Source: an uncultured delta proteobacterium (lineage in GTDB: Bacteria; Myxococcota_A; Polyangia; Haliangiales; Haliangiaceae). Taken from it: 64,000 nucleotides of DNA. This document shows, piece by piece, positions 1 through 64,000 of the stretch. The notes under the pieces are model-generated. The model worked only from the letters and a program-made list of their open reading frames with translations. It made no database searches and had not been told where the DNA came from. The number at the start of each line of letters is the position of its first letter. Within the stretch, counting starts at the first letter, position 1. The position numbers and the translations under genes were made by a program. The stretch covers positions 4,512,001 to 4,576,000 of the forward strand of contig CAWKDB010000010.1 in NCBI GenBank assembly GCA_963848295.1, read 5' to 3'.

Positions 1-966
1 AATCGGACGCAGCGCCTCGACGCGTTGCCGATCCGGCGCGGAGCGCAGCGCGTCGTACAGCTCGATCCGAGCGACACCCGGCGCGGTACGCGCGTCGTCG
101 GGCGTCAGGCCGCGGCCGTGCTGTGCCATGCCAGACGCGAGGCCCGCGATCCGCAGATAGTCATCGAGCTCGCGGTCGATGGTCGTATCGAGCGCGGCAG
201 CGCGCTTCGTCGCTTCTTCGGCCCAGCCTGGCTCGTGACGATCGGCCACGGCGTGAAACGCCGCACTCGCCGTGTAACGCAGCCCGAGGTCGCGCAACGC
301 GAGCGCGCGATTCCACGTCGCGACCGCATGGCCCGGCGAGAGCTCGAGCGCGCGGTCTGTCAACTCGAGCGCGACGGTCGGCTTACCGTCGGCGAGCGCG
401 AGCGCGGCGCGATCGGCGAGCACATCGGGCGAGGTCGCCGCGCGCTCGAGATAGGTCGCGGCTTGAGCGCGATCGCCGTCGAGTAGCGCGAGCACGCCCA
501 CGCCCTGGAGGTCGCCGGTGCGCTCGACGTCGGCGAGCTGCGTCAACGGAATAGCCTCGTGCGAGGCTTGCTCGCCGCGCGCCACGTTATAGGGCCGGAA
601 GCCGGCCGCCGGGCCCCATGCCACGCGCGCTTCGAGCTGGCGATCGCTCGCGAGCGCGAGCGCGACGACCGAGGCCGGCGAGGACGCACGCGGCTTCGTA
701 CCGAGGTAGATCGCCAGCCCCGCGGCCGCGGCGAGCGCGACGCCGCCGATCTGCACGGCTCTCCGCCGATACCACGCGAGAGGGATGACGTCGGTCGCAC
801 GGGCCGGTGCGGGCGTGGGCATGGCCGCGAGCTGCATCAGGTCTGCAAGCTCGGCCTGACACGACTCGCACGTCGCGAGGTGGGCGCGCGCCGCTTCGGC
901 CGCTTCGCCACTCAGCTCGCCATCGGCGAGGAGGTGCGTGTGCTCGAGCTCGAGACAGTCGCTCAT
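1..966 (-). CDS. zf-HC2 (ZAS) anti-sigma-like membrane protein with TPR-like repeats, probably the N-terminal part of a CHAT-type protein; runs off the window start
   Basis: Manual translation from ATG 966: MSDCLELEHTHLL...AHLATCESCQAEL (HxxxCxxC), hydrophobic GGVALAAAAGLAIYL, WNRALALRDLGL; no stop before base 1; ATGA overlap with the sigma gene. Confidence 0.75.
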   Translation of the reverse strand, partial: MSDCLELEHTHLLADGELSGEAAEAARAHLATCESCQAELADLMQLAAMPTPAPARATDVIPLAWYRRRAVQIGGVALAAAAGLAIYLGTKPRASSPASVVALALASDRQLEARVAWGPAAGFRPYNVARGEQASHEAIPLTQLADVERTGDLQGVGVLALLDGDRAQAATYLERAATSPDVLADRAALALADGKPTVALELTDRALELSPGHAVATWNRALALRDLGLRYTASAAFHAVADRHEPGWAEEATKRAAALDTTIDRELDDYLRIAGLASGMAQHGRGLTPDDARTAPGVARIELYDALRSAPDRQRVEALRPI

Positions 967-1535
967 CGCGCCCCCCGTGCTCGGATGAAGGCGTCCTTGA
1001 GCTTCTTGCGCGCACGCAACAGCCGGGTTCCGACCGTCGCCTTCGCGATCCGCAGCTCGGCGGCGATCTCGTCGTACGACCGGCCCGCGGTGTGAAGCTC
1101 GTAGACGGTGCGAAACTCTTCGCCGATCGTCGCGAGCGCTCGCGCGATCTCTTCGGACGTGACATCGGCCCACACCGGCGGCGCGACCGGCTCGGGCATC
1201 GCGATCTGGATGTCATCGAGCGCCTCGATCTGAGGCGCGCGCTTCGCCCGGCGACAGCGATCGATGAACAGGTTGTGCATGATCGTCATCAGCCACGCCT
1301 TGACGTTGCCGCTGTCCGCGTAACGGTCCCAGTTACGCAGCGCGCGCACGTAGGTGTCGTGGACGAGATCGTGAGCATCGGAATCGTCGCGGCACAGCCG
1401 TCGCGCGGTCGCGAATAGCAACGATTCGTGCGCCTGCACCGCGTCGGCCATCGCTCTGCCACCAGTCGCGGTCACCGCGCGCGCAGGCTGCCACGCGTCA
1501 CGCGCGAGGGTCAAGGCGGCGGTCGACGCAGGCAT
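963..1535 (-). CDS. ECF RNA polymerase sigma factor
   Basis: DAHDLVHDTYVRAL, KAWLMTIMHNLFID (region 2), SYDEIAAELRIAKATVGTRLLRARKKL (region 4); start 1535 or 1451. Confidence 0.92.
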   Translation of the reverse strand: MPASTAALTLARDAWQPARAVTATGGRAMADAVQAHESLLFATARRLCRDDSDAHDLVHDTYVRALRNWDRYADSGNVKAWLMTIMHNLFIDRCRRAKRAPQIEALDDIQIAMPEPVAPPVWADVTSEEIARALATIGEEFRTVYELHTAGRSYDEIAAELRIAKATVGTRLLRARKKLKDAFIRARGAR

Positions 1536-1586
1536 CCGGAACCTGTAACGCCGAGCTCGCCAAATCTTCCCGCGGAGTTTTCGTCG

Positions 1587-1610
1587 GGAACATCGCCGAC
1601 CGGCGGCGTT
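1587..1610 (+). promoter_or_regulatory. Putative ECF-type promoter (GGAAC-N15-CGTT)
   Basis: GGAAC at 1587-1591 and CGTT at 1607-1610, upstream of the AGGAG RBS and ATG 1641, divergent from the ECF sigma gene. Confidence 0.35.
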
Positions 1611-1640
1611 TGGCTCGCGAACGAACCCAGGAGCCTTCAG

Positions 1641-3437
1641 ATGACACTTCGAACGCTTGTGCTTGCCAGTGCCGGCGCTGCCGCGATGCTCGCGAGCCGC
1701 CCATCCCACGCCGACTCGGTGACCGACGTCTCGAACGGCACATCGATCTTTGTCCAGTACGCGCACGCGATCCTCGATGGCAACTCGTATCGCACGGCCG
1801 GCATCGTCGTCGCGAAACCGGCCGGCACGCTCGACTTCCCGCTGCCCGCGAGCGCGATCGGCCTGAACCTCCCGATCACGCTGCACCTCAACGGATCGTC
1901 GATCGGCGGCAACATCATCCAATTCACATTCAACGATGCGTTCGCCGACGTGGACATCACCGGCAACGGAGACTTGCTCACCGGTGCGAGCGGCGTCCTG
2001 CTCGTCATCGCGGCTCCGCTCGCCGGCGCCCAGTCGGCGATCTGCAACAACACCTCGTGTCCGGGCGATGTCTCGCTCGAGCTCGTGGGCGCGACGGTCA
2101 CCGCGACCGGAACCTGGGGCAGCGAACCGGTCGCGCTCGAGTCGGCTCGCGGCGTCGGCGGCGTGCCGCGCGCTCGGATGAACGGCCTTGTGGTGCCGAC
2201 CACGAGCACCGATTCGCACGGCAGGGTCTATCCGTTCTGTTCGGCGACGAATGCGACGACCCCGGGCGATCTGGTCGTGGCGCTCACCGGCGTCGCGCCG
2301 AGCGGCGGCACTCGGGTCGATCTGACGGCGCCGCACGGCTTCGGCTTGCCGAACAGCATCATCGTGCCGCAGGGGCTCACCAGCTACGACGTCCCGTTCA
2401 CCGTGCCGGTGAACTTCGTCGGCTCGATCGAGCTCGCGGCGGCCGCAGGTGGCGCGACGAGTAGCGCCGAGCTCGTCGTCGACCCGGCGATCGATTGTCA
2501 GCCGCCGGCGAGCCGACCGGGCTACGAGGCGTATGTCCCGCCGCTGCTCGTGGGCTGCACCCAGTGCTCGCAGTTCGTCGATCTCAACGACGAGAACTGG
2601 CAGCTCACGCAGGTTGGTAGCCAGTTGATCGTGATCATCGACGGCGCGCTGTCCCCGTTGCTCAAGGCGTTCCCGCAGGCGACCGCGGTCGGCGCCGATG
2701 CGCTGAACGACAGCGGGATGATCGCGGGCCGGATGACGGTCGGCGGCGTGACGCAAGCGTACCGCGCGAACCTCGCTTACGGCGCGCACGGCGCTCAGCT
2801 GCTCGGCGCGATGGTCCCCGAAGACATCGGCTCGAGCGGAACGGTCGTCGGCTATCGCTCGGACGCGAACGGCCTCCACCACGCGGTGTTCAGCGACGGG
2901 CGCGGGGTGACCGACCTCGCGCTCACGTCGTCTTACGGCATCGAAGAAGCGCGCGCACTGCGGATCTCGCCGTCCGGCCAGGTCATCGGGACGTTCACCG
3001 GCAACGACGGCGTGATCCGCGGCTACCGCTGGGTCGACGGCACGACCTATACGCTGCCGAACCTCGGCGGCTCGCCGGCGATCCCGGTCGCGGTCGATCG
3101 CCTGAACGACATCGCGGTCAACTCGAAGAGCGGGGCCGCGATCATCGGAGCGAACGGCACCGTCCTCGCGCTCGGCAATCCGAGCGGCTACGTCGGGTTC
3201 GAGATCACGTCGCTCAATCGCTATGGCTATGCGGTCGGCAACGCGTCGCCGGCGGTCGGCCTCGCGAGCGTCTCGCAGGGATTCGTGTGGATCCCGAAGC
3301 GCGGGTTCGTCGCGCTCACCAACTACGCGAAGGGCCTGTCAGTCGACCAGGCCCTGCGCATCACCGACACCAATCAGGTCGTCGTCCACGGCACGACGTC
3401 CGCCGGGATCGCCGACCTCTACCTGATCACGTTGTGA
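1641..3437 (+). CDS. Secreted protein with C-terminal HAF-like extracellular repeats
   Basis: Signal peptide MTLRTLVLASAGAAAMLASRPSHA; repeats ALNDSGMIAG, DIGSSGTVVG..HHAV, ISPSGQVIG, LNRYGYAVG; AGGAG RBS. Confidence 0.7.
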   Translation: MTLRTLVLASAGAAAMLASRPSHADSVTDVSNGTSIFVQYAHAILDGNSYRTAGIVVAKPAGTLDFPLPASAIGLNLPITLHLNGSSIGGNIIQFTFNDAFADVDITGNGDLLTGASGVLLVIAAPLAGAQSAICNNTSCPGDVSLELVGATVTATGTWGSEPVALESARGVGGVPRARMNGLVVPTTSTDSHGRVYPFCSATNATTPGDLVVALTGVAPSGGTRVDLTAPHGFGLPNSIIVPQGLTSYDVPFTVPVNFVGSIELAAAAGGATSSAELVVDPAIDCQPPASRPGYEAYVPPLLVGCTQCSQFVDLNDENWQLTQVGSQLIVIIDGALSPLLKAFPQATAVGADALNDSGMIAGRMTVGGVTQAYRANLAYGAHGAQLLGAMVPEDIGSSGTVVGYRSDANGLHHAVFSDGRGVTDLALTSSYGIEEARALRISPSGQVIGTFTGNDGVIRGYRWVDGTTYTLPNLGGSPAIPVAVDRLNDIAVNSKSGAAIIGANGTVLALGNPSGYVGFEITSLNRYGYAVGNASPAVGLASVSQGFVWIPKRGFVALTNYAKGLSVDQALRITDTNQVVVHGTTSAGIADLYLITL

Positions 3438-3451
3438 AAGGACCCAGGACC

Positions 3452-4243
3452 ATGCACAAGCTACTTCGCGATTTCTCCTTCACCGTGGTCACCGCGTGCG
3501 TGCTGATCGCCTGTACCGGCGGCACGTGCACCCTGTTCGAGAAGAAGTGCGATTCACATCTGACGGTGCCCGCGATCGGCGCGTGCCCGAGCGACTTCAA
3601 CGGCTTCGGCGGCTACGGCCAGCCGTGCAACGATCCCGGCACGTGCAACGGCGGCGGGCTCGCGTGCGTCGAGGGGACATGCCTCCCATGCGGTGGCCAA
3701 GATCAAGCGTGCTGCACTCAGACCGAGGGCGGGCCGGGCACGTGCAACGGCACGACCTGCGCCTATAACGGCTACATCGATTGGTATCAATGCGAGGCCT
3801 GCGGCAACGCACTCGGCGCTTCGTGCTGCGAGGACAATCTGTGCAGCGTCGGGATGTGCGACACGAACACCGAGAAGTGCGTCGCTGCGACCTCGACGGG
3901 TGGCTCGACGACCTATTGGGTTTGGGTCGTCGATCCCGAGTGTGGTGCCCAAGCGCACGGCTTCGTCGCCGACTCGCAATCCGACGCGCAGAGTGCGGCG
4001 CAGACCTGGTTCACGAGCTCGTTCCCACAGAACGCCGGCTACTACCTGGGTGCGGCGAGCACGGGCGAGTACACGACCGCGCCGATGACGTACCAAGTCT
4101 GCCCGACGGAGTGCGCGGTGGTCGGTGGCCTGATGGAGACGACGAACACGCTCTACGCGTTCGATCCGAGCAAGATCCCGGCGTGCGAACAGCTGCTCGA
4201 CCACACGTGCAGCTGGTTGCCGACCGCGTGTCCGGGGGACTGA
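3452..4243 (+). CDS. Cys-rich lipoprotein
   Basis: Lipobox-like VLIAC; many Cys including CGGQDQACC; AGGAC RBS. Confidence 0.75.
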   Translation: MHKLLRDFSFTVVTACVLIACTGGTCTLFEKKCDSHLTVPAIGACPSDFNGFGGYGQPCNDPGTCNGGGLACVEGTCLPCGGQDQACCTQTEGGPGTCNGTTCAYNGYIDWYQCEACGNALGASCCEDNLCSVGMCDTNTEKCVAATSTGGSTTYWVWVVDPECGAQAHGFVADSQSDAQSAAQTWFTSSFPQNAGYYLGAASTGEYTTAPMTYQVCPTECAVVGGLMETTNTLYAFDPSKIPACEQLLDHTCSWLPTACPGD

Positions 4244-4246
4244 CGG

Positions 4247-4957
4247 TCAGGCAGCGATCGCCTCGACGACCTGCTTGATCGTCCGCTTCGACGTGTCGAT
4301 CGTCGCGTCGGCGCTCGCGTACAGCGGGGTACGCGCGGCGAGCAACGCGCGCAGCTCCGCAAACGCGTGCGGGTTCTCGGCCATCGGCCGCTGGTCTCCC
4401 TGCGCGACGACGCGGTTCCAGTGGTCCTCGGGGCGCGCGCGCAGCCACACGGTCCGGGCGCGCGACCGGAGCAACGCGAAGTTCGTCGGATCGTTCACGA
4501 TCGAACCGCCGGTCGCGAGCACCGCGGGACTGGAATCGGCGAGCAAGCGGCTCAGCACCTCGCGCTCGAGCCGGCGGTAGTAGGCCTCGCCGTGCAACGA
4601 GAACACCTCGCCGAGCGGCAGGCCGGCCGCTTGTTCGATCTCCTGATCGACCTCGACGAACCGCGCACCGAGCTTCTTCGCGAGCGCCGCGCCGACCGCC
4701 GACTTGCCCGCGCCGCGCACGCCGAGCAGCGCGATCGGCTTGGCCGACGGCGGTGCCTCGAGCAAGGCAGCGGGCGTCGTGCCGAGCGCGGCGGCGACCT
4801 CGGCGAACCGGCGCAACGAGATGTTGCCGTCGCCGGCCTCGAGCTGCGCGAGAAACCGCTCCGACACGCCGCTCTTTTCGGCCAGCTCCCGGCGGGACCA
4901 GCCCTGGTGGTCGCGTCGTGCGCGAACCGCGGCACCGACGGACGCGAGCAAGGTCAT
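4247..4957 (-). CDS. boxR: BzdR/BoxR-type regulator (XRE HTH fused to shikimate-kinase-like domain)
   Basis: WSRRELAEKSGVSERFLAQLEAGDGNIS; GVRGAGKSAVG P-loop; RVVAQGDQRPM; divergent from boxC. Confidence 0.9.
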   Translation of the reverse strand: MTLLASVGAAVRARRDHQGWSRRELAEKSGVSERFLAQLEAGDGNISLRRFAEVAAALGTTPAALLEAPPSAKPIALLGVRGAGKSAVGAALAKKLGARFVEVDQEIEQAAGLPLGEVFSLHGEAYYRRLEREVLSRLLADSSPAVLATGGSIVNDPTNFALLRSRARTVWLRARPEDHWNRVVAQGDQRPMAENPHAFAELRALLAARTPLYASADATIDTSKRTIKQVVEAIAA

Positions 4958-4989
4958 GCGAAATATATTGCATGATAAGTCGAGCGTGA

Positions 4990-5007
4990 CAAGCACTAAA
5001 GTGCTTG
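4990..5007. promoter_or_regulatory. Palindromic operator, likely bound by BoxR
   Basis: CAAGCACT-AA-AGTGCTTG perfect 8-bp inverted repeat in the boxR/boxC intergenic region; GCA-N6-TGC core. Confidence 0.6.
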
Positions 5008-5019
5008 ATAGAAGTATGC

Positions 5020-6753
<1,734 letters not shown>

Positions 6754-6757
6754 TCGC

Positions 6758-8173
6758 ATGACCTCCGTACTCACCGACGAGAAGATCCCTAACAACGTCC
6801 ACCTCGCCGACGATCGTCGCCTGCAGCGCGCGCTCGAGGCGTGGCAGCCGCAGTTCCTCGACTGGTGGAAGGCGATGGGCCCGGTCGGCTGGCAGGAGCG
6901 CGACATCTACTTGCGCACCGCGGTGTCGGTCGAGACCGACGGCTGGGCGCACTTCAACTACGTCAAGATGCCGGACTATCGCTGGGGGATCTTCCTCGAG
7001 CCGAAGCAGGAAGGCCGCGTGCACGGCTTCGGCGACTTCGCCGGCCAGCCGGTGTGGGACGAAGTTCCCGGCGAGTTCCGCAACATGTTGCGCCGCCTCG
7101 TCGTGACCCAAGGCGACACCGAGCCGGCGAGCGTCGAGCAGCAGCGCTTGCTCGGCGACACCGCGCCATCACTCTACGATCTGCGCAACCTGTTCCAGGT
7201 CAACGTCGAAGAGGGGCGTCATCTGTGGGCGATGGTCTACCTGCTCCACACGTACTTCGGTCGCGACGGTCGCGAAGAAGCCGAGGAGCTGCTCGCGCGC
7301 CGGTCGGGCGATGTCGACAAGCCGCGCATCCTCGGCGCGTTCAACGAGCCGACGTCGCACTGGCTGTCGTTCTTCATGTTCACGATGTTCACGGACCGCG
7401 ACGGCAAGTATCAGCTCGCGGCGCTCGCGGAGAGCGGCTTCGATCCGCTCGCACGCACCTGCCGGTTCATGCTGACCGAAGAAGCGCATCACATGTTCGT
7501 CGGCGAGAGCGGCGTGCAGCGCATCGTCAAGCGCGCGTGCGAGCTGATGAAGACCGCGCCGGGCGGCGACGTGCGCGCGGCCGGCGGCATCGACCTGCCG
7601 ACGATCCAGAAGTACCTGCACCTGTGGTACTCGCTATCGCTCGACTTGTTCGGCGGCGAGGTGTCGTCGAACGCGGCGGATGCGTTCGCGTCGGGACTCA
7701 AGGGTCGCTACAAAGAGGACCGCTATCCCGAGCACGAGTTGATCGGCTCGCACTTCGCGATGGACGTGCTCGAAGAAGGCAAGGTCGTCCACAAAGACAT
7801 CGCGATGCGCAACGCGCTCAACGAGGTGCTGCGCACCGAGTACATCAAGGACTGCCAGCGCGGCGTCGACCGCTGGAACAAGACGATCAAGGACGAGGGC
7901 ATCGACTTCGTCGTGACGCTGCCGTCCGCGAAGTTCCATCGCAACATCGGCATGTGGAGCACGCAGCGGTTCACGCCGACCGGCGAGATGATCGACCAGG
8001 CGACCTACGACGCGCGCAAGGGCGAGTGGCTACCGAACGCCGCCGACGAGGCGTTCGTGAAGACGCTGATGCACCCGGTGTACGAGCCCGGCAAGATGGC
8101 GAGCTGGATCGCGCCGCCGGCGAAGGGCATCAACAACCTGCCCGGCGACTTCGTCTACGTGAAGCCGGCGTGA
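6758..8173 (+). CDS. boxB: Benzoyl-CoA 2,3-epoxidase diiron subunit
   Basis: EKIPNNV, YLRTAVSV, QGDTEPASVEQQR, VNVEEGRHLWAM and MLTEEAHHMFVG (ExxH diiron motifs). Confidence 0.96.
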   Translation: MTSVLTDEKIPNNVHLADDRRLQRALEAWQPQFLDWWKAMGPVGWQERDIYLRTAVSVETDGWAHFNYVKMPDYRWGIFLEPKQEGRVHGFGDFAGQPVWDEVPGEFRNMLRRLVVTQGDTEPASVEQQRLLGDTAPSLYDLRNLFQVNVEEGRHLWAMVYLLHTYFGRDGREEAEELLARRSGDVDKPRILGAFNEPTSHWLSFFMFTMFTDRDGKYQLAALAESGFDPLARTCRFMLTEEAHHMFVGESGVQRIVKRACELMKTAPGGDVRAAGGIDLPTIQKYLHLWYSLSLDLFGGEVSSNAADAFASGLKGRYKEDRYPEHELIGSHFAMDVLEEGKVVHKDIAMRNALNEVLRTEYIKDCQRGVDRWNKTIKDEGIDFVVTLPSAKFHRNIGMWSTQRFTPTGEMIDQATYDARKGEWLPNAADEAFVKTLMHPVYEPGKMASWIAPPAKGINNLPGDFVYVKPA

Positions 8174-8195
8174 CCACCGCGTAGCCGCGCCTCGA

Positions 8196-11135
8196 TCAGT
8201 GCAAGCGCCCGAGCAGGCCGTCGATCTCGACGATGCGCTTCGCCATCGGGCTGCCCTTCGCGCCTTGGCTGTAGATCGCTCGAGCGGCTAACAGCAGGCG
8301 CTTGGCTTCGACCGGATCGCGATGCAGCTCGACGAGGGCGTGCGCCTTCTCGAGCTCGGGCCAGGCAACCGCCTGTTGCTCCGCGCGCGCGCCCGCGACG
8401 GCCAGCGCGGCGGTCGCATCGCGGAGCTCGCCCTCGCGATCGCCGAGCCGGCCTTCGCACGTCGCGACCTGGGTGTACGCGAACGCGAGACGGTCGCTGT
8501 CGGGCATCGCGGCCTTGCGGATCTCGAGGCAGCGGCGAGCGGTCGCGAGCGCGTCGTCGAGCTTGCCGGCCGCCTGCTGGTCAGCGGACAGGTTGTACAG
8601 CAGCCCCGCGAACGACTCGGTGTTCGGGCCGAGTAGCTTCTCCTCGGCGGTCAGCGCGCGTTGCAGCCGTTCGATCGCGCGGTCGTAGTGACCGTGGTCG
8701 CTCTCGATCAGCGCGAGGTTCGTATCGCAGCTCGCGACCATCGAGCTATCCGGACCGAACTCGTGCTCGAACGTCGCGCGCGCGGCCTCGAGCAACGGCT
8801 CGGCTTCGTCATCGCGATCGTCTTCGAGCAGCGAAGCGCCGAGGTTGAGCTGCGCGTTCGCGACGTCCTCCGGAGCGCCCTTGCCGGCGCGCGCGAGCTC
8901 GAGTGCGTGTTGCCCGAGCTTCGTCGCGGTCTCGTTGTCACCGAGGTCCTTGTAGGTCAGGGCTTCGCCGGAGATCAGCCGAGCGAGCCGGGCGTCTTGG
9001 GGCCCGAGCGTGTCGGTGATCGTGGCGATCGCGGACTCGTACTCCTCGATCGCGTGCTTGGCATCGTTCGCGTCGCCGAGGATCGCGGCGTACTCGGCGT
9101 CGGCGGACGCGAGCGCGAGCGGCGACGCACCGTCCTTCAAGACCGAGATCGCGTGCTCGAGCTGCACGCGAGCGTGGGGCAGGTCCCCGCTGACCGCGAG
9201 GACCCGGGCGAGCGTGACCTGCATCCGCGCTGCGCCGAGCGGATCGGTGCGCTCGAACAGGCTCTCTTCGGATTGCGCGAGCTTGATCCACGGCTCGAGC
9301 TCCTTGAATCGCTCGCTATGACTGCCGACATCGAGGATCGAGCCAAGCGCCGCGAGCTCGACGCTGCGATCTCCGTCGGCGTGGGCTTTGTAATACGCAT
9401 CGCCGAGCTCGCTCAGCGAGCGCTCGACCTCACCCGATTCACCGTCGAGCGTTCCGCGGACGAGCCCGACGAGCTCTGCGAGCCCGCCGTGCTTGCCCAC
9501 TGGCGAGTCGCTGATCCGGTCGAGGGCCGCACGGGCCAGGTCCCGGTGGCCCGACTCGGCGCGATGCAACGCGACGAGCAACACCGCGCGCGCTTCGGAG
9601 ACGTCACGCCGGCCGATCGTGTCGAGCATCCCGTTCAGCGCGATCGGATCGCCGCATGGCCCGAGCGCGGGCAGGGTCTCGATCGTCGAGGCCGCGCTCG
9701 TGATGTCGAAGTTCTCCTGCAGCGAGCGCAACGCGGCGGCCGCGGTCACCGCGACGTCGTGGCGACAACCGATGCTGCGTTGGAACACGATGTCGGTCCA
9801 CTCGTGATGTTGATCGTGCGCTTCGCACGCCGCGACCGCGACCCCGCGATACGCCGCGGTGAAGTGCTCGATGTTCGAGCGCGCATGAGCGCCGACGTGG
9901 CCCGGCGCTTGATTCAGCCGAGCGACCACCTGCGTGCCGAGGCTCGCCGGAAAGTACGTCTCGAGGTCGTCACCGGCGGTGGCGCAGGTCGCCTCGCTCT
10001 GATCAGCACTGCTCGACAACACGTACGCCCCGGCACCACCCGCGACGAGCACGGCCCCGAGCGCGAGCGCCGGAACGAGCACCCGCTTGCGCGGCGGAAT
10101 CATCGCGGTGCGGATCGCGACGAGCAGCTCGCGCAGATCGCCATAGCGATCGCTCGGCTTCGCCGACAGACCGCGTTCGATCACCCTGCGCAGCGCGACC
10201 GGGACCTCGTTCGCCGGGGGCGTGCGCAGCTCGCGCCGCTCGATCGCCTGTTGCACCGCCTGCAACGTGCTGCCGGCGAACGGCCGCATCCCGAACAGCA
10301 GCTCCCACACGACGATGCAGAACGCGAACTCGTCACAGCGCGCGTCGACCTCGCCGGCCGCGTATTGCTCCGGCGCCATATACGCCGGCGTCCCGAGCAC
10401 GGTGCCGGTCTCGGTCATCGAGCTCGACACCGAGATCGGCCGGGACGACCCCGATCGATGCCCGCTCGGCACCGGCGTCGCGCTGGTCGGCGGGATCGAG
10501 AGGATCGCCGCATTCGCCCGGGCGAGCCCGAAGTCGCTGACGCGCGGCCGGCCGTCGGTGTCGACCAGCACGTTCTCCGGCTTGAAATCGCGATGAACGA
10601 TACCGGCCTTGTGCGCGGCGATCAGGCCCTCTCCGACCAGCAACATCATCTCGACGATCTCTCGCCACGCGCGCGGCTTCTCGGTCGCCCAGACGCGCAA
10701 CGTCGAGCCGCGCACGTACTCCATCGCGACGAACAGGCGGTCGCCGAGGCTGCCGACCTCGAACACGGTGACGACGTTCGGGTGTGCGAGCTGCGCCATC
10801 GCCAGGGCTTCGCGATACAGCCGATCGCCACCCGTGCCCGCCGGGTGGAGCTTGACCGCGACGTCGCGACCGAGCTGTTGATCGCGGGCGAGGTACACGG
10901 TGCCCATCCCGCCGCGGCCGAGCACCGACGCCACGACATAGCGCTCGCCGATCGACTGGCCGACCGGCAGCTCGACGATCGGGTCGGTGGCGAGCCGCGG
11001 AGGCTGTGCGTTCGAAGCGTCCTGCGTCTCGCCGTCGCTGATGCCGCGCGTGTGGTCGGGCGCGAGCGAGCCCGGCGTGGCGGGCGACGCCATCGTATTG
11101 GCGAGCGGAAGCTCGTCTTCGCGCTGGCCCGCCAC
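8196..11135 (-). CDS. Membrane Ser/Thr protein kinase with C-terminal TPR repeats
   Basis: LGRGGMGTVY, VAVK, HRDFKPEN, DFG, GTPAYMAPEQ; TM segment; TPR-like helices; GTG start 7 nt after TACCAT. Confidence 0.9.
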   Translation of the reverse strand: MAGQREDELPLANTMASPATPGSLAPDHTRGISDGETQDASNAQPPRLATDPIVELPVGQSIGERYVVASVLGRGGMGTVYLARDQQLGRDVAVKLHPAGTGGDRLYREALAMAQLAHPNVVTVFEVGSLGDRLFVAMEYVRGSTLRVWATEKPRAWREIVEMMLLVGEGLIAAHKAGIVHRDFKPENVLVDTDGRPRVSDFGLARANAAILSIPPTSATPVPSGHRSGSSRPISVSSSMTETGTVLGTPAYMAPEQYAAGEVDARCDEFAFCIVVWELLFGMRPFAGSTLQAVQQAIERRELRTPPANEVPVALRRVIERGLSAKPSDRYGDLRELLVAIRTAMIPPRKRVLVPALALGAVLVAGGAGAYVLSSSADQSEATCATAGDDLETYFPASLGTQVVARLNQAPGHVGAHARSNIEHFTAAYRGVAVAACEAHDQHHEWTDIVFQRSIGCRHDVAVTAAAALRSLQENFDITSAASTIETLPALGPCGDPIALNGMLDTIGRRDVSEARAVLLVALHRAESGHRDLARAALDRISDSPVGKHGGLAELVGLVRGTLDGESGEVERSLSELGDAYYKAHADGDRSVELAALGSILDVGSHSERFKELEPWIKLAQSEESLFERTDPLGAARMQVTLARVLAVSGDLPHARVQLEHAISVLKDGASPLALASADAEYAAILGDANDAKHAIEEYESAIATITDTLGPQDARLARLISGEALTYKDLGDNETATKLGQHALELARAGKGAPEDVANAQLNLGASLLEDDRDDEAEPLLEAARATFEHEFGPDSSMVASCDTNLALIESDHGHYDRAIERLQRALTAEEKLLGPNTESFAGLLYNLSADQQAAGKLDDALATARRCLEIRKAAMPDSDRLAFAYTQVATCEGRLGDREGELRDATAALAVAGARAEQQAVAWPELEKAHALVELHRDPVEAKRLLLAARAIYSQGAKGSPMAKRIVEIDGLLGRLH

Positions 11136-11196
11136 GGCGACGATGGTACCCGAGTCGCCGGCCCGTAGGACGCGGATCGGGTTCCGGAGATGCGTC

Positions 11197-12894
11197 CTAG
11201 TTCGCGCTCTGCGGCAGCGAGCACCATGGCGTGAGGCCGGCGACCGGCAGCACGACATCGTTGGTCGCGCCGGACTGGTCGCACTCTTCGTCGGCGCTCC
11301 ACGCGTTCCAGTCGCCCGAGCGGCCGAGCGACGACGCGTAGCTCGTGAACGGATCGTAGCCACCGTTCGTCATCGCGAACACCGTCGGATCGACGCAGCC
11401 GCCTTGGGCTTGGGTCGTCTCGTATTGCTCGATGATCTGGTACATCGCGCTGGTCGTGTGGTCCCAGCAGCACGTTCGCGAGCTGGCGTAGGCGAGCGGG
11501 GCGAACACGTAGTCGTCGATCGTGCGGTACTGGGTGTCGACCGCGACCTGGTCCATGCCGAAGTTTGCGGCCATCAGCGTGTAGAGCTGGCCGAACGCTT
11601 GCTCGCGATCGGTGCGCGCGGCGCACGACGACGGATGGCTCGCGAGGTACGTGCGCTTTTCTTGGATCACGCCGACCAGCTGGTCGCGCTCCGCTCTCGG
11701 ATCGGGGTCGCCGAGGATCTCGCCGAACTTCGCGACCCGCGCCGCGATCGCATCGTAGTCCGTGTCGTTGATCCAGCTCGCTTCATCGGCGTTCATCCAC
11801 GTGTTCATCCACTTGCCGTCGTGGACCTTGGCGACGCGGAAGCGCTTGAGCCCGCCGTTGAGGTGCGAGTACGGCGTGTCGCCGCCGTATGCGGTGTTGA
11901 GATCCGGACCGCCCGCCTCGGGCGTGGTGAACAAGCTGCGGGTCTCGCCTGGGTCCTGCCACTCCGGCTGCGCCGGCGGATCGTTGCCGTAGATCGCTTC
12001 CGCTTGCATCAGGCCGCCGCCGAGCTGAGTGACGCGGGTGATCACGGTCGTGTGGCCATCGACGGTCGGAGCGCGCGCGAACATCAGGACGTCGCCGGTG
12101 CGCAAGGCTTCAGGTACGAGGTTGTACGTGTTGCGGCCGTCGACCATGTTGTGCGAGCCGAGGTACGCCTGCGTGAACATGATCAGGCGCGCGGCACGCT
12201 TGTTGAGGTGGATCTCGTCGAGGAATGCGCCGAGGCGTGCACCCGGGCCGAGATTCGGCAGGTCGTCGCCCGACGAGATGCCGCTGGTGCGCAGCGACGT
12301 GTCCTCGGGCCAGCTCGCGCCGTACTGCGCCGGCGATTCGTTGGAGTAGTCCGCATAAGCGGTCGCCCACGACGACGAGTGCGACCACTTGCCGGCCGCG
12401 GTGCGAACGCCGAAGTGGCCGAAAAACACCGGCGTCGCACCGTCGTAGCCGACCATGTAGAACGGCAGGTGATACCAAGCGGAGAACGACATCCGCAGCA
12501 TGATCGCGAGATCGGCGCAGTCGAGCTTCGGACCTGGCACTGACTTACCGAAGGGCGTCGAGATCGTGACGGTCGTGAACGAGCCGTCGAGGTTCGGAAT
12601 CTGTTGGAGCGAGCCGACCCACGCCGCGAACTTCTGATCCCAGTCGAGCCCGCTGTTCGCGCTCCACGCGATACCAGCGGCCTGCGCGGCAGCGCTGTCG
12701 GTGTCTTCCCATTGATTCGAGACGGTCCACGCTTGGGTCGCCGAGTAGTCGCCGTCGACCGGCAGCGACGGAACACCGACCGAATCTTCCTTGCCCAGTG
12801 GCGGGCCCGGATCGAGCTCGGTCGTGGACGTGTCGCCGCTGGCGCACGAGGTGGCGGCGATGGCAACGGTGAGCGCGATGAGGAAACGACGCAT
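11197..12894 (-). CDS. Uncharacterised lipoprotein, possible Cys-His hydrolase
   Basis: MRRFLIALTVAIAATSC lipobox; GKED motif; DCAD and DGHT motifs. Confidence 0.75.
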   Translation of the reverse strand: MRRFLIALTVAIAATSCASGDTSTTELDPGPPLGKEDSVGVPSLPVDGDYSATQAWTVSNQWEDTDSAAAQAAGIAWSANSGLDWDQKFAAWVGSLQQIPNLDGSFTTVTISTPFGKSVPGPKLDCADLAIMLRMSFSAWYHLPFYMVGYDGATPVFFGHFGVRTAAGKWSHSSSWATAYADYSNESPAQYGASWPEDTSLRTSGISSGDDLPNLGPGARLGAFLDEIHLNKRAARLIMFTQAYLGSHNMVDGRNTYNLVPEALRTGDVLMFARAPTVDGHTTVITRVTQLGGGLMQAEAIYGNDPPAQPEWQDPGETRSLFTTPEAGGPDLNTAYGGDTPYSHLNGGLKRFRVAKVHDGKWMNTWMNADEASWINDTDYDAIAARVAKFGEILGDPDPRAERDQLVGVIQEKRTYLASHPSSCAARTDREQAFGQLYTLMAANFGMDQVAVDTQYRTIDDYVFAPLAYASSRTCCWDHTTSAMYQIIEQYETTQAQGGCVDPTVFAMTNGGYDPFTSYASSLGRSGDWNAWSADEECDQSGATNDVVLPVAGLTPWCSLPQSAN

Positions 12895-13014
12895 GGCACG
12901 AGGCATACGCACGACCTGGGCCAAATGCCCCACCCATGGATCCGAGGGCCTACGGGAGCAACTCCGTCAGGCGGCAACTCGATCAGCCGGCGATCGAAGC
13001 GACGGCTGTCACCA

Positions 13015-13309
13015 TCACATGCCGGCGTCGACCAGCGATGGCCCGTCACGCGTGGCGCGGTCACAGGCCTCGAGGTGGTCACCGCCGACGTCGACGACGG
13101 TGCACTCGTACGTCGCATAGCGACCGCAGCCGCTCGCGCGATAGGCCTCGCCGCCGAGCGCCTCCAGGTCGAGCTGGTCGGTCGCGCACGGGAACTCCTG
13201 CGACGCGCGCTGCAGGACGATCGCCTCGAAATCGCGGTCGAGCTGCGCCTGGTCCGGCAGTCCATCAACACAGCTCGCAAGCATCATCGCGATCAACCCA
13301 TCGCCTCAT
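13015..13309 (-). CDS. Small lipoprotein with apparent +1 frameshift in the signal peptide
   Basis: Removing one G from ATGAGGCGATGGGTTGATC gives MRRWLIAMMLASC; RASQEFPC...YRASGCGRYATYEC. Confidence 0.6.
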
Positions 13310-13345
13310 GGGTCGAGCCTGCCGGTCGACTCTCGCCCGTGCGAG

Positions 13346-14509
13346 TTAAGACTTCTTCGTCGTCTTCGCGAGCAGGTCGCCGAACGTACCGAGCTTGTTC
13401 GGGGCCTTCGGCGCGGCAGCGACATCTTCGGGGCTCGCATCGTTCGACGCTGCGAGCGACAACCCGATGCGCCGGCGCTCGTGATCGACCGACACGACGG
13501 AGGCCTCGACCGTCTGTCCGACCGCAACGACTTCCTTGGGATGATTGATCCGTTTGCCGGCGCCGAGCTCGCTGATGTGGACGAGCCCCTCGACGCCGGG
13601 TGCGATCTCGACGAACGCGCCGAATGGCTGGAGCCGCGTGACCATGCCTTTGACGCGCGAGCCTTCGTGCAGGCTGGCGGTCGAATCGCGCCAGGGATCG
13701 TTCGCGAGCGCTTTGAGCGACAAGCTGATCCGCTCGCCTTTCTCGCCGGGCTCGATCTTGAGGACCGCGACGTCGATCTCCTGACCGAGTCCGAGCACGT
13801 CCTCGGGTTTGTCGACGCGCTGAAACCCGAGCTCGCTGACGTGCAGCATGCCCTCGATGCCGCCGAGATCGACGAACGCGCCGAACGGCTTGAACCCGAC
13901 GACCTTGCCGCGCAGCACGACCCCCGGCACGAGCTTCTTGCGGGTCTCGGCCGCGCGCTTCGCGTTGTCTTCTTCGAGTAAGGCGCGCCGCGACAGTACG
14001 AGGTTGCGCGGCTCGTACCGCGTGATCCGAAACGTCAGCCTCTGGCCGACGTACACCGCGAGGTCGTCGACGAACCGCGCCTCGATCTGCGATGCCGGGC
14101 AGAACCCGCGCACGCCCGAGACATCGACCGAGACACCGCCCTTGATGACCTCGGTCACCGTACCCTCCACTGGCAAGCCGAGCTCGGCCGCTTGCGCGAG
14201 CTCCGCGGACAGCTGCGGGCCGCGCATGACCTTCGTGCGCAGCATCAAGGTGCCACCCTGGTCGTTGACGACGCGCGCCTCGACCACGTCGCCGACCTTC
14301 ACGAGTAGCTTGTCGTCGGAGTCGCTCACCTGATTGCGGTCGAGCTGGCCTTCGGCTTTGCCGCCGATGTCGACGAACACGGCTTCCTTGCCGATCGTCA
14401 CGATCTTGCCTTTGATCAGATCGCCGACTCGCGGACGCTTGCCTGCCTTCGGTTGGCCGCGCTCGCTCTCGGCAAGCATCGCGGCAAAGTCGTCGTCGTC
14501 GTCCGCCAT
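13346..14509 (-). CDS. S1 RNA-binding domain protein (RpsA-like, four S1 domains)
   Basis: VFVDIGGKAEG, GFCPASQI, FGAFVDLGGIEGMLHVSEL, FGAFVEIAPGVEGLVHISEL. Confidence 0.92.
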   Translation of the reverse strand: MADDDDDFAAMLAESERGQPKAGKRPRVGDLIKGKIVTIGKEAVFVDIGGKAEGQLDRNQVSDSDDKLLVKVGDVVEARVVNDQGGTLMLRTKVMRGPQLSAELAQAAELGLPVEGTVTEVIKGGVSVDVSGVRGFCPASQIEARFVDDLAVYVGQRLTFRITRYEPRNLVLSRRALLEEDNAKRAAETRKKLVPGVVLRGKVVGFKPFGAFVDLGGIEGMLHVSELGFQRVDKPEDVLGLGQEIDVAVLKIEPGEKGERISLSLKALANDPWRDSTASLHEGSRVKGMVTRLQPFGAFVEIAPGVEGLVHISELGAGKRINHPKEVVAVGQTVEASVVSVDHERRRIGLSLAASNDASPEDVAAAPKAPNKLGTFGDLLAKTTKKS

Positions 14510-14644
14510 CGCGCGCAGCCTACTGGAATCGTCGGCCGCGCGGGGCGCCGATGCGTGGAATCATGTCGCCGTCACAGGTCGAGCCGCGCAGTCGACGCGC
14601 GGTCCGTCCGCCAAAGTCGCCGCCGCGACATACCGCCGCCGAAC

Positions 14645-14758
14645 GGTGCCGGAATCAAGCACTGTCGTTCCTGCAAGGGTGCTGGAATCAAGCACTGTCG
14701 TTCCTGCGAGGGTGCCGGAATCAAGCACTGTCGTTCCTGCGAGGCTGCCGGAATCAAG
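14645..14758. repeat. 33-bp tandem repeat, ~3.5 copies, intergenic
   Basis: GGTGCCGGAATCAAGCACTGTCGTTCCTGCRAG at 14645, 14678 and 14711, partial at 14744; no spacers. Confidence 0.95.
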
Positions 14759-14792
14759 GCGCGGAAGCGTCGCCGTTCGGGCGACGGGCGGG

Positions 14793-15761
14793 CTAGTTCG
14801 ACGCGACGCGCATCTCCTGCGCCGACTTCTTCGGCAGCGTCACCGTGGCGCCGACGCTCGCCGTGCTCTCGATCGGGGCGGTCGTCGTGTTAACCGGCGT
14901 GGCGGCCTTCGCCGCGAGGCCGAGGAACCCAGCCTTGCGCATCGCCCAGTCCCACATCCGGGTCGGGAGCATCGCGCTCATCCAAAAGATCATCGCGTTG
15001 AACCGCGGCGCGACGTAGCGCGCCCATGGCCGACGGGCGCGGACTGCGCGTGCGATCGCCTTCGCGATGACGATCGGCTCGCCAGCGAACCGGTTCGCGA
15101 TCTTCGACATCTGCTCCTGCTTCGCCATCGATGCGCCATAGACCGAGTCCTTGAACTGCTCGGTGTTCGCAAGCGCGGTCGCTTCGAAGTTGGTCTTGAT
15201 CACGCCGGGTTCGATCAAGACGACGCTGATCCCGAACGGCTGCAGCTCGTAGCGCAGCGCATCCGACATCGCCTCGACCGCGTACTTCGTCGCGTTGTAG
15301 ACCCCGAAGAATGGCAGCGTGATCTTTCCACCGACGCTCGAGACGTTGATGATCCGGCCGGAGCGGCGATCGCGCATCTGCGGGATAAACGCGCGCGTCA
15401 CGTTGATCAGACCGAACACGTTGGTCTCGAATTGACGTCGAGTCTCCGAGTCGGAGATCTCGGACGTCGGCCCGAGCACGCCGAAGCCGGCGTTGTTGAC
15501 GAGGACGTCGAGGCCATGACCGCCGGTCAGGCGGTTGACTTCCGACACCGAGTCCGCGATCGACGTGATCGAGGTGACATCGAGGACGAGCGTATCGAGC
15601 TTGAGCCCGATCTCCGTCGCCTCCGCTTTGAGCTTCGCGAGCTCGACGACTTTGCGACCGCTCGCGATCACATGGTGACCTTGGCGGGCTAGGTGAAGGG
15701 CAGTGCTGCGGCCAATGCCCGCGGTGGCTCCAGTGATCAGAACGGTCTTCGAGGTCGACAT
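14793..15761 (-). CDS. Short-chain dehydrogenase/reductase
   Basis: TGATAGIG, NNAGFG, YNATK; AGGAG RBS. Confidence 0.93.
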   Translation of the reverse strand: MSTSKTVLITGATAGIGRSTALHLARQGHHVIASGRKVVELAKLKAEATEIGLKLDTLVLDVTSITSIADSVSEVNRLTGGHGLDVLVNNAGFGVLGPTSEISDSETRRQFETNVFGLINVTRAFIPQMRDRRSGRIINVSSVGGKITLPFFGVYNATKYAVEAMSDALRYELQPFGISVVLIEPGVIKTNFEATALANTEQFKDSVYGASMAKQEQMSKIANRFAGEPIVIAKAIARAVRARRPWARYVAPRFNAMIFWMSAMLPTRMWDWAMRKAGFLGLAAKAATPVNTTTAPIESTASVGATVTLPKKSAQEMRVASN

Positions 15762-15782
15762 GGCGTGGCTCCTACTGGTTGT

Positions 15783-15800
15783 GGAATGAACATTCATTCC
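15783..15800. promoter_or_regulatory. TetR operator upstream of the SDR gene
   Basis: GGAATGAA-CA-TTCATTCC inverted repeat; near-identical copy at 16546. Confidence 0.8.
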
Positions 15801-15847
15801 GATAAGGACTATGAAAAGACAAGTGATTACTTGCCCATCGAGAACAG

Positions 15848-16540
15848 CTAACTGCGAATCGCTTCCCAGATGCACTGACCGGCGAACAGCCAATCCGCCT
15901 GCGCGAGCGGCTGGTCGATCTCGACACAGCTTCGAATCACTCCGACGAACGCGCCCATCACGATGCCCATGAGCAGACGCGGCGCACCGCGCTTGAGCTC
16001 GCCCTTGGCTTGGGCGGCCGTGACGATGCCCGTGAACAGATCCATCATTCGCTGCTCGACCGCGCGGCTCTCGGCATCGAGGTAGCGCGCGTGGTGATGC
16101 AGCTCTAGAAATACGAATGCGCTCGGGTTGCCGACCGCAAATCCGGCCATCCGATCCCACAGCGTGCGGAACATCTCGCGGGCGGGCAGAGTGGGCGGAA
16201 AATCGTCGATGACGGCATGCGCGAACCGAGTCTTCTGCTCGCGGTACATCGCGTTGACGAGTGCTTCTTTAGATTCGAAGTAGCGGTAGATCGTGCCGGC
16301 ACCGACGCCCGCCTTGTCGGCGATCTCGGGCACGGCCGTGCCATAGAACCCGCGGTCCACAAACAACTCGAGCGCCGCCGAGACGATCGCCTCCCGCTTG
16401 TCGGTGCCGCGGCTGATCGTGCCTTGGCTGGGCCGAGTCGGCGCGATCGGCAAGCTGGCCGGCGGCGACTCGTAGACCCGGGCTGCCCCGTGGACCTGCC
16501 CGGTCATGACCGTCTTGCTGCCTTTCGTGGCCGCCGTCAT
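15848..16540 (-). CDS. TetR/AcrR family regulator
   Basis: AALELFVDRGFYGTAVPEIADKAGVGAGTIYRYFESKEAL. Confidence 0.93.
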   Translation of the reverse strand: MTAATKGSKTVMTGQVHGAARVYESPPASLPIAPTRPSQGTISRGTDKREAIVSAALELFVDRGFYGTAVPEIADKAGVGAGTIYRYFESKEALVNAMYREQKTRFAHAVIDDFPPTLPAREMFRTLWDRMAGFAVGNPSAFVFLELHHHARYLDAESRAVEQRMMDLFTGIVTAAQAKGELKRGAPRLLMGIVMGAFVGVIRSCVEIDQPLAQADWLFAGQCIWEAIRS

Positions 16541-16545
16541 CGCAG

Positions 16546-16563
16546 GGAATGAATATTCATTCC
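16546..16563. promoter_or_regulatory. TetR autoregulatory operator
   Basis: GGAATGAATATTCATTCC perfect 18-bp palindrome 5 nt upstream of the TetR start. Confidence 0.8.
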
Positions 16564-16730
16564 GCGACGAGTGCGCAAGTGGTTTCTTCGATCTTTGTTA
16601 TCGCCCACAGAAAATCCAAGTAATTCTATGTTATTGGGATGCCAACAGATCGGCGAGCAACGCCATGTGATCGGAGACGTCGCCAGTTCGTCGGTCGCTA
16701 AGGCGCTCATCGCGAACCCTCTATCGGAAA

Positions 16731-17516
16731 TCATCGCCTCGAACGAGGTCGTCGTGTTCCCTGGCGAGGGAAGGGTGTCGTTCGCCGGGCGCGCCGCGCC
16801 GGTGACTTCCGACCTGCGCGAGCTGCGCGAGTTGCGCGAGTTGCGCGAGCTGACGGAGCTCGCCGGTGCGCGCGCTGTTCACGCGCGACTTCGGCTTTCG
16901 ACATCGCCCAACTGCAGATCGGACAATCCGCCGGCGAGTGTCCCCGTGCGGGACAGTAGGTGCGGCCGAAGTAGATGATCTGGAGGTGCAATGCGCTCCA
17001 CCGATCGCGCGGAAACAGCGCTTTGAGGTCGCGTTCGGTTTGCTCGACGTTACGCGCTGCAGATAGCTGCCAGCGGCGCGCGAGGCGATGGATATGCGTG
17101 TCGACCGGGAACGCCGGTTCGCCGAACGCCTGCGCCATCACGACGCTCGCGGTCTTGTGGCCGACCCCGGCGAGCCCCTCGAGCGCAGCGAAGTCGCGCG
17201 GCACCTCGCCGCGGTGCTCCGTGACAACGGCGCGAGCGAGCGCCGCGAGGTGCTTCGCCTTGCTGCCGGCGAGCCCGCAGGTGCGGATGAACGGCAAGAT
17301 CTGCGCTGGAGTCATCTGCGCCATCACCGCGGCGGTCGGCGCGCGCGCGAACAGCGCCGGTGTGACCTGGTTGACGCGCGCGTCGGTGCACTGCGCGGAC
17401 AGCACGACTGCAACGATCAGCTGGAACGGGTCGCCGTGATCGAGCGGGATCGCCGGCTCCGGAAACTTGTCTTCGAGGATCGCCGCGATTCTTGCGGCGC
17501 GCTGTTGGCGATTCAT
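16731..17516 (-). CDS. nth: Endonuclease III DNA glycosylase/AP lyase with basic C-terminal tail
   Basis: VVLSAQCTDARVN, LAGVGHKTASVV (HhH), FPVDTHIHR, CPARGHSPADCPIC. Confidence 0.93.
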   Translation of the reverse strand: MNRQQRAARIAAILEDKFPEPAIPLDHGDPFQLIVAVVLSAQCTDARVNQVTPALFARAPTAAVMAQMTPAQILPFIRTCGLAGSKAKHLAALARAVVTEHRGEVPRDFAALEGLAGVGHKTASVVMAQAFGEPAFPVDTHIHRLARRWQLSAARNVEQTERDLKALFPRDRWSALHLQIIYFGRTYCPARGHSPADCPICSWAMSKAEVAREQRAHRRAPSARATRATRAARAGRKSPARRARRTTPFPRQGTRRPRSRR

Positions 17517-17695
17517 GACGCGCGATTCCAAGTCGACAAGGATCGCCGCGACTGTTGCGGCGCGCTGTACGGTTACATCACCCTCGGTCGAAGACATCGA
17601 GGATCGCCGCGATCTTGCCGCTCGCTGTTCGCATTTTACGGCGTGCGTTTCAGGCCGGCGCTCGCGGGCGAGGTAGGGTATGGGCGTTCCCGGCC

Positions 17696-17893
17696 GGTGC
17701 GCGCGCGTTCTCAGCGGGTGCGCGCGCTCTCGGCGGGTGCGCCCGCGTTCTCGGCGGGTGCGCGCGCTCTCTCGGCGGGTGCGCGCGCGTTCTCAGCGGG
17801 TGCGCGCGCTCTCGGCGGGTGCGCCCGCGTTCTCGGCGGGTGCGCGCGCTCTCTCGGCGGGTGCGCCCGCGTTCTCGGCGGGTGCGCGCGCGT
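17696..17893. repeat. 19-21-bp tandem array (~9.6 units) containing an 82-bp higher-order duplication
   Basis: Units GGTGCGC(G/C)CGC...CTC(A/G)GCG in the order A B C D A B C D C plus a partial unit. Confidence 0.92.
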
Positions 17894-17922
17894 CGTGCCG
17901 AGACGGCGAGACCACGTGGCGG

Positions 17923-20900
17923 TCACAGCGGCAAGGCGGCTTGCGGCGCGGTCACGGTGGGACGCGGCGGCGGGAAGTACGTCAGCTCCTCGTCGACCCG
18001 GGCGCCGGTCATCAGCGGCACGCGGTGGACGAGCTCGCCGGCTTCGAGTGACGCGACCGGATGGCCATCGAGATACAACACCGCGTTGCCGACGATCGCG
18101 GCGACCCGCGGGCCCGGCGACAACACGCCGACGAGGTTCAGCGGATCGGTCGCCGCGATGCGCACGGCTTCGCCGCCGCCGCCGATCGCCGGGTTGCGGA
18201 CCGCGCGCAATTCGTCGAGCGCTTCGGGTAGCGCGAACTGCTCGCCGATGAACCCGGTAACGAATCGGCCGCCGCGGATCTCGCCGCGCGCCTCGAGGCG
18301 ACGCAAGGCCACGAGCAGATCGCGCCATGGCGGCAACCCGGATTCGCGCAGTAACAAGTCGCGGAACACGACGCCGTAGCGGCGCAGCAGCTGGCGCGCC
18401 GACGCTTCGACGTCGATCGCTTCGATCGGCGCCGGTGCGAGCAACGACCAGCGACCCGATGCGGTCGGCAACGAGCGCAACGCGTGTCCGGGGCGCGCGC
18501 GGTCGCGATGGCGCGCTCGCTTGATCGCGTCTTGCCACTTGCGGACGGTTGGCGGAGTCGACGCGCGATCGAAGTGACTCTTGACCTCGCCACGGCGGCG
18601 ATCGACGAGCACGCGCAAGCTCGCGAAGCCGTCGGCGGTCGCGATGCCGGCGCCGACGAGCTCCCACAGGGCATCCTCGACCTCGTCGGGCGGAGCATCG
18701 ATCGCCGCGACGAGATCGCCGAGGAATGACGCACCGGTCGACGCGAGGTAGTCGCGGACACGGGCCGCGATCGGTCCGAGCGCCGGTGGCTCGGCGGACA
18801 GCGCGGCGGCACGCAACCACGCCGAGTCCGCGCGCAGCATCAGGGTCAGCGGCGCCGAGCGAGAGGGTGCACTGCGCGTCTTCGGCGCGCCGGGCGTCGC
18901 TTCGACAGAGGCGCGGGGCCCGTCGGTAGGGCTACCCGCGAGGGGCGAGCCGCTGCGGTCGACGCGCGCGACGGCACGATCCCACGCGGAGACCGGTACG
19001 GCTGGTGTCTCGACGGTCGAGACGCGCGCCCGGCCATCAGCACGGTCGGAGGGCGGCGCGGTTAGATCGATCGCCGGGACGCGCGCTCGGCCATCAGCAC
19101 GGTCGGAGGGCGGCGCGGTTAGATCGATCGCCGGGACGTGCGCCCGGCCGGGTGGCAGCGCGGTGAGATCGACGTCGGGGTTCTCGTTCGAGTTTGCGGG
19201 CACCGCTGGCTTGCGCTGCGCGTGAACGGTCGCCACGTCGGCGACCGTGCTGGCGTCGCCGATCTCGGGCTCGGTTTCGGCCGCGGGCTTGCGCGGGCTC
19301 AGCCGACACCACGTGACATGGCCAGCGAGGCACATCTGATCGAGCCAGCTCGGATCGTAGCCGTGCAAGCGCGCCGGCAAGAGCTCGCGCTCCCAGGCTC
19401 CGGCCGCGGTCTCGAACCCCTGCAGCTGCTCGACGACGCGCGCGAGCCCGTCCGCACCGATCACCTGCGTGTGGCGGGCGACGCGTTGCCAGCGCAACAA
19501 GAAGCGCATCAACGCCGCGGCGCTGACCGGCTCGATCTCGCGCCGCAACCGGGCGAGCGTCAGGCGATGGATGCGCGCGAGCACGCGGCGATTGCACCAC
19601 TCGACGTCGGCGAGCGCATCGTCGATCTCGGCGAGCGCCTGCTTCACGCTGCGCGGCGGCGCGGAAAAGCTACCGCGCAAGATCGCGCCATCGGCTTCGA
19701 GTGCGAGCAGCGCGGCGAGCACGTCGGGCAGCGGTAGCCCGAGCTCGGCGGCGAGCGCGCGCGAGCCGATCGGCCCGCGATGATCGAGGTGCGAGCCGAT
19801 CAGCTTGACGATCGCGGCCTCGCGCTCGGGCACATCGGCCCATGCCGGCGTCCCGATCGCAGGCGTGCATTCGACCGCTTCGCCGAGCATCGCGCGCGCG
19901 GCACCGAGGCGCTCAGTCGCGACCCACGCGGCGCAATCGCTATCGCCGTTCGTCCAACGCAGGCGGCACGCGCGACCCGCGCGCGCGAGCGTCTCGAACC
20001 AATCGCGCGGTGCGAGCGCCTCGGCGGCGGGCTCGGGCAATAGCCACAGCGCGAGCAACGCATCGTGCAGCTCGTCGATGTCGCGCACGGTCGGCGCGAC
20101 CTCCTCGGAGGCGAGCGCGATCGCCGCGTCGTCGAGCTGGCCCGACGCTTCGACGGCTTCGGCCGGCAAGCCGCGGCGCAATTGCACCGCGCGCGTTCGG
20201 CGCTCTTCGAGCGGCGCGTCGTCGAGAAACGCATACGGGTTTGCATTGAGCAGCTCGTGCGACAACGGGCTCGGCTCGACCGTGTCGCGCGTCATCACCT
20301 GGATCGCGCCGCTCTCGAGTTGCTCGAGCATGCCGCGCAGACCCTCGACGTCCATCGCCTCGACGAGGCAATCGCGCACGGTCTCGAAGACGAGCGGATG
20401 GTCCGGCACTTCGCGCGGTCCGACGATGTTCTCGCCGCACGCGAGCGCTTGCGGGAACACGACGCTCAACGTATCGGCGGCGCGCATCTTGATCAGATGC
20501 GGCGGCACCTTCTTGCCGTTCTTGCGACGCAGCACCGCGAGCGAACGCGTCACGTTCCACCGCCAGCGAATCTCGAACATCGGGCGATCGAGCAGCGCTT
20601 GCACGAGCGTCTCTCGCGCCTGGCCCGACGGCACGTACGCGAACACGCTGTCCAGTGCGAAGCTGTGCGGCTGGCCGAGCGAGATCACGATGCCGTCGTC
20701 GGTCGCCGACGCTTGCAGCTCGAAGTCGAACGACACGCAGAACTTCTTGCGCAGCGCCAAGCCCCACGCGCGATTGATCCGGCCGCCGAGCGGCGAGTGC
20801 AACACGAGCTGCATGCCGCCGGCTTCGTCGAAGAATCGCTCGGCGATGATCAAGTCGCCGCGCGGCAACGCACCGAGCGCGGCGCGCGACGCGGTCATGT

Positions 20901-22761
20901 ACGCGACCACCTGCTGAGCCGCGCGCAACGACATCGAACATTCGGCGGCGACCCACGCCGAGATCAGCAGCGGATCGTTGCCCGCGGTGATCCGCTCGTC
21001 GAGTTGCTGGCGCAGCGCCGAGACCTCGTCGGACAGCTCGCGCGTGCGCGCCGGCGCTTCGCCGAACCAGAACGGGATCGTCGGCGGTTGGCCCTTCGCA
21101 TCTTCGACCAGCACGCGGCCCGCTTCGATCCGGCGAATTCGCCACGACGTGTTGCCGAGCTGGAAGATGTCGCCGGCCGAGCTCTCGATCGCGAAGTCTT
21201 CGTCGACCGTCCCGACCTGGGTCTCCTCGGGCCACTGGATGACGTTGTAGTTGTTGTTATCGGGAATCGCGCCGCCCGACGTGATCGCCGCGAGTCGCGC
21301 ACCGCGTCGTCCGCGCAGCACGCCGGCGATGCGGTCGCGATGGACATGCGCGCCGGTGCGCCCGCGGCGATCGGACACGCCCTCGGCGAGCATGACGAGC
21401 ACTTGCTCGAGCTGCGCGTCGGGAAGCTCGGCGTACGGCGTGGCGCGGCGGACGAGCGCGACCAGCTCCGGCTCGCTGATCTCCTCGGCGGCGCAGATCG
21501 CGACGATCTGCTGCGCCAGGATATCGAGCGGCGCTTCGCGCAACGCGATGCGATCGAGGTTGCCGTGGCGGATACCGCGGACGAGCGCGGCGCACTCCAT
21601 CAGCTGATCGCGGGTGAGCGCGAACAGTCGCCCCTTGGGGGTTCCCCCGAGGTTGTGGCCCGAGCGGCCGACGCGTTGCAGCAGCGTCGCGATCGAACGC
21701 GGCGAGCCGATTTGGACGACGAGATCGACGGTGCCGACGTCGATGCCGAGCTCGAGCGAAGCGGTCGCAACCGCGCACTTCACTTGGCCATGCTTGAGCC
21801 GCTGCTCGGCGGCGAGCCGCAGCGTGCGCGACATCGAGCCGTGGTGCGCGACGACATGCTCCTCGCCGAGCCGTTGCTCGAGCGCCGCGGCGACGCGCTC
21901 CACCAACCGTCGAGTATTCACGAACACGATCGTCGAGCGGTGCGCGGTCACGAGCTCCGCGATTCGATCGTAGACCCGGCCGAACTGCTCGTTCGAGGCG
22001 ACCGCACCGAGCTCGTCGTCGGTGATCTCGATCGCGAGATCGAGCTCGCGGCGATGGCCGGAGTCGACGATGTGAGGCAGCGGCCGCGCCGTCCCGACGA
22101 GCAAGCGCGCGATCCGCTCGATCGGCCGCTGGGTCGCCGACAGCCCGACGCGGACCGGCGCTCGCCCGGTCGTGGTCGTCACCAACCGATCCAGCCGTTC
22201 GAGCGACAGCGCGAGGTGACAGCCGCGCTTGTCGCCGGCGACCGCGTGGATCTCGTCGACGATCACGGTGTCGACGTGCGCGAGCGCGGCGCGCCCGCTC
22301 TGGCTCGTCAGCAAGATGTAGAGCGACTCCGGCGTCGTCACCAGGATGTGCGGCGGATGCTTCGCCATCTTCGCGCGCTCGCCGGCCGGCGTGTCACCGG
22401 TGCGGACCGCGACGCGGATCGGCGGGAACTTCACGCCGTCCTTCGCGGCACGCTCGGCGAGCTCGGCGAGCGGCGCTTCGAGGTTGCGATGGACGTCGTT
22501 CGACAACGCCTTGAGCGGCGATACGTAGAGGATCGCGGTGCGATCCGGCAGCGGTCCGGCGAGTCCGCGGCAGACGAGCTGATCCATGCACGACAAGAAC
22601 GCGGCGAGCGTCTTGCCCGATCCGGTCGGCGCCGCGATCAGGACGTCTTCGCGCGCGGCGATCTTCGGCCAGCCGACGCGTTGCGCCTCGGTCGGCGCGC
22701 CGAACCGGTCGCGAAACCAGCCAGCGACGAGCGGGTGAAACCCGTCGAGGACATCGAGCAT
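17923..22761 (-). CDS. lhr: Lhr family ATP-dependent helicase (long form)
   Basis: APTGSGKT, SPLKALSND, TTPESL, DEIH, SAT, HHGS, QRVGRSGH, ITSGGAIPD; C-terminal LLRRYGVVFR and RLEARGEIRGGRF. Confidence 0.93.
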   Translation of the reverse strand: MLDVLDGFHPLVAGWFRDRFGAPTEAQRVGWPKIAAREDVLIAAPTGSGKTLAAFLSCMDQLVCRGLAGPLPDRTAILYVSPLKALSNDVHRNLEAPLAELAERAAKDGVKFPPIRVAVRTGDTPAGERAKMAKHPPHILVTTPESLYILLTSQSGRAALAHVDTVIVDEIHAVAGDKRGCHLALSLERLDRLVTTTTGRAPVRVGLSATQRPIERIARLLVGTARPLPHIVDSGHRRELDLAIEITDDELGAVASNEQFGRVYDRIAELVTAHRSTIVFVNTRRLVERVAAALEQRLGEEHVVAHHGSMSRTLRLAAEQRLKHGQVKCAVATASLELGIDVGTVDLVVQIGSPRSIATLLQRVGRSGHNLGGTPKGRLFALTRDQLMECAALVRGIRHGNLDRIALREAPLDILAQQIVAICAAEEISEPELVALVRRATPYAELPDAQLEQVLVMLAEGVSDRRGRTGAHVHRDRIAGVLRGRRGARLAAITSGGAIPDNNNYNVIQWPEETQVGTVDEDFAIESSAGDIFQLGNTSWRIRRIEAGRVLVEDAKGQPPTIPFWFGEAPARTRELSDEVSALRQQLDERITAGNDPLLISAWVAAECSMSLRAAQQVVAYMTASRAALGALPRGDLIIAERFFDEAGGMQLVLHSPLGGRINRAWGLALRKKFCVSFDFELQASATDDGIVISLGQPHSFALDSVFAYVPSGQARETLVQALLDRPMFEIRWRWNVTRSLAVLRRKNGKKVPPHLIKMRAADTLSVVFPQALACGENIVGPREVPDHPLVFETVRDCLVEAMDVEGLRGMLEQLESGAIQVMTRDTVEPSPLSHELLNANPYAFLDDAPLEERRTRAVQLRRGLPAEAVEASGQLDDAAIALASEEVAPTVRDIDELHDALLALWLLPEPAAEALAPRDWFETLARAGRACRLRWTNGDSDCAAWVATERLGAARAMLGEAVECTPAIGTPAWADVPEREAAIVKLIGSHLDHRGPIGSRALAAELGLPLPDVLAALLALEADGAILRGSFSAPPRSVKQALAEIDDALADVEWCNRRVLARIHRLTLARLRREIEPVSAAALMRFLLRWQRVARHTQVIGADGLARVVEQLQGFETAAGAWERELLPARLHGYDPSWLDQMCLAGHVTWCRLSPRKPAAETEPEIGDASTVADVATVHAQRKPAVPANSNENPDVDLTALPPGRAHVPAIDLTAPPSDRADGRARVPAIDLTAPPSDRADGRARVSTVETPAVPVSAWDRAVARVDRSGSPLAGSPTDGPRASVEATPGAPKTRSAPSRSAPLTLMLRADSAWLRAAALSAEPPALGPIAARVRDYLASTGASFLGDLVAAIDAPPDEVEDALWELVGAGIATADGFASLRVLVDRRRGEVKSHFDRASTPPTVRKWQDAIKRARHRDRARPGHALRSLPTASGRWSLLAPAPIEAIDVEASARQLLRRYGVVFRDLLLRESGLPPWRDLLVALRRLEARGEIRGGRFVTGFIGEQFALPEALDELRAVRNPAIGGGGEAVRIAATDPLNLVGVLSPGPRVAAIVGNAVLYLDGHPVASLEAGELVHRVPLMTGARVDEELTYFPPPRPTVTAPQAALPL
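19021..19173. repeat. 57-bp in-frame tandem repeat within lhr
   Basis: Two near-identical copies (19021-19077, 19078-19134) plus a degenerate third; encodes PAIDLTAPPSDRADGRARV. Confidence 0.9.
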
Positions 22762-22819
22762 GCAGACGCCGAGAGTACCTCACCGCGGCCGATCCGGCAT
22801 GAGGAGATCTCCTCGGTCG

Positions 22820-23395
22820 CTACGGCGCGGCGGCGGGCATCGCGATCGGACGGATGCTGTCGCACAGGGTCGCCGAGTCGAGCGCGGGACGGAATGACCG
22901 GGTCAGGTATGCGAAGTCATCGTCCGCGTGGGTGTCGCCGAGTTGGCGCCGGATACAAGTCGCGCGGATCATCAGGTCCTTTGCGTGCTTGTCGCCGGCG
23001 TAGTTCTTCGCGAACGTTTCGTAAGCATCGGCCGCGCGATCGAACAGCGCGGCAGCTTCGCAGGCGCTACCGAGATCGCGCTGCGCTTCGCTCGCATTCG
23101 GGCTCTTGGGCGCGTACCTGAGGAACACGATCCAGTTATGGATCGCCGCGCCGAGCGCGCCGGCAGTGCGGAAGCACTTCGCGGCAAGCGCGGTTCGCTC
23201 GATCTCGTGCTGGGGATCCTTGTTGTACTCGTCGAGAATCAAGCTGCACATGGACGTGTCGGGCGCGACCTTCGGCAGGGCCGCTCGGACCGCCGTGGTG
23301 ATCGCGGTGATCTGGGGCTTGCTCAGCGCCTCCTTGTAGGGCGCCGCGGAGACCGTGGCGGTGAGCGCGAGGGTGACCACGAGAACGCGAGACAT
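22820..23395 (-). CDS. Secreted TPR-like protein
   Basis: Signal peptide; YAPKSPNASEAQRDLG and AADAYETFAKNY resemble YfiO/TPR helices. Confidence 0.6.
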   Translation of the reverse strand: MSRVLVVTLALTATVSAAPYKEALSKPQITAITTAVRAALPKVAPDTSMCSLILDEYNKDPQHEIERTALAAKCFRTAGALGAAIHNWIVFLRYAPKSPNASEAQRDLGSACEAAALFDRAADAYETFAKNYAGDKHAKDLMIRATCIRRQLGDTHADDDFAYLTRSFRPALDSATLCDSIRPIAMPAAAP

Positions 23396-23451
23396 GCGCG
23401 CTACCGTAGCTCAGCGCGGACGGTGGCGGCCATGCATATACTCGCGCCGCC

Positions 23452-24474
23452 ATGCGCTATCCCCTCGCCGCGATCATCATCGGGCTGACCTCGTTTGCCT
23501 GCGGCAAGCACGCCGCGCCCGCGTCCGGATCCGCCGGCTCGGCGGCGCCGCCGGCTGGTTCTGGATCGGCCGGTTCGGGCACGGCCGCACCCGCCGCGCC
23601 AGCCGTCGCGTCGCTGGTCGCCGATCCGGTGCCGCAGAGCGAGGCGCACGCGCTCGCGCTCGCGACGTGCCCGAGACTCGATCACCCGACGTACTTCGCG
23701 ATCTCGAGAGCCGGCAAGAGCTCTCACATGTTCGGCACCCGCCATTTCGGCATCGGCATCGATCGCATCCCGCCGCAGATCGTCGCCGACATCGAAGCCG
23801 CGAAGGTCGCGTACTTCGAGACGCCGCCGGGCGACGATGGCTCGGTCAAAGATCCCGTCGTCGATCTGCCGGCGATGCTAGGCGCACCGGCGTGGCGCCA
23901 CTTGCGCGAGCTGATCGGCACCGACAAGGCGGGTCAGCTCGAGCACATGCCCCCGATGTTCGCGGCGGTGCTGTTGCCTTCGCTCTACGAAGATCTCACC
24001 GACGCGCTCGACGACGAGCTCGCGAACGCGGCGACCGACGCGAAGGTCCCGACGAAAGGGCTCGAGTCGGGATTGTTCCAGGATCAGGTGCTGCACCAGA
24101 CCTTCACCACGGACGTCGCCCGCGCGATCATCATGGCGACGAAGACGCGCGACGAGATCAAGACCGCGACGGTCAAGGAGCTCGGTGACTATTGCGCCGG
24201 CCATCCCGGCAACGGCGGGTTCGACGATCTGACTCGGCACTACTTCGCGGTCGCCGGCTACGACGCCAAGAAGATCGACGCGATCGAGTCCGAGCTCGTG
24301 TTCGATCGAACGAGCAAGTGGGTGCCCGAGCTCGAGCCGGCGCTCGCCGCGGGCGGTGCGTTCATCGCGATCGGCGCCGATCACATCGTCGGCGACAAGG
24401 GGCTCGCGAGCCTGTTGACCAAAGCCGGCTACAAGGTCACGCCGGTGAGCTTCCCGCTGCCGTCAGCGAAGTAG
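23452..24474 (+). CDS. TraB/GumN family lipoprotein
   Basis: Lipobox SFAC; SHMFGTRH, KGLES, AFIAIGADHIVGDKGL. Confidence 0.85.
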   Translation: MRYPLAAIIIGLTSFACGKHAAPASGSAGSAAPPAGSGSAGSGTAAPAAPAVASLVADPVPQSEAHALALATCPRLDHPTYFAISRAGKSSHMFGTRHFGIGIDRIPPQIVADIEAAKVAYFETPPGDDGSVKDPVVDLPAMLGAPAWRHLRELIGTDKAGQLEHMPPMFAAVLLPSLYEDLTDALDDELANAATDAKVPTKGLESGLFQDQVLHQTFTTDVARAIIMATKTRDEIKTATVKELGDYCAGHPGNGGFDDLTRHYFAVAGYDAKKIDAIESELVFDRTSKWVPELEPALAAGGAFIAIGADHIVGDKGLASLLTKAGYKVTPVSFPLPSAK

Positions 24475-25089
24475 CGAGCGGTCCTTCGTGTAGTGGTAGC
24501 GCAGCTGATCGTCGTCGTAGCGATACGCGCGGCCGACCGGGCACGCATCGCGCACCGCGAGCCACGCGCGCCAATCGTTCGGAGTCGCGAGCGCGCGAGC
24601 GAGCGCATCGGTGCACGGTGCGCCACACGTGCAGGCCGGGCGCGCGGGGTGGTTCACCGGTGGCTCGCCGGCGACGAGGATGATCGCGCGCAACGCGAAC
24701 CACGGGCCGAACGTCGGATGGATGACGAGCCCGGTCGGCGCGAGCGAGCCGAGGCCGGCCGCCATCGCGATGCGTTGAAATGGCACGAACGCGCCGTCGT
24801 ACGTGCGATGGCTGTACAGCACGCGACCGCCGTGCGCCGCCGCGATCGCGTCGATCGTCTGCTCGGTATAGCGCTCGACCGGATCGGGTGACGCGAGCAA
24901 CGCCGGATCGGCGCGGCGCGCTGCGAGGAAGATCGGCCACAACGCACGCGTGTTACCGACGAGCACGCCGACCGGCCGCGCCTGATCCACGATCTCGACC
25001 TCGGTCGGAGGCGACAGCACGCGTGACGCCGCCGCAGCATCGAAGCGATGCGCGATGTCGAAGCCGGCGGCGGTGAGAGCGGGCACCAC
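24463..25089 (-). CDS. MMACHC/CblC-like protein (possible cobalamin processing)
   Basis: VLVGNTRALWPIF, PDPVERY, PFQRIAMAAGLG, LVIHPTFGPWFALRA, VRDACPVGRAYRY. Confidence 0.65.
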   Translation of the reverse strand: MVPALTAAGFDIAHRFDAAAASRVLSPPTEVEIVDQARPVGVLVGNTRALWPIFLAARRADPALLASPDPVERYTEQTIDAIAAAHGGRVLYSHRTYDGAFVPFQRIAMAAGLGSLAPTGLVIHPTFGPWFALRAIILVAGEPPVNHPARPACTCGAPCTDALARALATPNDWRAWLAVRDACPVGRAYRYDDDQLRYHYTKDRSLLR

Positions 25090-25115
25090 GCCGCGACTGT
25101 GCCATCATCGCGACC

Positions 25116-25940
25116 GTGACGGCGCGTTTGCATCGCGAGACCGTGAGCCACGGGGCGGCCGCGGCGCCGGCGCCGACGCGTTGGTTGCTGCTGACCCACG
25201 GGTTTCTCGGGTCCGGCGGCAACTGGCGCGGGATCGCGCGCAAGCTCGTCGACCGCCGGCCCGATTGGGGGGTCGTGCTCGTCGATCTCCGGCACCACGG
25301 CCGGTCCGAGCCAGGCGATGACCCGCCGACGCTCGATGCCTGCGCGCACGATCTGCTCGCGCTGTGGAGCGACTTCGCGATCGCCGCGATCGCGGGCCAT
25401 AGCTTCGGCGGCAAGGTCGTGCTCGCGACGCGCGCGCTCGCGGCGGCGACGTTGCTCCAGACCTGGATGCTCGACGCGTCGCCGAGCTCGCATCCCGATC
25501 TGCGTCGCGATCCCGCGAACACCGTCGTGCGCGTGCTCGCCGAGCTCGAGCGGCTACCGAGGACGTGGGGCAAGCGCGAAGACTTCGTCGCCGCAGTCGT
25601 CGCCGCTGGCTTCGAGCAACCGTTCGCGCAGTGGCTCGCGATGAACGTCGTGCCGCAGCCGGGTGGCGGCTATGGACTGCGCCTCGATCTCGCCGCGATG
25701 CACGCGTTGCTCGACGACTACTACGCGCGCGATCTGTGGCCACAGCTGCTCGCACCCGAGCCCGGCGAGGTCGAGCTCGTCATCGCGAGCCGGCAGTCGG
25801 CGGTCAGCCAAGACGATCAGCTCCAGCTCGAAGGCGCGCCGGCGCACGTCCACGTCCATCACGTCGCCTCGGGCCATTGGCTCAACCTCGACGCGCCCGA
25901 AGCGATCGTCGGGCTGTTCACCGACCTGCTGCCGCGCTGA
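25116..25940 (+). CDS. Alpha/beta hydrolase (YbfF/ABHD11-like)
   Basis: HGFLGSGGNW, DLRHHGRS, GHSFGGK nucleophile elbow, SGHWL. Confidence 0.9.
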   Translation: MTARLHRETVSHGAAAAPAPTRWLLLTHGFLGSGGNWRGIARKLVDRRPDWGVVLVDLRHHGRSEPGDDPPTLDACAHDLLALWSDFAIAAIAGHSFGGKVVLATRALAAATLLQTWMLDASPSSHPDLRRDPANTVVRVLAELERLPRTWGKREDFVAAVVAAGFEQPFAQWLAMNVVPQPGGGYGLRLDLAAMHALLDDYYARDLWPQLLAPEPGEVELVIASRQSAVSQDDQLQLEGAPAHVHVHHVASGHWLNLDAPEAIVGLFTDLLPR

Positions 25941-25941
25941 C

Positions 25942-28833
25942 CTACGGGTGAGCGCGCTGCCACGCCTGAACCGCTGCCAGCTCTTTGCCCGGATTGGAAT
26001 CCGCTGGCGCCTTCAGCGCGGCGAGCCCGGCCACCGCAGACGCGGCGAGCGCGCGAGCCTCACCGCGATCGCCGTGCGAATCCCAGATCGCGCGCGCGAG
26101 CGAGAACCGGATGTCGGCGAGCGTGGTCGGATCGCCGTCGTAACCGGCGAGCAGCTTGACCGAGTGGCGCAGTGGATCGACCGCCGCGGCGGGATCACCG
26201 AGGCTGCGCTCGGCGTCGCCGATGCCGGCGAGCGCGTGAGCCTTGCCGGCGTACTCCGGCGGATCGACCTTGTCGCGGATCGCGAGCGCGATCTTGAACT
26301 CGGCCAGCGCTTCGCGCGGATGGCGGAGTGACGCTTCGAAGTCGGCGAATGCTTCGTGCGCGGCGGCGACCTCTTCGCTGTCGATGCCGACCGCGGCCTC
26401 GTCGACCTGGATCGCGCGCTGATAGCTCGCGCGCGCGTCGTCGGCGTGCCCGGAGCGCGACTGCGCATCGCCGAGCGCGGCCAAGAATTCGCCGAGCAGC
26501 TGCTGGTCTCCACCGGGACGATCGAAGATCTTAACGGCGCGGTCGAGCGCGACGACGGCCTCGGCCGGCCGCTCGAGCATCGTCAGCGCCATGCCGCGGC
26601 CGCCGAGGATGCGTCCGACCTCGAGATGGTCGGGCCCGAGCCGTGGCTCCGCGATCGCGAGCGCGCGATCGAAGCTCGCGAGCGCCTCGGTCCATTTGCC
26701 TTGGTTGTACTGGATGGTTCCGATCCCGCCGAGCACGGTCGCGATCTCTGGATGGTCAGCGCCGATCGCGGTCTCGAGGATCGCTCTCGCATGGTTGCCG
26801 AGCTCGAGTGCCTTGCCATTATCGCCGAGCGTCATCATGGCGCGCGACAGGTTCGCCAACGCCTCGCCGGCACCGCGGCTGTTCGCGCCGCCCGATCTGA
26901 CCTTGAGATCGTAGGCCGCTTGATACGCCGCACGCGCGTCCTCGTATTTATCCTGGTTCCAGAAGATCCCGGCGCGAGCGCCGGTGATCCGCGACTCGAT
27001 CTCGAGATCGCCACCAGCGCGCTTGAGCGCGGTGTCGGCCTGAAAGGCCCACTCGAGGCCTTCAGCGTACTTGGTCTCCATCGTGCCGACCACGAACACG
27101 AGCTCGGCCGCGATGCGCGCGGCGGACACGTCGTCTCGGCCGACCTCGGCGTCGGCGTACGCCTCGCGCAGCGTCGCCTCCGCTGCGTTCTCGGCCCCGA
27201 TGCCTTCCTCGGCCTCGCCGCGCACGAACAACGCAGCGGCCCGGGTCGGCGGGTGGTCGAGCGTGCGCGCCGACTCGACGGCTTTGGTCGCCGCCGCTCG
27301 CGCCTGCGGCCACATCGCGGCGTCGCGAAACGCGCGGGCTACCGCGATCTCTTGCGTGATGGCCGCGACCGCGGCGGCGTCGCGACCGGTCGGCGGCGGC
27401 ACCGGTGCGAGCAGCGCACGGACGTTCGCGCATTCGGCGAGCGACGGCAGCGTATCGGTCGCGCCGGCGGCGTGGCCGATCGACTCGCGATCGACGTTCG
27501 AGTACGCGCCGACCAGGGCGTCGGCTTCGGCCAGCGCCTGGGCGAGGCACGCGGAGCGCAGCGTGAAGATGTGATCCGATTGCTCGCCGCGGACGCGAGT
27601 CGCCTCGCAAGCGTCGGTCTGCGCGCCGACCCAGCGCTCGCCGAACTTCGTCATCCCGTCGTCGAACGCGTGCCACGTCGTCTCCGCGAACGGCACGCCG
27701 GTCGCTGCGAACCGCGCGTGCAGAGCCTCGGCGCGTTGCGGATTCCAGATCGCGGCGAACGTCGCCGCCGCGTCGCGGCACGGCAGCTCGTGCCACGCGA
27801 TCGAACGCGTCGCGAGCGCGGTGGCGCCGACGATCGCGGTGAACGCGAAAGCGCCGATGATGATCCGCGTGCGCGTTCGCATCCGGCGCGGCGACAGGGC
27901 CGCGAGCAGCGCGGTCATCGATGCAAAGCGCTTCGCGGGATCGACGTGCAGGCCGCGTTCGAGCACCGCGGTCGCGAACGGCGGCACCTTGCGCTTGGCC
28001 GGCCCGGCCGCGGGTCCGTACGCCATCTCCTCGGGCAGGTTCACCGCGAACGGCCTCAGCCCGTGCAGCGCTTGGTAGAGCGACACGCAGAACGCGAACT
28101 GATCCGACGCGGCGTTCGCGCCGCCATCCTCGAGCTGCTCGGGCGCCATGTACGCCGGCGTGCCCACGAGCTCGGTGCCGCCGTCGTGCCCGGCCGCGAG
28201 CCCGAAGTCGACGACGCGGACTCGCCCGTCGTTGCCGACCACGACGTTCTCCGGCTTGAAGTCGCGATGGACGAGCCCGGCGTCGTGAGCGGCGGCGAGC
28301 CCGCGCCCGGCCTGGCGAAACGCGTCCAGCACCTCGTCGGTCGAATGACTCGCCTTGATCCACGCGTCGAGGCTCGTGCCTTCGACCAGCTCCATCGCGA
28401 GCGCGAGATCGCCGTCGAGCTCGCCGAGATCGAGCGCGGTGACCACGTTCGGGTGCGACAGCCTCGCGAGCGCGCGCGCTTCGCGCTGGATCCGTTCGCG
28501 ATGCGCATCGCCGGGATGCAGCAGCTTGATCGCGATCGTGCGATCGAGCTCGGGATCGTGCGCGGCGTAGACCGCGCCCATCGCGCCCTTGCCGATCTGC
28601 TCCTTCACGACGTAACGGCCGACGCGCGTGCCGGCCGCGACCGCGGGCGGGACGACCTCGCTCGGTGGCACCGGCGTGCCGGTCGCGAGCCCCAACGAGC
28701 GGCGAACCAGCTCCGAGATCAGCTTGCGACACGCTTCGCATTCCGCGGTGTGCGCGTCGATCGCCGCGCGCTGCGCGGGCGCGAGCAGCGACTCCACGAG
28801 ATCGGTGACCGTATTTTCACCGAGACACGCCAT
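25942..28833 (-). CDS. Ser/Thr protein kinase with N-terminal zf-HC2 domain, TM segment and TPRs
   Basis: MACL...AHTAECEAC; IGKGAMGAVY, HRDFKPEN, DFG, GTPAYMAPEQ; LGPDH-type TPRs. Confidence 0.92.
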   Translation of the reverse strand: MACLGENTVTDLVESLLAPAQRAAIDAHTAECEACRKLISELVRRSLGLATGTPVPPSEVVPPAVAAGTRVGRYVVKEQIGKGAMGAVYAAHDPELDRTIAIKLLHPGDAHRERIQREARALARLSHPNVVTALDLGELDGDLALAMELVEGTSLDAWIKASHSTDEVLDAFRQAGRGLAAAHDAGLVHRDFKPENVVVGNDGRVRVVDFGLAAGHDGGTELVGTPAYMAPEQLEDGGANAASDQFAFCVSLYQALHGLRPFAVNLPEEMAYGPAAGPAKRKVPPFATAVLERGLHVDPAKRFASMTALLAALSPRRMRTRTRIIIGAFAFTAIVGATALATRSIAWHELPCRDAAATFAAIWNPQRAEALHARFAATGVPFAETTWHAFDDGMTKFGERWVGAQTDACEATRVRGEQSDHIFTLRSACLAQALAEADALVGAYSNVDRESIGHAAGATDTLPSLAECANVRALLAPVPPPTGRDAAAVAAITQEIAVARAFRDAAMWPQARAAATKAVESARTLDHPPTRAAALFVRGEAEEGIGAENAAEATLREAYADAEVGRDDVSAARIAAELVFVVGTMETKYAEGLEWAFQADTALKRAGGDLEIESRITGARAGIFWNQDKYEDARAAYQAAYDLKVRSGGANSRGAGEALANLSRAMMTLGDNGKALELGNHARAILETAIGADHPEIATVLGGIGTIQYNQGKWTEALASFDRALAIAEPRLGPDHLEVGRILGGRGMALTMLERPAEAVVALDRAVKIFDRPGGDQQLLGEFLAALGDAQSRSGHADDARASYQRAIQVDEAAVGIDSEEVAAAHEAFADFEASLRHPREALAEFKIALAIRDKVDPPEYAGKAHALAGIGDAERSLGDPAAAVDPLRHSVKLLAGYDGDPTTLADIRFSLARAIWDSHGDRGEARALAASAVAGLAALKAPADSNPGKELAAVQAWQRAHP

Positions 28834-28864
28834 CGCGCCGGCGGCGAGACGCTACCATGCACGT

Positions 28865-29710
28865 GTGCGTCTCTCACGCGTGATCGTACGACAGCTGCCG
28901 ACCGAGCTGCGCCACGATCCGGACGCAGTAGACACTCGATTAGATGCGGCCCTCACCGACGCGCGCCGGCGCTGGCCGTCGGTCGAGCTCACGCCCGCGG
29001 TCTACCTCGGCTGGGTGGCCGCGCGCATCCCGGCGACCGCGCCGAGCGTCGAGCAAGCGCTCGACGGGCTGTGCCTCGCCGACCTCTACCTCGCGTGCGC
29101 CTGCGCCGCCGGCGATCCGAAGGCGCTGACCGCGTTCGAGCTCGCGTTCCTCGCCGGCGACACGCGGACCTCGGACGACGTCAAACAGCGCCTGCGCCAG
29201 CGCTTGTTCGTCCACGAGCCGGGTGCCGCGCCCGCGCGGATCGCGCTCTATGCCGGCCGCGGCGACCTGTCGCGCTGGGTGCGCGCGGCGATCGCGCGGA
29301 TGACGATCGACGAGGCGCGCGGCGCCCGCGAGATCCCGACCGAGGACGCGCTGATCGACGCGATCGGCATCGACCCGGGCCAGAGCCCGGAGCTCGCGCA
29401 CCTCAAGCAGGACGCGCGGTCGACGTTGCAGGCCGCGATCCGCGAAGCGGTGAGCAAGCTCGCAGATCGCGATCGCACGATGTTGCTCCAGCATTACATC
29501 GACGGCGTCGGGGTCGCCGAGCTCGGCAAGCTGTTCGATCTCGCGGCGTCGAACATCAGCCGGACGCTCGCGAAGGCGCGGTTGCAGCTCGTCGCCGAGA
29601 TCCGTCGGTCGTTGATGCGCGCCAAGAAGATCCGCGGCGACGAGCTCGACAGCCTCGTCGAGCTCGTGCGCAGCCAGCTCACGCTGACCAGCGGCCTGCG
29701 CAAGCGCTGA
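28865..29710 (+). CDS. Myxobacterial ECF-like sigma-70 factor
   Basis: ADLYLACACAAGDPKALTAFE, YAGRGDLSRWVR, region-4-like ELGKLFDLAASNISRTLAKAR; GTG 6 nt after TACCAT. Confidence 0.8.
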   Translation: MRLSRVIVRQLPTELRHDPDAVDTRLDAALTDARRRWPSVELTPAVYLGWVAARIPATAPSVEQALDGLCLADLYLACACAAGDPKALTAFELAFLAGDTRTSDDVKQRLRQRLFVHEPGAAPARIALYAGRGDLSRWVRAAIARMTIDEARGAREIPTEDALIDAIGIDPGQSPELAHLKQDARSTLQAAIREAVSKLADRDRTMLLQHYIDGVGVAELGKLFDLAASNISRTLAKARLQLVAEIRRSLMRAKKIRGDELDSLVELVRSQLTLTSGLRKR

Positions 29711-29777
29711 ACCGCGTTCCCGAAAAACATCGCAAAACCGCGGCCGGGTGTCCGTCTCTTGCTCAAGGAGACATCAC

Positions 29778-30272
29778 ATGAAGGCCAGCAAGTTCATCGT
29801 TCTCGTCGGCGGCATCCTCGGCATCCTCGCGTTCTTCCTCCCGCTCGTGTCGGTCACGCGCGGCAACCTCACCGGCAAGGTCAGTGCGATGCAGATCGTC
29901 AAGGGCCTCGACGCGGTCAGCGTCGCGGTCGACAGCGCCGAGGCCCACGCGTCGATGGACGTCGCGACGAGCAGCGAGGCGAAGAAGGACGTCGGCGCGA
30001 TGAAGGGCATCGTGATGGCGGTGTTCGGACCGGCGGTGCTGCTCGCGCTGATCGGCGGCCTCGGCGTCGCGCGCAAGAAGTTCGGGCGCGGCGCGGGCAC
30101 GCTGTCGCTGTTGCTCGGCCTCATCGGCCTCGGCATCGCGGCGATCCTCAAGAGCGCGGCGGAGGGCGACTCCGGCATCGGCATCACGCTGCTGCTCGTC
30201 GCCGGCATCGCCGGCGTCGTCGGTGGCGTGCTCGCCCTCGCGAAGCCCGAGCGCGCGCTCGCGACCGCGTAG
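29778..30272 (+). CDS. Integral membrane protein
   Basis: AAGGAG RBS; four hydrophobic segments. Confidence 0.75.
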   Translation: MKASKFIVLVGGILGILAFFLPLVSVTRGNLTGKVSAMQIVKGLDAVSVAVDSAEAHASMDVATSSEAKKDVGAMKGIVMAVFGPAVLLALIGGLGVARKKFGRGAGTLSLLLGLIGLGIAAILKSAAEGDSGIGITLLLVAGIAGVVGGVLALAKPERALATA

Positions 30273-30300
30273 ACCTCGTCCCAACTTCTCACCCACCGGA

Positions 30301-30846
30301 ATGAAAATGACCAAGCTCATCACGATCGTCGCGTGTCTCTCCCTCGTCACCGCTTGCAAGAAGAAGGACGCAGGTGGCGATCAATCCGCCCCCGGCGCCG
30401 CTCCGCCCGCGCCCGCCGCGAAGGCGGCCGAGCCCGCCGCCGGCCCGCCGGTCGACAAGAAGCTCGCGCAAGTCGGCGTCACGATCTCGGTCCCCGCCGA
30501 TGCGCACATCGATGAAGGCAAGATGGACATGGGCGGCATCCAGGCGACGGTCAGCTTCGACGGTATGCAGAACTTCTTCGTGTCGAACGTCAACGACAGC
30601 TCGGACAACCTCGATCGCACGATGAAGCAAGCCAACGCGAAGGACTGGAAGGTCCAGGACAAGGCGGCGGACGGCTCGACGTGGACGCTCGAATGGACCG
30701 CGCCGAGGATGAGCGATCCGTCGAAGATCGCGTACGGCGTCGCGGTGCGCTCGAAGGTCGGCGCGGCGCTCTACGACTGCGGCTCGAATGGCCTCGAGGA
30801 GGCGCAGGCGACCGCGCTGCTCAAGATCTGCACGTCGTTGAAGTAA
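30301..30846 (+). CDS. Lipoprotein
   Basis: LVTAC lipobox followed by KKK and a Pro/Ala linker. Confidence 0.75.
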   Translation: MKMTKLITIVACLSLVTACKKKDAGGDQSAPGAAPPAPAAKAAEPAAGPPVDKKLAQVGVTISVPADAHIDEGKMDMGGIQATVSFDGMQNFFVSNVNDSSDNLDRTMKQANAKDWKVQDKAADGSTWTLEWTAPRMSDPSKIAYGVAVRSKVGAALYDCGSNGLEEAQATALLKICTSLK

Positions 30847-30886
30847 CTCGCGCGCCCCGCGACATCGAGCGGCTCGCAGCTCCGGT

Positions 30887-31321
30887 TCAGCAGCCGGCGT
30901 CGGCGAGCGTCTTCACGAGCTTGGCGTCCTGATCCTTACAGGCCCCAGCCGTCGCGGTCTTCAACATGTCCTTCTTGTCCTTGTCGGTCTCGCTCTTGTA
31001 GCTGGCGACCACGTCCTTGAGGCCGCTGATCGCCGCGATCAGGCTGGCCTGACCCTCCTGGTTCAACTTCGTGCACGCGACGCCCTTCTTGAACGACGCG
31101 ATCAGCGCATCGCACTCGGGCAGCACGCCGGCCTCGGGTAGCATCGCGGTGGCGTCCTTGACCCAGGACGGCTCGGCGGGCTTGGCTTCGGCCGGCGGCG
31201 CCGCCTTGTCTGCGGGCGCGGCCTTGTCCGCGGCGGCTGGCTTATCGGCGCCGTCGTTGGCCTTCTTCTTACACGAGGCGAGCGCGAGCACGAGCATGAT
31301 AGCGATCGAGGTTCGTTGCAT
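30887..31321 (-). CDS. Lipoprotein
   Basis: LALASC lipobox, ADKAAP repeats, GVLPECD and terminal AGC. Confidence 0.75.
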   Translation of the reverse strand: MQRTSIAIMLVLALASCKKKANDGADKPAAADKAAPADKAAPPAEAKPAEPSWVKDATAMLPEAGVLPECDALIASFKKGVACTKLNQEGQASLIAAISGLKDVVASYKSETDKDKKDMLKTATAGACKDQDAKLVKTLADAGC

Positions 31322-31484
31322 GAGCGTGACTGTCGCGCGAACGGGGCGCAACCGCAACGCCTGGCGAGTCGACCTCGTGCGAAGAAATTACCCCGGGTGC
31401 GCTGCTGAATCTCGGCGCTGGTGGGGCACCGCGAGGACGACCACATTCTCGTGCTCGACCAGAAAGAACACCGGACGAAGGCGG

Positions 31485-32138
31485 CTACTCGCTGGTTTCG
31501 TCGTCGGCCCCCGGCTCGCGCGGCGCGGGCAGCGGGCGAGGCGGCAGGAGCTCGGGCTCGGTCTCGACCGGCGCGGCCATGAAGATCGCGGCGTCGAGCT
31601 TCTTGAACGTGCGCTTCTTGTACCACTCGAGCGCGGTCTCGTTGTTCTCGGCGACCTCGAGCACGAGGTGATTGAGCCCGTGGACGCGCGCGAGGTGATG
31701 CAGCTGCTCGAGCACGAACGAGCCGACGCCGCGACTGTGCATGCCGGGATGGACCGCGAGCTCGTCGACGAACAACGGGTTCATGTCGCGCTTCTCGAAG
31801 TAGCGCGGGTTGATCCAGTTGTCGGAGCCGGTGACCTCGTAGCTGCACTCGGCGTACGCGACGATCTCGCCTTCGATCTCGAAGATCAGCTGCTCGATGC
31901 CGTCTTCTTCGAACACCTCCTCGAACCGATGCTTCGAGCGCGGGCGCTGGTACTCGACGGTCTCGGCGTTGACCTCGCGAAAGCTGAGCTTCAGGAAGTC
32001 CCACACGCGGTTGATGTCGCGCCGGGTCATGTGGCGGACCTCGATCAGCGGGCCGGCGGCGGTCTTGCCGCGACCGGCGCGCTTCGGCGCGATCGCGATC
32101 GCCTCGCCGGTCTTGCGCGGCGTGCGCTTGCGAGGCAT
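31485..32138 (-). CDS. GNAT family N-acetyltransferase
   Basis: VDELAVHPGMHSRGVGS, LEVAENNETALEWYKKRTF; TAATG overlap with def. Confidence 0.88.
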   Translation of the reverse strand: MPRKRTPRKTGEAIAIAPKRAGRGKTAAGPLIEVRHMTRRDINRVWDFLKLSFREVNAETVEYQRPRSKHRFEEVFEEDGIEQLIFEIEGEIVAYAECSYEVTGSDNWINPRYFEKRDMNPLFVDELAVHPGMHSRGVGSFVLEQLHHLARVHGLNHLVLEVAENNETALEWYKKRTFKKLDAAIFMAAPVETEPELLPPRPLPAPREPGADDETSE

Positions 32139-32710
32139 TACGACCCGACCCGCGCGACGAGCTGCTGGATCCGCTCGACGAACGCCGCCTTGTGATGGCG
32201 GTCGAACTCGGTCCAGGTCGTGAACGTCGTCGGATCGGCGCGGTCGACGAACACCTTGCCGTCGAGGTGATCGACCTCGTGCTGGTAGGTCCCGGCCTTG
32301 AGCCCGTGGACGACCTCGTCGATCGCGTGGCCGTGGCGGTCCCATGCCTGGACGCGGAGGTGGACGAACCGCTTCACCAGGCCGCGCAGGTTCGGCACCG
32401 ACAGGCAGCCCTCGTAGTTGTCGAACTGCTCGTCGGTGGTCGGCGTCAGCACCGGGTTGACGAGGATGGTCAACGGAATCTGCGGCTTGTACGGGTAGCG
32501 CGGGTTGTCGCGGACCTCGATCGCGGCGATCCGGATCGGCTCGTAGACCTGGATCGCCGCGAGCCCGGCGCCGTCGGCGTCGCGCATCGTCTCGACCAGA
32601 TCGTCGATGAACCGCTGGGTCGCGGAGGTCGCGAGCTCGTCGCGGCTGACCTCGCGCGCGACCTGTCGGAGCACCGGGTGTCCGATCTGGGCGATCTTGC
32701 GGATGGCCAT
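32138..32710 (-). CDS. def: Peptide deformylase
   Basis: GAGLAAIQV, EGCLSV, QHEVDHLDG. Confidence 0.95.
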   Translation of the reverse strand: MAIRKIAQIGHPVLRQVAREVSRDELATSATQRFIDDLVETMRDADGAGLAAIQVYEPIRIAAIEVRDNPRYPYKPQIPLTILVNPVLTPTTDEQFDNYEGCLSVPNLRGLVKRFVHLRVQAWDRHGHAIDEVVHGLKAGTYQHEVDHLDGKVFVDRADPTTFTTWTEFDRHHKAAFVERIQQLVARVGS

Positions 32711-32827
32711 GATCGGAATGTAGCTCACGTAGCGCGAACCGGGCGTCGCTGCGAGGTCAGCGAATGCGATCCGTGGGGCTTTACGCCGGGTCCCTATCAC
32801 GGCATAGGCTCGGGTCCCGGAGGTTCC

Positions 32828-33406
32828 ATGCGTTTGTCTCGCCTACATCAAGTGTCGCTCGTCCTCGCCGCGTTCGGCACTAGCGCCGCTTTCGTTGCCT
32901 GTGGCGGTGGGGGTGGTGGCGGCGGCGGCGGGAACGGCCCGGACGCGAAGGTGTTCCTCGACGCGAAGGTGTTCCTCGACGCCCCTCCCGGCCTTCAGGG
33001 CCTCGGTCAGAAGTGCGCAGCGCTCGGCTCGAATGCACCCGATTGTCCAGCGGACGCACCGGACTGCCTTGGCATTGCGCTGTCCTCGACGACGAACAGC
33101 ACGTTCTACTGCTCGCCGGAATGTGATACCGGCGCGAGCGGCATGACGAACGGTAGCGCGCAGCTCACGACCGTCACGCCGGCGCCGGGCACTCAGTGCA
33201 TGACGGCATACAGCGGCGGCACGGCCGCGACGCCAGCGTGCGGACTTATCCTCGCGACCACCCCCGCGGACAACCCGCTCAAGGCGAACACCAGCTACAC
33301 GGGCATCGTGCTCGGCTGCGTGATCGAGTGCGGCGGAACGGGCATGACCACCTGCCCGACCGGCCTGACGTGTAACACGACCGCGAAGCTCTGCTTCCCG
33401 AACTAG
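32828..33406 (+). CDS. Cys-rich lipoprotein
   Basis: GGAGG RBS; FVAC plus poly-Gly; duplicated DAKVFL (18-bp repeat). Confidence 0.75.
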   Translation: MRLSRLHQVSLVLAAFGTSAAFVACGGGGGGGGGGNGPDAKVFLDAKVFLDAPPGLQGLGQKCAALGSNAPDCPADAPDCLGIALSSTTNSTFYCSPECDTGASGMTNGSAQLTTVTPAPGTQCMTAYSGGTAATPACGLILATTPADNPLKANTSYTGIVLGCVIECGGTGMTTCPTGLTCNTTAKLCFPN

Positions 33407-33483
33407 TCGACGTCGGCCACTCGGCCGCGGCGTAGGCGTACTGCGATCGGACGCGTTGCCGCCGTCAGCGCAGCGACCGCTGA

Positions 33484-34233
33484 CTAGTGGCGGTGGCTGA
33501 GGTGGCTGTGGAGCGGGATACCGTCGATCTGTACGTGGCGAACTTGGGTGCCGTCCGCTTTGATCGCCGCGGTGATGGTTCCGTCGAACGTCAGCGACGT
33601 GATCGACGAGGTGCAGCTGTCGACCACGCCGTCGACCGGGATCGGGTTGCCCTGGTCGTCGCTGCCCGTCATCACGTGCTCGAACATGACGTTCGACAAC
33701 GAACCGGCGATCTTCGTCGTGCTCAGCGTCGTGAGCGTGAGCGTGCCGCTCGTCGGGAAGTAGAAGTCAGTGGGAGCGCCGCCCGAACCGACCGCGTGAT
33801 AGTCGGTGTCGATCGTGATGCACGCGCCGCAGTCCATGAGCGTGTCATCGGAACCGGCGGTGCCGAGCGTATACGTCCCGGCCTTGAAGCTCGACGTGAA
33901 CGAGCCGTAGCCGGCGTACAGCTCGATGTCGATGAGGTCGGGCATGGCGTCGGCGTTGATCGCGTTGATGTAGTACGCGTCTGACCCGGCCTGGGCCGTG
34001 GCGGCATCGTAGCCGTCGACCGCCATCGTATCGTCGACGGTCGGCGAGCCGTAGCTCGCGGTCGCCGTGCAGGTCACGCCGCTCGTGTCCTGGCCGCCCG
34101 GCGAATCGTGCAGCGTGATGTGCGAATCGATATGCGCGTTGCTGCCGCCGCCGCACGCGACGAGCTGCGCGACGATGACGGACGGGATGGTGACAACGAC
34201 GCCGAGCGCGGGAAGATGACGACGAACGACCAC
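33484..34233 (-). CDS. Lipoprotein, tandem paralog 1
   Basis: VAQLVACGGG; CTATASYGSPT, PDLIDIELYAGYG, CGAC shared with the neighbour. Confidence 0.8.
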   Translation of the reverse strand: MVVRRHLPALGVVVTIPSVIVAQLVACGGGSNAHIDSHITLHDSPGGQDTSGVTCTATASYGSPTVDDTMAVDGYDAATAQAGSDAYYINAINADAMPDLIDIELYAGYGSFTSSFKAGTYTLGTAGSDDTLMDCGACITIDTDYHAVGSGGAPTDFYFPTSGTLTLTTLSTTKIAGSLSNVMFEHVMTGSDDQGNPIPVDGVVDSCTSSITSLTFDGTITAAIKADGTQVRHVQIDGIPLHSHLSHRH

Positions 34234-34382
34234 GGGACACCTCTTGGTTTGGACGCCGGAACTTAGCCGAAATCGCGGGCGGGCGATCGAGTGCGCGAGC
34301 TATTCTCGTCTCACGGCCGATGCGAACCTGCGTTCGCTACGTCACGTGCGCATTTCGCGCAGGACCGGGGAGTTACCCGGCG

Positions 34383-35117
34383 CTACTTGCGGTCGTGGAG
34401 GTGCACGCGGACGGGGATGCCGTCGACCGTCTGCGGCGCGATGTTGCTCGGCTGCATCGTCGGCGTCGCGGTGAAGCTCGCCGCGGTGATCGCGCTCTGG
34501 CAGCCGTCGGCCGCGATGGTGTCGCCGGGGATCGGAGAGCCGGTGCTGTCGCTGCCGGCATCGACGTGCGCGAACGTGACGTTCGACAGCGAGCCGGCGA
34601 GCGAGCTCGTGCCGACCGAGGTCAGGGTCAGCGTGCCGCCGGTCGCGAAGTAGAAGTCGGTCACGACGTTCTGGCTCGAGAGGTCGGTGTCGATCACGAC
34701 GCACGCTCCGCACGTCGAGAACATCGTCTCGCCGCCGGTGCCGAGCGTGTACGTGCCGGTGCGAACCAACCCGGTGCCGGACTCGAACGCGCCGTAGCCG
34801 GAGTAGAGATCGATCTCGAGCAAGTCGGGCGTCGAATCGGTGTTGAGCCCGTTCAAGTAGTACTCGAGAAAGCCGGTGTCCTGGCTCGAGCCGCTGCCGA
34901 GGTACTCCGCATCGGCGGTCGCGGTGCTCAAGGTCGGCGAGCCGTAGCTCGCGGTCGCGGTGCAGTTGCCGTTCGTGTTGATGTCGCCGCCGCCCGCCGG
35001 GGAGTCGTGCAACATGATGTGACCGCCGCCGCCACCGCCGCACGCGACGAGCTGCGCGACGAGGACGGACGGCACGGTGATCGCGACACCGATGGCCGGG
35101 AGATGACGACGGAGCAT
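34383..35117 (-). CDS. Lipoprotein, tandem paralog 2
   Basis: VAQLVACGGG; CTATASYGSPT, PDLLEIDLYSGYG, CGAC. Confidence 0.8.
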   Translation of the reverse strand: MLRRHLPAIGVAITVPSVLVAQLVACGGGGGGHIMLHDSPAGGGDINTNGNCTATASYGSPTLSTATADAEYLGSGSSQDTGFLEYYLNGLNTDSTPDLLEIDLYSGYGAFESGTGLVRTGTYTLGTGGETMFSTCGACVVIDTDLSSQNVVTDFYFATGGTLTLTSVGTSSLAGSLSNVTFAHVDAGSDSTGSPIPGDTIAADGCQSAITAASFTATPTMQPSNIAPQTVDGIPVRVHLHDRK

Positions 35118-35135
35118 CCCTCGACGGTAACCGAG

Positions 35136-36236
35136 CTACGCGGCGGGCGCGAGCGCGTCGAGGCCGATCGCCTGCTCGAGCGATGCGAGGCCGGCGGCGC
35201 GGACGAGCGCGGCGAGCTCGCGATGTAGGCGGCGCGGCCACAGCGGGCCACCGTAGATGAAGCCGGTGTACGCCTGGACGAGCGTCGCGCCGGCGCGGAT
35301 GCGTTGCCAGATGTCGGCCGCGGACTCGATACCGCCGACCGAGATGATCACGAGCCGGCTGCCGACGCGCGCACGCAACCGGCGCAGCACGTCGAGCGAG
35401 CGCGCTGCGAGCGGCGCGCCCGACAGGCCGCCGGCGCCGAGCGCGGTCACGGTCGGCTCCGCGGTCGCCAGGCCGGCGCGGGAGATCGTGGTGTTCGTCG
35501 CGATGATGCCCTCGAGCCCGAGCTCGAGCGCGAGGTCGGCGATCGCGTCGATGTCGGCGTCGGCGAGATCGGGCGCGATCTTGACGAGCAGCGGCACGCG
35601 GCGTTGCGGCGATACCACTTCGCAGGCGGCGCGCACCGCGCGCAGGAGCGGCCGCAGCTTGTCGACCGCCTGGAGATCGCGCAACCCGGGCGTGTTCGGC
35701 GAGCTGACGTTGACGACGAGGTAATCGGCGAACCGCGCGAGCTCCTCGGCGCTCGCCTTGAAGTCGCGGATCGCATCGGCTTCGTCGACCCGCTTGGTCT
35801 TGCCGATGTTGACGCCGATCACACCGGTGCGAGGGCGAGCGAGCCGGCGCGCCGCGGCCGCAGCGCCGTGGTTGTTGAAGCCCATGCGATTGACGAGCGC
35901 GCGATCGCGCGGCAGGCGAAACAGCCGCGGCTTGGGATTACCCGGCTGGGCCTCGGCGGTCACCGTGCCGACCTCGACGTAGCCAAAGCCGAGCGCGAGC
36001 AGCGCCGCCGGGCCCTTCGCGTCCTTGTCGAAGCCGGCCGCGAGCCCCAACGGGCCCGGTAGCTCGCGGCCGAACGCGTGGACCCGCAGCACCGGATCGC
36101 GAGGCGCGAGCCAGCGGGCGAGCAGCGCGCGCACGCCGGGGATCGCCGCGACCGTGCGGAGCAGCGCGAACGACACGCGATGCGTCGCCTCGGCGGGCAG
36201 CCGCGACAGGAACAGCCGGTAGAACAGCCGGTACAA
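35136..36236 (-). CDS. pyrD: Quinone-dependent dihydroorotate dehydrogenase
   Basis: [42 protein letters not shown]. Confidence 0.96.
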
Positions 36237-36263
36237 GCGACGCGGTTATCGCACGGCCGGAGC

Positions 36264-37406
36264 TCAGCGGCCTCGGGTCAGCGCGATCACGCCGAACATC
36301 CCGACGAAGCTCGACATCATCGTCTTGCCGTGGCCCTCGCTGCACTCGATGTGGTCCGCCGCGACGCAGCTATCGATGTAGTCCACCGGCCCGCGCAGCG
36401 GGTGCGCGCCGATGTGGATCTCGCCATCGAAAATGCCGCCGAACGCGAGCGTCGAGCCCGTGCGCCCCGTCCACATGACTTGCGCGAACGAGTCGAGGCC
36501 CGTTCCGATCGCGACGTGGCGCAATTCGATCACCGGCACGCGGTAAGCGCGGTGCGTGGCGATGTCGACGATCGTCAGCCCGAGATCGCGGTCGCCCTGC
36601 GCGAGGTTCGCGTAGGGCTCGAGAGACGCGATCTCTGTCGCGCCGAGGCTCGTGCGGTTCGCGGCGACGCGGGCCGGTTGATCGAACTCGTCGAGGATCG
36701 CTGCGGTGTGCACGTCGAGCACCGTGATCCGCACGTGGTCGCGATCGAGGCCGAGGCGCATGACCAGCCGGTCATCGCCGAGGGGCACGAGATCGCCAAG
36801 CCGCGTGTTGCCACCGCCCGGGACCGAGACCCGCGCGCGCTCGTCGCCGGTGTCTGGATCGAGATAGCGGATCACGCACGGTTGGTTGATATCCACGTTC
36901 GTCGCGATCGCGACGCCGCCGGCGACGACTGCAACGGCGATGGCGTCCCTGCTGTCGAGGTGGCCGTGCTCCCAGCGCACCTTGCCGTGACCGTCGATCG
37001 CGAGCTCGCCGTACGCGTTCGCGATCACGGTGAGCGCGCCGGCACGCACGACGCGTCCGCCCTCGGCGCGGGTGATCGTGTCGTTCGCGACGGACCAACC
37101 GATGCGGCCATCGCGGTCGATCTCGTACGCCGCTCGCCGGCCGGCCAGGTAGCCGATGCCGACCGCGCCGTCGCCGAGCGCGATCGCATCGCTATACCGA
37201 GCCGCGATCTGCCAGCGCGTCACTCCGCCGTCGGGCGATACGCGGGTGAGCCCGCGATCGAGCCCGATCAACCAGTCGCCGCCGGCGAGGTGAACCGCGA
37301 CTTCGACCCGCTCGGAGCTCGGTGCCGCGAGCACATCGGTGACGCCGTCGTGCGCGTGCTGGCTCGCTGCACATGCGGCAAGTGCGATGACGACGACAGC
37401 TCGCAT
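36264..37406 (-). CDS. Lipoprotein with PQQ-like beta-propeller repeats
   Basis: LAAC lipobox; DGGVTRW, DGRIGW, HGKVRW, DPDTGD repeats. Confidence 0.6.
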   Translation of the reverse strand: MRAVVVIALAACAASQHAHDGVTDVLAAPSSERVEVAVHLAGGDWLIGLDRGLTRVSPDGGVTRWQIAARYSDAIALGDGAVGIGYLAGRRAAYEIDRDGRIGWSVANDTITRAEGGRVVRAGALTVIANAYGELAIDGHGKVRWEHGHLDSRDAIAVAVVAGGVAIATNVDINQPCVIRYLDPDTGDERARVSVPGGGNTRLGDLVPLGDDRLVMRLGLDRDHVRITVLDVHTAAILDEFDQPARVAANRTSLGATEIASLEPYANLAQGDRDLGLTIVDIATHRAYRVPVIELRHVAIGTGLDSFAQVMWTGRTGSTLAFGGIFDGEIHIGAHPLRGPVDYIDSCVAADHIECSEGHGKTMMSSFVGMFGVIALTRGR

Positions 37407-37437
37407 GCCGTGTGTACGACTACCACAGCTGATCGAT

Positions 37438-37724
37438 CTAACGACGTTTCAACGAATCGCTTTGAGCGGGCGATAGCCGATTCTTCGCGAGGTCGTGCGC
37501 TACCTGGAGGTTCATCCAGAACTCCGGCGAGGTCTCGAGCGCCGATGCGAGCAACCACGCCGTTTCAGGCGTAACACCTCGCTTGCCACTGATGAGCTCG
37601 TTGATTCGCTGCACCGGAACCTTGAGGTGCGCGGCAAGCGCGGTCTGCGCGATGCGGCGGGGCTCGAGAAATCTCGGCGGAGAATCTCGCCAGGGTGAAT
37701 CGGATTTCGCTCTGTCGGGATCAT
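37438..37724 (-). pseudogene. higA: HigA family antitoxin with single-base frameshift near 37670 (possibly assembly error)
   Basis: PIHPGEIL in one frame and FLEP...QRINELISGKRGVTPETAWLL...SPEFWMNLQ in another; adding one T to GATTTCTC joins them. Confidence 0.8.
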
Positions 37725-38029
37725 CTAAACGTCCGTGGCCATGTGTACCAAGCCCGAGGTTCGCAGCGACGTGCAGTCTCGGCCTCGAGCGATTCGCATC
37801 GTCGAGGTGCCGCTCTTCACGATCTCGCCTCCGGCAGTACCGAACCTGTGTCTGAGCTGTTCGTTTGTGACCGACCGCGTCCCTGCGCGCTCGAAGCGCT
37901 CGGCCGCCCACAAGCCGAACAGCGCCTGACGTCACGATGGTTGGGTCGGTCGACCGATTTTGGTGATCGATAAGCGGGGAGAAAACGATCTTCCATCTCA
38001 CCACCGAAAAAATCTTGGTAGCAGCAGGG

Positions 38030-38195
38030 CTGTGGAGCGATGTGGACGGGTGCGCGGCCGCGCCGACCTCCCGCGTGCTCTCGGCCGATCGCGGCGCAGC
38101 CGTCCAAGCGAGCGCGGTCAGCCGCGACTAATCGATTGGCGCGGCGCTGGAACGCCAGCGCGAGCGGCTGTCCGCGCGAGCGTCATCGTCCACAG
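38030..38195. other. Multi-hairpin structured element upstream of the transposase
   Basis: Outer IR 38030-38042/38184-38195; inner stems 38043-49/38100-06, 38112-25/38164-77, 38144-50/38155-61. Confidence 0.5.
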
Positions 38196-38369
38196 GCCAG
38201 AGCATTCGTTTTCCTGCACCTGTGTAGGCACGGACGCCTGTGAATGTGCAACCTCGAACCGTCCTGTACCCCCAGATGTGATGGTTTCCGGGTTTGGACC
38301 CCAGACGGACAATGATCAATATATGCCGAATCATTTGACAGATCGTCGACGTAAGAGAGACTTGTCTTT

Positions 38370-39100
38370 GTGGTGTCATCTTCGAACAAACGCCAGTTGA
38401 CGGTTCCCCGCTTCGACAAGAACGGGCAGCGACGCGTCGGTCCGCATCCCGGTGCGGGGCGCAAACCGAAGGGGCCCCGCGCTGGCGTGACACACGCTCG
38501 GCGCGCCGAGCTCGATCCGAGCAAGCCGCTTCACATCACATTGCGCGTTGTCGCCGCAGTCGCCGCTTTGCGCTCGGAGAAGACCTATCGCGCGATCCGC
38601 CGCGCACTCGTCGTCACCGCGTCTAACCAGCTCGGCTTCCGCATCGTGCACTTCAGCGTTCAGCGCAACCACGTCCACCTGATCTGCGAAGCCGACGACA
38701 AGCGCTCGCTCGCCCGCGGCATGCAGAGCTTCAAGATCTCGGCTGCGAAACAGCTCAACCACGAGCTGCGCCGCCACGGCACCGTGTCTCCGACCGCTAT
38801 CACGTCGAGATCCTCGGTACGCCGACGCAGGCGAGCCACGCGATCAGCTACGTCTTGAACAATTGGCGCAAGCACGGCGAGCACCGAAACACGGTGGGGC
38901 TCTATCGCGGTCGCATCGATCCGTACTCTAGCGGGGCCCAATTCTACGGCTGGTCTGCGCGGCGCTGGCGCACGAGCATCTATCCCGAAGGTTACGAGCG
39001 CGCCGCGATCGCCGCGCCGCTCACGTGGATGCACGGCGTCGGCTACCTCCGCGGCAGCCCGATCAGCGTGTTCGCGGTGCCGAGCCGGCGAGCCATGTAG
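38370..39100 (+). mobile_element. Y1 HUH transposase (REP-associated tyrosine transposase-like), frameshift near 38787
   Basis: PLHITLR, HFSVQRNHVHLI (HUH); after adding one T reads VFSDRYH...YVLNNWRKH (catalytic Tyr); TTGACA at 38335. Confidence 0.85.
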
Positions 39101-39101
39101 G

Positions 39102-39416
39102 TCACCCGCACTTGCTGTCGATGAGAGAGATTACAGCTGCGTCGCCGCGCCGACGTCTCGGATTAGCAGCGGCTATTCGGGGGTGCGGGCGAAGGTCCGA
39201 CAGCCAGCGGGTCCGCCGCACCGGCGCGCCCGATGACATGCGCGGTCTCGCCTCCACCGCGCTGACCTCCCCGACGACATGGGCGCGCCGGCCTTCCTCG
39301 ACACTCGCGATCGGCTGGACCGCGGTCGCCAGCAGCTCGCGGCGCCGCTTCGGCACGGTCCTCGACCACGCGACGAGCGCCCCGACCGCGATCACGATGC
39401 CCGCGACCCACAGCAT
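39102..39416 (-). pseudogene. Probable truncated membrane-anchored protein
   Basis: Plausible N-terminal TM and IASVEEGRRAHVVGEV, then low-quality sequence abutting the transposase end. Confidence 0.35.
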
Positions 39417-39478
39417 GGGTCAGTCTAACCGTCATCGTCGACGTGATGTGTCCAGCCGGCGAATCGCGCGGTAAGAGC

Positions 39479-40600
39479 TCACACCTTCGTGGTGCACATA
39501 GGGCACTTGATGGAGCTTGGCGCCAGGGCGATCGCCGAGCTGCATGACTTGCACGTGCGCGGCGTGCCGAGACCGAGCTCGGTGGCGATGTCCGCCTGCT
39601 GCTTCGCGGCGAGTGGTACGCCTATCTGCATGGCGTAGACGAACGTGAGCTCGCGCTCGCGGTCGGAGCCGGCCGGCGCCTGCCCGGCGACCGTCTTGCG
39701 CGCGAACGCCACGCGCGCACCGAGGTCGCCGCGCGCCATCGCCTGCGCGAGCTGCTGGTCATCGACCTGATCTTGGGTGACGTCGGTGTGACCACTCGCG
39801 TGGTAGACGTCGATGCCGGTGAGGCGCACGCGGAAGGTGGCCGAGCAGTAGGCGCACTGCACGGACTCGGCGAGGTGTGCCAGGACGACCTCGGCGCCGC
39901 AGCGCGTGCAGGTGACGGCGGCGGTTCCGTCGGGCCGGCGCTCGAGCTGCGGTAGCTCGATCCGGTGGCGAGCGTAGTCGCCATCGCTGGCCCATGGCAA
40001 CGCGAGCGCGAAGCTGCGGACCGAGGACACGAGCATCTGGTCGCGCTCGTGCGGGTCGCGCTCGGCCCAATGTGGATCGGCGTCGAGCTGGGCCGTGCAC
40101 ATCGCCGTGTAGCCGGCGATCGCGCCGTCGAAGTCCTGCGCCTGGAGGGCGCGCGCCATTTGATCGTAACCGGGTTTCGCTGCGGTTGGTGCGGGCGGGG
40201 ACGCCGGTTCCGGGATGCCGAGCCGCTGCAGCTGCATGCCGAACAAGAACCGCAGATTGCGCTCGACGAGCGCGGGCGTATCGAGACCGGCCAGGCGGTT
40301 GTAGCCGGTCTCCTCGCGAAGCACGGCGACCCGTCGAATGCTCTCGTACGCGATCTGGTGAGCGCCGGCGATGTCGCCGAGTGAGGCCCGGCGCATCGCC
40401 TCGGCATCGATCGCGTCGAGCTCGGGCTGGATCGCCGCGATGCGCTGCCGTAGCCGCTGCTCACCTTCGGCGTAGGCGGCGCGCGTGGCCTGGTAGATGA
40501 ACGCCGCGCCACAAAATTCGCAACGCTGGTTCACCGCGTCGACCCGCACCGCCGTCGACGCTCCGCAGACGGCGCACTTGATGTCCGTTTCGGCGGTCAC
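39479..40600 (-). CDS. Protein with three zinc-ribbon-like modules
   Basis: CAVC/CEFC, CTRC/CAYC and CKSC/CPMC pairs. Confidence 0.75.
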   Translation of the reverse strand: MTAETDIKCAVCGASTAVRVDAVNQRCEFCGAAFIYQATRAAYAEGEQRLRQRIAAIQPELDAIDAEAMRRASLGDIAGAHQIAYESIRRVAVLREETGYNRLAGLDTPALVERNLRFLFGMQLQRLGIPEPASPPAPTAAKPGYDQMARALQAQDFDGAIAGYTAMCTAQLDADPHWAERDPHERDQMLVSSVRSFALALPWASDGDYARHRIELPQLERRPDGTAAVTCTRCGAEVVLAHLAESVQCAYCSATFRVRLTGIDVYHASGHTDVTQDQVDDQQLAQAMARGDLGARVAFARKTVAGQAPAGSDRERELTFVYAMQIGVPLAAKQQADIATELGLGTPRTCKSCSSAIALAPSSIKCPMCTTKV

Positions 40601-40646
40601 GTTCGGACGTTAACACGCGGTACCTTGCAGCTCTCGGGACCGCGCT

Positions 40647-41378
40647 TCAGAACGCGGCCGGATCGATCCAGGTGTCCATGTTCGGTCGTGTCCCGGTCAA
40701 CGTCCGACGCACGACGGGATCGCCACCCTCGGCGAGTCCTTCGTACGTTCCTGCGCCACGAAGCGAGACCTGGTCGGGACCGAACCGCGCGATCGGTCCG
40801 CGCGCCCGTGCATGCTGGTAGTAGAGCGCGTGGTCGAACTCCGCCCACAGCGGACACGTGCCGTCGTGAACGTGCACGGTCGGAAAATACAGCGCGTGCG
40901 CAGCGCGGGTCGCGAACTGGAGCCCCATCGGATGGATCGTCGCGACACCCGGCGCGAGCTGGAACACCGCGAAGCCGTAATCGGCGTACTCCGGCACCGC
41001 GGCGAACACCGCGTCGCCGACCCGAAACTGCGGATCGAGCCGCGCGAAGTCCCTCGGCGCCGGCACGTACGACGCGACGAACGAGCCGACCCGGTGCACG
41101 GACAGCGTTGGCCGGCCCTGCAAGAGCATGAGATCCTGCCGCTCGAACAGCTGCGCGAGATCGTCGAACATGCGCGCATGCCGCGACAGATCGACGAACC
41201 GCACCGCGTCCTCGCCGCTCCCCGGCACGATCGGCAGCGGTAGCACCATCGCCACCGGCTCCGCCGCGTCGAGCGCCATGCTGTACGCCAGCGCCTGCCA
41301 GCCCGGCTCCTCTTCGATCAGACGGGCGAAGATCTTCGTATGGGAGACATCGCGGACCTTGCCCGAGAAGATGCACAT
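40647..41378 (-). CDS. Hypothetical protein
   Basis: Coding-like ORF; AMVLPLP, VGSFVASYVP, LYFPTVHVHDG, FDHALY; TAGAGT-N6-ATG. Confidence 0.75.
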   Translation of the reverse strand: MCIFSGKVRDVSHTKIFARLIEEEPGWQALAYSMALDAAEPVAMVLPLPIVPGSGEDAVRFVDLSRHARMFDDLAQLFERQDLMLLQGRPTLSVHRVGSFVASYVPAPRDFARLDPQFRVGDAVFAAVPEYADYGFAVFQLAPGVATIHPMGLQFATRAAHALYFPTVHVHDGTCPLWAEFDHALYYQHARARGPIARFGPDQVSLRGAGTYEGLAEGGDPVVRRTLTGTRPNMDTWIDPAAF

Positions 41379-41418
41379 GCCGCGACTCTAAGGCGCTTTC
41401 GATCGCGCTGCATCGTGG

Positions 41419-44400
41419 TCAGCGCGCGAAGCTGCCGACCGCGGACGGCCGGTGCGGGCGGCGGTCGCGCTCGGCGTAGGCGCGCTCGAAGTCTTCGGGC
41501 GTGTAGCGCGTGCCCATCGGCGGCGGCGGATCGTTCTGGATGAACGCGTTGTCGCGAATGCGCAGCGCGCGGACTCGCGCGAGCACGGCGTCGGCCTGGG
41601 TCGCGCCCTCGGTGCGGCCGAGGATCATGACGGCCGCCTCGAGCGCGCGCGGCGACACCGGGATCCCGCTCTCGTCGTCGGTGCGGACCTCGCAGGCGGC
41701 GAGGGCGGCGCGAGCGATCGCGAACGACGGGCTGCCGATCGCCGACATCAACGCGCCGTAGCGGCCGAGCTCGAGCTCGAGGAACGCGCTGCGCTCCATC
41801 GAGAGCTCCGCGTTCGGGCGCACCGCGGGTGCGGTCTGCGCGACGATTCGATCCATCGTGTCGAGCAAGTCGGCGGCGACATCGCCGTTCGGGCCAAGGC
41901 GCGCCGCTTCTTTTGCATACGGGTGCGCGTCGACGTGCCGGCCCTGGCCCGCGAGCGCGCGCGCCATCGCATGCAGCCCGGCGACCCGGACCTCGCGCGG
42001 CGCATCGCGGTCGGCGATCAGCTGCTTCGCGATCTGCTCGCACTCGACGAACTCGCCGAGCCGGTACAGGCCGCTCGCGAGCGCGACGAGCAGCGTCGAC
42101 TCGTGCGACCCGAGCGCGAGCGCGCGGCGGCCCGCTTCGATCGCGACCGGCGCGTTGTCCGCGCGACTCGCGGCGCCCGCGAGCATCGCCCAATCGTCGG
42201 CGGCGCGGAATCGCCGCGACGCGTAGCGCAGCACCGCGACCGCCTCGGCATCGCGGCCGGCGTCGACGAGCACGCGGCCGATCAGCCGCGGCGCGTCGTT
42301 GCGCTCGTGCGCGGCGAGCACGCGGATCGCCTCGCGCGGATGGCCGACCCGAGCGAGCGCGACCGCATAGCTCTGGGCGCGCTTCGCGTTGCCCGGCTCG
42401 CTCGCCGCCGCCCACTTCAGGTGCGGCAGCGCGATATCGAGACGGTCCTCCGACGCCGACGCGAGCCCGGCGTTGAACGCGGCGTCGCCGTCGATCGGGG
42501 TCGTGATCCCGGCCGCTCGCCACCGCGGCGCGAGGTCGTCGCGCGCGGCATCGCGCTCGAGATGGGTCGACGCCGCCATCCCGCGGCACGCCGCCTCGAA
42601 CCCATCGTCGTTGCGACCGGTCGCGAGCAGCGCCGACGCGACGCGCAGCCACGGCGCCGCGATCTCCGTCGGGTTCGCGATCGCGGCGAGCCAGTGGACG
42701 TCGAGCAGCGCGTGCGGCGGAGCAAACGCGGCCGCCGCCGTCGACCAGGCGAGCGCGGTCCCTCCACCTTCGACTGCACGCGAGCAGCGCTCGAACAGGT
42801 TCGCCGCCGGCTCGTACTGCGAGGCATCCGCGGCGAGGTCGTGCGCCATCCGCAGCTCCCAGCCGATGCGCTCGTCGCCACGCAACAGCCGGCCGACCGT
42901 CGGCAGCCCCGCGATCATCGCGTCGAGATGGCCGCCGTGCTCGGCCTCGAGGTCGAGCGCGCGTTCGACTCGCAACAGCCACGTGTCGAGCAGCCACTCC
43001 GGCGCGCCGCCGAGCCGGTCGATCAGCCGGAGCAACGCCGCGATCGCGGTCGGCTCGATCTGATAGCGCGCGCGCCGCACGAGGTGCAGCGCCTCGGTCG
43101 CGATGTGGCGATATGCGCCGGCGAGCGGCGTCGTGATCCCGGACGCGGCGACCATGTAGTTCGCGAGCGAGATGCCGAGCGCGAGCACCGCGCCACCGGC
43201 ATGCGCGTCGCGATCGCGCGCGGGCGGGACGAGCACGGTCCACCACTCCTCGGCGAGCGCATCGGCGGCGCGCAGCGTGGTCTCGATCGGTCGCATCAGC
43301 CGGCCGAGGATCGTGCCCGCGGTCGATTGCGCCGCAGGGACGGCCGCGATCAGCTCGGACACCCACAGCGGATCGAGCGTGATCGGCCGGCGCTCGCCGA
43401 GCGCCTTGCGCACGATCGACGTGTCCATGTTCGGCACGAAGTCGGCGAGGTCGCGCGCCGCATACTTCGCGAGCGTGACCGCGCCGCGGTCGATCCGACG
43501 CTCGATCACGCGCTCCCATTCGTTCGCCGGCCGGATCGCCGCGAGCCGCAGCGCTCGGTTGATGTGCGCCTCGAGCCGGCTCTGGCTGCGCCGCAGCTGG
43601 GCGGTCTGGATGTGATCGAGCGCGCCGTCGAGATCGCCCGACAGGATCAGCGCGTTCGCAGCGGCGAGCCGCGCCTTGCCGTCGGCGAGCAAGCCGCCCG
43701 CGTCCATGCCGGCGCAGTGATGGACCGCGAGCTCGGCCTGCTCCTCGCGGCCGACCGCGACCAGCGATTCGATCAGCATCTGCGCATCGTCGTCGTCGGT
43801 GATCCGCCCGCGTGTCAAGCCGACGATCGCGCGCCCGACATCGCCGCGGTGGTAGCCCTCCCACGCGTACGCGCGCGCGAGCAGGCCGGCGTCACTCTTC
43901 CAGTGCGAGATCCGCTTCACCGCCCACGCGAACGCCTCTTGCGCGGCCGGCTCGTCGGGTACGCCGACCAGCGCTTCGTCGGCGAGCTCGATCGCCTCTT
44001 GGAGCCGGCCGATGTCGAGATGCGCGAACGCGATCAACAGCGCCGCGTGATGCGGCGCTTGCCAATCGTTCGCGGACAGCTTGTCGGTCGTCGAGCCATC
44101 GAGGATCTCGCGGCAGCGATACTGCGCTTCGGCGAACGCCTGGCCCGGCCGGCCGAGCTGGCGCAACCGCCGCACGCAATCGAGGTGGGCGGCGCCGAAC
44201 TGAGGTGCGGCGACGGTCGCGCGATCGGCCCAGCGATAGCTCTCCTCGCGCCGACCCGCGTCGGCGAGCTGCAGCGAGTAGTTGTGGCACGCGTACGGAT
44301 TCGCGGGCATCAGGCCCGCCGCGATGCCCTGATGGCGGATCCCCATGTTCTCGACCGGACCGCCGCCCCCAGCCGGCGCGAGCCCGACCGTCTCGCCCTT

Positions 44401-45246
44401 CGTCGCGAACGGCTCGCCCCAGATCGACAGGTGCGGCTTCGCGTACATCGGCGCTTCCGCGATCAGCGGCAGGATCGCGCGGCGATCGGTCTCGCCTCGG
44501 ATCAGCGCGGCGACGTACGCGTTGCGGCGCGCGACCGGATGGGTCGGATCGAGCTCGAGGATCACCGGATCGAGCGTTCGTGCGCCGTCGCGAGCGAGCT
44601 CGGCGAGCACGCGGACGTACGGGATCGCGAGCCGCGGCAACGGCTGGACGACGCCGGGCGGCAACTGCGGTCCGGTGCGCTGCCGCAACAGCGAGTCGGC
44701 GAACGCCAGGCGATCGCCGGCATTGCGCAGATCGTCGGCGGTGAAATCCGCGAGCGGGCCGACCTGCGGCAAGCGCCGGGCGGTCAGCCACTTCGCCAGG
44801 CACTCCGCGAGCTGGCGCGACAACGGCTGGCCGGCGGTCGCGGGCCACTCCTCGATTGGCGCACCGCCGGCTCGGCGCGCGCGCAGCACGGTCGGCGTCG
44901 GCCGCGTGCGATCGATGCCGAGCTCGAGCCACAGCACCTCGTGGCGGCGCGACACGCGGAACAGCCAGTCGATGTTTTCCTCGATCTGCGGATGCGACGC
45001 GTCGAGCAACCGGCCGTTCTCGTCCGCGATCCGCTCGTCGTCGTCGCCGAGCGTCACCATCGGGTGGCGCACGAGATGATCGAACACGATCACCGACATC
45101 AGCCGCGCGAAGTACGGCAGCGAGCGCTCGGCCTCGGCCGGCACGACCAACGTGCTCGCGAGGAAGGTCGCGCGGTGCGGATACGGCAGCGGCACGGTAG
45201 CGCCCCGAGAATACGAGATCGCGCGGTTAACCGCGGCGCGCGGCAA
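41419..45246 (-). CDS. Large TPR-rich helical protein
   Basis: 1275-aa Ala-rich ORF with repeated TPR-like motifs; TAAAAT-N5-TTG start. Confidence 0.75.
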   Translation of the reverse strand: MPRAAVNRAISYSRGATVPLPYPHRATFLASTLVVPAEAERSLPYFARLMSVIVFDHLVRHPMVTLGDDDERIADENGRLLDASHPQIEENIDWLFRVSRRHEVLWLELGIDRTRPTPTVLRARRAGGAPIEEWPATAGQPLSRQLAECLAKWLTARRLPQVGPLADFTADDLRNAGDRLAFADSLLRQRTGPQLPPGVVQPLPRLAIPYVRVLAELARDGARTLDPVILELDPTHPVARRNAYVAALIRGETDRRAILPLIAEAPMYAKPHLSIWGEPFATKGETVGLAPAGGGGPVENMGIRHQGIAAGLMPANPYACHNYSLQLADAGRREESYRWADRATVAAPQFGAAHLDCVRRLRQLGRPGQAFAEAQYRCREILDGSTTDKLSANDWQAPHHAALLIAFAHLDIGRLQEAIELADEALVGVPDEPAAQEAFAWAVKRISHWKSDAGLLARAYAWEGYHRGDVGRAIVGLTRGRITDDDDAQMLIESLVAVGREEQAELAVHHCAGMDAGGLLADGKARLAAANALILSGDLDGALDHIQTAQLRRSQSRLEAHINRALRLAAIRPANEWERVIERRIDRGAVTLAKYAARDLADFVPNMDTSIVRKALGERRPITLDPLWVSELIAAVPAAQSTAGTILGRLMRPIETTLRAADALAEEWWTVLVPPARDRDAHAGGAVLALGISLANYMVAASGITTPLAGAYRHIATEALHLVRRARYQIEPTAIAALLRLIDRLGGAPEWLLDTWLLRVERALDLEAEHGGHLDAMIAGLPTVGRLLRGDERIGWELRMAHDLAADASQYEPAANLFERCSRAVEGGGTALAWSTAAAAFAPPHALLDVHWLAAIANPTEIAAPWLRVASALLATGRNDDGFEAACRGMAASTHLERDAARDDLAPRWRAAGITTPIDGDAAFNAGLASASEDRLDIALPHLKWAAASEPGNAKRAQSYAVALARVGHPREAIRVLAAHERNDAPRLIGRVLVDAGRDAEAVAVLRYASRRFRAADDWAMLAGAASRADNAPVAIEAGRRALALGSHESTLLVALASGLYRLGEFVECEQIAKQLIADRDAPREVRVAGLHAMARALAGQGRHVDAHPYAKEAARLGPNGDVAADLLDTMDRIVAQTAPAVRPNAELSMERSAFLELELGRYGALMSAIGSPSFAIARAALAACEVRTDDESGIPVSPRALEAAVMILGRTEGATQADAVLARVRALRIRDNAFIQNDPPPPMGTRYTPEDFERAYAERDRRPHRPSAVGSFAR

Positions 45247-45249
45247 CCG

Positions 45250-46492
45250 TCATTTTATGCCGAGCTCGCCGGCCAGGCGCTGGGCGTCGGCCGCCCGGCC
45301 GCAGCGCGAAAGTGCCTGCCATGCCTTGAACCGCGCGGCGTGAGGCAGCGCCGGATCGCGCAGCGGCTCGACGACCGCGCAGGCGGTGGCGGCGTCACCG
45401 GCGGCGAGCGCGGTATCGACGACCAGCTCGCGGGCCTCGACGGTGTCGCGGTTCGCGAGGTTCGCCTGCGCGAGCACGAGCGCGCGCGCCGGGTCGCCGC
45501 CGATGCCGAGGAAGAACCGCGCGGCATGGTCGCTGAACGCCTCGGGCAGCGCCGAGAGGTAGCGCTCCCAACCGGCGCGCGCCTCCGCGATCAAGCGCCG
45601 GTCTATGGTCGGGATCGAGCGCCGCTTCGAGCGCCACCAGCTCCGGGTGGCGATCCGCCGCGAGCGCGGCCTGCACGAGCGGCTTCGCGGCGGCGCTATC
45701 GCCGGTCGCGATCATCGTCTGCGCGAGGTGCACGACCGTCTCGAGCGAGCCCGGCATGCGATCGCGCGCGGCGGCATAGAGCTCGCGCGCCGCGGCCATC
45801 TCGCCCTTCTGTTCGTACAGCCGGCCCCACTGGAACAGCAGCCAGTTCAGCATGACCGGCGAGTTGTCGCGCACCGCGGCGGCCGCCTTCGCCATCATCG
45901 CGAGGCCTTCATCGTACCTGCCTGCGAGCCCGAGCGCGCCGCCGAGCTGGCCCAGGTTCGTCGGGCTCGGCCAGACCTTCGCCATCTGCTCGCGCGCGGG
46001 CAGCGAGAGCGCGACCTTGCCGGTCGCCTCGTCGATCGTGGTCTCGAGCGGTTGCCACTCGCCGGCGTCGATCTTCGGTCGCTGCTTGATCAGCGCGAGC
46101 TCGGCGCGCGCCGCGGCGAACCGATGGACGCGCGACAGCGCGCGGACGCGCATCTTCATCGCATCGAGGTCGTCGGGCGAGTGCTCGAGCCAGGTCGCGG
46201 ACAACGTGAGCGCGGCCAGGTAGTCCTCGAGGTCGCCGCGGATCCCCGCGCGCGTCAGGTGCAGCTCGATGACCTGCGCGATGTCGTCGGGCTTGACCTG
46301 ATGGATCTCGATCTGTCGATCGATGATCCGCAGCTCGTCATCGCCGCTCTCGCTACGCGGCAACTTCGGCACCAAAGACGAAGCGCGGTCGGACCCGGGT
46401 TTCGGATCCACCGCGCGAGGGGCGTGATGGTCCGCCTTGCCGCGGCACGCCGTCCACAGGACGAGGGCGGCCGCGACCGGCGCGAGCTTCAT
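45250..46492 (-). CDS. TPR lipoprotein accompanying the DUF4331 pair; frameshift near 45595
   Basis: WTAC lipobox, LLFQWGRLYEQKG; C-terminal LPEAFSDHAARFFLG...LAQANLANR lies in a shifted frame. Confidence 0.7.
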
Positions 46493-47186
46493 CAGTGCGG
46501 CGCAGCGAGGAACGGGAAGGTCGTATCCGACGTCGCGTTCGTTCCGGTGTGCGGTCCCACGCCGTCACCGACAAGCGGGGTCGCCGACGGGGGCGCGATC
46601 GTGAACCCGCTCGAAACCGGCTGCGACCGCGCTGTAGGTGACGTCGATCACGTCCTCGCTCGGCGAGCGACCACCGCAGTCGTTGAACACCTGCGCGCCG
46701 ACTGACGACGTTGAGCTCGACCGCGAGGTACAGGTTGCACGCCGTCTGCGTGCTGTCGAGGTAGAGCTGGTCGTCGAGCAGCAGGCCGGTGAGCGTCGAG
46801 TACGAGTCGGCCGTGACCGGCCCGCCGCCTTCTGGGCTGCCGTCGTACAGCACCTGGTTGCCGCACACGGTGTCGAGCGCGTCGAAGATCGCGAGGTTCG
46901 CTGCGAACTGGGCCTTGTTCGCATCGGACGCCCACGTCGTCGGATCGGACTCCGCGTTGTACGCGTCCTTCGCCGCGTTCTTCGTCGCCGGGGTCGGATC
47001 GAACGCGTGGTTGAGCGCGGTGTTGATCGCGGGGCGACCGAGGCGGTCGATCTGCGCGCCGAGCGCGGGCGCGTTCGGGATCTGAGCCGCGTCGCTGCCC
47101 GAGCCGGCGTCCGAGTTGCTGTGGTTGTCGCCGCAGGAGACTGCGCCGACGGTGAGGATCGCGAGGAGGATGGCGTGTTTTTTCAT
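46492..47186 (-). CDS. DUF4331 family lipoprotein; two apparent frameshifts (~46704, ~46612)
   Basis: QIDRLGRPAINTAL; DCGGRSPSEDVIDV and TFPFLAAPH occur in successive frames; stop overlaps the next start. Confidence 0.7.
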
Positions 47187-47200
47187 GGTCATCCTCGCCG

Positions 47201-47977
47201 TCACGGAGCCGTGTGCGTGCTGGCCCAGACGGCCAGCAGCGGGTTGGTGGAGCTCGACAGCAACGTCTTGTCGACCTGGACGACGATCGCCATCACGTTG
47301 AGGCTCGCGAAGCAGTCGGCGACGTTGTTCGCGCCGGTGCACGGCGCGGCCGCGGTCGCGCTCGAGGTTTCCTTCAGCAGGTTGCCGAGTGCCGTCGCCG
47401 TGCCGCCGTCGAGCGTCGGACAGCCCGCCGCGTCGAACGTCAGGCCGGTGCACTGGGCATCCCCGCACTTCGTCTCTACCGCCGAGACCGCGTCGCGGAA
47501 GCCGGACAGATCGAAGAAGAACGCATCGGCGCGGTGGCCCGCGAATACCTTGAGCTTGCCGTCCGCGCTCGTGATCCCTGCGGCGGCGCTGGCATCGCCG
47601 GTGACGTAGTCGCCACTCGCGCCGGTGCCGCTGCCGACCCAGCACTGCGCGCTGGTGTCGCTCGCGAACGTGCAGATGATGTCGGTCTCGACCGCGCCGG
47701 TCGCCATGCCGTAACCGGCCTGCGCGGTGACGTGGAACGCATACTGGATCGTCGACCCGAAGTGGCGCGTGCCGTCATCGCCGGGGGAGACGGTCATGAC
47801 CAGGTTGACCTTCGTCGCGTCCGGGGTCATCCACGCGTAGAGATCGCCGATGTCGGCCATCGGGTTACCGGACGCGGCCGGCCCATCGAGGTGATCGGCG
47901 GCATGGCTGGTGTGCGCTACCAGCAACGCGCCGAGTCCGAGCGCAGCTGCGCTGGAAGCAAAAGCGAGTTTCTTCAA
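47201..47977 (-). CDS. DUF4331 family secreted protein
   Basis: Signal peptide, AADHLDGP, ADIGDLYAW, VFAGHRADAFFFD, NVMAIVVQV, LAVWAST. Confidence 0.8.
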   Translation of the reverse strand: MKKLAFASSAAALGLGALLVAHTSHAADHLDGPAASGNPMADIGDLYAWMTPDATKVNLVMTVSPGDDGTRHFGSTIQYAFHVTAQAGYGMATGAVETDIICTFASDTSAQCWVGSGTGASGDYVTGDASAAAGITSADGKLKVFAGHRADAFFFDLSGFRDAVSAVETKCGDAQCTGLTFDAAGCPTLDGGTATALGNLLKETSSATAAAPCTGANNVADCFASLNVMAIVVQVDKTLLSSSTNPLLAVWASTHTAP

Positions 47978-48168
47978 GGTATCCCCCTTAGTGGTGAGTG
48001 ACTCTAACCCGATTCAGTTGCGAGAAGCCAAATCGGCACGGGCGTTTCCCCGGGGACAGTTGTCCCATACGTCAGCGAACGACGCTGTGATACGATCGGC
48101 GTCAGGTAGCGGATCGACGCGATCTGCTTTTTTCAACGCCAGCACCAGTACCGGCTAGGAGACCGTCC

Positions 48169-48765
48169 GTGGGAACGAAGCTCTACGTGGGCAACTTGAA
48201 CTACAACACGACCGAGCAATCGCTGAGAGATGCTTTCGGGGGGAACGGTCGGGAGGTCGCGAGCGTGTCGATCATCATCGATCGCGAGACCGGCCGATCC
48301 CGTGGCTTCGCGTTCGTCGAGATGGCGACCGCGGAAGCAGCGGCGCAAGCGCTCCAGGAGCTCGACGGTCAGGATCTCGACGGTCGGATGCTGAGGATCA
48401 ACGAGGCGCGGGAACGCGAAGCTCGTGGGCCCGGCGGTCCCGGTCCCGGTGGTCCGCGCTCGTTCGGCGGCCCGCGTCCGGGTCCCGGCGGCGGTGGTGG
48501 CTACGGCGGAGGCGGCGGTGGCGGCGGTGGCGGCTACGGACGTCCACCCGGTGGTGGCGGTGGCTTCGGTGGACCTCGCCCGAGCGGGCCGGGCGGTGGC
48601 GGCGGCTTCGGCGCTCCTCGTCCCGGTTTCGGCGCGGCGCCGACCGGCGGTGATGGCCGGCGCAAGAAGAGCGGCGATAAAGAGCGCGAGCGCGATCGCG
48701 GCGGCGAAGGCGATCGCGGCAAGAAGGGCCGGCGGCGCGACGGCGATGGCGGCGACGGCTGGTAG
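48169..48765 (+). CDS. RRM RNA-binding protein with Gly/Pro-rich tail
   Basis: LYVGNL (RNP2), RGFAFVEM (RNP1), LRINEA; AGGAG RBS. Confidence 0.95.
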   Translation: MGTKLYVGNLNYNTTEQSLRDAFGGNGREVASVSIIIDRETGRSRGFAFVEMATAEAAAQALQELDGQDLDGRMLRINEAREREARGPGGPGPGGPRSFGGPRPGPGGGGGYGGGGGGGGGGYGRPPGGGGGFGGPRPSGPGGGGGFGAPRPGFGAAPTGGDGRRKKSGDKERERDRGGEGDRGKKGRRRDGDGGDGW

Positions 48766-48796
48766 AAATCACAGCGCGATCCGGTAGGCTGCGGCC

Positions 48797-49708
48797 GTGA
48801 GCGCGCTACCCGACTGGATCGCATCGCAACTGCCCGCCGGTTACCGCGAGCGCGACATCGCAGTTGGCGACGAGCGCATGCATGTCCTCGAGTGGGGACC
48901 GGCGGACGGCAAGGCGATCGTGCTCGTCCACGGCAACCCGACGTGGAGTTATCTGTGGCGCAAGGTCGTCGCGGCGATTCGGGCGCGGCCGGGCGGTGAC
49001 CGCTATCGCTTGATCGCGGTCGATCTCGTCGGCCTCGGGCAATCGAGCAAGCCCGCGCGCGAGGCGCATACGCTCGCTCACCACGCGGCGTGGCTCGGCG
49101 CGGCGATCGACGCGCTCGTCCCCGGGCCGCTCGTGCTGGTGGCGCAGGACTGGGGCGGCCCGATCGGGCTGCGCGCGATGCGCGATCGATCGAGCCGGTT
49201 GCGCGGGCTGGTGCTCGGCAACACCGCGATCAGTCCGCCGGCGCCGCACTTCAAGCCGACGCTGTTCCATCGCCTGTCGCAGATGCCGGTCGTCAGCGAC
49301 CTGCTGTTCCGCGGCTTGGGCTTCCCTCTCGGCTTGTTGCATGTGTCGCAAGGCGACAAGTCATCGATTCGCGGCGTGGTCGCGCGTTCGTATCGCTGGC
49401 CGCTGCGCAAGCTCGCCGACCGCAACGCGCCGCTCGCGCTCGCTCGCATGGTGCCGAACGGGCACGACCACGTCTCGGTGCCCGACCTCGCGCTGACCGA
49501 CGAGCTGTTTCGCACGACGCCCGCGCCGATCACGATCGTCTGGGGGAAGCGCGATCCGATCCTCGGCAGCGTGATCAACCACCTCGAGCGCCTGCGGCCG
49601 GACGCGAAGGTCGTGCGTACCGGCGCCGGCCATTTCCTGCAAGAAGAAGTGCCTGGCGAGCTCGCGGATGCCGCGCTCGACATCGCGGACCGCGCTGACT
49701 GGTCGTGA
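48797..49708 (+). CDS. Haloalkane dehalogenase/OleB-like alpha/beta hydrolase
   Basis: HGNPTWSYLWR, DLVGLGQSSKP, QDWGG, AGHFLQEE. Confidence 0.88.
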   Translation: MSALPDWIASQLPAGYRERDIAVGDERMHVLEWGPADGKAIVLVHGNPTWSYLWRKVVAAIRARPGGDRYRLIAVDLVGLGQSSKPAREAHTLAHHAAWLGAAIDALVPGPLVLVAQDWGGPIGLRAMRDRSSRLRGLVLGNTAISPPAPHFKPTLFHRLSQMPVVSDLLFRGLGFPLGLLHVSQGDKSSIRGVVARSYRWPLRKLADRNAPLALARMVPNGHDHVSVPDLALTDELFRTTPAPITIVWGKRDPILGSVINHLERLRPDAKVVRTGAGHFLQEEVPGELADAALDIADRADWS

Positions 49709-50550
49709 ATCGCACGCGCTTCGTCGTCGCGCCGGACGAGCAAGGCCTCCGGCTCGATCAAGTGATCCCGCGCCACGTCGAAGGGCTGTCGCGGCGCAAG
49801 GCGCGCAGCGTGATCGATATCGGGGGTGTGTTCGTGCAAGGTGCGCGGGTCAAGATCGCCGGCCGCACCGTGCGCGCCGGCCAGACAATCGAGGTCACGC
49901 TCGGCGGAGCGATCGATGCGCTCGGCAAGCCGCCCGGGCCCGAACCGCGCATCGCGTACAGCGACGACCACGTGATCGTCGTCGACAAACCCGCCGGGCT
50001 CGTCACCGCGCCGACGCCCGAAGCCGATCGCGGTGACTTGCTCGACTTGATGAGCCGCGCCCACGGCGAGGTCTATCTCGTCCATCGCCTCGATCTGCCG
50101 ACCAGCGGCCTGCTCGTGTTCGCGCGCACGCGCGAGGCGAACAAGCGCCTCGGCGAAGCGTTCAAGCTGCATGACGTCGACCGCGAGTATCGCGCGGTCG
50201 CGATCGGCGACGTCGCCGCGCAGACCATCGATCGCGAGATCGACCAGCGCCGCGCGGTCACTCACGTCGCGCCGATCGAACGCCTCGCGGGCGCGACGCT
50301 CCTCGCGGTGACGCTCGAGACCGGACGCACCCATCAGATCCGCATCCATCTCGCCGGTCTCGGCCACCCGATCGCGGGCGACCGCACCCACGGTGGCGAG
50401 ACGGAGCGAACGTTCATTCCGCGACCCCCGCGCCTCGCGTTGCACGCCGCGATCCTCGGCTTCACCCATCCCGCGACTGGCGAGCGCGTGAAGTTCTCGA
50501 GCGAGCTCCCGGCCGAGCTCGCGCAATGGATCGAGCGCCTGCGCGCCTGA
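49705..50550 (+). CDS. RluA/RluD family pseudouridine synthase with S4 domain
   Basis: VDKPAGL, HRLDLPTSG, TGRTHQIRIH, LALHA. Confidence 0.93.
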   Translation: MNRTRFVVAPDEQGLRLDQVIPRHVEGLSRRKARSVIDIGGVFVQGARVKIAGRTVRAGQTIEVTLGGAIDALGKPPGPEPRIAYSDDHVIVVDKPAGLVTAPTPEADRGDLLDLMSRAHGEVYLVHRLDLPTSGLLVFARTREANKRLGEAFKLHDVDREYRAVAIGDVAAQTIDREIDQRRAVTHVAPIERLAGATLLAVTLETGRTHQIRIHLAGLGHPIAGDRTHGGETERTFIPRPPRLALHAAILGFTHPATGERVKFSSELPAELAQWIERLRA

Positions 50551-50581
50551 GCTCTGCTCGCGGTATCCTGCCCCGACGGCG

Positions 50582-51367
50582 ATGGAACGGTCGGCGGGAT
50601 ATCTGCGAGCGGTTCGTTTGGTTCGCGACAGCGTTCGCGACTTCAACGTCTATCCGTTCTCGATTCCTGCCATCCAAGCTCTCGACGAGCTCGAGCTCGA
50701 CGCCAAGGTCACGTTCCTCATCGGCGAGAATGGCTCGGGGAAGTCCACGCTGATCGAAGCGATCGCGGTCCTCGCAGGATTCAACGCGGAGGGCGGCTCG
50801 AAGAACTTCCGGTTCGGCACGCGCCGCTCCGAGTCGTGCCTGCACCAATTCATGCGGCCGGTCCGCGGCCATCGTCGCCCGCACGATGGCTTCTTCCTGC
50901 GCGCGGAGAGTTACTTCAACGTCGGCACCGAGATCGAGCGACTCGACAAAGACCCACACTGGCTCGACGGCCCTCCGCTCATCGACAGTTACGGCGGCGT
51001 CTCGCTTCACGAGCAGTCCCACGGCGAGTCCTTTCTCGCGCTCGCTAACCATCGGTTCCGAGGCGACGGCCTGTACATCCTCGACGAGCCGGAAGCGGCG
51101 TTGTCACCGCAACGCCAGCTCACCCTCTTGTCGATCATCCATGACCTCGTCGAGCAGCGCGCGTCGCAGTTCGTGATCGCCACGCACTCGCCGATCCTCA
51201 TGGCGTACCCCGACGCGCTGATCTACCGCCTCGGACCCGACGGAATCGAACGCCTCGCTTACGAAGACACCGAGCACTACCGCATCACGCGCGACTTCCT
51301 GAGCTCTTCCGAACGCTACTTCAAGCGTCTGTTCAGCCGATCGGGGAGCAATGTCAGCGACGAGTAA
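50582..51367 (+). CDS. ABC/SMC-like predicted ATPase
   Basis: GENGSGKST, FFLRAES, QSHGESF, YILDEPE, IATHSP. Confidence 0.9.
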   Translation: MERSAGYLRAVRLVRDSVRDFNVYPFSIPAIQALDELELDAKVTFLIGENGSGKSTLIEAIAVLAGFNAEGGSKNFRFGTRRSESCLHQFMRPVRGHRRPHDGFFLRAESYFNVGTEIERLDKDPHWLDGPPLIDSYGGVSLHEQSHGESFLALANHRFRGDGLYILDEPEAALSPQRQLTLLSIIHDLVEQRASQFVIATHSPILMAYPDALIYRLGPDGIERLAYEDTEHYRITRDFLSSSERYFKRLFSRSGSNVSDE

Positions 51368-51431
51368 GCGGCGATCGTGAACGAGCACGAGCGCGAGCAC
51401 ACGACACGAGCACGTGACACGAGCTCACCAG

Positions 51432-51713
51432 CTAGCTCTCGAACGTCCAGGCCTTGACGATCTCGCAGCGCGCGGCGAGCTGATCGAGCACGCCGATCAT
51501 CGCCGGCTGAGCGGCGAGGGCACGCCACGCTTCGAGCGAGGCGGCGGTGATGACGATCGACAGGTCCCACTTCGCCGCGCTCGCATCCGCCGGCAGCCCG
51601 ACGACCGCGTCGGCGCCGGCGGCGGTCAGCTCGGCGCGCAACGCCTCGGCGAGCTCGGCGCGACTCGCCGCGTGACGATCGCGCAGCTTCGCGAAGCAGA
51701 ACCGTTGGATCAC
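51432..51713 (-). CDS. Dabb (stress-responsive A/B barrel)-like protein
   Basis: VIQRFCFAKL...WDLSIVITAASLEAW...VKAWTF; GTGA overlap with the upstream gene. Confidence 0.65.
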   Translation of the reverse strand: MIQRFCFAKLRDRHAASRAELAEALRAELTAAGADAVVGLPADASAAKWDLSIVITAASLEAWRALAAQPAMIGVLDQLAARCEIVKAWTFES

Positions 51714-52498
51714 GCCGCGAGCGTAGCAGCGGTCGCGAACCAGCGCTGGGCGGGCGCGACGTCGATGCCGAGCCGTGCGAAGCCGGGGACCACGAGGTCT
51801 TTGATCGCCGCGAGGACGGTCGCATCGACCTCGTCCCAACGCGGGCAGCCGTGCGCGGGAAGTGCGTCGCTGATCGGCCGCTGCGGACGGTCGCGCCACG
51901 CCCGTAAGTTCAGCGCGCACAGCTCGGGCAACCACTGGCCGAGCGCGATCCGGGCCGCGGGCTCGAGCGTTGCGACGAACGCCCAGCCGATCCGCGCGTG
52001 ATCGATCTCGTCGGTGAGCAGCTCGCGCAACGCGGCGCGCACCAGCGCACCGGTCGCTCGCTCGCGGCACAGCTCGAGGAAGGCGCTGCCGGTCGTCTCG
52101 TTGAAGCACGACATCCCGACGACGTGCAGCACGCGGCGCAGCGCGCGATTTGCTCCCGCGTGACGCGGGATCGTGACCTCGAGCTTGCGCGGCGCCGGCA
52201 GCGGCGCGTCGGCGTAGGCGGCGGCGACGCGCGCGCACAGCTCGGAGTGGCGAACCTCGTCGCTGACCGCGCGCCGGGCGAGCGCGACCAGGTCGCCGTG
52301 CGCACCGGCGGCGGCGAGCGTATCGGCGATGTAGGCGAACGATCCCGACGCGCGCAGCTCGGCTTCGGATCGACCGTGCCAGACCGCGGCCACGACGGCA
52401 CGCTCGTCGGCGGTGAGCGCGGCGATCGCCGGATCGTGCGCGGGCAGCGGATGGCGCGTCGGCGCGGCGAGCGGTGCGAGGCGACGCGCCGCGATCAT
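51710..52498 (-). CDS. Ferritin-like diiron domain protein
   Basis: RSEAE, DEVRHSELC, CFNET, DEIDHARIGW; ATGA overlap with the upstream lipoprotein. Confidence 0.85.
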   Translation of the reverse strand: MIAARRLAPLAAPTRHPLPAHDPAIAALTADERAVVAAVWHGRSEAELRASGSFAYIADTLAAAGAHGDLVALARRAVSDEVRHSELCARVAAAYADAPLPAPRKLEVTIPRHAGANRALRRVLHVVGMSCFNETTGSAFLELCRERATGALVRAALRELLTDEIDHARIGWAFVATLEPAARIALGQWLPELCALNLRAWRDRPQRPISDALPAHGCPRWDEVDATVLAAIKDLVVPGFARLGIDVAPAQRWFATAATLAA

Positions 52499-52803
52499 CG
52501 CGACTCTCCGGTCTCGTGGCTGCCGTCGGCGTGAGGCGCGCTGGAGCCCGGGTCGGGCGGCACGTCGGGCAAGACGTCGGGCCGACCCGCGTCGATGATT
52601 CCCCAGCCGGCGTCGGCGATGTGGCTCCAATAGGTGTCGCCTCCGATGTCGATGATCGGCCAGGCATCGCTACCGTGGTCGCTCCCGTGTCCGGTGTCGG
52701 GACCGAAGTACAGCTCGCAGCCCGGCACCAGCGTGACGACCCCGGAGGTCACCCCGAGCCCGGCGCCGAACACCACGATCGATCGAAACAGTCGGCTGGT
52801 CAT
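52495..52803 (-). CDS. Small lipoprotein with three W-x-x-I repeats
   Basis: MTSRLFRSIVVFGAGLG...VPGC; DAWPII, TYWSHI, DAGWGII. Confidence 0.7.
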   Translation of the reverse strand: MTSRLFRSIVVFGAGLGVTSGVVTLVPGCELYFGPDTGHGSDHGSDAWPIIDIGGDTYWSHIADAGWGIIDAGRPDVLPDVPPDPGSSAPHADGSHETGESR

Positions 52804-52903
52804 ACGCTGCACTTCAGCACCGCGCGCGCCACGTCCACGCGAGCGATCTCGCGGCGTTGCACTGCGCGATTCATTGACGCGCTCGGCGATCGCGACTCCG
52901 TTG

Positions 52904-53755
52904 TCAGGGCGCGAGCGTCGCGAGCAGATAGTCAGGCACGACGCTCGACGTCTCGTGCGCGTGCTCCCAGCGCGACACCCCGGCGAGCAACGCCGCGTGC
53001 AGGCCGGCGGCGCGCGCACCGGCGATGTCGGTCTCGAGCTGGTCGCCGATCATCACGAGCCGATCGGGCGCGATCGCGAGCCGGCGCGCGGCCTCGCGGA
53101 ACAGGTGCGGCTCGGGCTTGCCGAGGCGCGCGAACGCGAACCGCTTCGCGGGAAATCGCCGGGCGAGCGCCGCTTCGATCATCAGCGCGATCGTCCCCGA
53201 GGTGAACCCGAGCTCGCCATCGCCTTTCGGATACACGAGGTCGGGGTTCGGCAGGATCAACGCGGGCATCCGGCCCGCTTCGACCGCGCGCACGACCGCG
53301 TTGAACGCGCGCTCGACGCCGGGCAAGAAATCGAAGCCCGAGTCGTCGCAGATCGCGAGCGCGTCGATCGCCTCGGTCGCGTCGTTCGCGGCCACCGGCA
53401 CGCCGCCGCCTTCGACGACGTAGGCCTCGGAGTCCTCGGTGCCGAGCACGAACGTGCGCGCGCCGACCAAGCCGTGCGCGCGGAAATATGGCGGCAACAG
53501 GCTCCCCGACGTGACGACATTGGCCTCCGGCACCGTCGCGCCATAGCCGGCGAACCGCTTCGCGTACGTCGCTTGCGAGCGCGACGCGTCGTTGCTGACG
53601 ATCGCCCACGCGCGGCCGCGGCGGTCGAGCTCGGCGAGGAGCTCCGCCGCGCCGGGCAAGATCCCGCGAGCATCGACGAGCACGCCATAGGCGTCGAGCA
53701 GGATGCCGTCGTAACACTCGATCAGCTCGGCGATCGCGACCGGTCGCGGCGTCAT
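52904..53755 (-). CDS. HAD-IIA family hydrolase (NagD-like)
   Basis: [26 protein letters not shown]. Confidence 0.92.
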
Positions 53756-53777
53756 AGACCTCTGCTATACCGCAGTC

Positions 53778-54572
53778 ATGCGCCCGTACCTCGATCTGTT
53801 GCGCCACGTGCTCGAGCACGGCGAGCAGCGCACCGATCGCACCGGCACCGGGACGATCTCGGTGTTCGGGGTGCAGACTCGCTACGATCTGCGCGCGGGC
53901 TTTCCGATCGTGACGACGAAGAAGGTGCTGTTTCCCGCGGTCGTGCACGAGCTGCTGTGGTTCCTGCGCGGCTCGACGAACATCAACGACGAGCTGACGC
54001 AGCACACGCCGATCTGGGACGCGTGGGCCGACGCCGAAGGCAACCTCGGGCCGATCTACGGTCATCAATGGCGGCATTGGGGCGTCGCACCGGGCGAGCC
54101 CGGCGGCGTCGATCAGATCCAGCAGGTGCTCGACACGCTCAAGCGCGATCCATCCTCGCGCCGGATCATCGTGTCGGCCTGGAACGTCGCCGACCTCCCG
54201 AAGATGAAGCTGCCGCCGTGCCACGCGCTGTTTCAGTTCTACGTCGCCGGTGGTGCTCTGGATTGTCAGCTCTACCAGCGTTCGGCCGACCTCGCGCTCG
54301 GCGTGCCGTTCAACATCGCGAGCTACGCGTTGCTGATGGCGATGATCGCGAACGAGTGCAAGCTCGAGCCGCGCTACTTCGTGCACACCCTCGGCGACGC
54401 GCACATCTACGCGAACCACGTCGAAGGCGTGAAGATCCAGCTCGCGCGCGAGCCGCGGCCGCTGCCGAAGCTCGTGCTCGCCGACAAGCCGGTGCTCGCG
54501 ATGACGTACGACAACATCGCGCTCGAGGGCTACCAGCACGACGCGTTCATCAAGTTTCCGGTCGCGGTCTGA
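53778..54572 (+). CDS. thyA: Thymidylate synthase
   Basis: DRTGTGT, ELLWFL, LPPCH, YQRSAD, PFNIASY. Confidence 0.97.
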
Positions 54573-54573
54573 G

Positions 54574-55095
54574 TCAGCGCTTCGCGTAGCGCGCGATCTC
54601 GTAGCGGATGCCGTTGTCTTCGCCTTCGCACGCGCCGTCCCAGTTCACGATCGCGAAGCCGAGCGCCTTGATGTTCGGGATCTCGACGTCGCAGCCGAAC
54701 CGGCCGTGCACCCGGGTCAGGTAGACCCAGCGCAGCGCCTCGTGGCCGAACGCCTCGCGGAACAAGACGGCGCCGCCGACGACAAACGCGGTCTCGGCGT
54801 CGCGGGCCAGGTCGAGCGCCATGTCGAGCGAGCCCGCGGCGAGCACGCTCGGCGGCAGCTCGATCGTCCCACGCGTGACGACGATGTTCGTGCGCTTGGG
54901 TAGCGGCCGGCCGCGAACCTCGGCCGATTCCCAGGTCTTGCGTCCCATCACGATCGCGTTATGGCGCCCGGGCGACGCGGCGCTCGTCAGCTTACGGAAG
55001 TGGGCGAGGTCACCGGCCAGCTTGGGCCATGGCAGGGCATTCGATTTCCCGATCCCCCAGTCGAGGTCGGCCGCGACAACGACATCGAAGCTCAC
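54574..55095 (-). CDS. folA: Dihydrofolate reductase
   Basis: IGKSNALPW, DLAHFRKLT, MGRKTWES, PLPKRTNIVV, VVGG. Confidence 0.95.
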   Translation of the reverse strand: MSFDVVVAADLDWGIGKSNALPWPKLAGDLAHFRKLTSAASPGRHNAIVMGRKTWESAEVRGRPLPKRTNIVVTRGTIELPPSVLAAGSLDMALDLARDAETAFVVGGAVLFREAFGHEALRWVYLTRVHGRFGCDVEIPNIKALGFAIVNWDGACEGEDNGIRYEIARYAKR

Positions 55096-55165
55096 GTGGG
55101 CACGGTACCGCAGGCGCGTACATCGCACACCGGTTCGAACCGCGCGATAATGGTTCGGGGGACTC

Positions 55166-56320
55166 ATGCGCTCGCACCTCGGTCTCGCGCTCGGGATCTT
55201 CGCGGCTTGCTCACCGCATCATGGCGACGGGCCCGATGCCGGCGGCAACTCGTGCATTGGTACGGAGACGCAATGCAACGGCCTGGACTTCCAGACCTGT
55301 AACGACGGCACCTTCGAGACGACGCAGACGTGCAGCGGCGCGTGCTTGGCGGCGCTCGGCGGATGTGTCGCTTGCGATCCGAGCGCGGGCAACACGTGCA
55401 ACGCGAACACCGCGGTGACGTGCAACGCCGACGGCTCGTTCGGGTCGACGATCATGACGTGCGGCGAGGGCACCGCGTGCTCCGGCGGCACGTGCAACGA
55501 CGCGTGCACCGCCGATGGCGTCGACCTGGTCTACGTCGTCGACGAGTCGAACGACTTCTTGAGCTTCGATCCGCGCAAGCTCCCGGGCGATCCATTCACG
55601 ATGATCGGCGTGCTGGATTGCCCGCACAACGACACGTCGATCGAGGTGCCGGCGCAAGGCGTCATCCCGTTCTCGATGTCGATCGATCGCAACGGCAAGG
55701 CGTGGGTGCTGTACGCGAGCGGCGAGCTATTCAACGTGTCGCTCACCGACGCGTCGTGCACCGCGGTCGACAACGTGATCGGCGCCGCCGGCATGGAGCT
55801 GTTCGGCATGGGGTTCTCGACGGATTCGGTCGGCGGTAACACCGAGCACCTGTTCATCGCCGGCGGTGGCCAATCGGCGCAGCCGATGGGCAAGCTCGCC
55901 GACATCGATACGACGCTCGCGGACCTCACGCCGACCGTGCTCGGGACGTTGACCGCACCCTCGGACTACAGCCCGGAGCTCACCGGCACGAGCGAGGCGA
56001 AGCTGTTCGGGTTCTATCCCGTGCTCACGACCGGGCCGGCGTACGTCCAAGAGATCGACAAGACCAGCGGCGCCCCCGTCGGCCAGGTGTGGAACCTCGG
56101 GACGAGCGGCCTCGGCGATCAGATCACCGATTGGGCGTTCGCCCAGTGGGGCGGCGTGTTCTACGTATTCGTCACGACCGCCGACGCCGCCAGCACCCGG
56201 ACCTCGACCGTCCGAGCGATCGATCGCGCGACCAACACCTACAGCGTCGTGCTGCCGAACGTCCAGTACTTCATCGATGGCGCCGGCGTCTCGACCTGCG
56301 CGCCGATCACGATCCAATGA
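55166..56320 (+). CDS. Cys-rich lipoprotein with probable beta-propeller C-terminus
   Basis: FAAC lipobox; PFSMSIDR, GMGFS, ELTGT, WAFAQWGG, GAGVSTCAP. Confidence 0.8.
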   Translation: MRSHLGLALGIFAACSPHHGDGPDAGGNSCIGTETQCNGLDFQTCNDGTFETTQTCSGACLAALGGCVACDPSAGNTCNANTAVTCNADGSFGSTIMTCGEGTACSGGTCNDACTADGVDLVYVVDESNDFLSFDPRKLPGDPFTMIGVLDCPHNDTSIEVPAQGVIPFSMSIDRNGKAWVLYASGELFNVSLTDASCTAVDNVIGAAGMELFGMGFSTDSVGGNTEHLFIAGGGQSAQPMGKLADIDTTLADLTPTVLGTLTAPSDYSPELTGTSEAKLFGFYPVLTTGPAYVQEIDKTSGAPVGQVWNLGTSGLGDQITDWAFAQWGGVFYVFVTTADAASTRTSTVRAIDRATNTYSVVLPNVQYFIDGAGVSTCAPITIQ

Positions 56321-56323
56321 CCC

Positions 56324-56414
56324 GGGGACGCTGTCTCTATTGTCAACCAGTGCCCCAGGCCCAACTGCGCGAAATACCAGCGCTCTGATTGGGGACGCTG
56401 TCTCTATTGTCAAC
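56324..56414. repeat. Two identical 24-bp direct repeats separated by 43 bp
   Basis: GGGGACGCTGTCTCTATTGTCAAC at 56324-56347 and 56391-56414. Confidence 0.9.
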
Positions 56415-56466
56415 TAACGGCCTTGGACCCAGCCGCCCGGGTCCCCGAAGTCGAGGTCACGCGTCG

Positions 56467-57864
56467 CTAATTGAGCAGCGCTTCGGTTTCGCCGGTGTCG
56501 GTCGTCTTCTTCGGCGCACTCTGGTCGGCGAGCCGCTGCTTGTTCTGTTCCATCACGAACTGCATGACGTAGGGGAAGCCGACCTGGATGCCGTTGAGCT
56601 TCGGCGCCAGCATCGCCTGCAGACCGAACATGATGACGCTCGCGCGCTCGACGTAGAACCAGCCTTCGGGGTACGCGATCGACTTCATCAAGCCGCGTAG
56701 CTCTTCGCGCTTCATGTCCGGATCGGCGAGCTGTTGCGCGACCGCGGGATCGATCTTGCCGAAGTCGGTGATGTTGAGGTTGAGCAGCTTCTCGAAGTAC
56801 TTGCGCACGGTCTTCTCGAGCAGCTCGCGATCGCCGCCCGGCGCCATGAAGCCCATCTCGTCGATGCCCTTGACGACGAGATCATCCTTGCGTGTCATCA
56901 GGCCGCTCAGGATGTCGAACATGCCGTCGGCGAGGTTCTGGCGCAGCTCGGTCGCCGAGCCGAGATCGAGCACGACGATCCGGACCTGACCTTCGGGCCC
57001 CTTTTGCACGAAGAAGTTTCCGGGATGTGGATCGGCGTGGAAGAACCGGTCGATGAACAGCTGCTTGTAGAACACCTTGGTCAGCTTGGTCGCGACGTCG
57101 TATGGATCCAGCTGGAGCGTCGCGAGCGCGTCCTTCTTCGAGATCTTGACGCCATCCATGAACGACATCGTCAACACCGTGCGGCTCGACCACTCGGGGT
57201 AGACTTTCGGGAACAGCACGTCGGGATCGCTCTCGAAGTTCTTCGCCATTCGCGCGATCATGCGCGCCTCGTTCTCGAGATCGGTTTCGCGCTCGAGCAT
57301 GTCGGCGAGCTGCTCGTGGACGCGCATGATCTGCTGCATCGGCACGAAGTGGCGATAGACGCGCAACGCCCAGCCGAGCACGCGCAGGTCGACCTTGATG
57401 ATCGTCGCGACGTTCGGATAGAGGATCTTGACCGCGAGCCGCTCGCCCGCTTCGTTGCGCGCCTCGTGGACCTGGCCGAGCGACGCCGCCGCGATCGGTT
57501 CGTGCTCGAACGACGCGAACACCTCGGTCGGCAGCCGGCCGAACGCTTTGACAAACGTCGACACGATCGACTTGTAGGTCGCGGGCGGAACGTCGTCTTG
57601 CAGCGCCTCGAGCTCTTCGACGTACTCCCGCGGCAGGAACGTGCCCATGATCGACAAGATCTGGCCGAGCTTGATGTAGACGCCGCGCAACGACACGAAG
57701 CCTCGGAACATCCGGCGCGCGTTGCGGCGATGGATCTTTTTCCACCGCGCTTTGGTCGCGTAGCGCGTCGGCCATAGCTGGGTCCACGCCACCTGCCACA
57801 TGTAACTCAGGAAGATGACCGCGAAGACTCGCGTCGCGCGGATCAGTCGAATGGCGGCGGACAT
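56467..57864 (-). CDS. AarF/ABC1/UbiB family kinase
   Basis: YIKLGQ, LQD, AAASLGQVH, AVK, FFHADPHPGN. Confidence 0.93.
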   Translation of the reverse strand: MSAAIRLIRATRVFAVIFLSYMWQVAWTQLWPTRYATKARWKKIHRRNARRMFRGFVSLRGVYIKLGQILSIMGTFLPREYVEELEALQDDVPPATYKSIVSTFVKAFGRLPTEVFASFEHEPIAAASLGQVHEARNEAGERLAVKILYPNVATIIKVDLRVLGWALRVYRHFVPMQQIMRVHEQLADMLERETDLENEARMIARMAKNFESDPDVLFPKVYPEWSSRTVLTMSFMDGVKISKKDALATLQLDPYDVATKLTKVFYKQLFIDRFFHADPHPGNFFVQKGPEGQVRIVVLDLGSATELRQNLADGMFDILSGLMTRKDDLVVKGIDEMGFMAPGGDRELLEKTVRKYFEKLLNLNITDFGKIDPAVAQQLADPDMKREELRGLMKSIAYPEGWFYVERASVIMFGLQAMLAPKLNGIQVGFPYVMQFVMEQNKQRLADQSAPKKTTDTGETEALLN

Positions 57865-57905
57865 AGGCTAGCTGCGGACGTTGTCCTCGATGCTAGCATG
57901 TGCCC

Positions 57906-58814
57906 GTGACCGACCTGTTCGATCGTGCGGCGAGCTACTTCCACCAGCTGCAGACCGACATCTGCGCTGCACTCGCAGATGCCGACGGCGCGGCGTTGTT
58001 CGGCGCCGATGCGTGGCAGCGCCCGGGCGGCGGCGGCGGGGTCGCCCGCGTGCTCGAAAACGGCGTGGTGTTCGAGAAGGCGGGAGTCAACTGGTCGAGC
58101 GTCGACGGCGAACTACCGGTCGAGCTCGCCGAGCAGATGCCGGGTGAGGGACGCGCGTTCCGGGCGAGCGGGGTGTCGCTGGTCATCCACCCGAAGTCGC
58201 CGATGGTGCCGACCACCCACGCGAACTTTCGCTGCATCGAGAAGGGCGGCACGGTGTGGTTCGGCGGCGGGGCCGACCTGACGCCGTATTACCTGTTCCG
58301 CGAGGACGCGGTCCATTTCCACCGGACGCTCGCCGACGCCTGCGACCGCCATCGCCCGATCGGCGACTACGAGCGGTTCAAGAAGTGGTGCGATGACTAC
58401 TTTTTCCTGCCGCACCGCAACGAGACGCGCGGAGTCGGCGGGGTGTTCTTCGATTACCTCGGCAGCAAACACGAGTTCCCGGCCGAGAAGGTGTTCGACT
58501 TCGTGCGCGAGCTCGGCGATGCGTGGACGACCGCGTACGCGCCGATCGTGGCGCGCCGCAAGCCCGCGACGTGGGGTGACGTCGAGCGCGGCTGGCAGCT
58601 GCGGCGGCGCGGTCGCTACGTCGAGTTTAATTTATTGTACGACCGCGGCACGCTATTCGGGCTCAAGACCAACGGTCGGATCGAGTCGATCTTCATGTCG
58701 CTGCCGCCGATCGTCCGTTGGGACTACGACGCGGGGCCGCAACCGGGCTCGCCCGAAGCCGAGCTGGTCGCGCATCTCAAGGCCATCGACTGGCTCGGGC
58801 GCGCTGCGACATGA
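57906..58814 (+). CDS. hemF: Oxygen-dependent coproporphyrinogen III oxidase
   Basis: FEKAGVN, PTTHANFR, WFGGGADLTP, RRGRYVEFNLLYDRGTLFGL. Confidence 0.96.
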   Translation: MTDLFDRAASYFHQLQTDICAALADADGAALFGADAWQRPGGGGGVARVLENGVVFEKAGVNWSSVDGELPVELAEQMPGEGRAFRASGVSLVIHPKSPMVPTTHANFRCIEKGGTVWFGGGADLTPYYLFREDAVHFHRTLADACDRHRPIGDYERFKKWCDDYFFLPHRNETRGVGGVFFDYLGSKHEFPAEKVFDFVRELGDAWTTAYAPIVARRKPATWGDVERGWQLRRRGRYVEFNLLYDRGTLFGLKTNGRIESIFMSLPPIVRWDYDAGPQPGSPEAELVAHLKAIDWLGRAAT

Positions 58815-58848
58815 ACTGTCGTCGCGCAGGTCGTCAACCTGAGCGGGG

Positions 58849-59227
58849 CTAGAACGTGAAGATCTGCTCGGGACGCTTCTCCGCCGGTTTCGGAGCGGCC
58901 TGCTCCTCGGACTCGGTCCGGCGCTTGATCATCGGCGGCGGCGGCTCGACCGCATAGCGCGCGGCGGCCGAAGTCATCGGCACGATCGGCGCGGGAGTCG
59001 GACGCGACTCTTGCTGGGTCGGTTTCCGGCTTCAGCGGCATCGACGGCGTTGGTCGCGGAGCCGGTGGCGGAGCGATCGTCGTCGCAGCGCCTTCGCCAA
59101 GGAAGTCACCGACGCGGGTCTCGACGAACTGGCTCATCGAGATGTTGTTCGCTTCGCAGAAGGCCTTTAGCCGCTCGTAGGTCGTCCGGCTGACACTGAT
59201 GCTCCGTCGAGTCTGCTTCTTGGCCAT
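58849..59227 (-). CDS. Ribbon-helix-helix-like DNA-binding protein with Pro-rich tail; frameshift near 59000
   Basis: RRSISVSRTTYERLKAFCEANNISMSQFVE (beta-helix-helix); shifted frame ends ...EKRPEQIFTF*; TTGACG-N17-TAAGGA upstream. Confidence 0.65.
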
Positions 59228-59430
59228 AATAAAATCCTTACGCTACGGGTAGGGCATCGTCAAGGCGTACCTACTAGCCTTGGACTCCCGTTTGACGCGA
59301 GCGAACCTACCCCCGGCCTCTGACAACGAAGGGATCGGATCTGCTGATGAATCGGGTGATCCGCGAGTGATCTCGAACGGATCAGCGCCGATCGAATTTT
59401 GATCGCGCCGCACTTCTCGAACCCAGCCCC

Positions 59431-59470
59431 GAAAAATAGAACGGGTCCGACGACGATCGTCGGACCCGTT
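59431..59470 (-). terminator. Intrinsic terminator
   Basis: 14-bp stem 59440-59453/59457-59470 followed on the minus strand by CTATTTTT. Confidence 0.8.
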
Positions 59471-59743
59471 TGCTCATCTTACTCGGACTGCGGTTCGCTG
59501 CCCGAGGTCAGGGAGGCGTTAGGACCAGACCTCCGGCGAGCAATGACTCAATCGTCTCATAGTGTCTTGTCCTCCCCTGGCATTAGCCAGCAGCCCGATG
59601 GCGCGGCCCGCCAGCAACATTGCAGCGGTTCCCGGCATCGGGCCTTCATAATGGGCACTACGGCCCGTCACGAAGCCCACAGCTCGCGGTGTCCTAATGG
59701 TCACTGCGTGTGTTCTCGACGACCAGCTCCGGTCGCACCTCCC
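59431..59743 (-). ncRNA. Unassigned structured ncRNA (~310 nt)
   Basis: Nested long-range helices plus several hairpins; G-U wobbles favour the minus strand; TACAAT just upstream; ends in a terminator. Confidence 0.6.
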
Positions 59744-59813
59744 ATTGTAGAGCAAGCCGAGGCCAAGCGCCAGAGTCCGGAGTAACGCCGCCGCTGTGCT
59801 ATCTAGCGCAGGC

Positions 59814-60167
59814 ATGACGACCCGGCCGAGCAAGCAGCTCGAGACGTTCCCGAACCCCAAGCGCGGCCGCGACTATCACATCGCGTTCGAATGCCCGGAG
59901 TTCACCTGCTTGTGCCCGATCACCGGCCAGCCGGACTTTGCCACCGTCCACATCGACTATGTCGCGGACGAGCTGTGCGTCGAGCTCAAGAGCTTGAAGC
60001 TCTACCTGTGGAGCTATCGCAACGAAGGCACGTTTCACGAAGCGGTCACGAATCAGATCTGTGATGACATCGTCGCGGCAACCCAGCCGCGCTCGATCAC
60101 GGTGACGGCGACGTTCTTGGTTCGCGGCGGCATCACCACCACGGTGACGGTCACCGCGGGAAAGTAG
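59814..60167 (+). CDS. queF: NADPH-dependent 7-cyano-7-deazaguanine reductase (short type)
   Basis: [34 protein letters not shown]. Confidence 0.95.
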
Positions 60168-60171
60168 ATCG

Positions 60172-60579
60172 ATGTTGAACCGCTTGCTGCTGTTAGCTGC
60201 CGTCGCCGGGTGCGGCGGCGCGTCTTATCAGACGATCAAGATCGTCAACCAGACCGATCGCGACATCCCCGAGATCTACGTCTACAAGATGGGCGCGAAG
60301 GATCACGGCAAGTCAGTCGGCTCGCTGCAGCCGGGAGCTGCGTCGCAGGTCAAGGTGCAAGCCGGCAACGTCGAGGTGCTGGCGTACAGCGCGAAGATGC
60401 AGATCGACGATCACACCCGCGATCGGCCGGAGGCATCGCAGGATGTCGAGCTCGATCGGCCGATCGAGCTGATCTTCTTCGACAGCGGGTCACCGCCGGC
60501 AGCCGCCGCCGGCAACCCGAACGTGATCGGCGTGGAGTTCCGCGTGCCGGTCGGCAAGCCGTCGCCGCCGCCGGAGTGA
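60172..60579 (+). CDS. Lipoprotein
   Basis: VAGC lipobox; IVNQTDRDIPEIYV. Confidence 0.7.
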   Translation: MLNRLLLLAAVAGCGGASYQTIKIVNQTDRDIPEIYVYKMGAKDHGKSVGSLQPGAASQVKVQAGNVEVLAYSAKMQIDDHTRDRPEASQDVELDRPIELIFFDSGSPPAAAAGNPNVIGVEFRVPVGKPSPPPE

Positions 60580-60586
60580 GCGACGA

Positions 60587-61676
60587 CTAAGGCGCGAAGT
60601 GCTCGGTCGACGTCCGGCGCGCCTCGTACGCGGCGGCCTCGGCCTGCGTGAAGGCGGCGTGGCTGCCACATCGTGTTGCTGCCCTCGTGGCCGAGGCGGA
60701 GGTCGCCGGGGTGCGGCTCGGCGATCAACCAGCCAGCCATGTAGCGGTGCTTGTCACCGGTCGGCGCGGTGTGGAGGTGCGCCATCGTCGCGGCGGACAC
60801 GAGCGGCGTGCTCGGCGCCGCGTGAATCGCGAGGAACTTTCCCCAATCGCCGAGGCTGCAGTGCACCGTGCCGGCGGGGCCGAAGCTCGGGGGATTGTCC
60901 GCGTGCGGATCGTTCGGCGCGACCGGGCGTTGATCGCGGTGGCCCCACGGTTCATCGATCTTCGTCGCGTCGCCGGGCGGGCCAAAACCACACGACGTCA
61001 TGTGCAGAGGTGCGAACAGCTCGTCGCGCATCAGCTGCTCCCAGGTCTTGCCGGTCGCGCGCTCGAGTGCCGCGCCGGCGATCACGTAGCCGGCGTTCGA
61101 ATAGACGAACGTGCCCGGGGCTTGTGCGGGCGGGTGAGCGAGCACGGCGGCCACCAGCTTGCTGCGCGCCTCGGGCGCGACACCGTCAGCGAACGCCTGC
61201 CGCGTGATGTCGCTCGGGAGCTCTGCCGGAGCCCCGGCTCGATGCTGGAGCAATTGATCGAGCGTGACCGCAGCGTATCCGGGATCGACCGTGACGCCGG
61301 CGAACAGCTTGTCGAGCCGATCGTCCCAGTGCAACACGCCGCGATCGACATAGATGCCGATCAGCGTCGCGGTCATTGCCTTGGTGTCCGAACCGAGGTG
61401 CCATTGATCGTCGATCGTGGCGGGGTGGCTCGGATCGCCCGCCTTGCGCGAGCCGGTAACCGCGCTCGCGACCAGCTTGCCGCCGCGCCACACTGCCATC
61501 CCGAGCGCGGGCAGATGCTCCGCCATGCGCACCGCCTCGAGCTGCGTCTTGAGATCTGGCGTCACCGCTGGCTCGCTCTTGCCCGGCTCCGCGTCGTGAC
61601 CGCGGCACGCGACCAGCGCGCTGCCCGAAGCGACGAGCGAAACCATGACCGATGCGACGAAAGATCGATGGGTCAT
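60587..61676 (-). CDS. Serine hydrolase (beta-lactamase/AmpC family) lipoprotein with disrupted C-terminus
   Basis: GSDTK (SxxK), LLQHRAG, YSN, PAG, HEGSNT; homology appears to end after about 60667. Confidence 0.75.
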
Positions 61677-62914
61677 GATCGTCTTTCCAACAACAACTGG
61701 TGATCGCCTAGCGTGCGCTCGGTGAACGCGGCCTCGCTGAACGCGAGGTACAGCAGCCACGTGCGGATGAACGGCTCGTCGAAGCCGAGTGCGCGCACCG
61801 CGGGGAGCTCGGCGACGAAACGATCGCGCCACGCGCGCAGCGTCGGCGCGTAGTCCGGGCCGATGTCATCGCTGCGGGTCAGTGTGAACGGCGCGGCGGC
61901 GGCGCGGATCGCGGCGAGCGACGGGATGCACGCGCCCGGGAAGATGTACGTCTGCATCCAATCGACGTTCTTGCGATACGTCTCGAACCGATCATCGGGC
62001 ATCGTGATCGTTTGCAGCGCGAGCCGGCCGCCCTCCGCGCGAGGGCCGAGGGCGCGCGCGCACACCGCGAAGAACTCGGGCAGGAAATCGAACCCCACCG
62101 CTTCGAGCATCTCGATCGACACGATCTTGTCGAACGTGCCGGTCAGGTCGCGGTAGTCGCGATACTCGACCGCGATGCGATCGCCGAGCCCGGCTGCGGC
62201 CACCCGCGCTGCCGCGAGCTCGCGTTGCTCGCGCGACACCGTGATCGCCGTGACCCGACAACCGCGCGTCCGCGCCGCGTGGATCGCCATGCCACCCCAG
62301 CCGCAGCCGAGCTCGAGCAGGTGATCGCGCGGGGACAGCGCGAGCAGATCGCACAGCCGATCGAGCTTGCGGCGCTGGGCATCCGCGAGCGAATCGCCGT
62401 CCCGATAGATCGCGCACGAATACGCGAAGGTCTCGGGATCGAGGAACAGTCGATAGAACGCATTTCCCAGGTCGTAGTGAGCATGGACGTTGCGCTCGCT
62501 GCCGGTCCGGCTATTAGCAGCGTGACGATACCGGACAAGCGCCGGCCACCGCGCGAGCCGGGTGAGCGGCGACTCGACCCCGCGCGCAGCGGTGGCGCGC
62601 AAGAACGCGCGGACCACGCCGACCACATCGTCGCTCGACCACTCGCCGGCGACGAACGATTCGCCGGCGCCCATCTCGCCGCGCAGCAGCAGGCGCAGGA
62701 ACAGCCGGTCGTCGTGAATGCGGGCGCGGGCGTCCGGCGCCCCTTGTCCGCCGAGCCGCACCGTCTGGCCGGACGGCAACGCGAGATCGAGCCGCCCACC
62801 TGCCCAGGACGATCGCAACTGGCGCAGCGCGAGCCAGCGCAGCGCATCCGCCGCGGGCGGCACGAGCGGTGGCAGCGGCAAGATCAGCGGGTGTGCAACG
62901 TCGGCGACCGACAA
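61673..62914 (-). CDS. Cyclopropane-fatty-acyl-phospholipid synthase family SAM methyltransferase
   Basis: GAGESF, HYDLGNAFY, YSCA, ELGCGWGG, FDKIVSIEMLEAVG, YIFPG; TTG start 6 nt after TACGTT. Confidence 0.92.
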   Translation of the reverse strand: MSVADVAHPLILPLPPLVPPAADALRWLALRQLRSSWAGGRLDLALPSGQTVRLGGQGAPDARARIHDDRLFLRLLLRGEMGAGESFVAGEWSSDDVVGVVRAFLRATAARGVESPLTRLARWPALVRYRHAANSRTGSERNVHAHYDLGNAFYRLFLDPETFAYSCAIYRDGDSLADAQRRKLDRLCDLLALSPRDHLLELGCGWGGMAIHAARTRGCRVTAITVSREQRELAAARVAAAGLGDRIAVEYRDYRDLTGTFDKIVSIEMLEAVGFDFLPEFFAVCARALGPRAEGGRLALQTITMPDDRFETYRKNVDWMQTYIFPGACIPSLAAIRAAAAPFTLTRSDDIGPDYAPTLRAWRDRFVAELPAVRALGFDEPFIRTWLLYLAFSEAAFTERTLGDHQLLLERRS

Positions 62915-63049
62915 CGGCCCAACGTAACTTACAACCGATCTCAAACATAGATCCGCGGCATACAGGCACGGCGGGATCGAGACCGCGACGCCGTCACCCG
63001 CACTCGGCCACACGTCTAGAACGATCGCCGATCGAGCCAGGCTCGGGAT

Positions 63050-63844
63050 CTACTGGCGCTTCGGTTGTGCGAGCAACGGCCGATGATCGATACCCGGCCG
63101 GCGATAGGGGACGCCGAGCCAGCGCAGCTTGATCGCCTGCCAGTGGATGAGACCGATCACTCGCGCCGTCATGAACGGATATCGCACCGCCGCGGCGACG
63201 AGCGTGCGGTCGGTGAGCGCCCCGCGCGCGCCGGAGAGCCGGGCGGTGAAGCTGCGACCGGCCTCTTGCTCGACGCGCATGTCGATCGCCAACCGCTCGC
63301 CGTCGAGCGGTGCGTCGAACGAGAACTCGTAGCTCGCGTCGCCATGCAGGAACGGCGAGACGAACAGCTCGCGGACATGGCGAAACGTCGCGACCGGGCC
63401 GCGCTCCGCGCGGTCGACGCGTTGCTGCGGTCCGAGCACGTAGCGGAACCGGCCGCCGTAGGTGTTGTTGACCTCGGCGATCACGGTCTCGAGCGCGCCG
63501 GCGCTGTCGTAGTTGAGAAAGAAGCTCACCGGGTTGAACACGTATCCGAACGTCCGCAGATTTGTGACCAGCCGCGTCGTGTGCGGCGCGGGTAAGCCGT
63601 TCGCAGCGCAGATCGCGCGCAGCGAGGCCCGCAGATCGTCGGTCGTGCCGTCGCCGTAGTCGCGTTCGCGAAAGCCGAATGGCGTGCGGCCGGCGCGCGA
63701 GAACAGTCGGAGCGCGCGATCGAGCTCGGGCAATTCGTCGAGATCGAGCGCGGCGACATAGACGTTGTAGCGAAACGCGCGGCGGGCGAGCTCGTCGTGG
63801 CGCGCATGCATCACCTCGCCGCGATAGAGCGCGGAGTGCGTCAT
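63050..63844 (-). CDS. DUF1365 family protein
   Basis: LYRGEVMHAR, FGYVFNPVSF, AEVNNTYG, FVSPF, IHWQA. Confidence 0.9.
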   Translation of the reverse strand: MTHSALYRGEVMHARHDELARRAFRYNVYVAALDLDELPELDRALRLFSRAGRTPFGFRERDYGDGTTDDLRASLRAICAANGLPAPHTTRLVTNLRTFGYVFNPVSFFLNYDSAGALETVIAEVNNTYGGRFRYVLGPQQRVDRAERGPVATFRHVRELFVSPFLHGDASYEFSFDAPLDGERLAIDMRVEQEAGRSFTARLSGARGALTDRTLVAAAVRYPFMTARVIGLIHWQAIKLRWLGVPYRRPGIDHRPLLAQPKRQ

Positions 63845-64000
63845 GCCCGCTCGTCCGCGATCGCGCGAGTCGCGGCGGCGATCCCGCTGCGGATGCCGTC
63901 CTCGTGAAAGCCGAAGCCGAGATGGGCCCCGGCGTAGTACGTGCGCGCCCCGCGCCCCGCGTTCGGCAACAGCGACTGTGCGGCGAGCGCGCCGCCATCG
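63841..64000 (-). CDS. C-terminus of an FAD-dependent oxidoreductase (amine-oxidase-like)
   Basis: Manual translation RTYYAGAHLGFGFHEDGIRSG; ATGA overlap with DUF1365. Confidence 0.85.
   Translation of the reverse strand, partial: DGGALAAQSLLPNAGRGARTYYAGAHLGFGFHEDGIRSGIAAATRAIADERA

Follow-up and report, generated by a model that had tools for sequence, protein, structure and literature searches.

The window, a 64,000-nucleotide stretch of DNA from an uncultured member of the Haliangiaceae, harbours an element on its minus strand that runs from about position 59737 to 59432 (about 300 nt) and is, with very little doubt, a real RNA gene. It is flanked by hemF, by a gene whose N-terminus is weakly RHH-like, and by queF. 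The latter (preQ1 synthase; TIGR03139, E 4.5e-51) is encoded divergently on the plus strand at 59814-60167, outside the RNA, and the RHH-like gene lies on the minus strand at 58724-59227, with a conserved N-terminal domain of about 45 amino acids that gives a weak NCBIfam match (E 0.0094) and no Pfam match. The initial annotation had described the element as a non-coding RNA. This has to be revised, since a short open frame, with a start codon and a strong Shine-Dalgarno (SD) motif ahead of it, is present in every accepted homolog; the element is not a purely non-coding RNA but carries a tiny reading frame. The central feature, in which hairpin P5 is followed by an SD motif at 59577-59571, an AUG and an ORF at 59560-59519, was absent from that annotation.

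The TACAAT previously seen upstream of the element was found at 59749-59744 and represents a putative -10 hexamer (59744-59749, minus strand); TAnnnT, located by regular expression, occupies this position in all 29 homologs. A putative -35 hexamer, TGGCGC (59767-59772, minus strand), stands 17 nt before the -10 box, and TGGCR is found 17 nt before TAnnnT in 25 of the 29. A scan with the sigma-70 consensus called no promoter. The conserved spacing of the two motifs places the putative transcription start near 59737, so that the 5' end assigned initially is probably about 6 nt too long. At the other end, the annotated 14-bp terminator with its U-tract was recovered as an intrinsic terminator-like structure at 59432-59470 (minus strand; hairpin 59470-59440), with compensatory pairs in the RNAalifold counts. 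The minus strand of 59431-59745 folds with a minimum free energy (MFE) of -155.5 kcal/mol and a z-score of -7.0 and thereby beats 100 of 100 shuffles, the comparison that had been proposed as a check; without the terminator the z-score is -4.3. However, the plus strand folds nearly as well (z -6.5), and for the 5' domain alone the z-score is -3.5 on the plus strand versus -1.8 on the minus strand. Folding z-scores are thus uninformative as a strand test, and the element is assigned to the minus strand because of its promoter, terminator, SD motif and ORF.

Among the sequencing runs listed as matching the stretch or a part of it, 18 of 20 are RNA runs, and none of the runs contains half of its words. 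Near-identical contigs (97-100%) are present in four of four metatranscriptomes and, among the pieces listed for 54000-64000, lie within 59477-59725. In three runs they end at 59477-59481, just before the terminator. Variants from several relatives are stacked at 59477-59725, and the flanking-gene pieces listed are short or diverged. These contigs, which carry no information on strand, ends or level and come in three of four runs from 2018 soil, possibly from one campaign, are supportive but not proof. Together with the promoter-like motifs they suggest that the element is transcribed on its own. The initial view of an independently transcribed structured RNA is supported by homologs, covariation and RNA contigs.

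By BLASTN the element was detected in 34 of 36 genomes of the same genus. Model R1, which spans P2 to the AUG, has P5 off by one column and was used only for finding and aligning homologs, matched 124 of 147 genomes of the order and 123 of 137 of the family. A single match was obtained in 123 of the 124 positive genomes, and one genome has two identical copies. (Genomes G010 and G088, marked as unpublished, are included in the BLASTN and R1 counts and G010 forms one alignment row; no claim depends on them.) Since queF was found alongside 38 of 40 distant matches that were fetched, orthology is supported even at weak scores. A wider search with models R2 and R3 and the P5-SD-AUG pattern extended the distribution to at least 15 further families of the class (f3, f4, f8, f10, f11, f17, f18, f21, f22, f24, f29, f30, f32, f69 and f70) and, outside the class, to f58 (four full-length matches among 28 genomes) and f85. 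R3 matched 36 of 151 genomes drawn evenly from the class. With the best 18 candidates per genome, R3 did not find the RNA in families f5 (18 genomes), f12 (17), f13 (10), f14 (17) and f16 (11), which is to be read as not found rather than absent. Named hosts among the 80 of 120 loci listed are Sorangium cellulosum So ceGT47, six more Sorangium strains, Byssovorax cruenta, Chondromyces apiculatus DSM 436, Polyangium fumosum DSM 14668 and many Polyangiaceae MAGs, a distribution that suggests the class Polyangia as the origin of the window. A pattern match in Nannocystis pusilla has a 5-codon frame and no model match. BLAST searches of 72,556 plasmids and 50,697 phages yielded no match, and of 109 viral pattern matches three had an 11-19-codon ORF and none resembled the RNA, as judged by pattern and eye only. 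Weak matches were dropped on inspection (L135-L138, L143-L147, L166-L183, L186, L189-L191, L193 and L478), L184 (41-codon frame) and L201 (cut by a contig end) were left out of the counts, and L476, L479, L489 and L490 lie outside the inspected set.

Since 82 of the 84 loci examined in the order have queF next to the RNA, the element could be viewed as a cis leader or attenuator of queF or of the RHH gene, for example one sensing preQ1 or queuosine. However, queF is divergent from the RNA in 74 of these loci, downstream and co-oriented in seven, convergent in one and missing in two, and the RHH gene follows on the same strand in only two of the 84. In other orders queF adjacency was not seen. 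No preQ1 family of Rfam matched, and queuosine-read codons account for 12.7% of codons both in the ORFs and in the genome, so that queuosine-codon sensing was rejected as well. The cis-leader explanation is thus largely refuted and retains hardly any probability. At 113 loci, the gene that follows points towards the RNA in 61 cases and in the same direction in 41, with 11 undetermined, and the flanking proteins scanned at distant loci (66 of 108) belong to unrelated families. The RHH protein was also rejected as a partner, as the two distributions differ: all 17 f14 and all 11 f16 genomes, in which no RNA was found, have the protein, and it was found in none of the eight f10 or six f21 genomes that yielded the RNA. 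The RHH gene is a neighbour but no obligate partner of the RNA. A MiaB-like radical SAM gene (L185:2-1291), selB (L154:396-1904) and the queF of the window each adjoin the RNA in some lineage and are translation-related, but overall there is no common neighbour. Just downstream of the RNA, a phage integrase gene (L163:1886-3166) and a ParE-family gene (L133:1746-2042) were seen in two genomes, which raises the possibility that the RNA gene is used as a site of integration.

All complementary segments of the initial annotation are present in the sequence, and its arms at 59720-35 (P1), 59636-43/59593-600 (P4) and 59577-90 (P5) agree with the homologs. The closed multibranch fold built from them is not supported, and its three long-range helices were rejected. 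Its closing helix (59736-43/59511-18) is paired in 37% of cells, and the nested helices 59691-97/59519-25 and 59682-87/59536-41 in 59% and 62%, respectively, in an alignment of 25 of 29 loci from which four with long insertions were omitted; all three are MFE features of the single sequence. Furthermore, the closing helix has its 5' strand downstream of the -10 box but ahead of the first conserved helix, so that most of this strand is probably not transcribed. For the arm 59668-75/59644-51 a three-pair core persists in at least 24 of 25 homologs, while the arm as a whole is 74% paired, no better than shuffles. Resemblances to SAM-I, the T-box and group II intron domain V, considered as leads, were contradicted by the alignments.

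On the minus strand, the 5' domain starts with hairpin P1 (59720-59736), taken from the MFE fold and with a compensatory pair in the RNAalifold counts. It is followed by hairpin P2 (59671-59718), which is long and irregular, has an apical loop of the AUNN type and shows 75-100% pairing per sub-helix in 28 homologs, by hairpin P3 (59653-59666; 98% paired, two of four pairs changed on both sides in 45 sequences) and by a linker (59644-59652) with a GAA conserved in the alignments before P4. P4 (59593-59643) combines a family-invariant core with a length-variable tip. The core, GGGnnCCGC (59633-25) with GCGGGCC (59611-05), is present in 45 of 45 homologs, and six of six pairs of the base helix show compensatory changes among the 45. 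P5 (59577-59590), the hairpin abutting the SD motif, is 98% paired and occurs across families in the compensated variants CUGGC/GCCAG, CCGGC/GCCGG and CCGCC/GGCGG. Taken together, P3, P4 and P5 are 97% paired in a MAFFT alignment of 45 homologs, with 10 of 22 pairs changed on both sides, and these measures were reached by 0-1 of 500 shuffles, in a test that is biased by the use of a structure model to find the sequences. When changes were counted on a tree for 3,650 column pairs of 97 sequences, seven predicted pairs ranked first, four of the P4 base, two of the P4 tip and one of P5; the 5' part of this alignment was model-fitted and the P-values are rough. The covariation that had been proposed as a check on homologs was thus found as compensatory changes in P4 and P5. 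Neither pseudoknots nor pairing of the 5' domain with the ORF appeared among the top pairs of the 3,650. Downstream of the ORF, P7 (59482-59506, minus strand) is a variable hairpin of the MFE fold that differs in sequence and length and is missing in some homologs. In the window's family P2 displays the AUNN loop together with GAGNAC. In Polyangiaceae, predicted folds replace P2 by a multibranch domain; at L278, L212, L243, L232 and L225 this is a junction that includes a small hairpin capped by a loop of the AUGG/UUGG type and another hairpin with the loop AGCAC.

Directly after P5, the near-invariant SD1 (GGGGAGG, 59571-59577, minus strand) has a predicted duplex energy of -11.4 kcal/mol, which is matched or beaten by the best start of 4% of 1,934 long ORFs. 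For this and the second motif below, the scores use a presumed anti-SD sequence, since no 16S 3' end was found in the assembly. SD1 precedes a 13-codon ORF, MRRLSHCSPEVWS-stop (59519-59560, minus strand), with its AUG at 59560, its stop at 59521-19 and a peptide that is not conserved. Within the family, the ORF has 13 codons in 97 of 100 matches of R1, a model that ends at the AUG, 14 in two and 12 in one. Over 153 distinct homologs, the distant part of which was chosen partly on ORF length, it has 12-19 codons, with differences of whole codons between homologs. These 153 end with UAG (73), UAA (52) or UGA (28); the three positions of the stop codon changed 0, 1 and 14 times on the tree while it remained a stop, and in one homolog the start codon is GUG instead of AUG.

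Such exchanges speak against the explanation that the RNA is structured but untranslated, with SD, AUG and stop as by-products of RNA motifs or as a 30S decoy without elongation. The same holds for the P5-SD-AUG pattern, which is followed by an 11-19-codon ORF in 38 of 41 matches labelled as myxobacteria (including four labelled only as delta proteobacterium) versus 3 of 39 in other taxa. All of these 38 have an R3 E-value of at most 0.001, with the best outsider at 0.0033; among a further 40 loci with the pattern, 23 have a frame of this length. An untranslated RNA would be consistent with SD1 being mostly paired in the predicted ensemble of the full RNA (27% unpaired on average), from which the finished RNA may be poorly translated, but on balance we consider it very improbable. 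The short ORF is very probably translated, judging from its conserved signals.

The peptide itself seems not to be the object of selection. Substitutions in the ORF are spread over the codon positions (138/137/145) with no third-position excess, and its dN/dS is 0.79-0.88; on one tree it is 0.88, whereas queF (62 loci) has 0.15 and the RHH domain (46 loci) 0.12. The conservation of start, stop, frame and length together with a neutral-like dN/dS implies that the translation signals are selected and the peptide is not. A functional micropeptide mRNA under a riboswitch-like or protein-controlled 5' leader would also account for the conservation of all signals of a translated gene, and peptides of Polyangiaceae do resemble each other (M[QH]STxGxxPE); furthermore, a Glu recurs 3-4 codons before the stop. 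However, the GAG codon of this Glu is swapped for GGG in several homologs, as expected of an RNA motif, and the peptides of 62 representatives have no common motif, so that together with the dN/dS values a micropeptide appears improbable. In composition, Ala, Leu, Val, Ile and Phe are depleted 0.3-0.55-fold.

Inside the ORF lies a second SD-like motif, SD2 (GGAGG, 59530-59534, minus strand). The distance from the end of its GGAG to the stop is 9 nt in 73 of the 153 homologs and 12 nt in 40, and the motif is absent in 25; the median of this region is matched or beaten by 3% of 1,051 gene ends. Codons 2-8 contain on average 2.7 rare codons as compared to 0.97 in 244 genes, and relative to the source genome AGU is 39-fold and UGU 18-fold over-represented in the ORFs. 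Codon 3 is AGU or UGU in 58 of 91 homologs, and codon 5 in 62 of 91. These codons contain a GU conserved at ORF positions +8/9 (71/91) and +14/15 (67/91), six bases apart. The first base of the motif swaps between A, U and C while the GU stays; this points to nucleotides rather than to one tRNA. The conserved GU might be recognised by a protein or act as a signal at the codon level. At these positions (59548-59553 and 59546-59548, minus strand) AGU, UGU or CGU codons are found, and the window copy keeps only the second.

Strong SD motifs and slow codons raise the alternative of a ribosome or tRNA sink, or a starvation sentinel, in the manner of a tamed CreT, which would hold ribosomes or deplete particular tRNAs. 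The CreT of CreTA modules requires an SD, a start codon, a pair of consecutive rare codons and a stem-loop, and the RNA rather than the peptide is its active agent (PMC8501985). The strong SD1 and SD2, the AUG, the mini-ORF with its excess of rare codons at codons 2-8 and AGU/UGU at codons 3 and 5, and the downstream stem-loop all agree with this description. In contrast to CreT, two consecutive identical rare codons occur in only 2 of 91 homologs, the 5' domain is large and conserved, and the RNA is single copy across families. Furthermore, no cas family, CRISPR or antitoxin neighbour was found among the 66 flanking proteins scanned, the constancy of the GU argues for nucleotides, and a sink would leave the 170-nt 5' domain unexplained. 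We regard this explanation as unlikely.

After the stop codon, CCUCCC (59511-59516, minus strand) had been assigned to pairing with the 5' end. It instead pairs with the 3' half of the ORF and forms the 3' strand of helix P6. In a cognate-pairing test, the 3' half of the ORF formed better pairing with the post-stop sequence of the same RNA than with those of others in 60 divergent representatives (z -4.7), and the signal is absent among 64 close homologs (z 0.4). A switch in which SD1 pairs with the post-stop strand as its anti-SD is thermodynamically possible, but was rejected as covariation is unsupportive (z -1.1). At L128, L129, L130, L140, L141, L142 and L154 the post-stop strand can pair with either the 3' half of the ORF or a second, downstream copy of the motif; by inspection, this suggests two alternative folds, neither of which extends to the terminator. 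A CCUCCC-type anti-SD strand follows the stop in most members of the family, which would fit an sRNA that base-pairs in trans under the control of translation: the C-rich strand, when freed from SD2, or the single-stranded start of the ORF would pair with the SD regions of target mRNAs. In line with this, a TRIC-seq preprint describes M. xanthus as lacking Hfq and the RNAs Pxr and MXnc1 as pairing near SDs of their targets (10.1101/2025.09.11.675593). However, the strand co-varies with the ORF rather than being fixed, is shifted further downstream in other families, and the bases with the highest conservation lie inside helices. Trans-pairing is therefore also unlikely, if a shade less so than the sink.

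The reading we prefer, tentatively and at somewhat less than even chances, is that of a ribosome-gated switch that reports the translation state of the cell, in which a folded 5' domain is followed by a strong SD and a dummy ORF. The element would be transcribed on its own, as the motifs and RNA contigs suggest. A ribosome would then load at SD1 beside P5 and read 12-19 codons, a step to which conserved start, stop, frame and length point strongly. Elongation would unzip P6, and SD2, judging from its spacing, could pause the ribosome at the stop. Ribosome occupancy might thereby determine how the RNA folds or how long it persists, and the effector might be the conserved 5' domain, most likely by binding a putative protein. 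Single copy number, fixed ORF length, the neutral peptide, the strength of SD2, P6 covariation and the compensated P4 and P5 count for the switch. Against it count the absence of SD2 in 25 of 153 homologs, the null result for P6 in close homologs and an SD1 that is only 27% unpaired; the conserved GU at +8/9 and +14/15 is left unexplained.

None of the known RNAs considered accounts for the element. A cmscan against Rfam 15 gave no match at the gathering score in the window, with only chance-level matches up to E 10, and none at the gathering score at 18 homolog loci. The earlier statement that no tmRNA, RNase P, SRP or preQ1 signature is present was borne out, with tmRNA, RNase P, SRP and 6S each located elsewhere in the genome. 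RF00010 (RNase P), RF00169 (SRP) and RF00013 (6S) each have one match above cut-off elsewhere in G000, and ARAGORN found no tmRNA gene in the window, the genomic tmRNA being on contig C2. ARAGORN also called a second, permuted tmRNA at G000:C2:94345-95068, which Rfam RF00023 does not support and which is probably false. tmRNA has a short internal reading frame with its stop within a hairpin, and the element resembles it (RF00023) as a single-copy, standalone structured RNA of similar size with such a frame, but has no tRNA-like domain such as that of tmRNA with its CCA end, and has an SD and AUG of its own, whereas the resume codon of tmRNA works without either. Membership among preQ1 riboswitches or cis leaders is not indicated, given the Rfam result and the divergent queF in 74 of 84 loci.

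With attenuator leaders, including released sRNAs such as rnTrpL, which is set free from an attenuator leader, the element shares a short ORF, the translation of which would remodel downstream pairing ahead of a terminator. Unlike these, it has no fixed downstream gene, no run of codons for a single amino acid and a 170-nt structured domain before the ORF, and no antiterminator was seen when homolog loci were inspected by eye. The element works most like an attenuator leader or CreT, yet belongs to neither. The dual-function sRNAs SgrS, SR1, RNAIII and Spot 42 are likewise standalone regulatory RNAs with a small ORF, but their peptides have functions of their own, whereas the peptide here is near-neutral and without the purifying selection seen in its neighbours (0.88 versus 0.15 and 0.12). 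Type I toxin mRNAs such as hok, tisB and aapA share the long structured 5' region, the short ORF and a 3' strand that could pair with the SD. In contrast to these, the peptide of the element has 12-19 amino acids, is mostly polar and is not conserved, the gene is single copy and had no BLAST match on plasmids or phages, and no antisense antitoxin was seen on inspection.

As a myxobacterial, lineage-restricted standalone RNA the element is comparable to Pxr, an sRNA of three stem-loops from the Cystobacterineae, where it arose (PMC5684412). It differs from Pxr in being larger, in carrying an ORF and in occurring mainly in the Sorangium/Polyangium class. No description of this RNA was found in the literature accessible to us, while survey supplements and subscription papers could still hold one. 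A term search of the main texts of two genome-wide motif surveys (PMC11109978, PMC8632094) gave no mention of myxobacteria. The TRIC-seq preprint names as candidates in M. xanthus MXnc1 and one near MXAN_RS24205 (10.1101/2025.09.11.675593). In the absence of an Rfam match and of a description in the literature seen, the RNA class is apparently undescribed, as the initial annotation had considered possible.

It is possible, though we hold this with more reserve than the switch itself, that the element represents an old and abundant class of RNA that is neither an mRNA nor a classical ncRNA. A sequence-free dummy ORF between two SD motifs, used to load and retain a ribosome, would make it a standalone sensor of translation acting via its structured domain, possibly as a counterpart of Pxr on the Sorangium/Polyangium side that gates the starvation response. 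Few bacterial RNAs of this size are single copy across many families, and such RNAs (tmRNA, RNase P, SRP and 6S) serve core processes. The design is unusual in that selection acts on the translation of an ORF and not on its product, in a gene that has no fixed downstream target. The RNA may illustrate how translation is linked to regulation in myxobacteria that do not belong to the Pxr-bearing lineage, and its presence in cultured producers of secondary metabolites makes genetic and biochemical study feasible.

Three minor observations concern the flanks. Between the terminator and the RHH gene of the window, an imperfect inverted-repeat, GATC-rich stretch (59340-59410) is not conserved in the homologs. 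The RHH-like domain (the first 45 codons or so) shows 71-98% identity within the family and, despite homologs in 67 of 151 genomes of the class, has no Pfam match; it is a candidate for an unannotated conserved myxobacterial DNA-binding domain. On the plus strand (59790-59813), a GTGCTA-like motif located about 8-14 nt before the queF start is conserved in most homologs and is probably the queF promoter of a short-leader mRNA.
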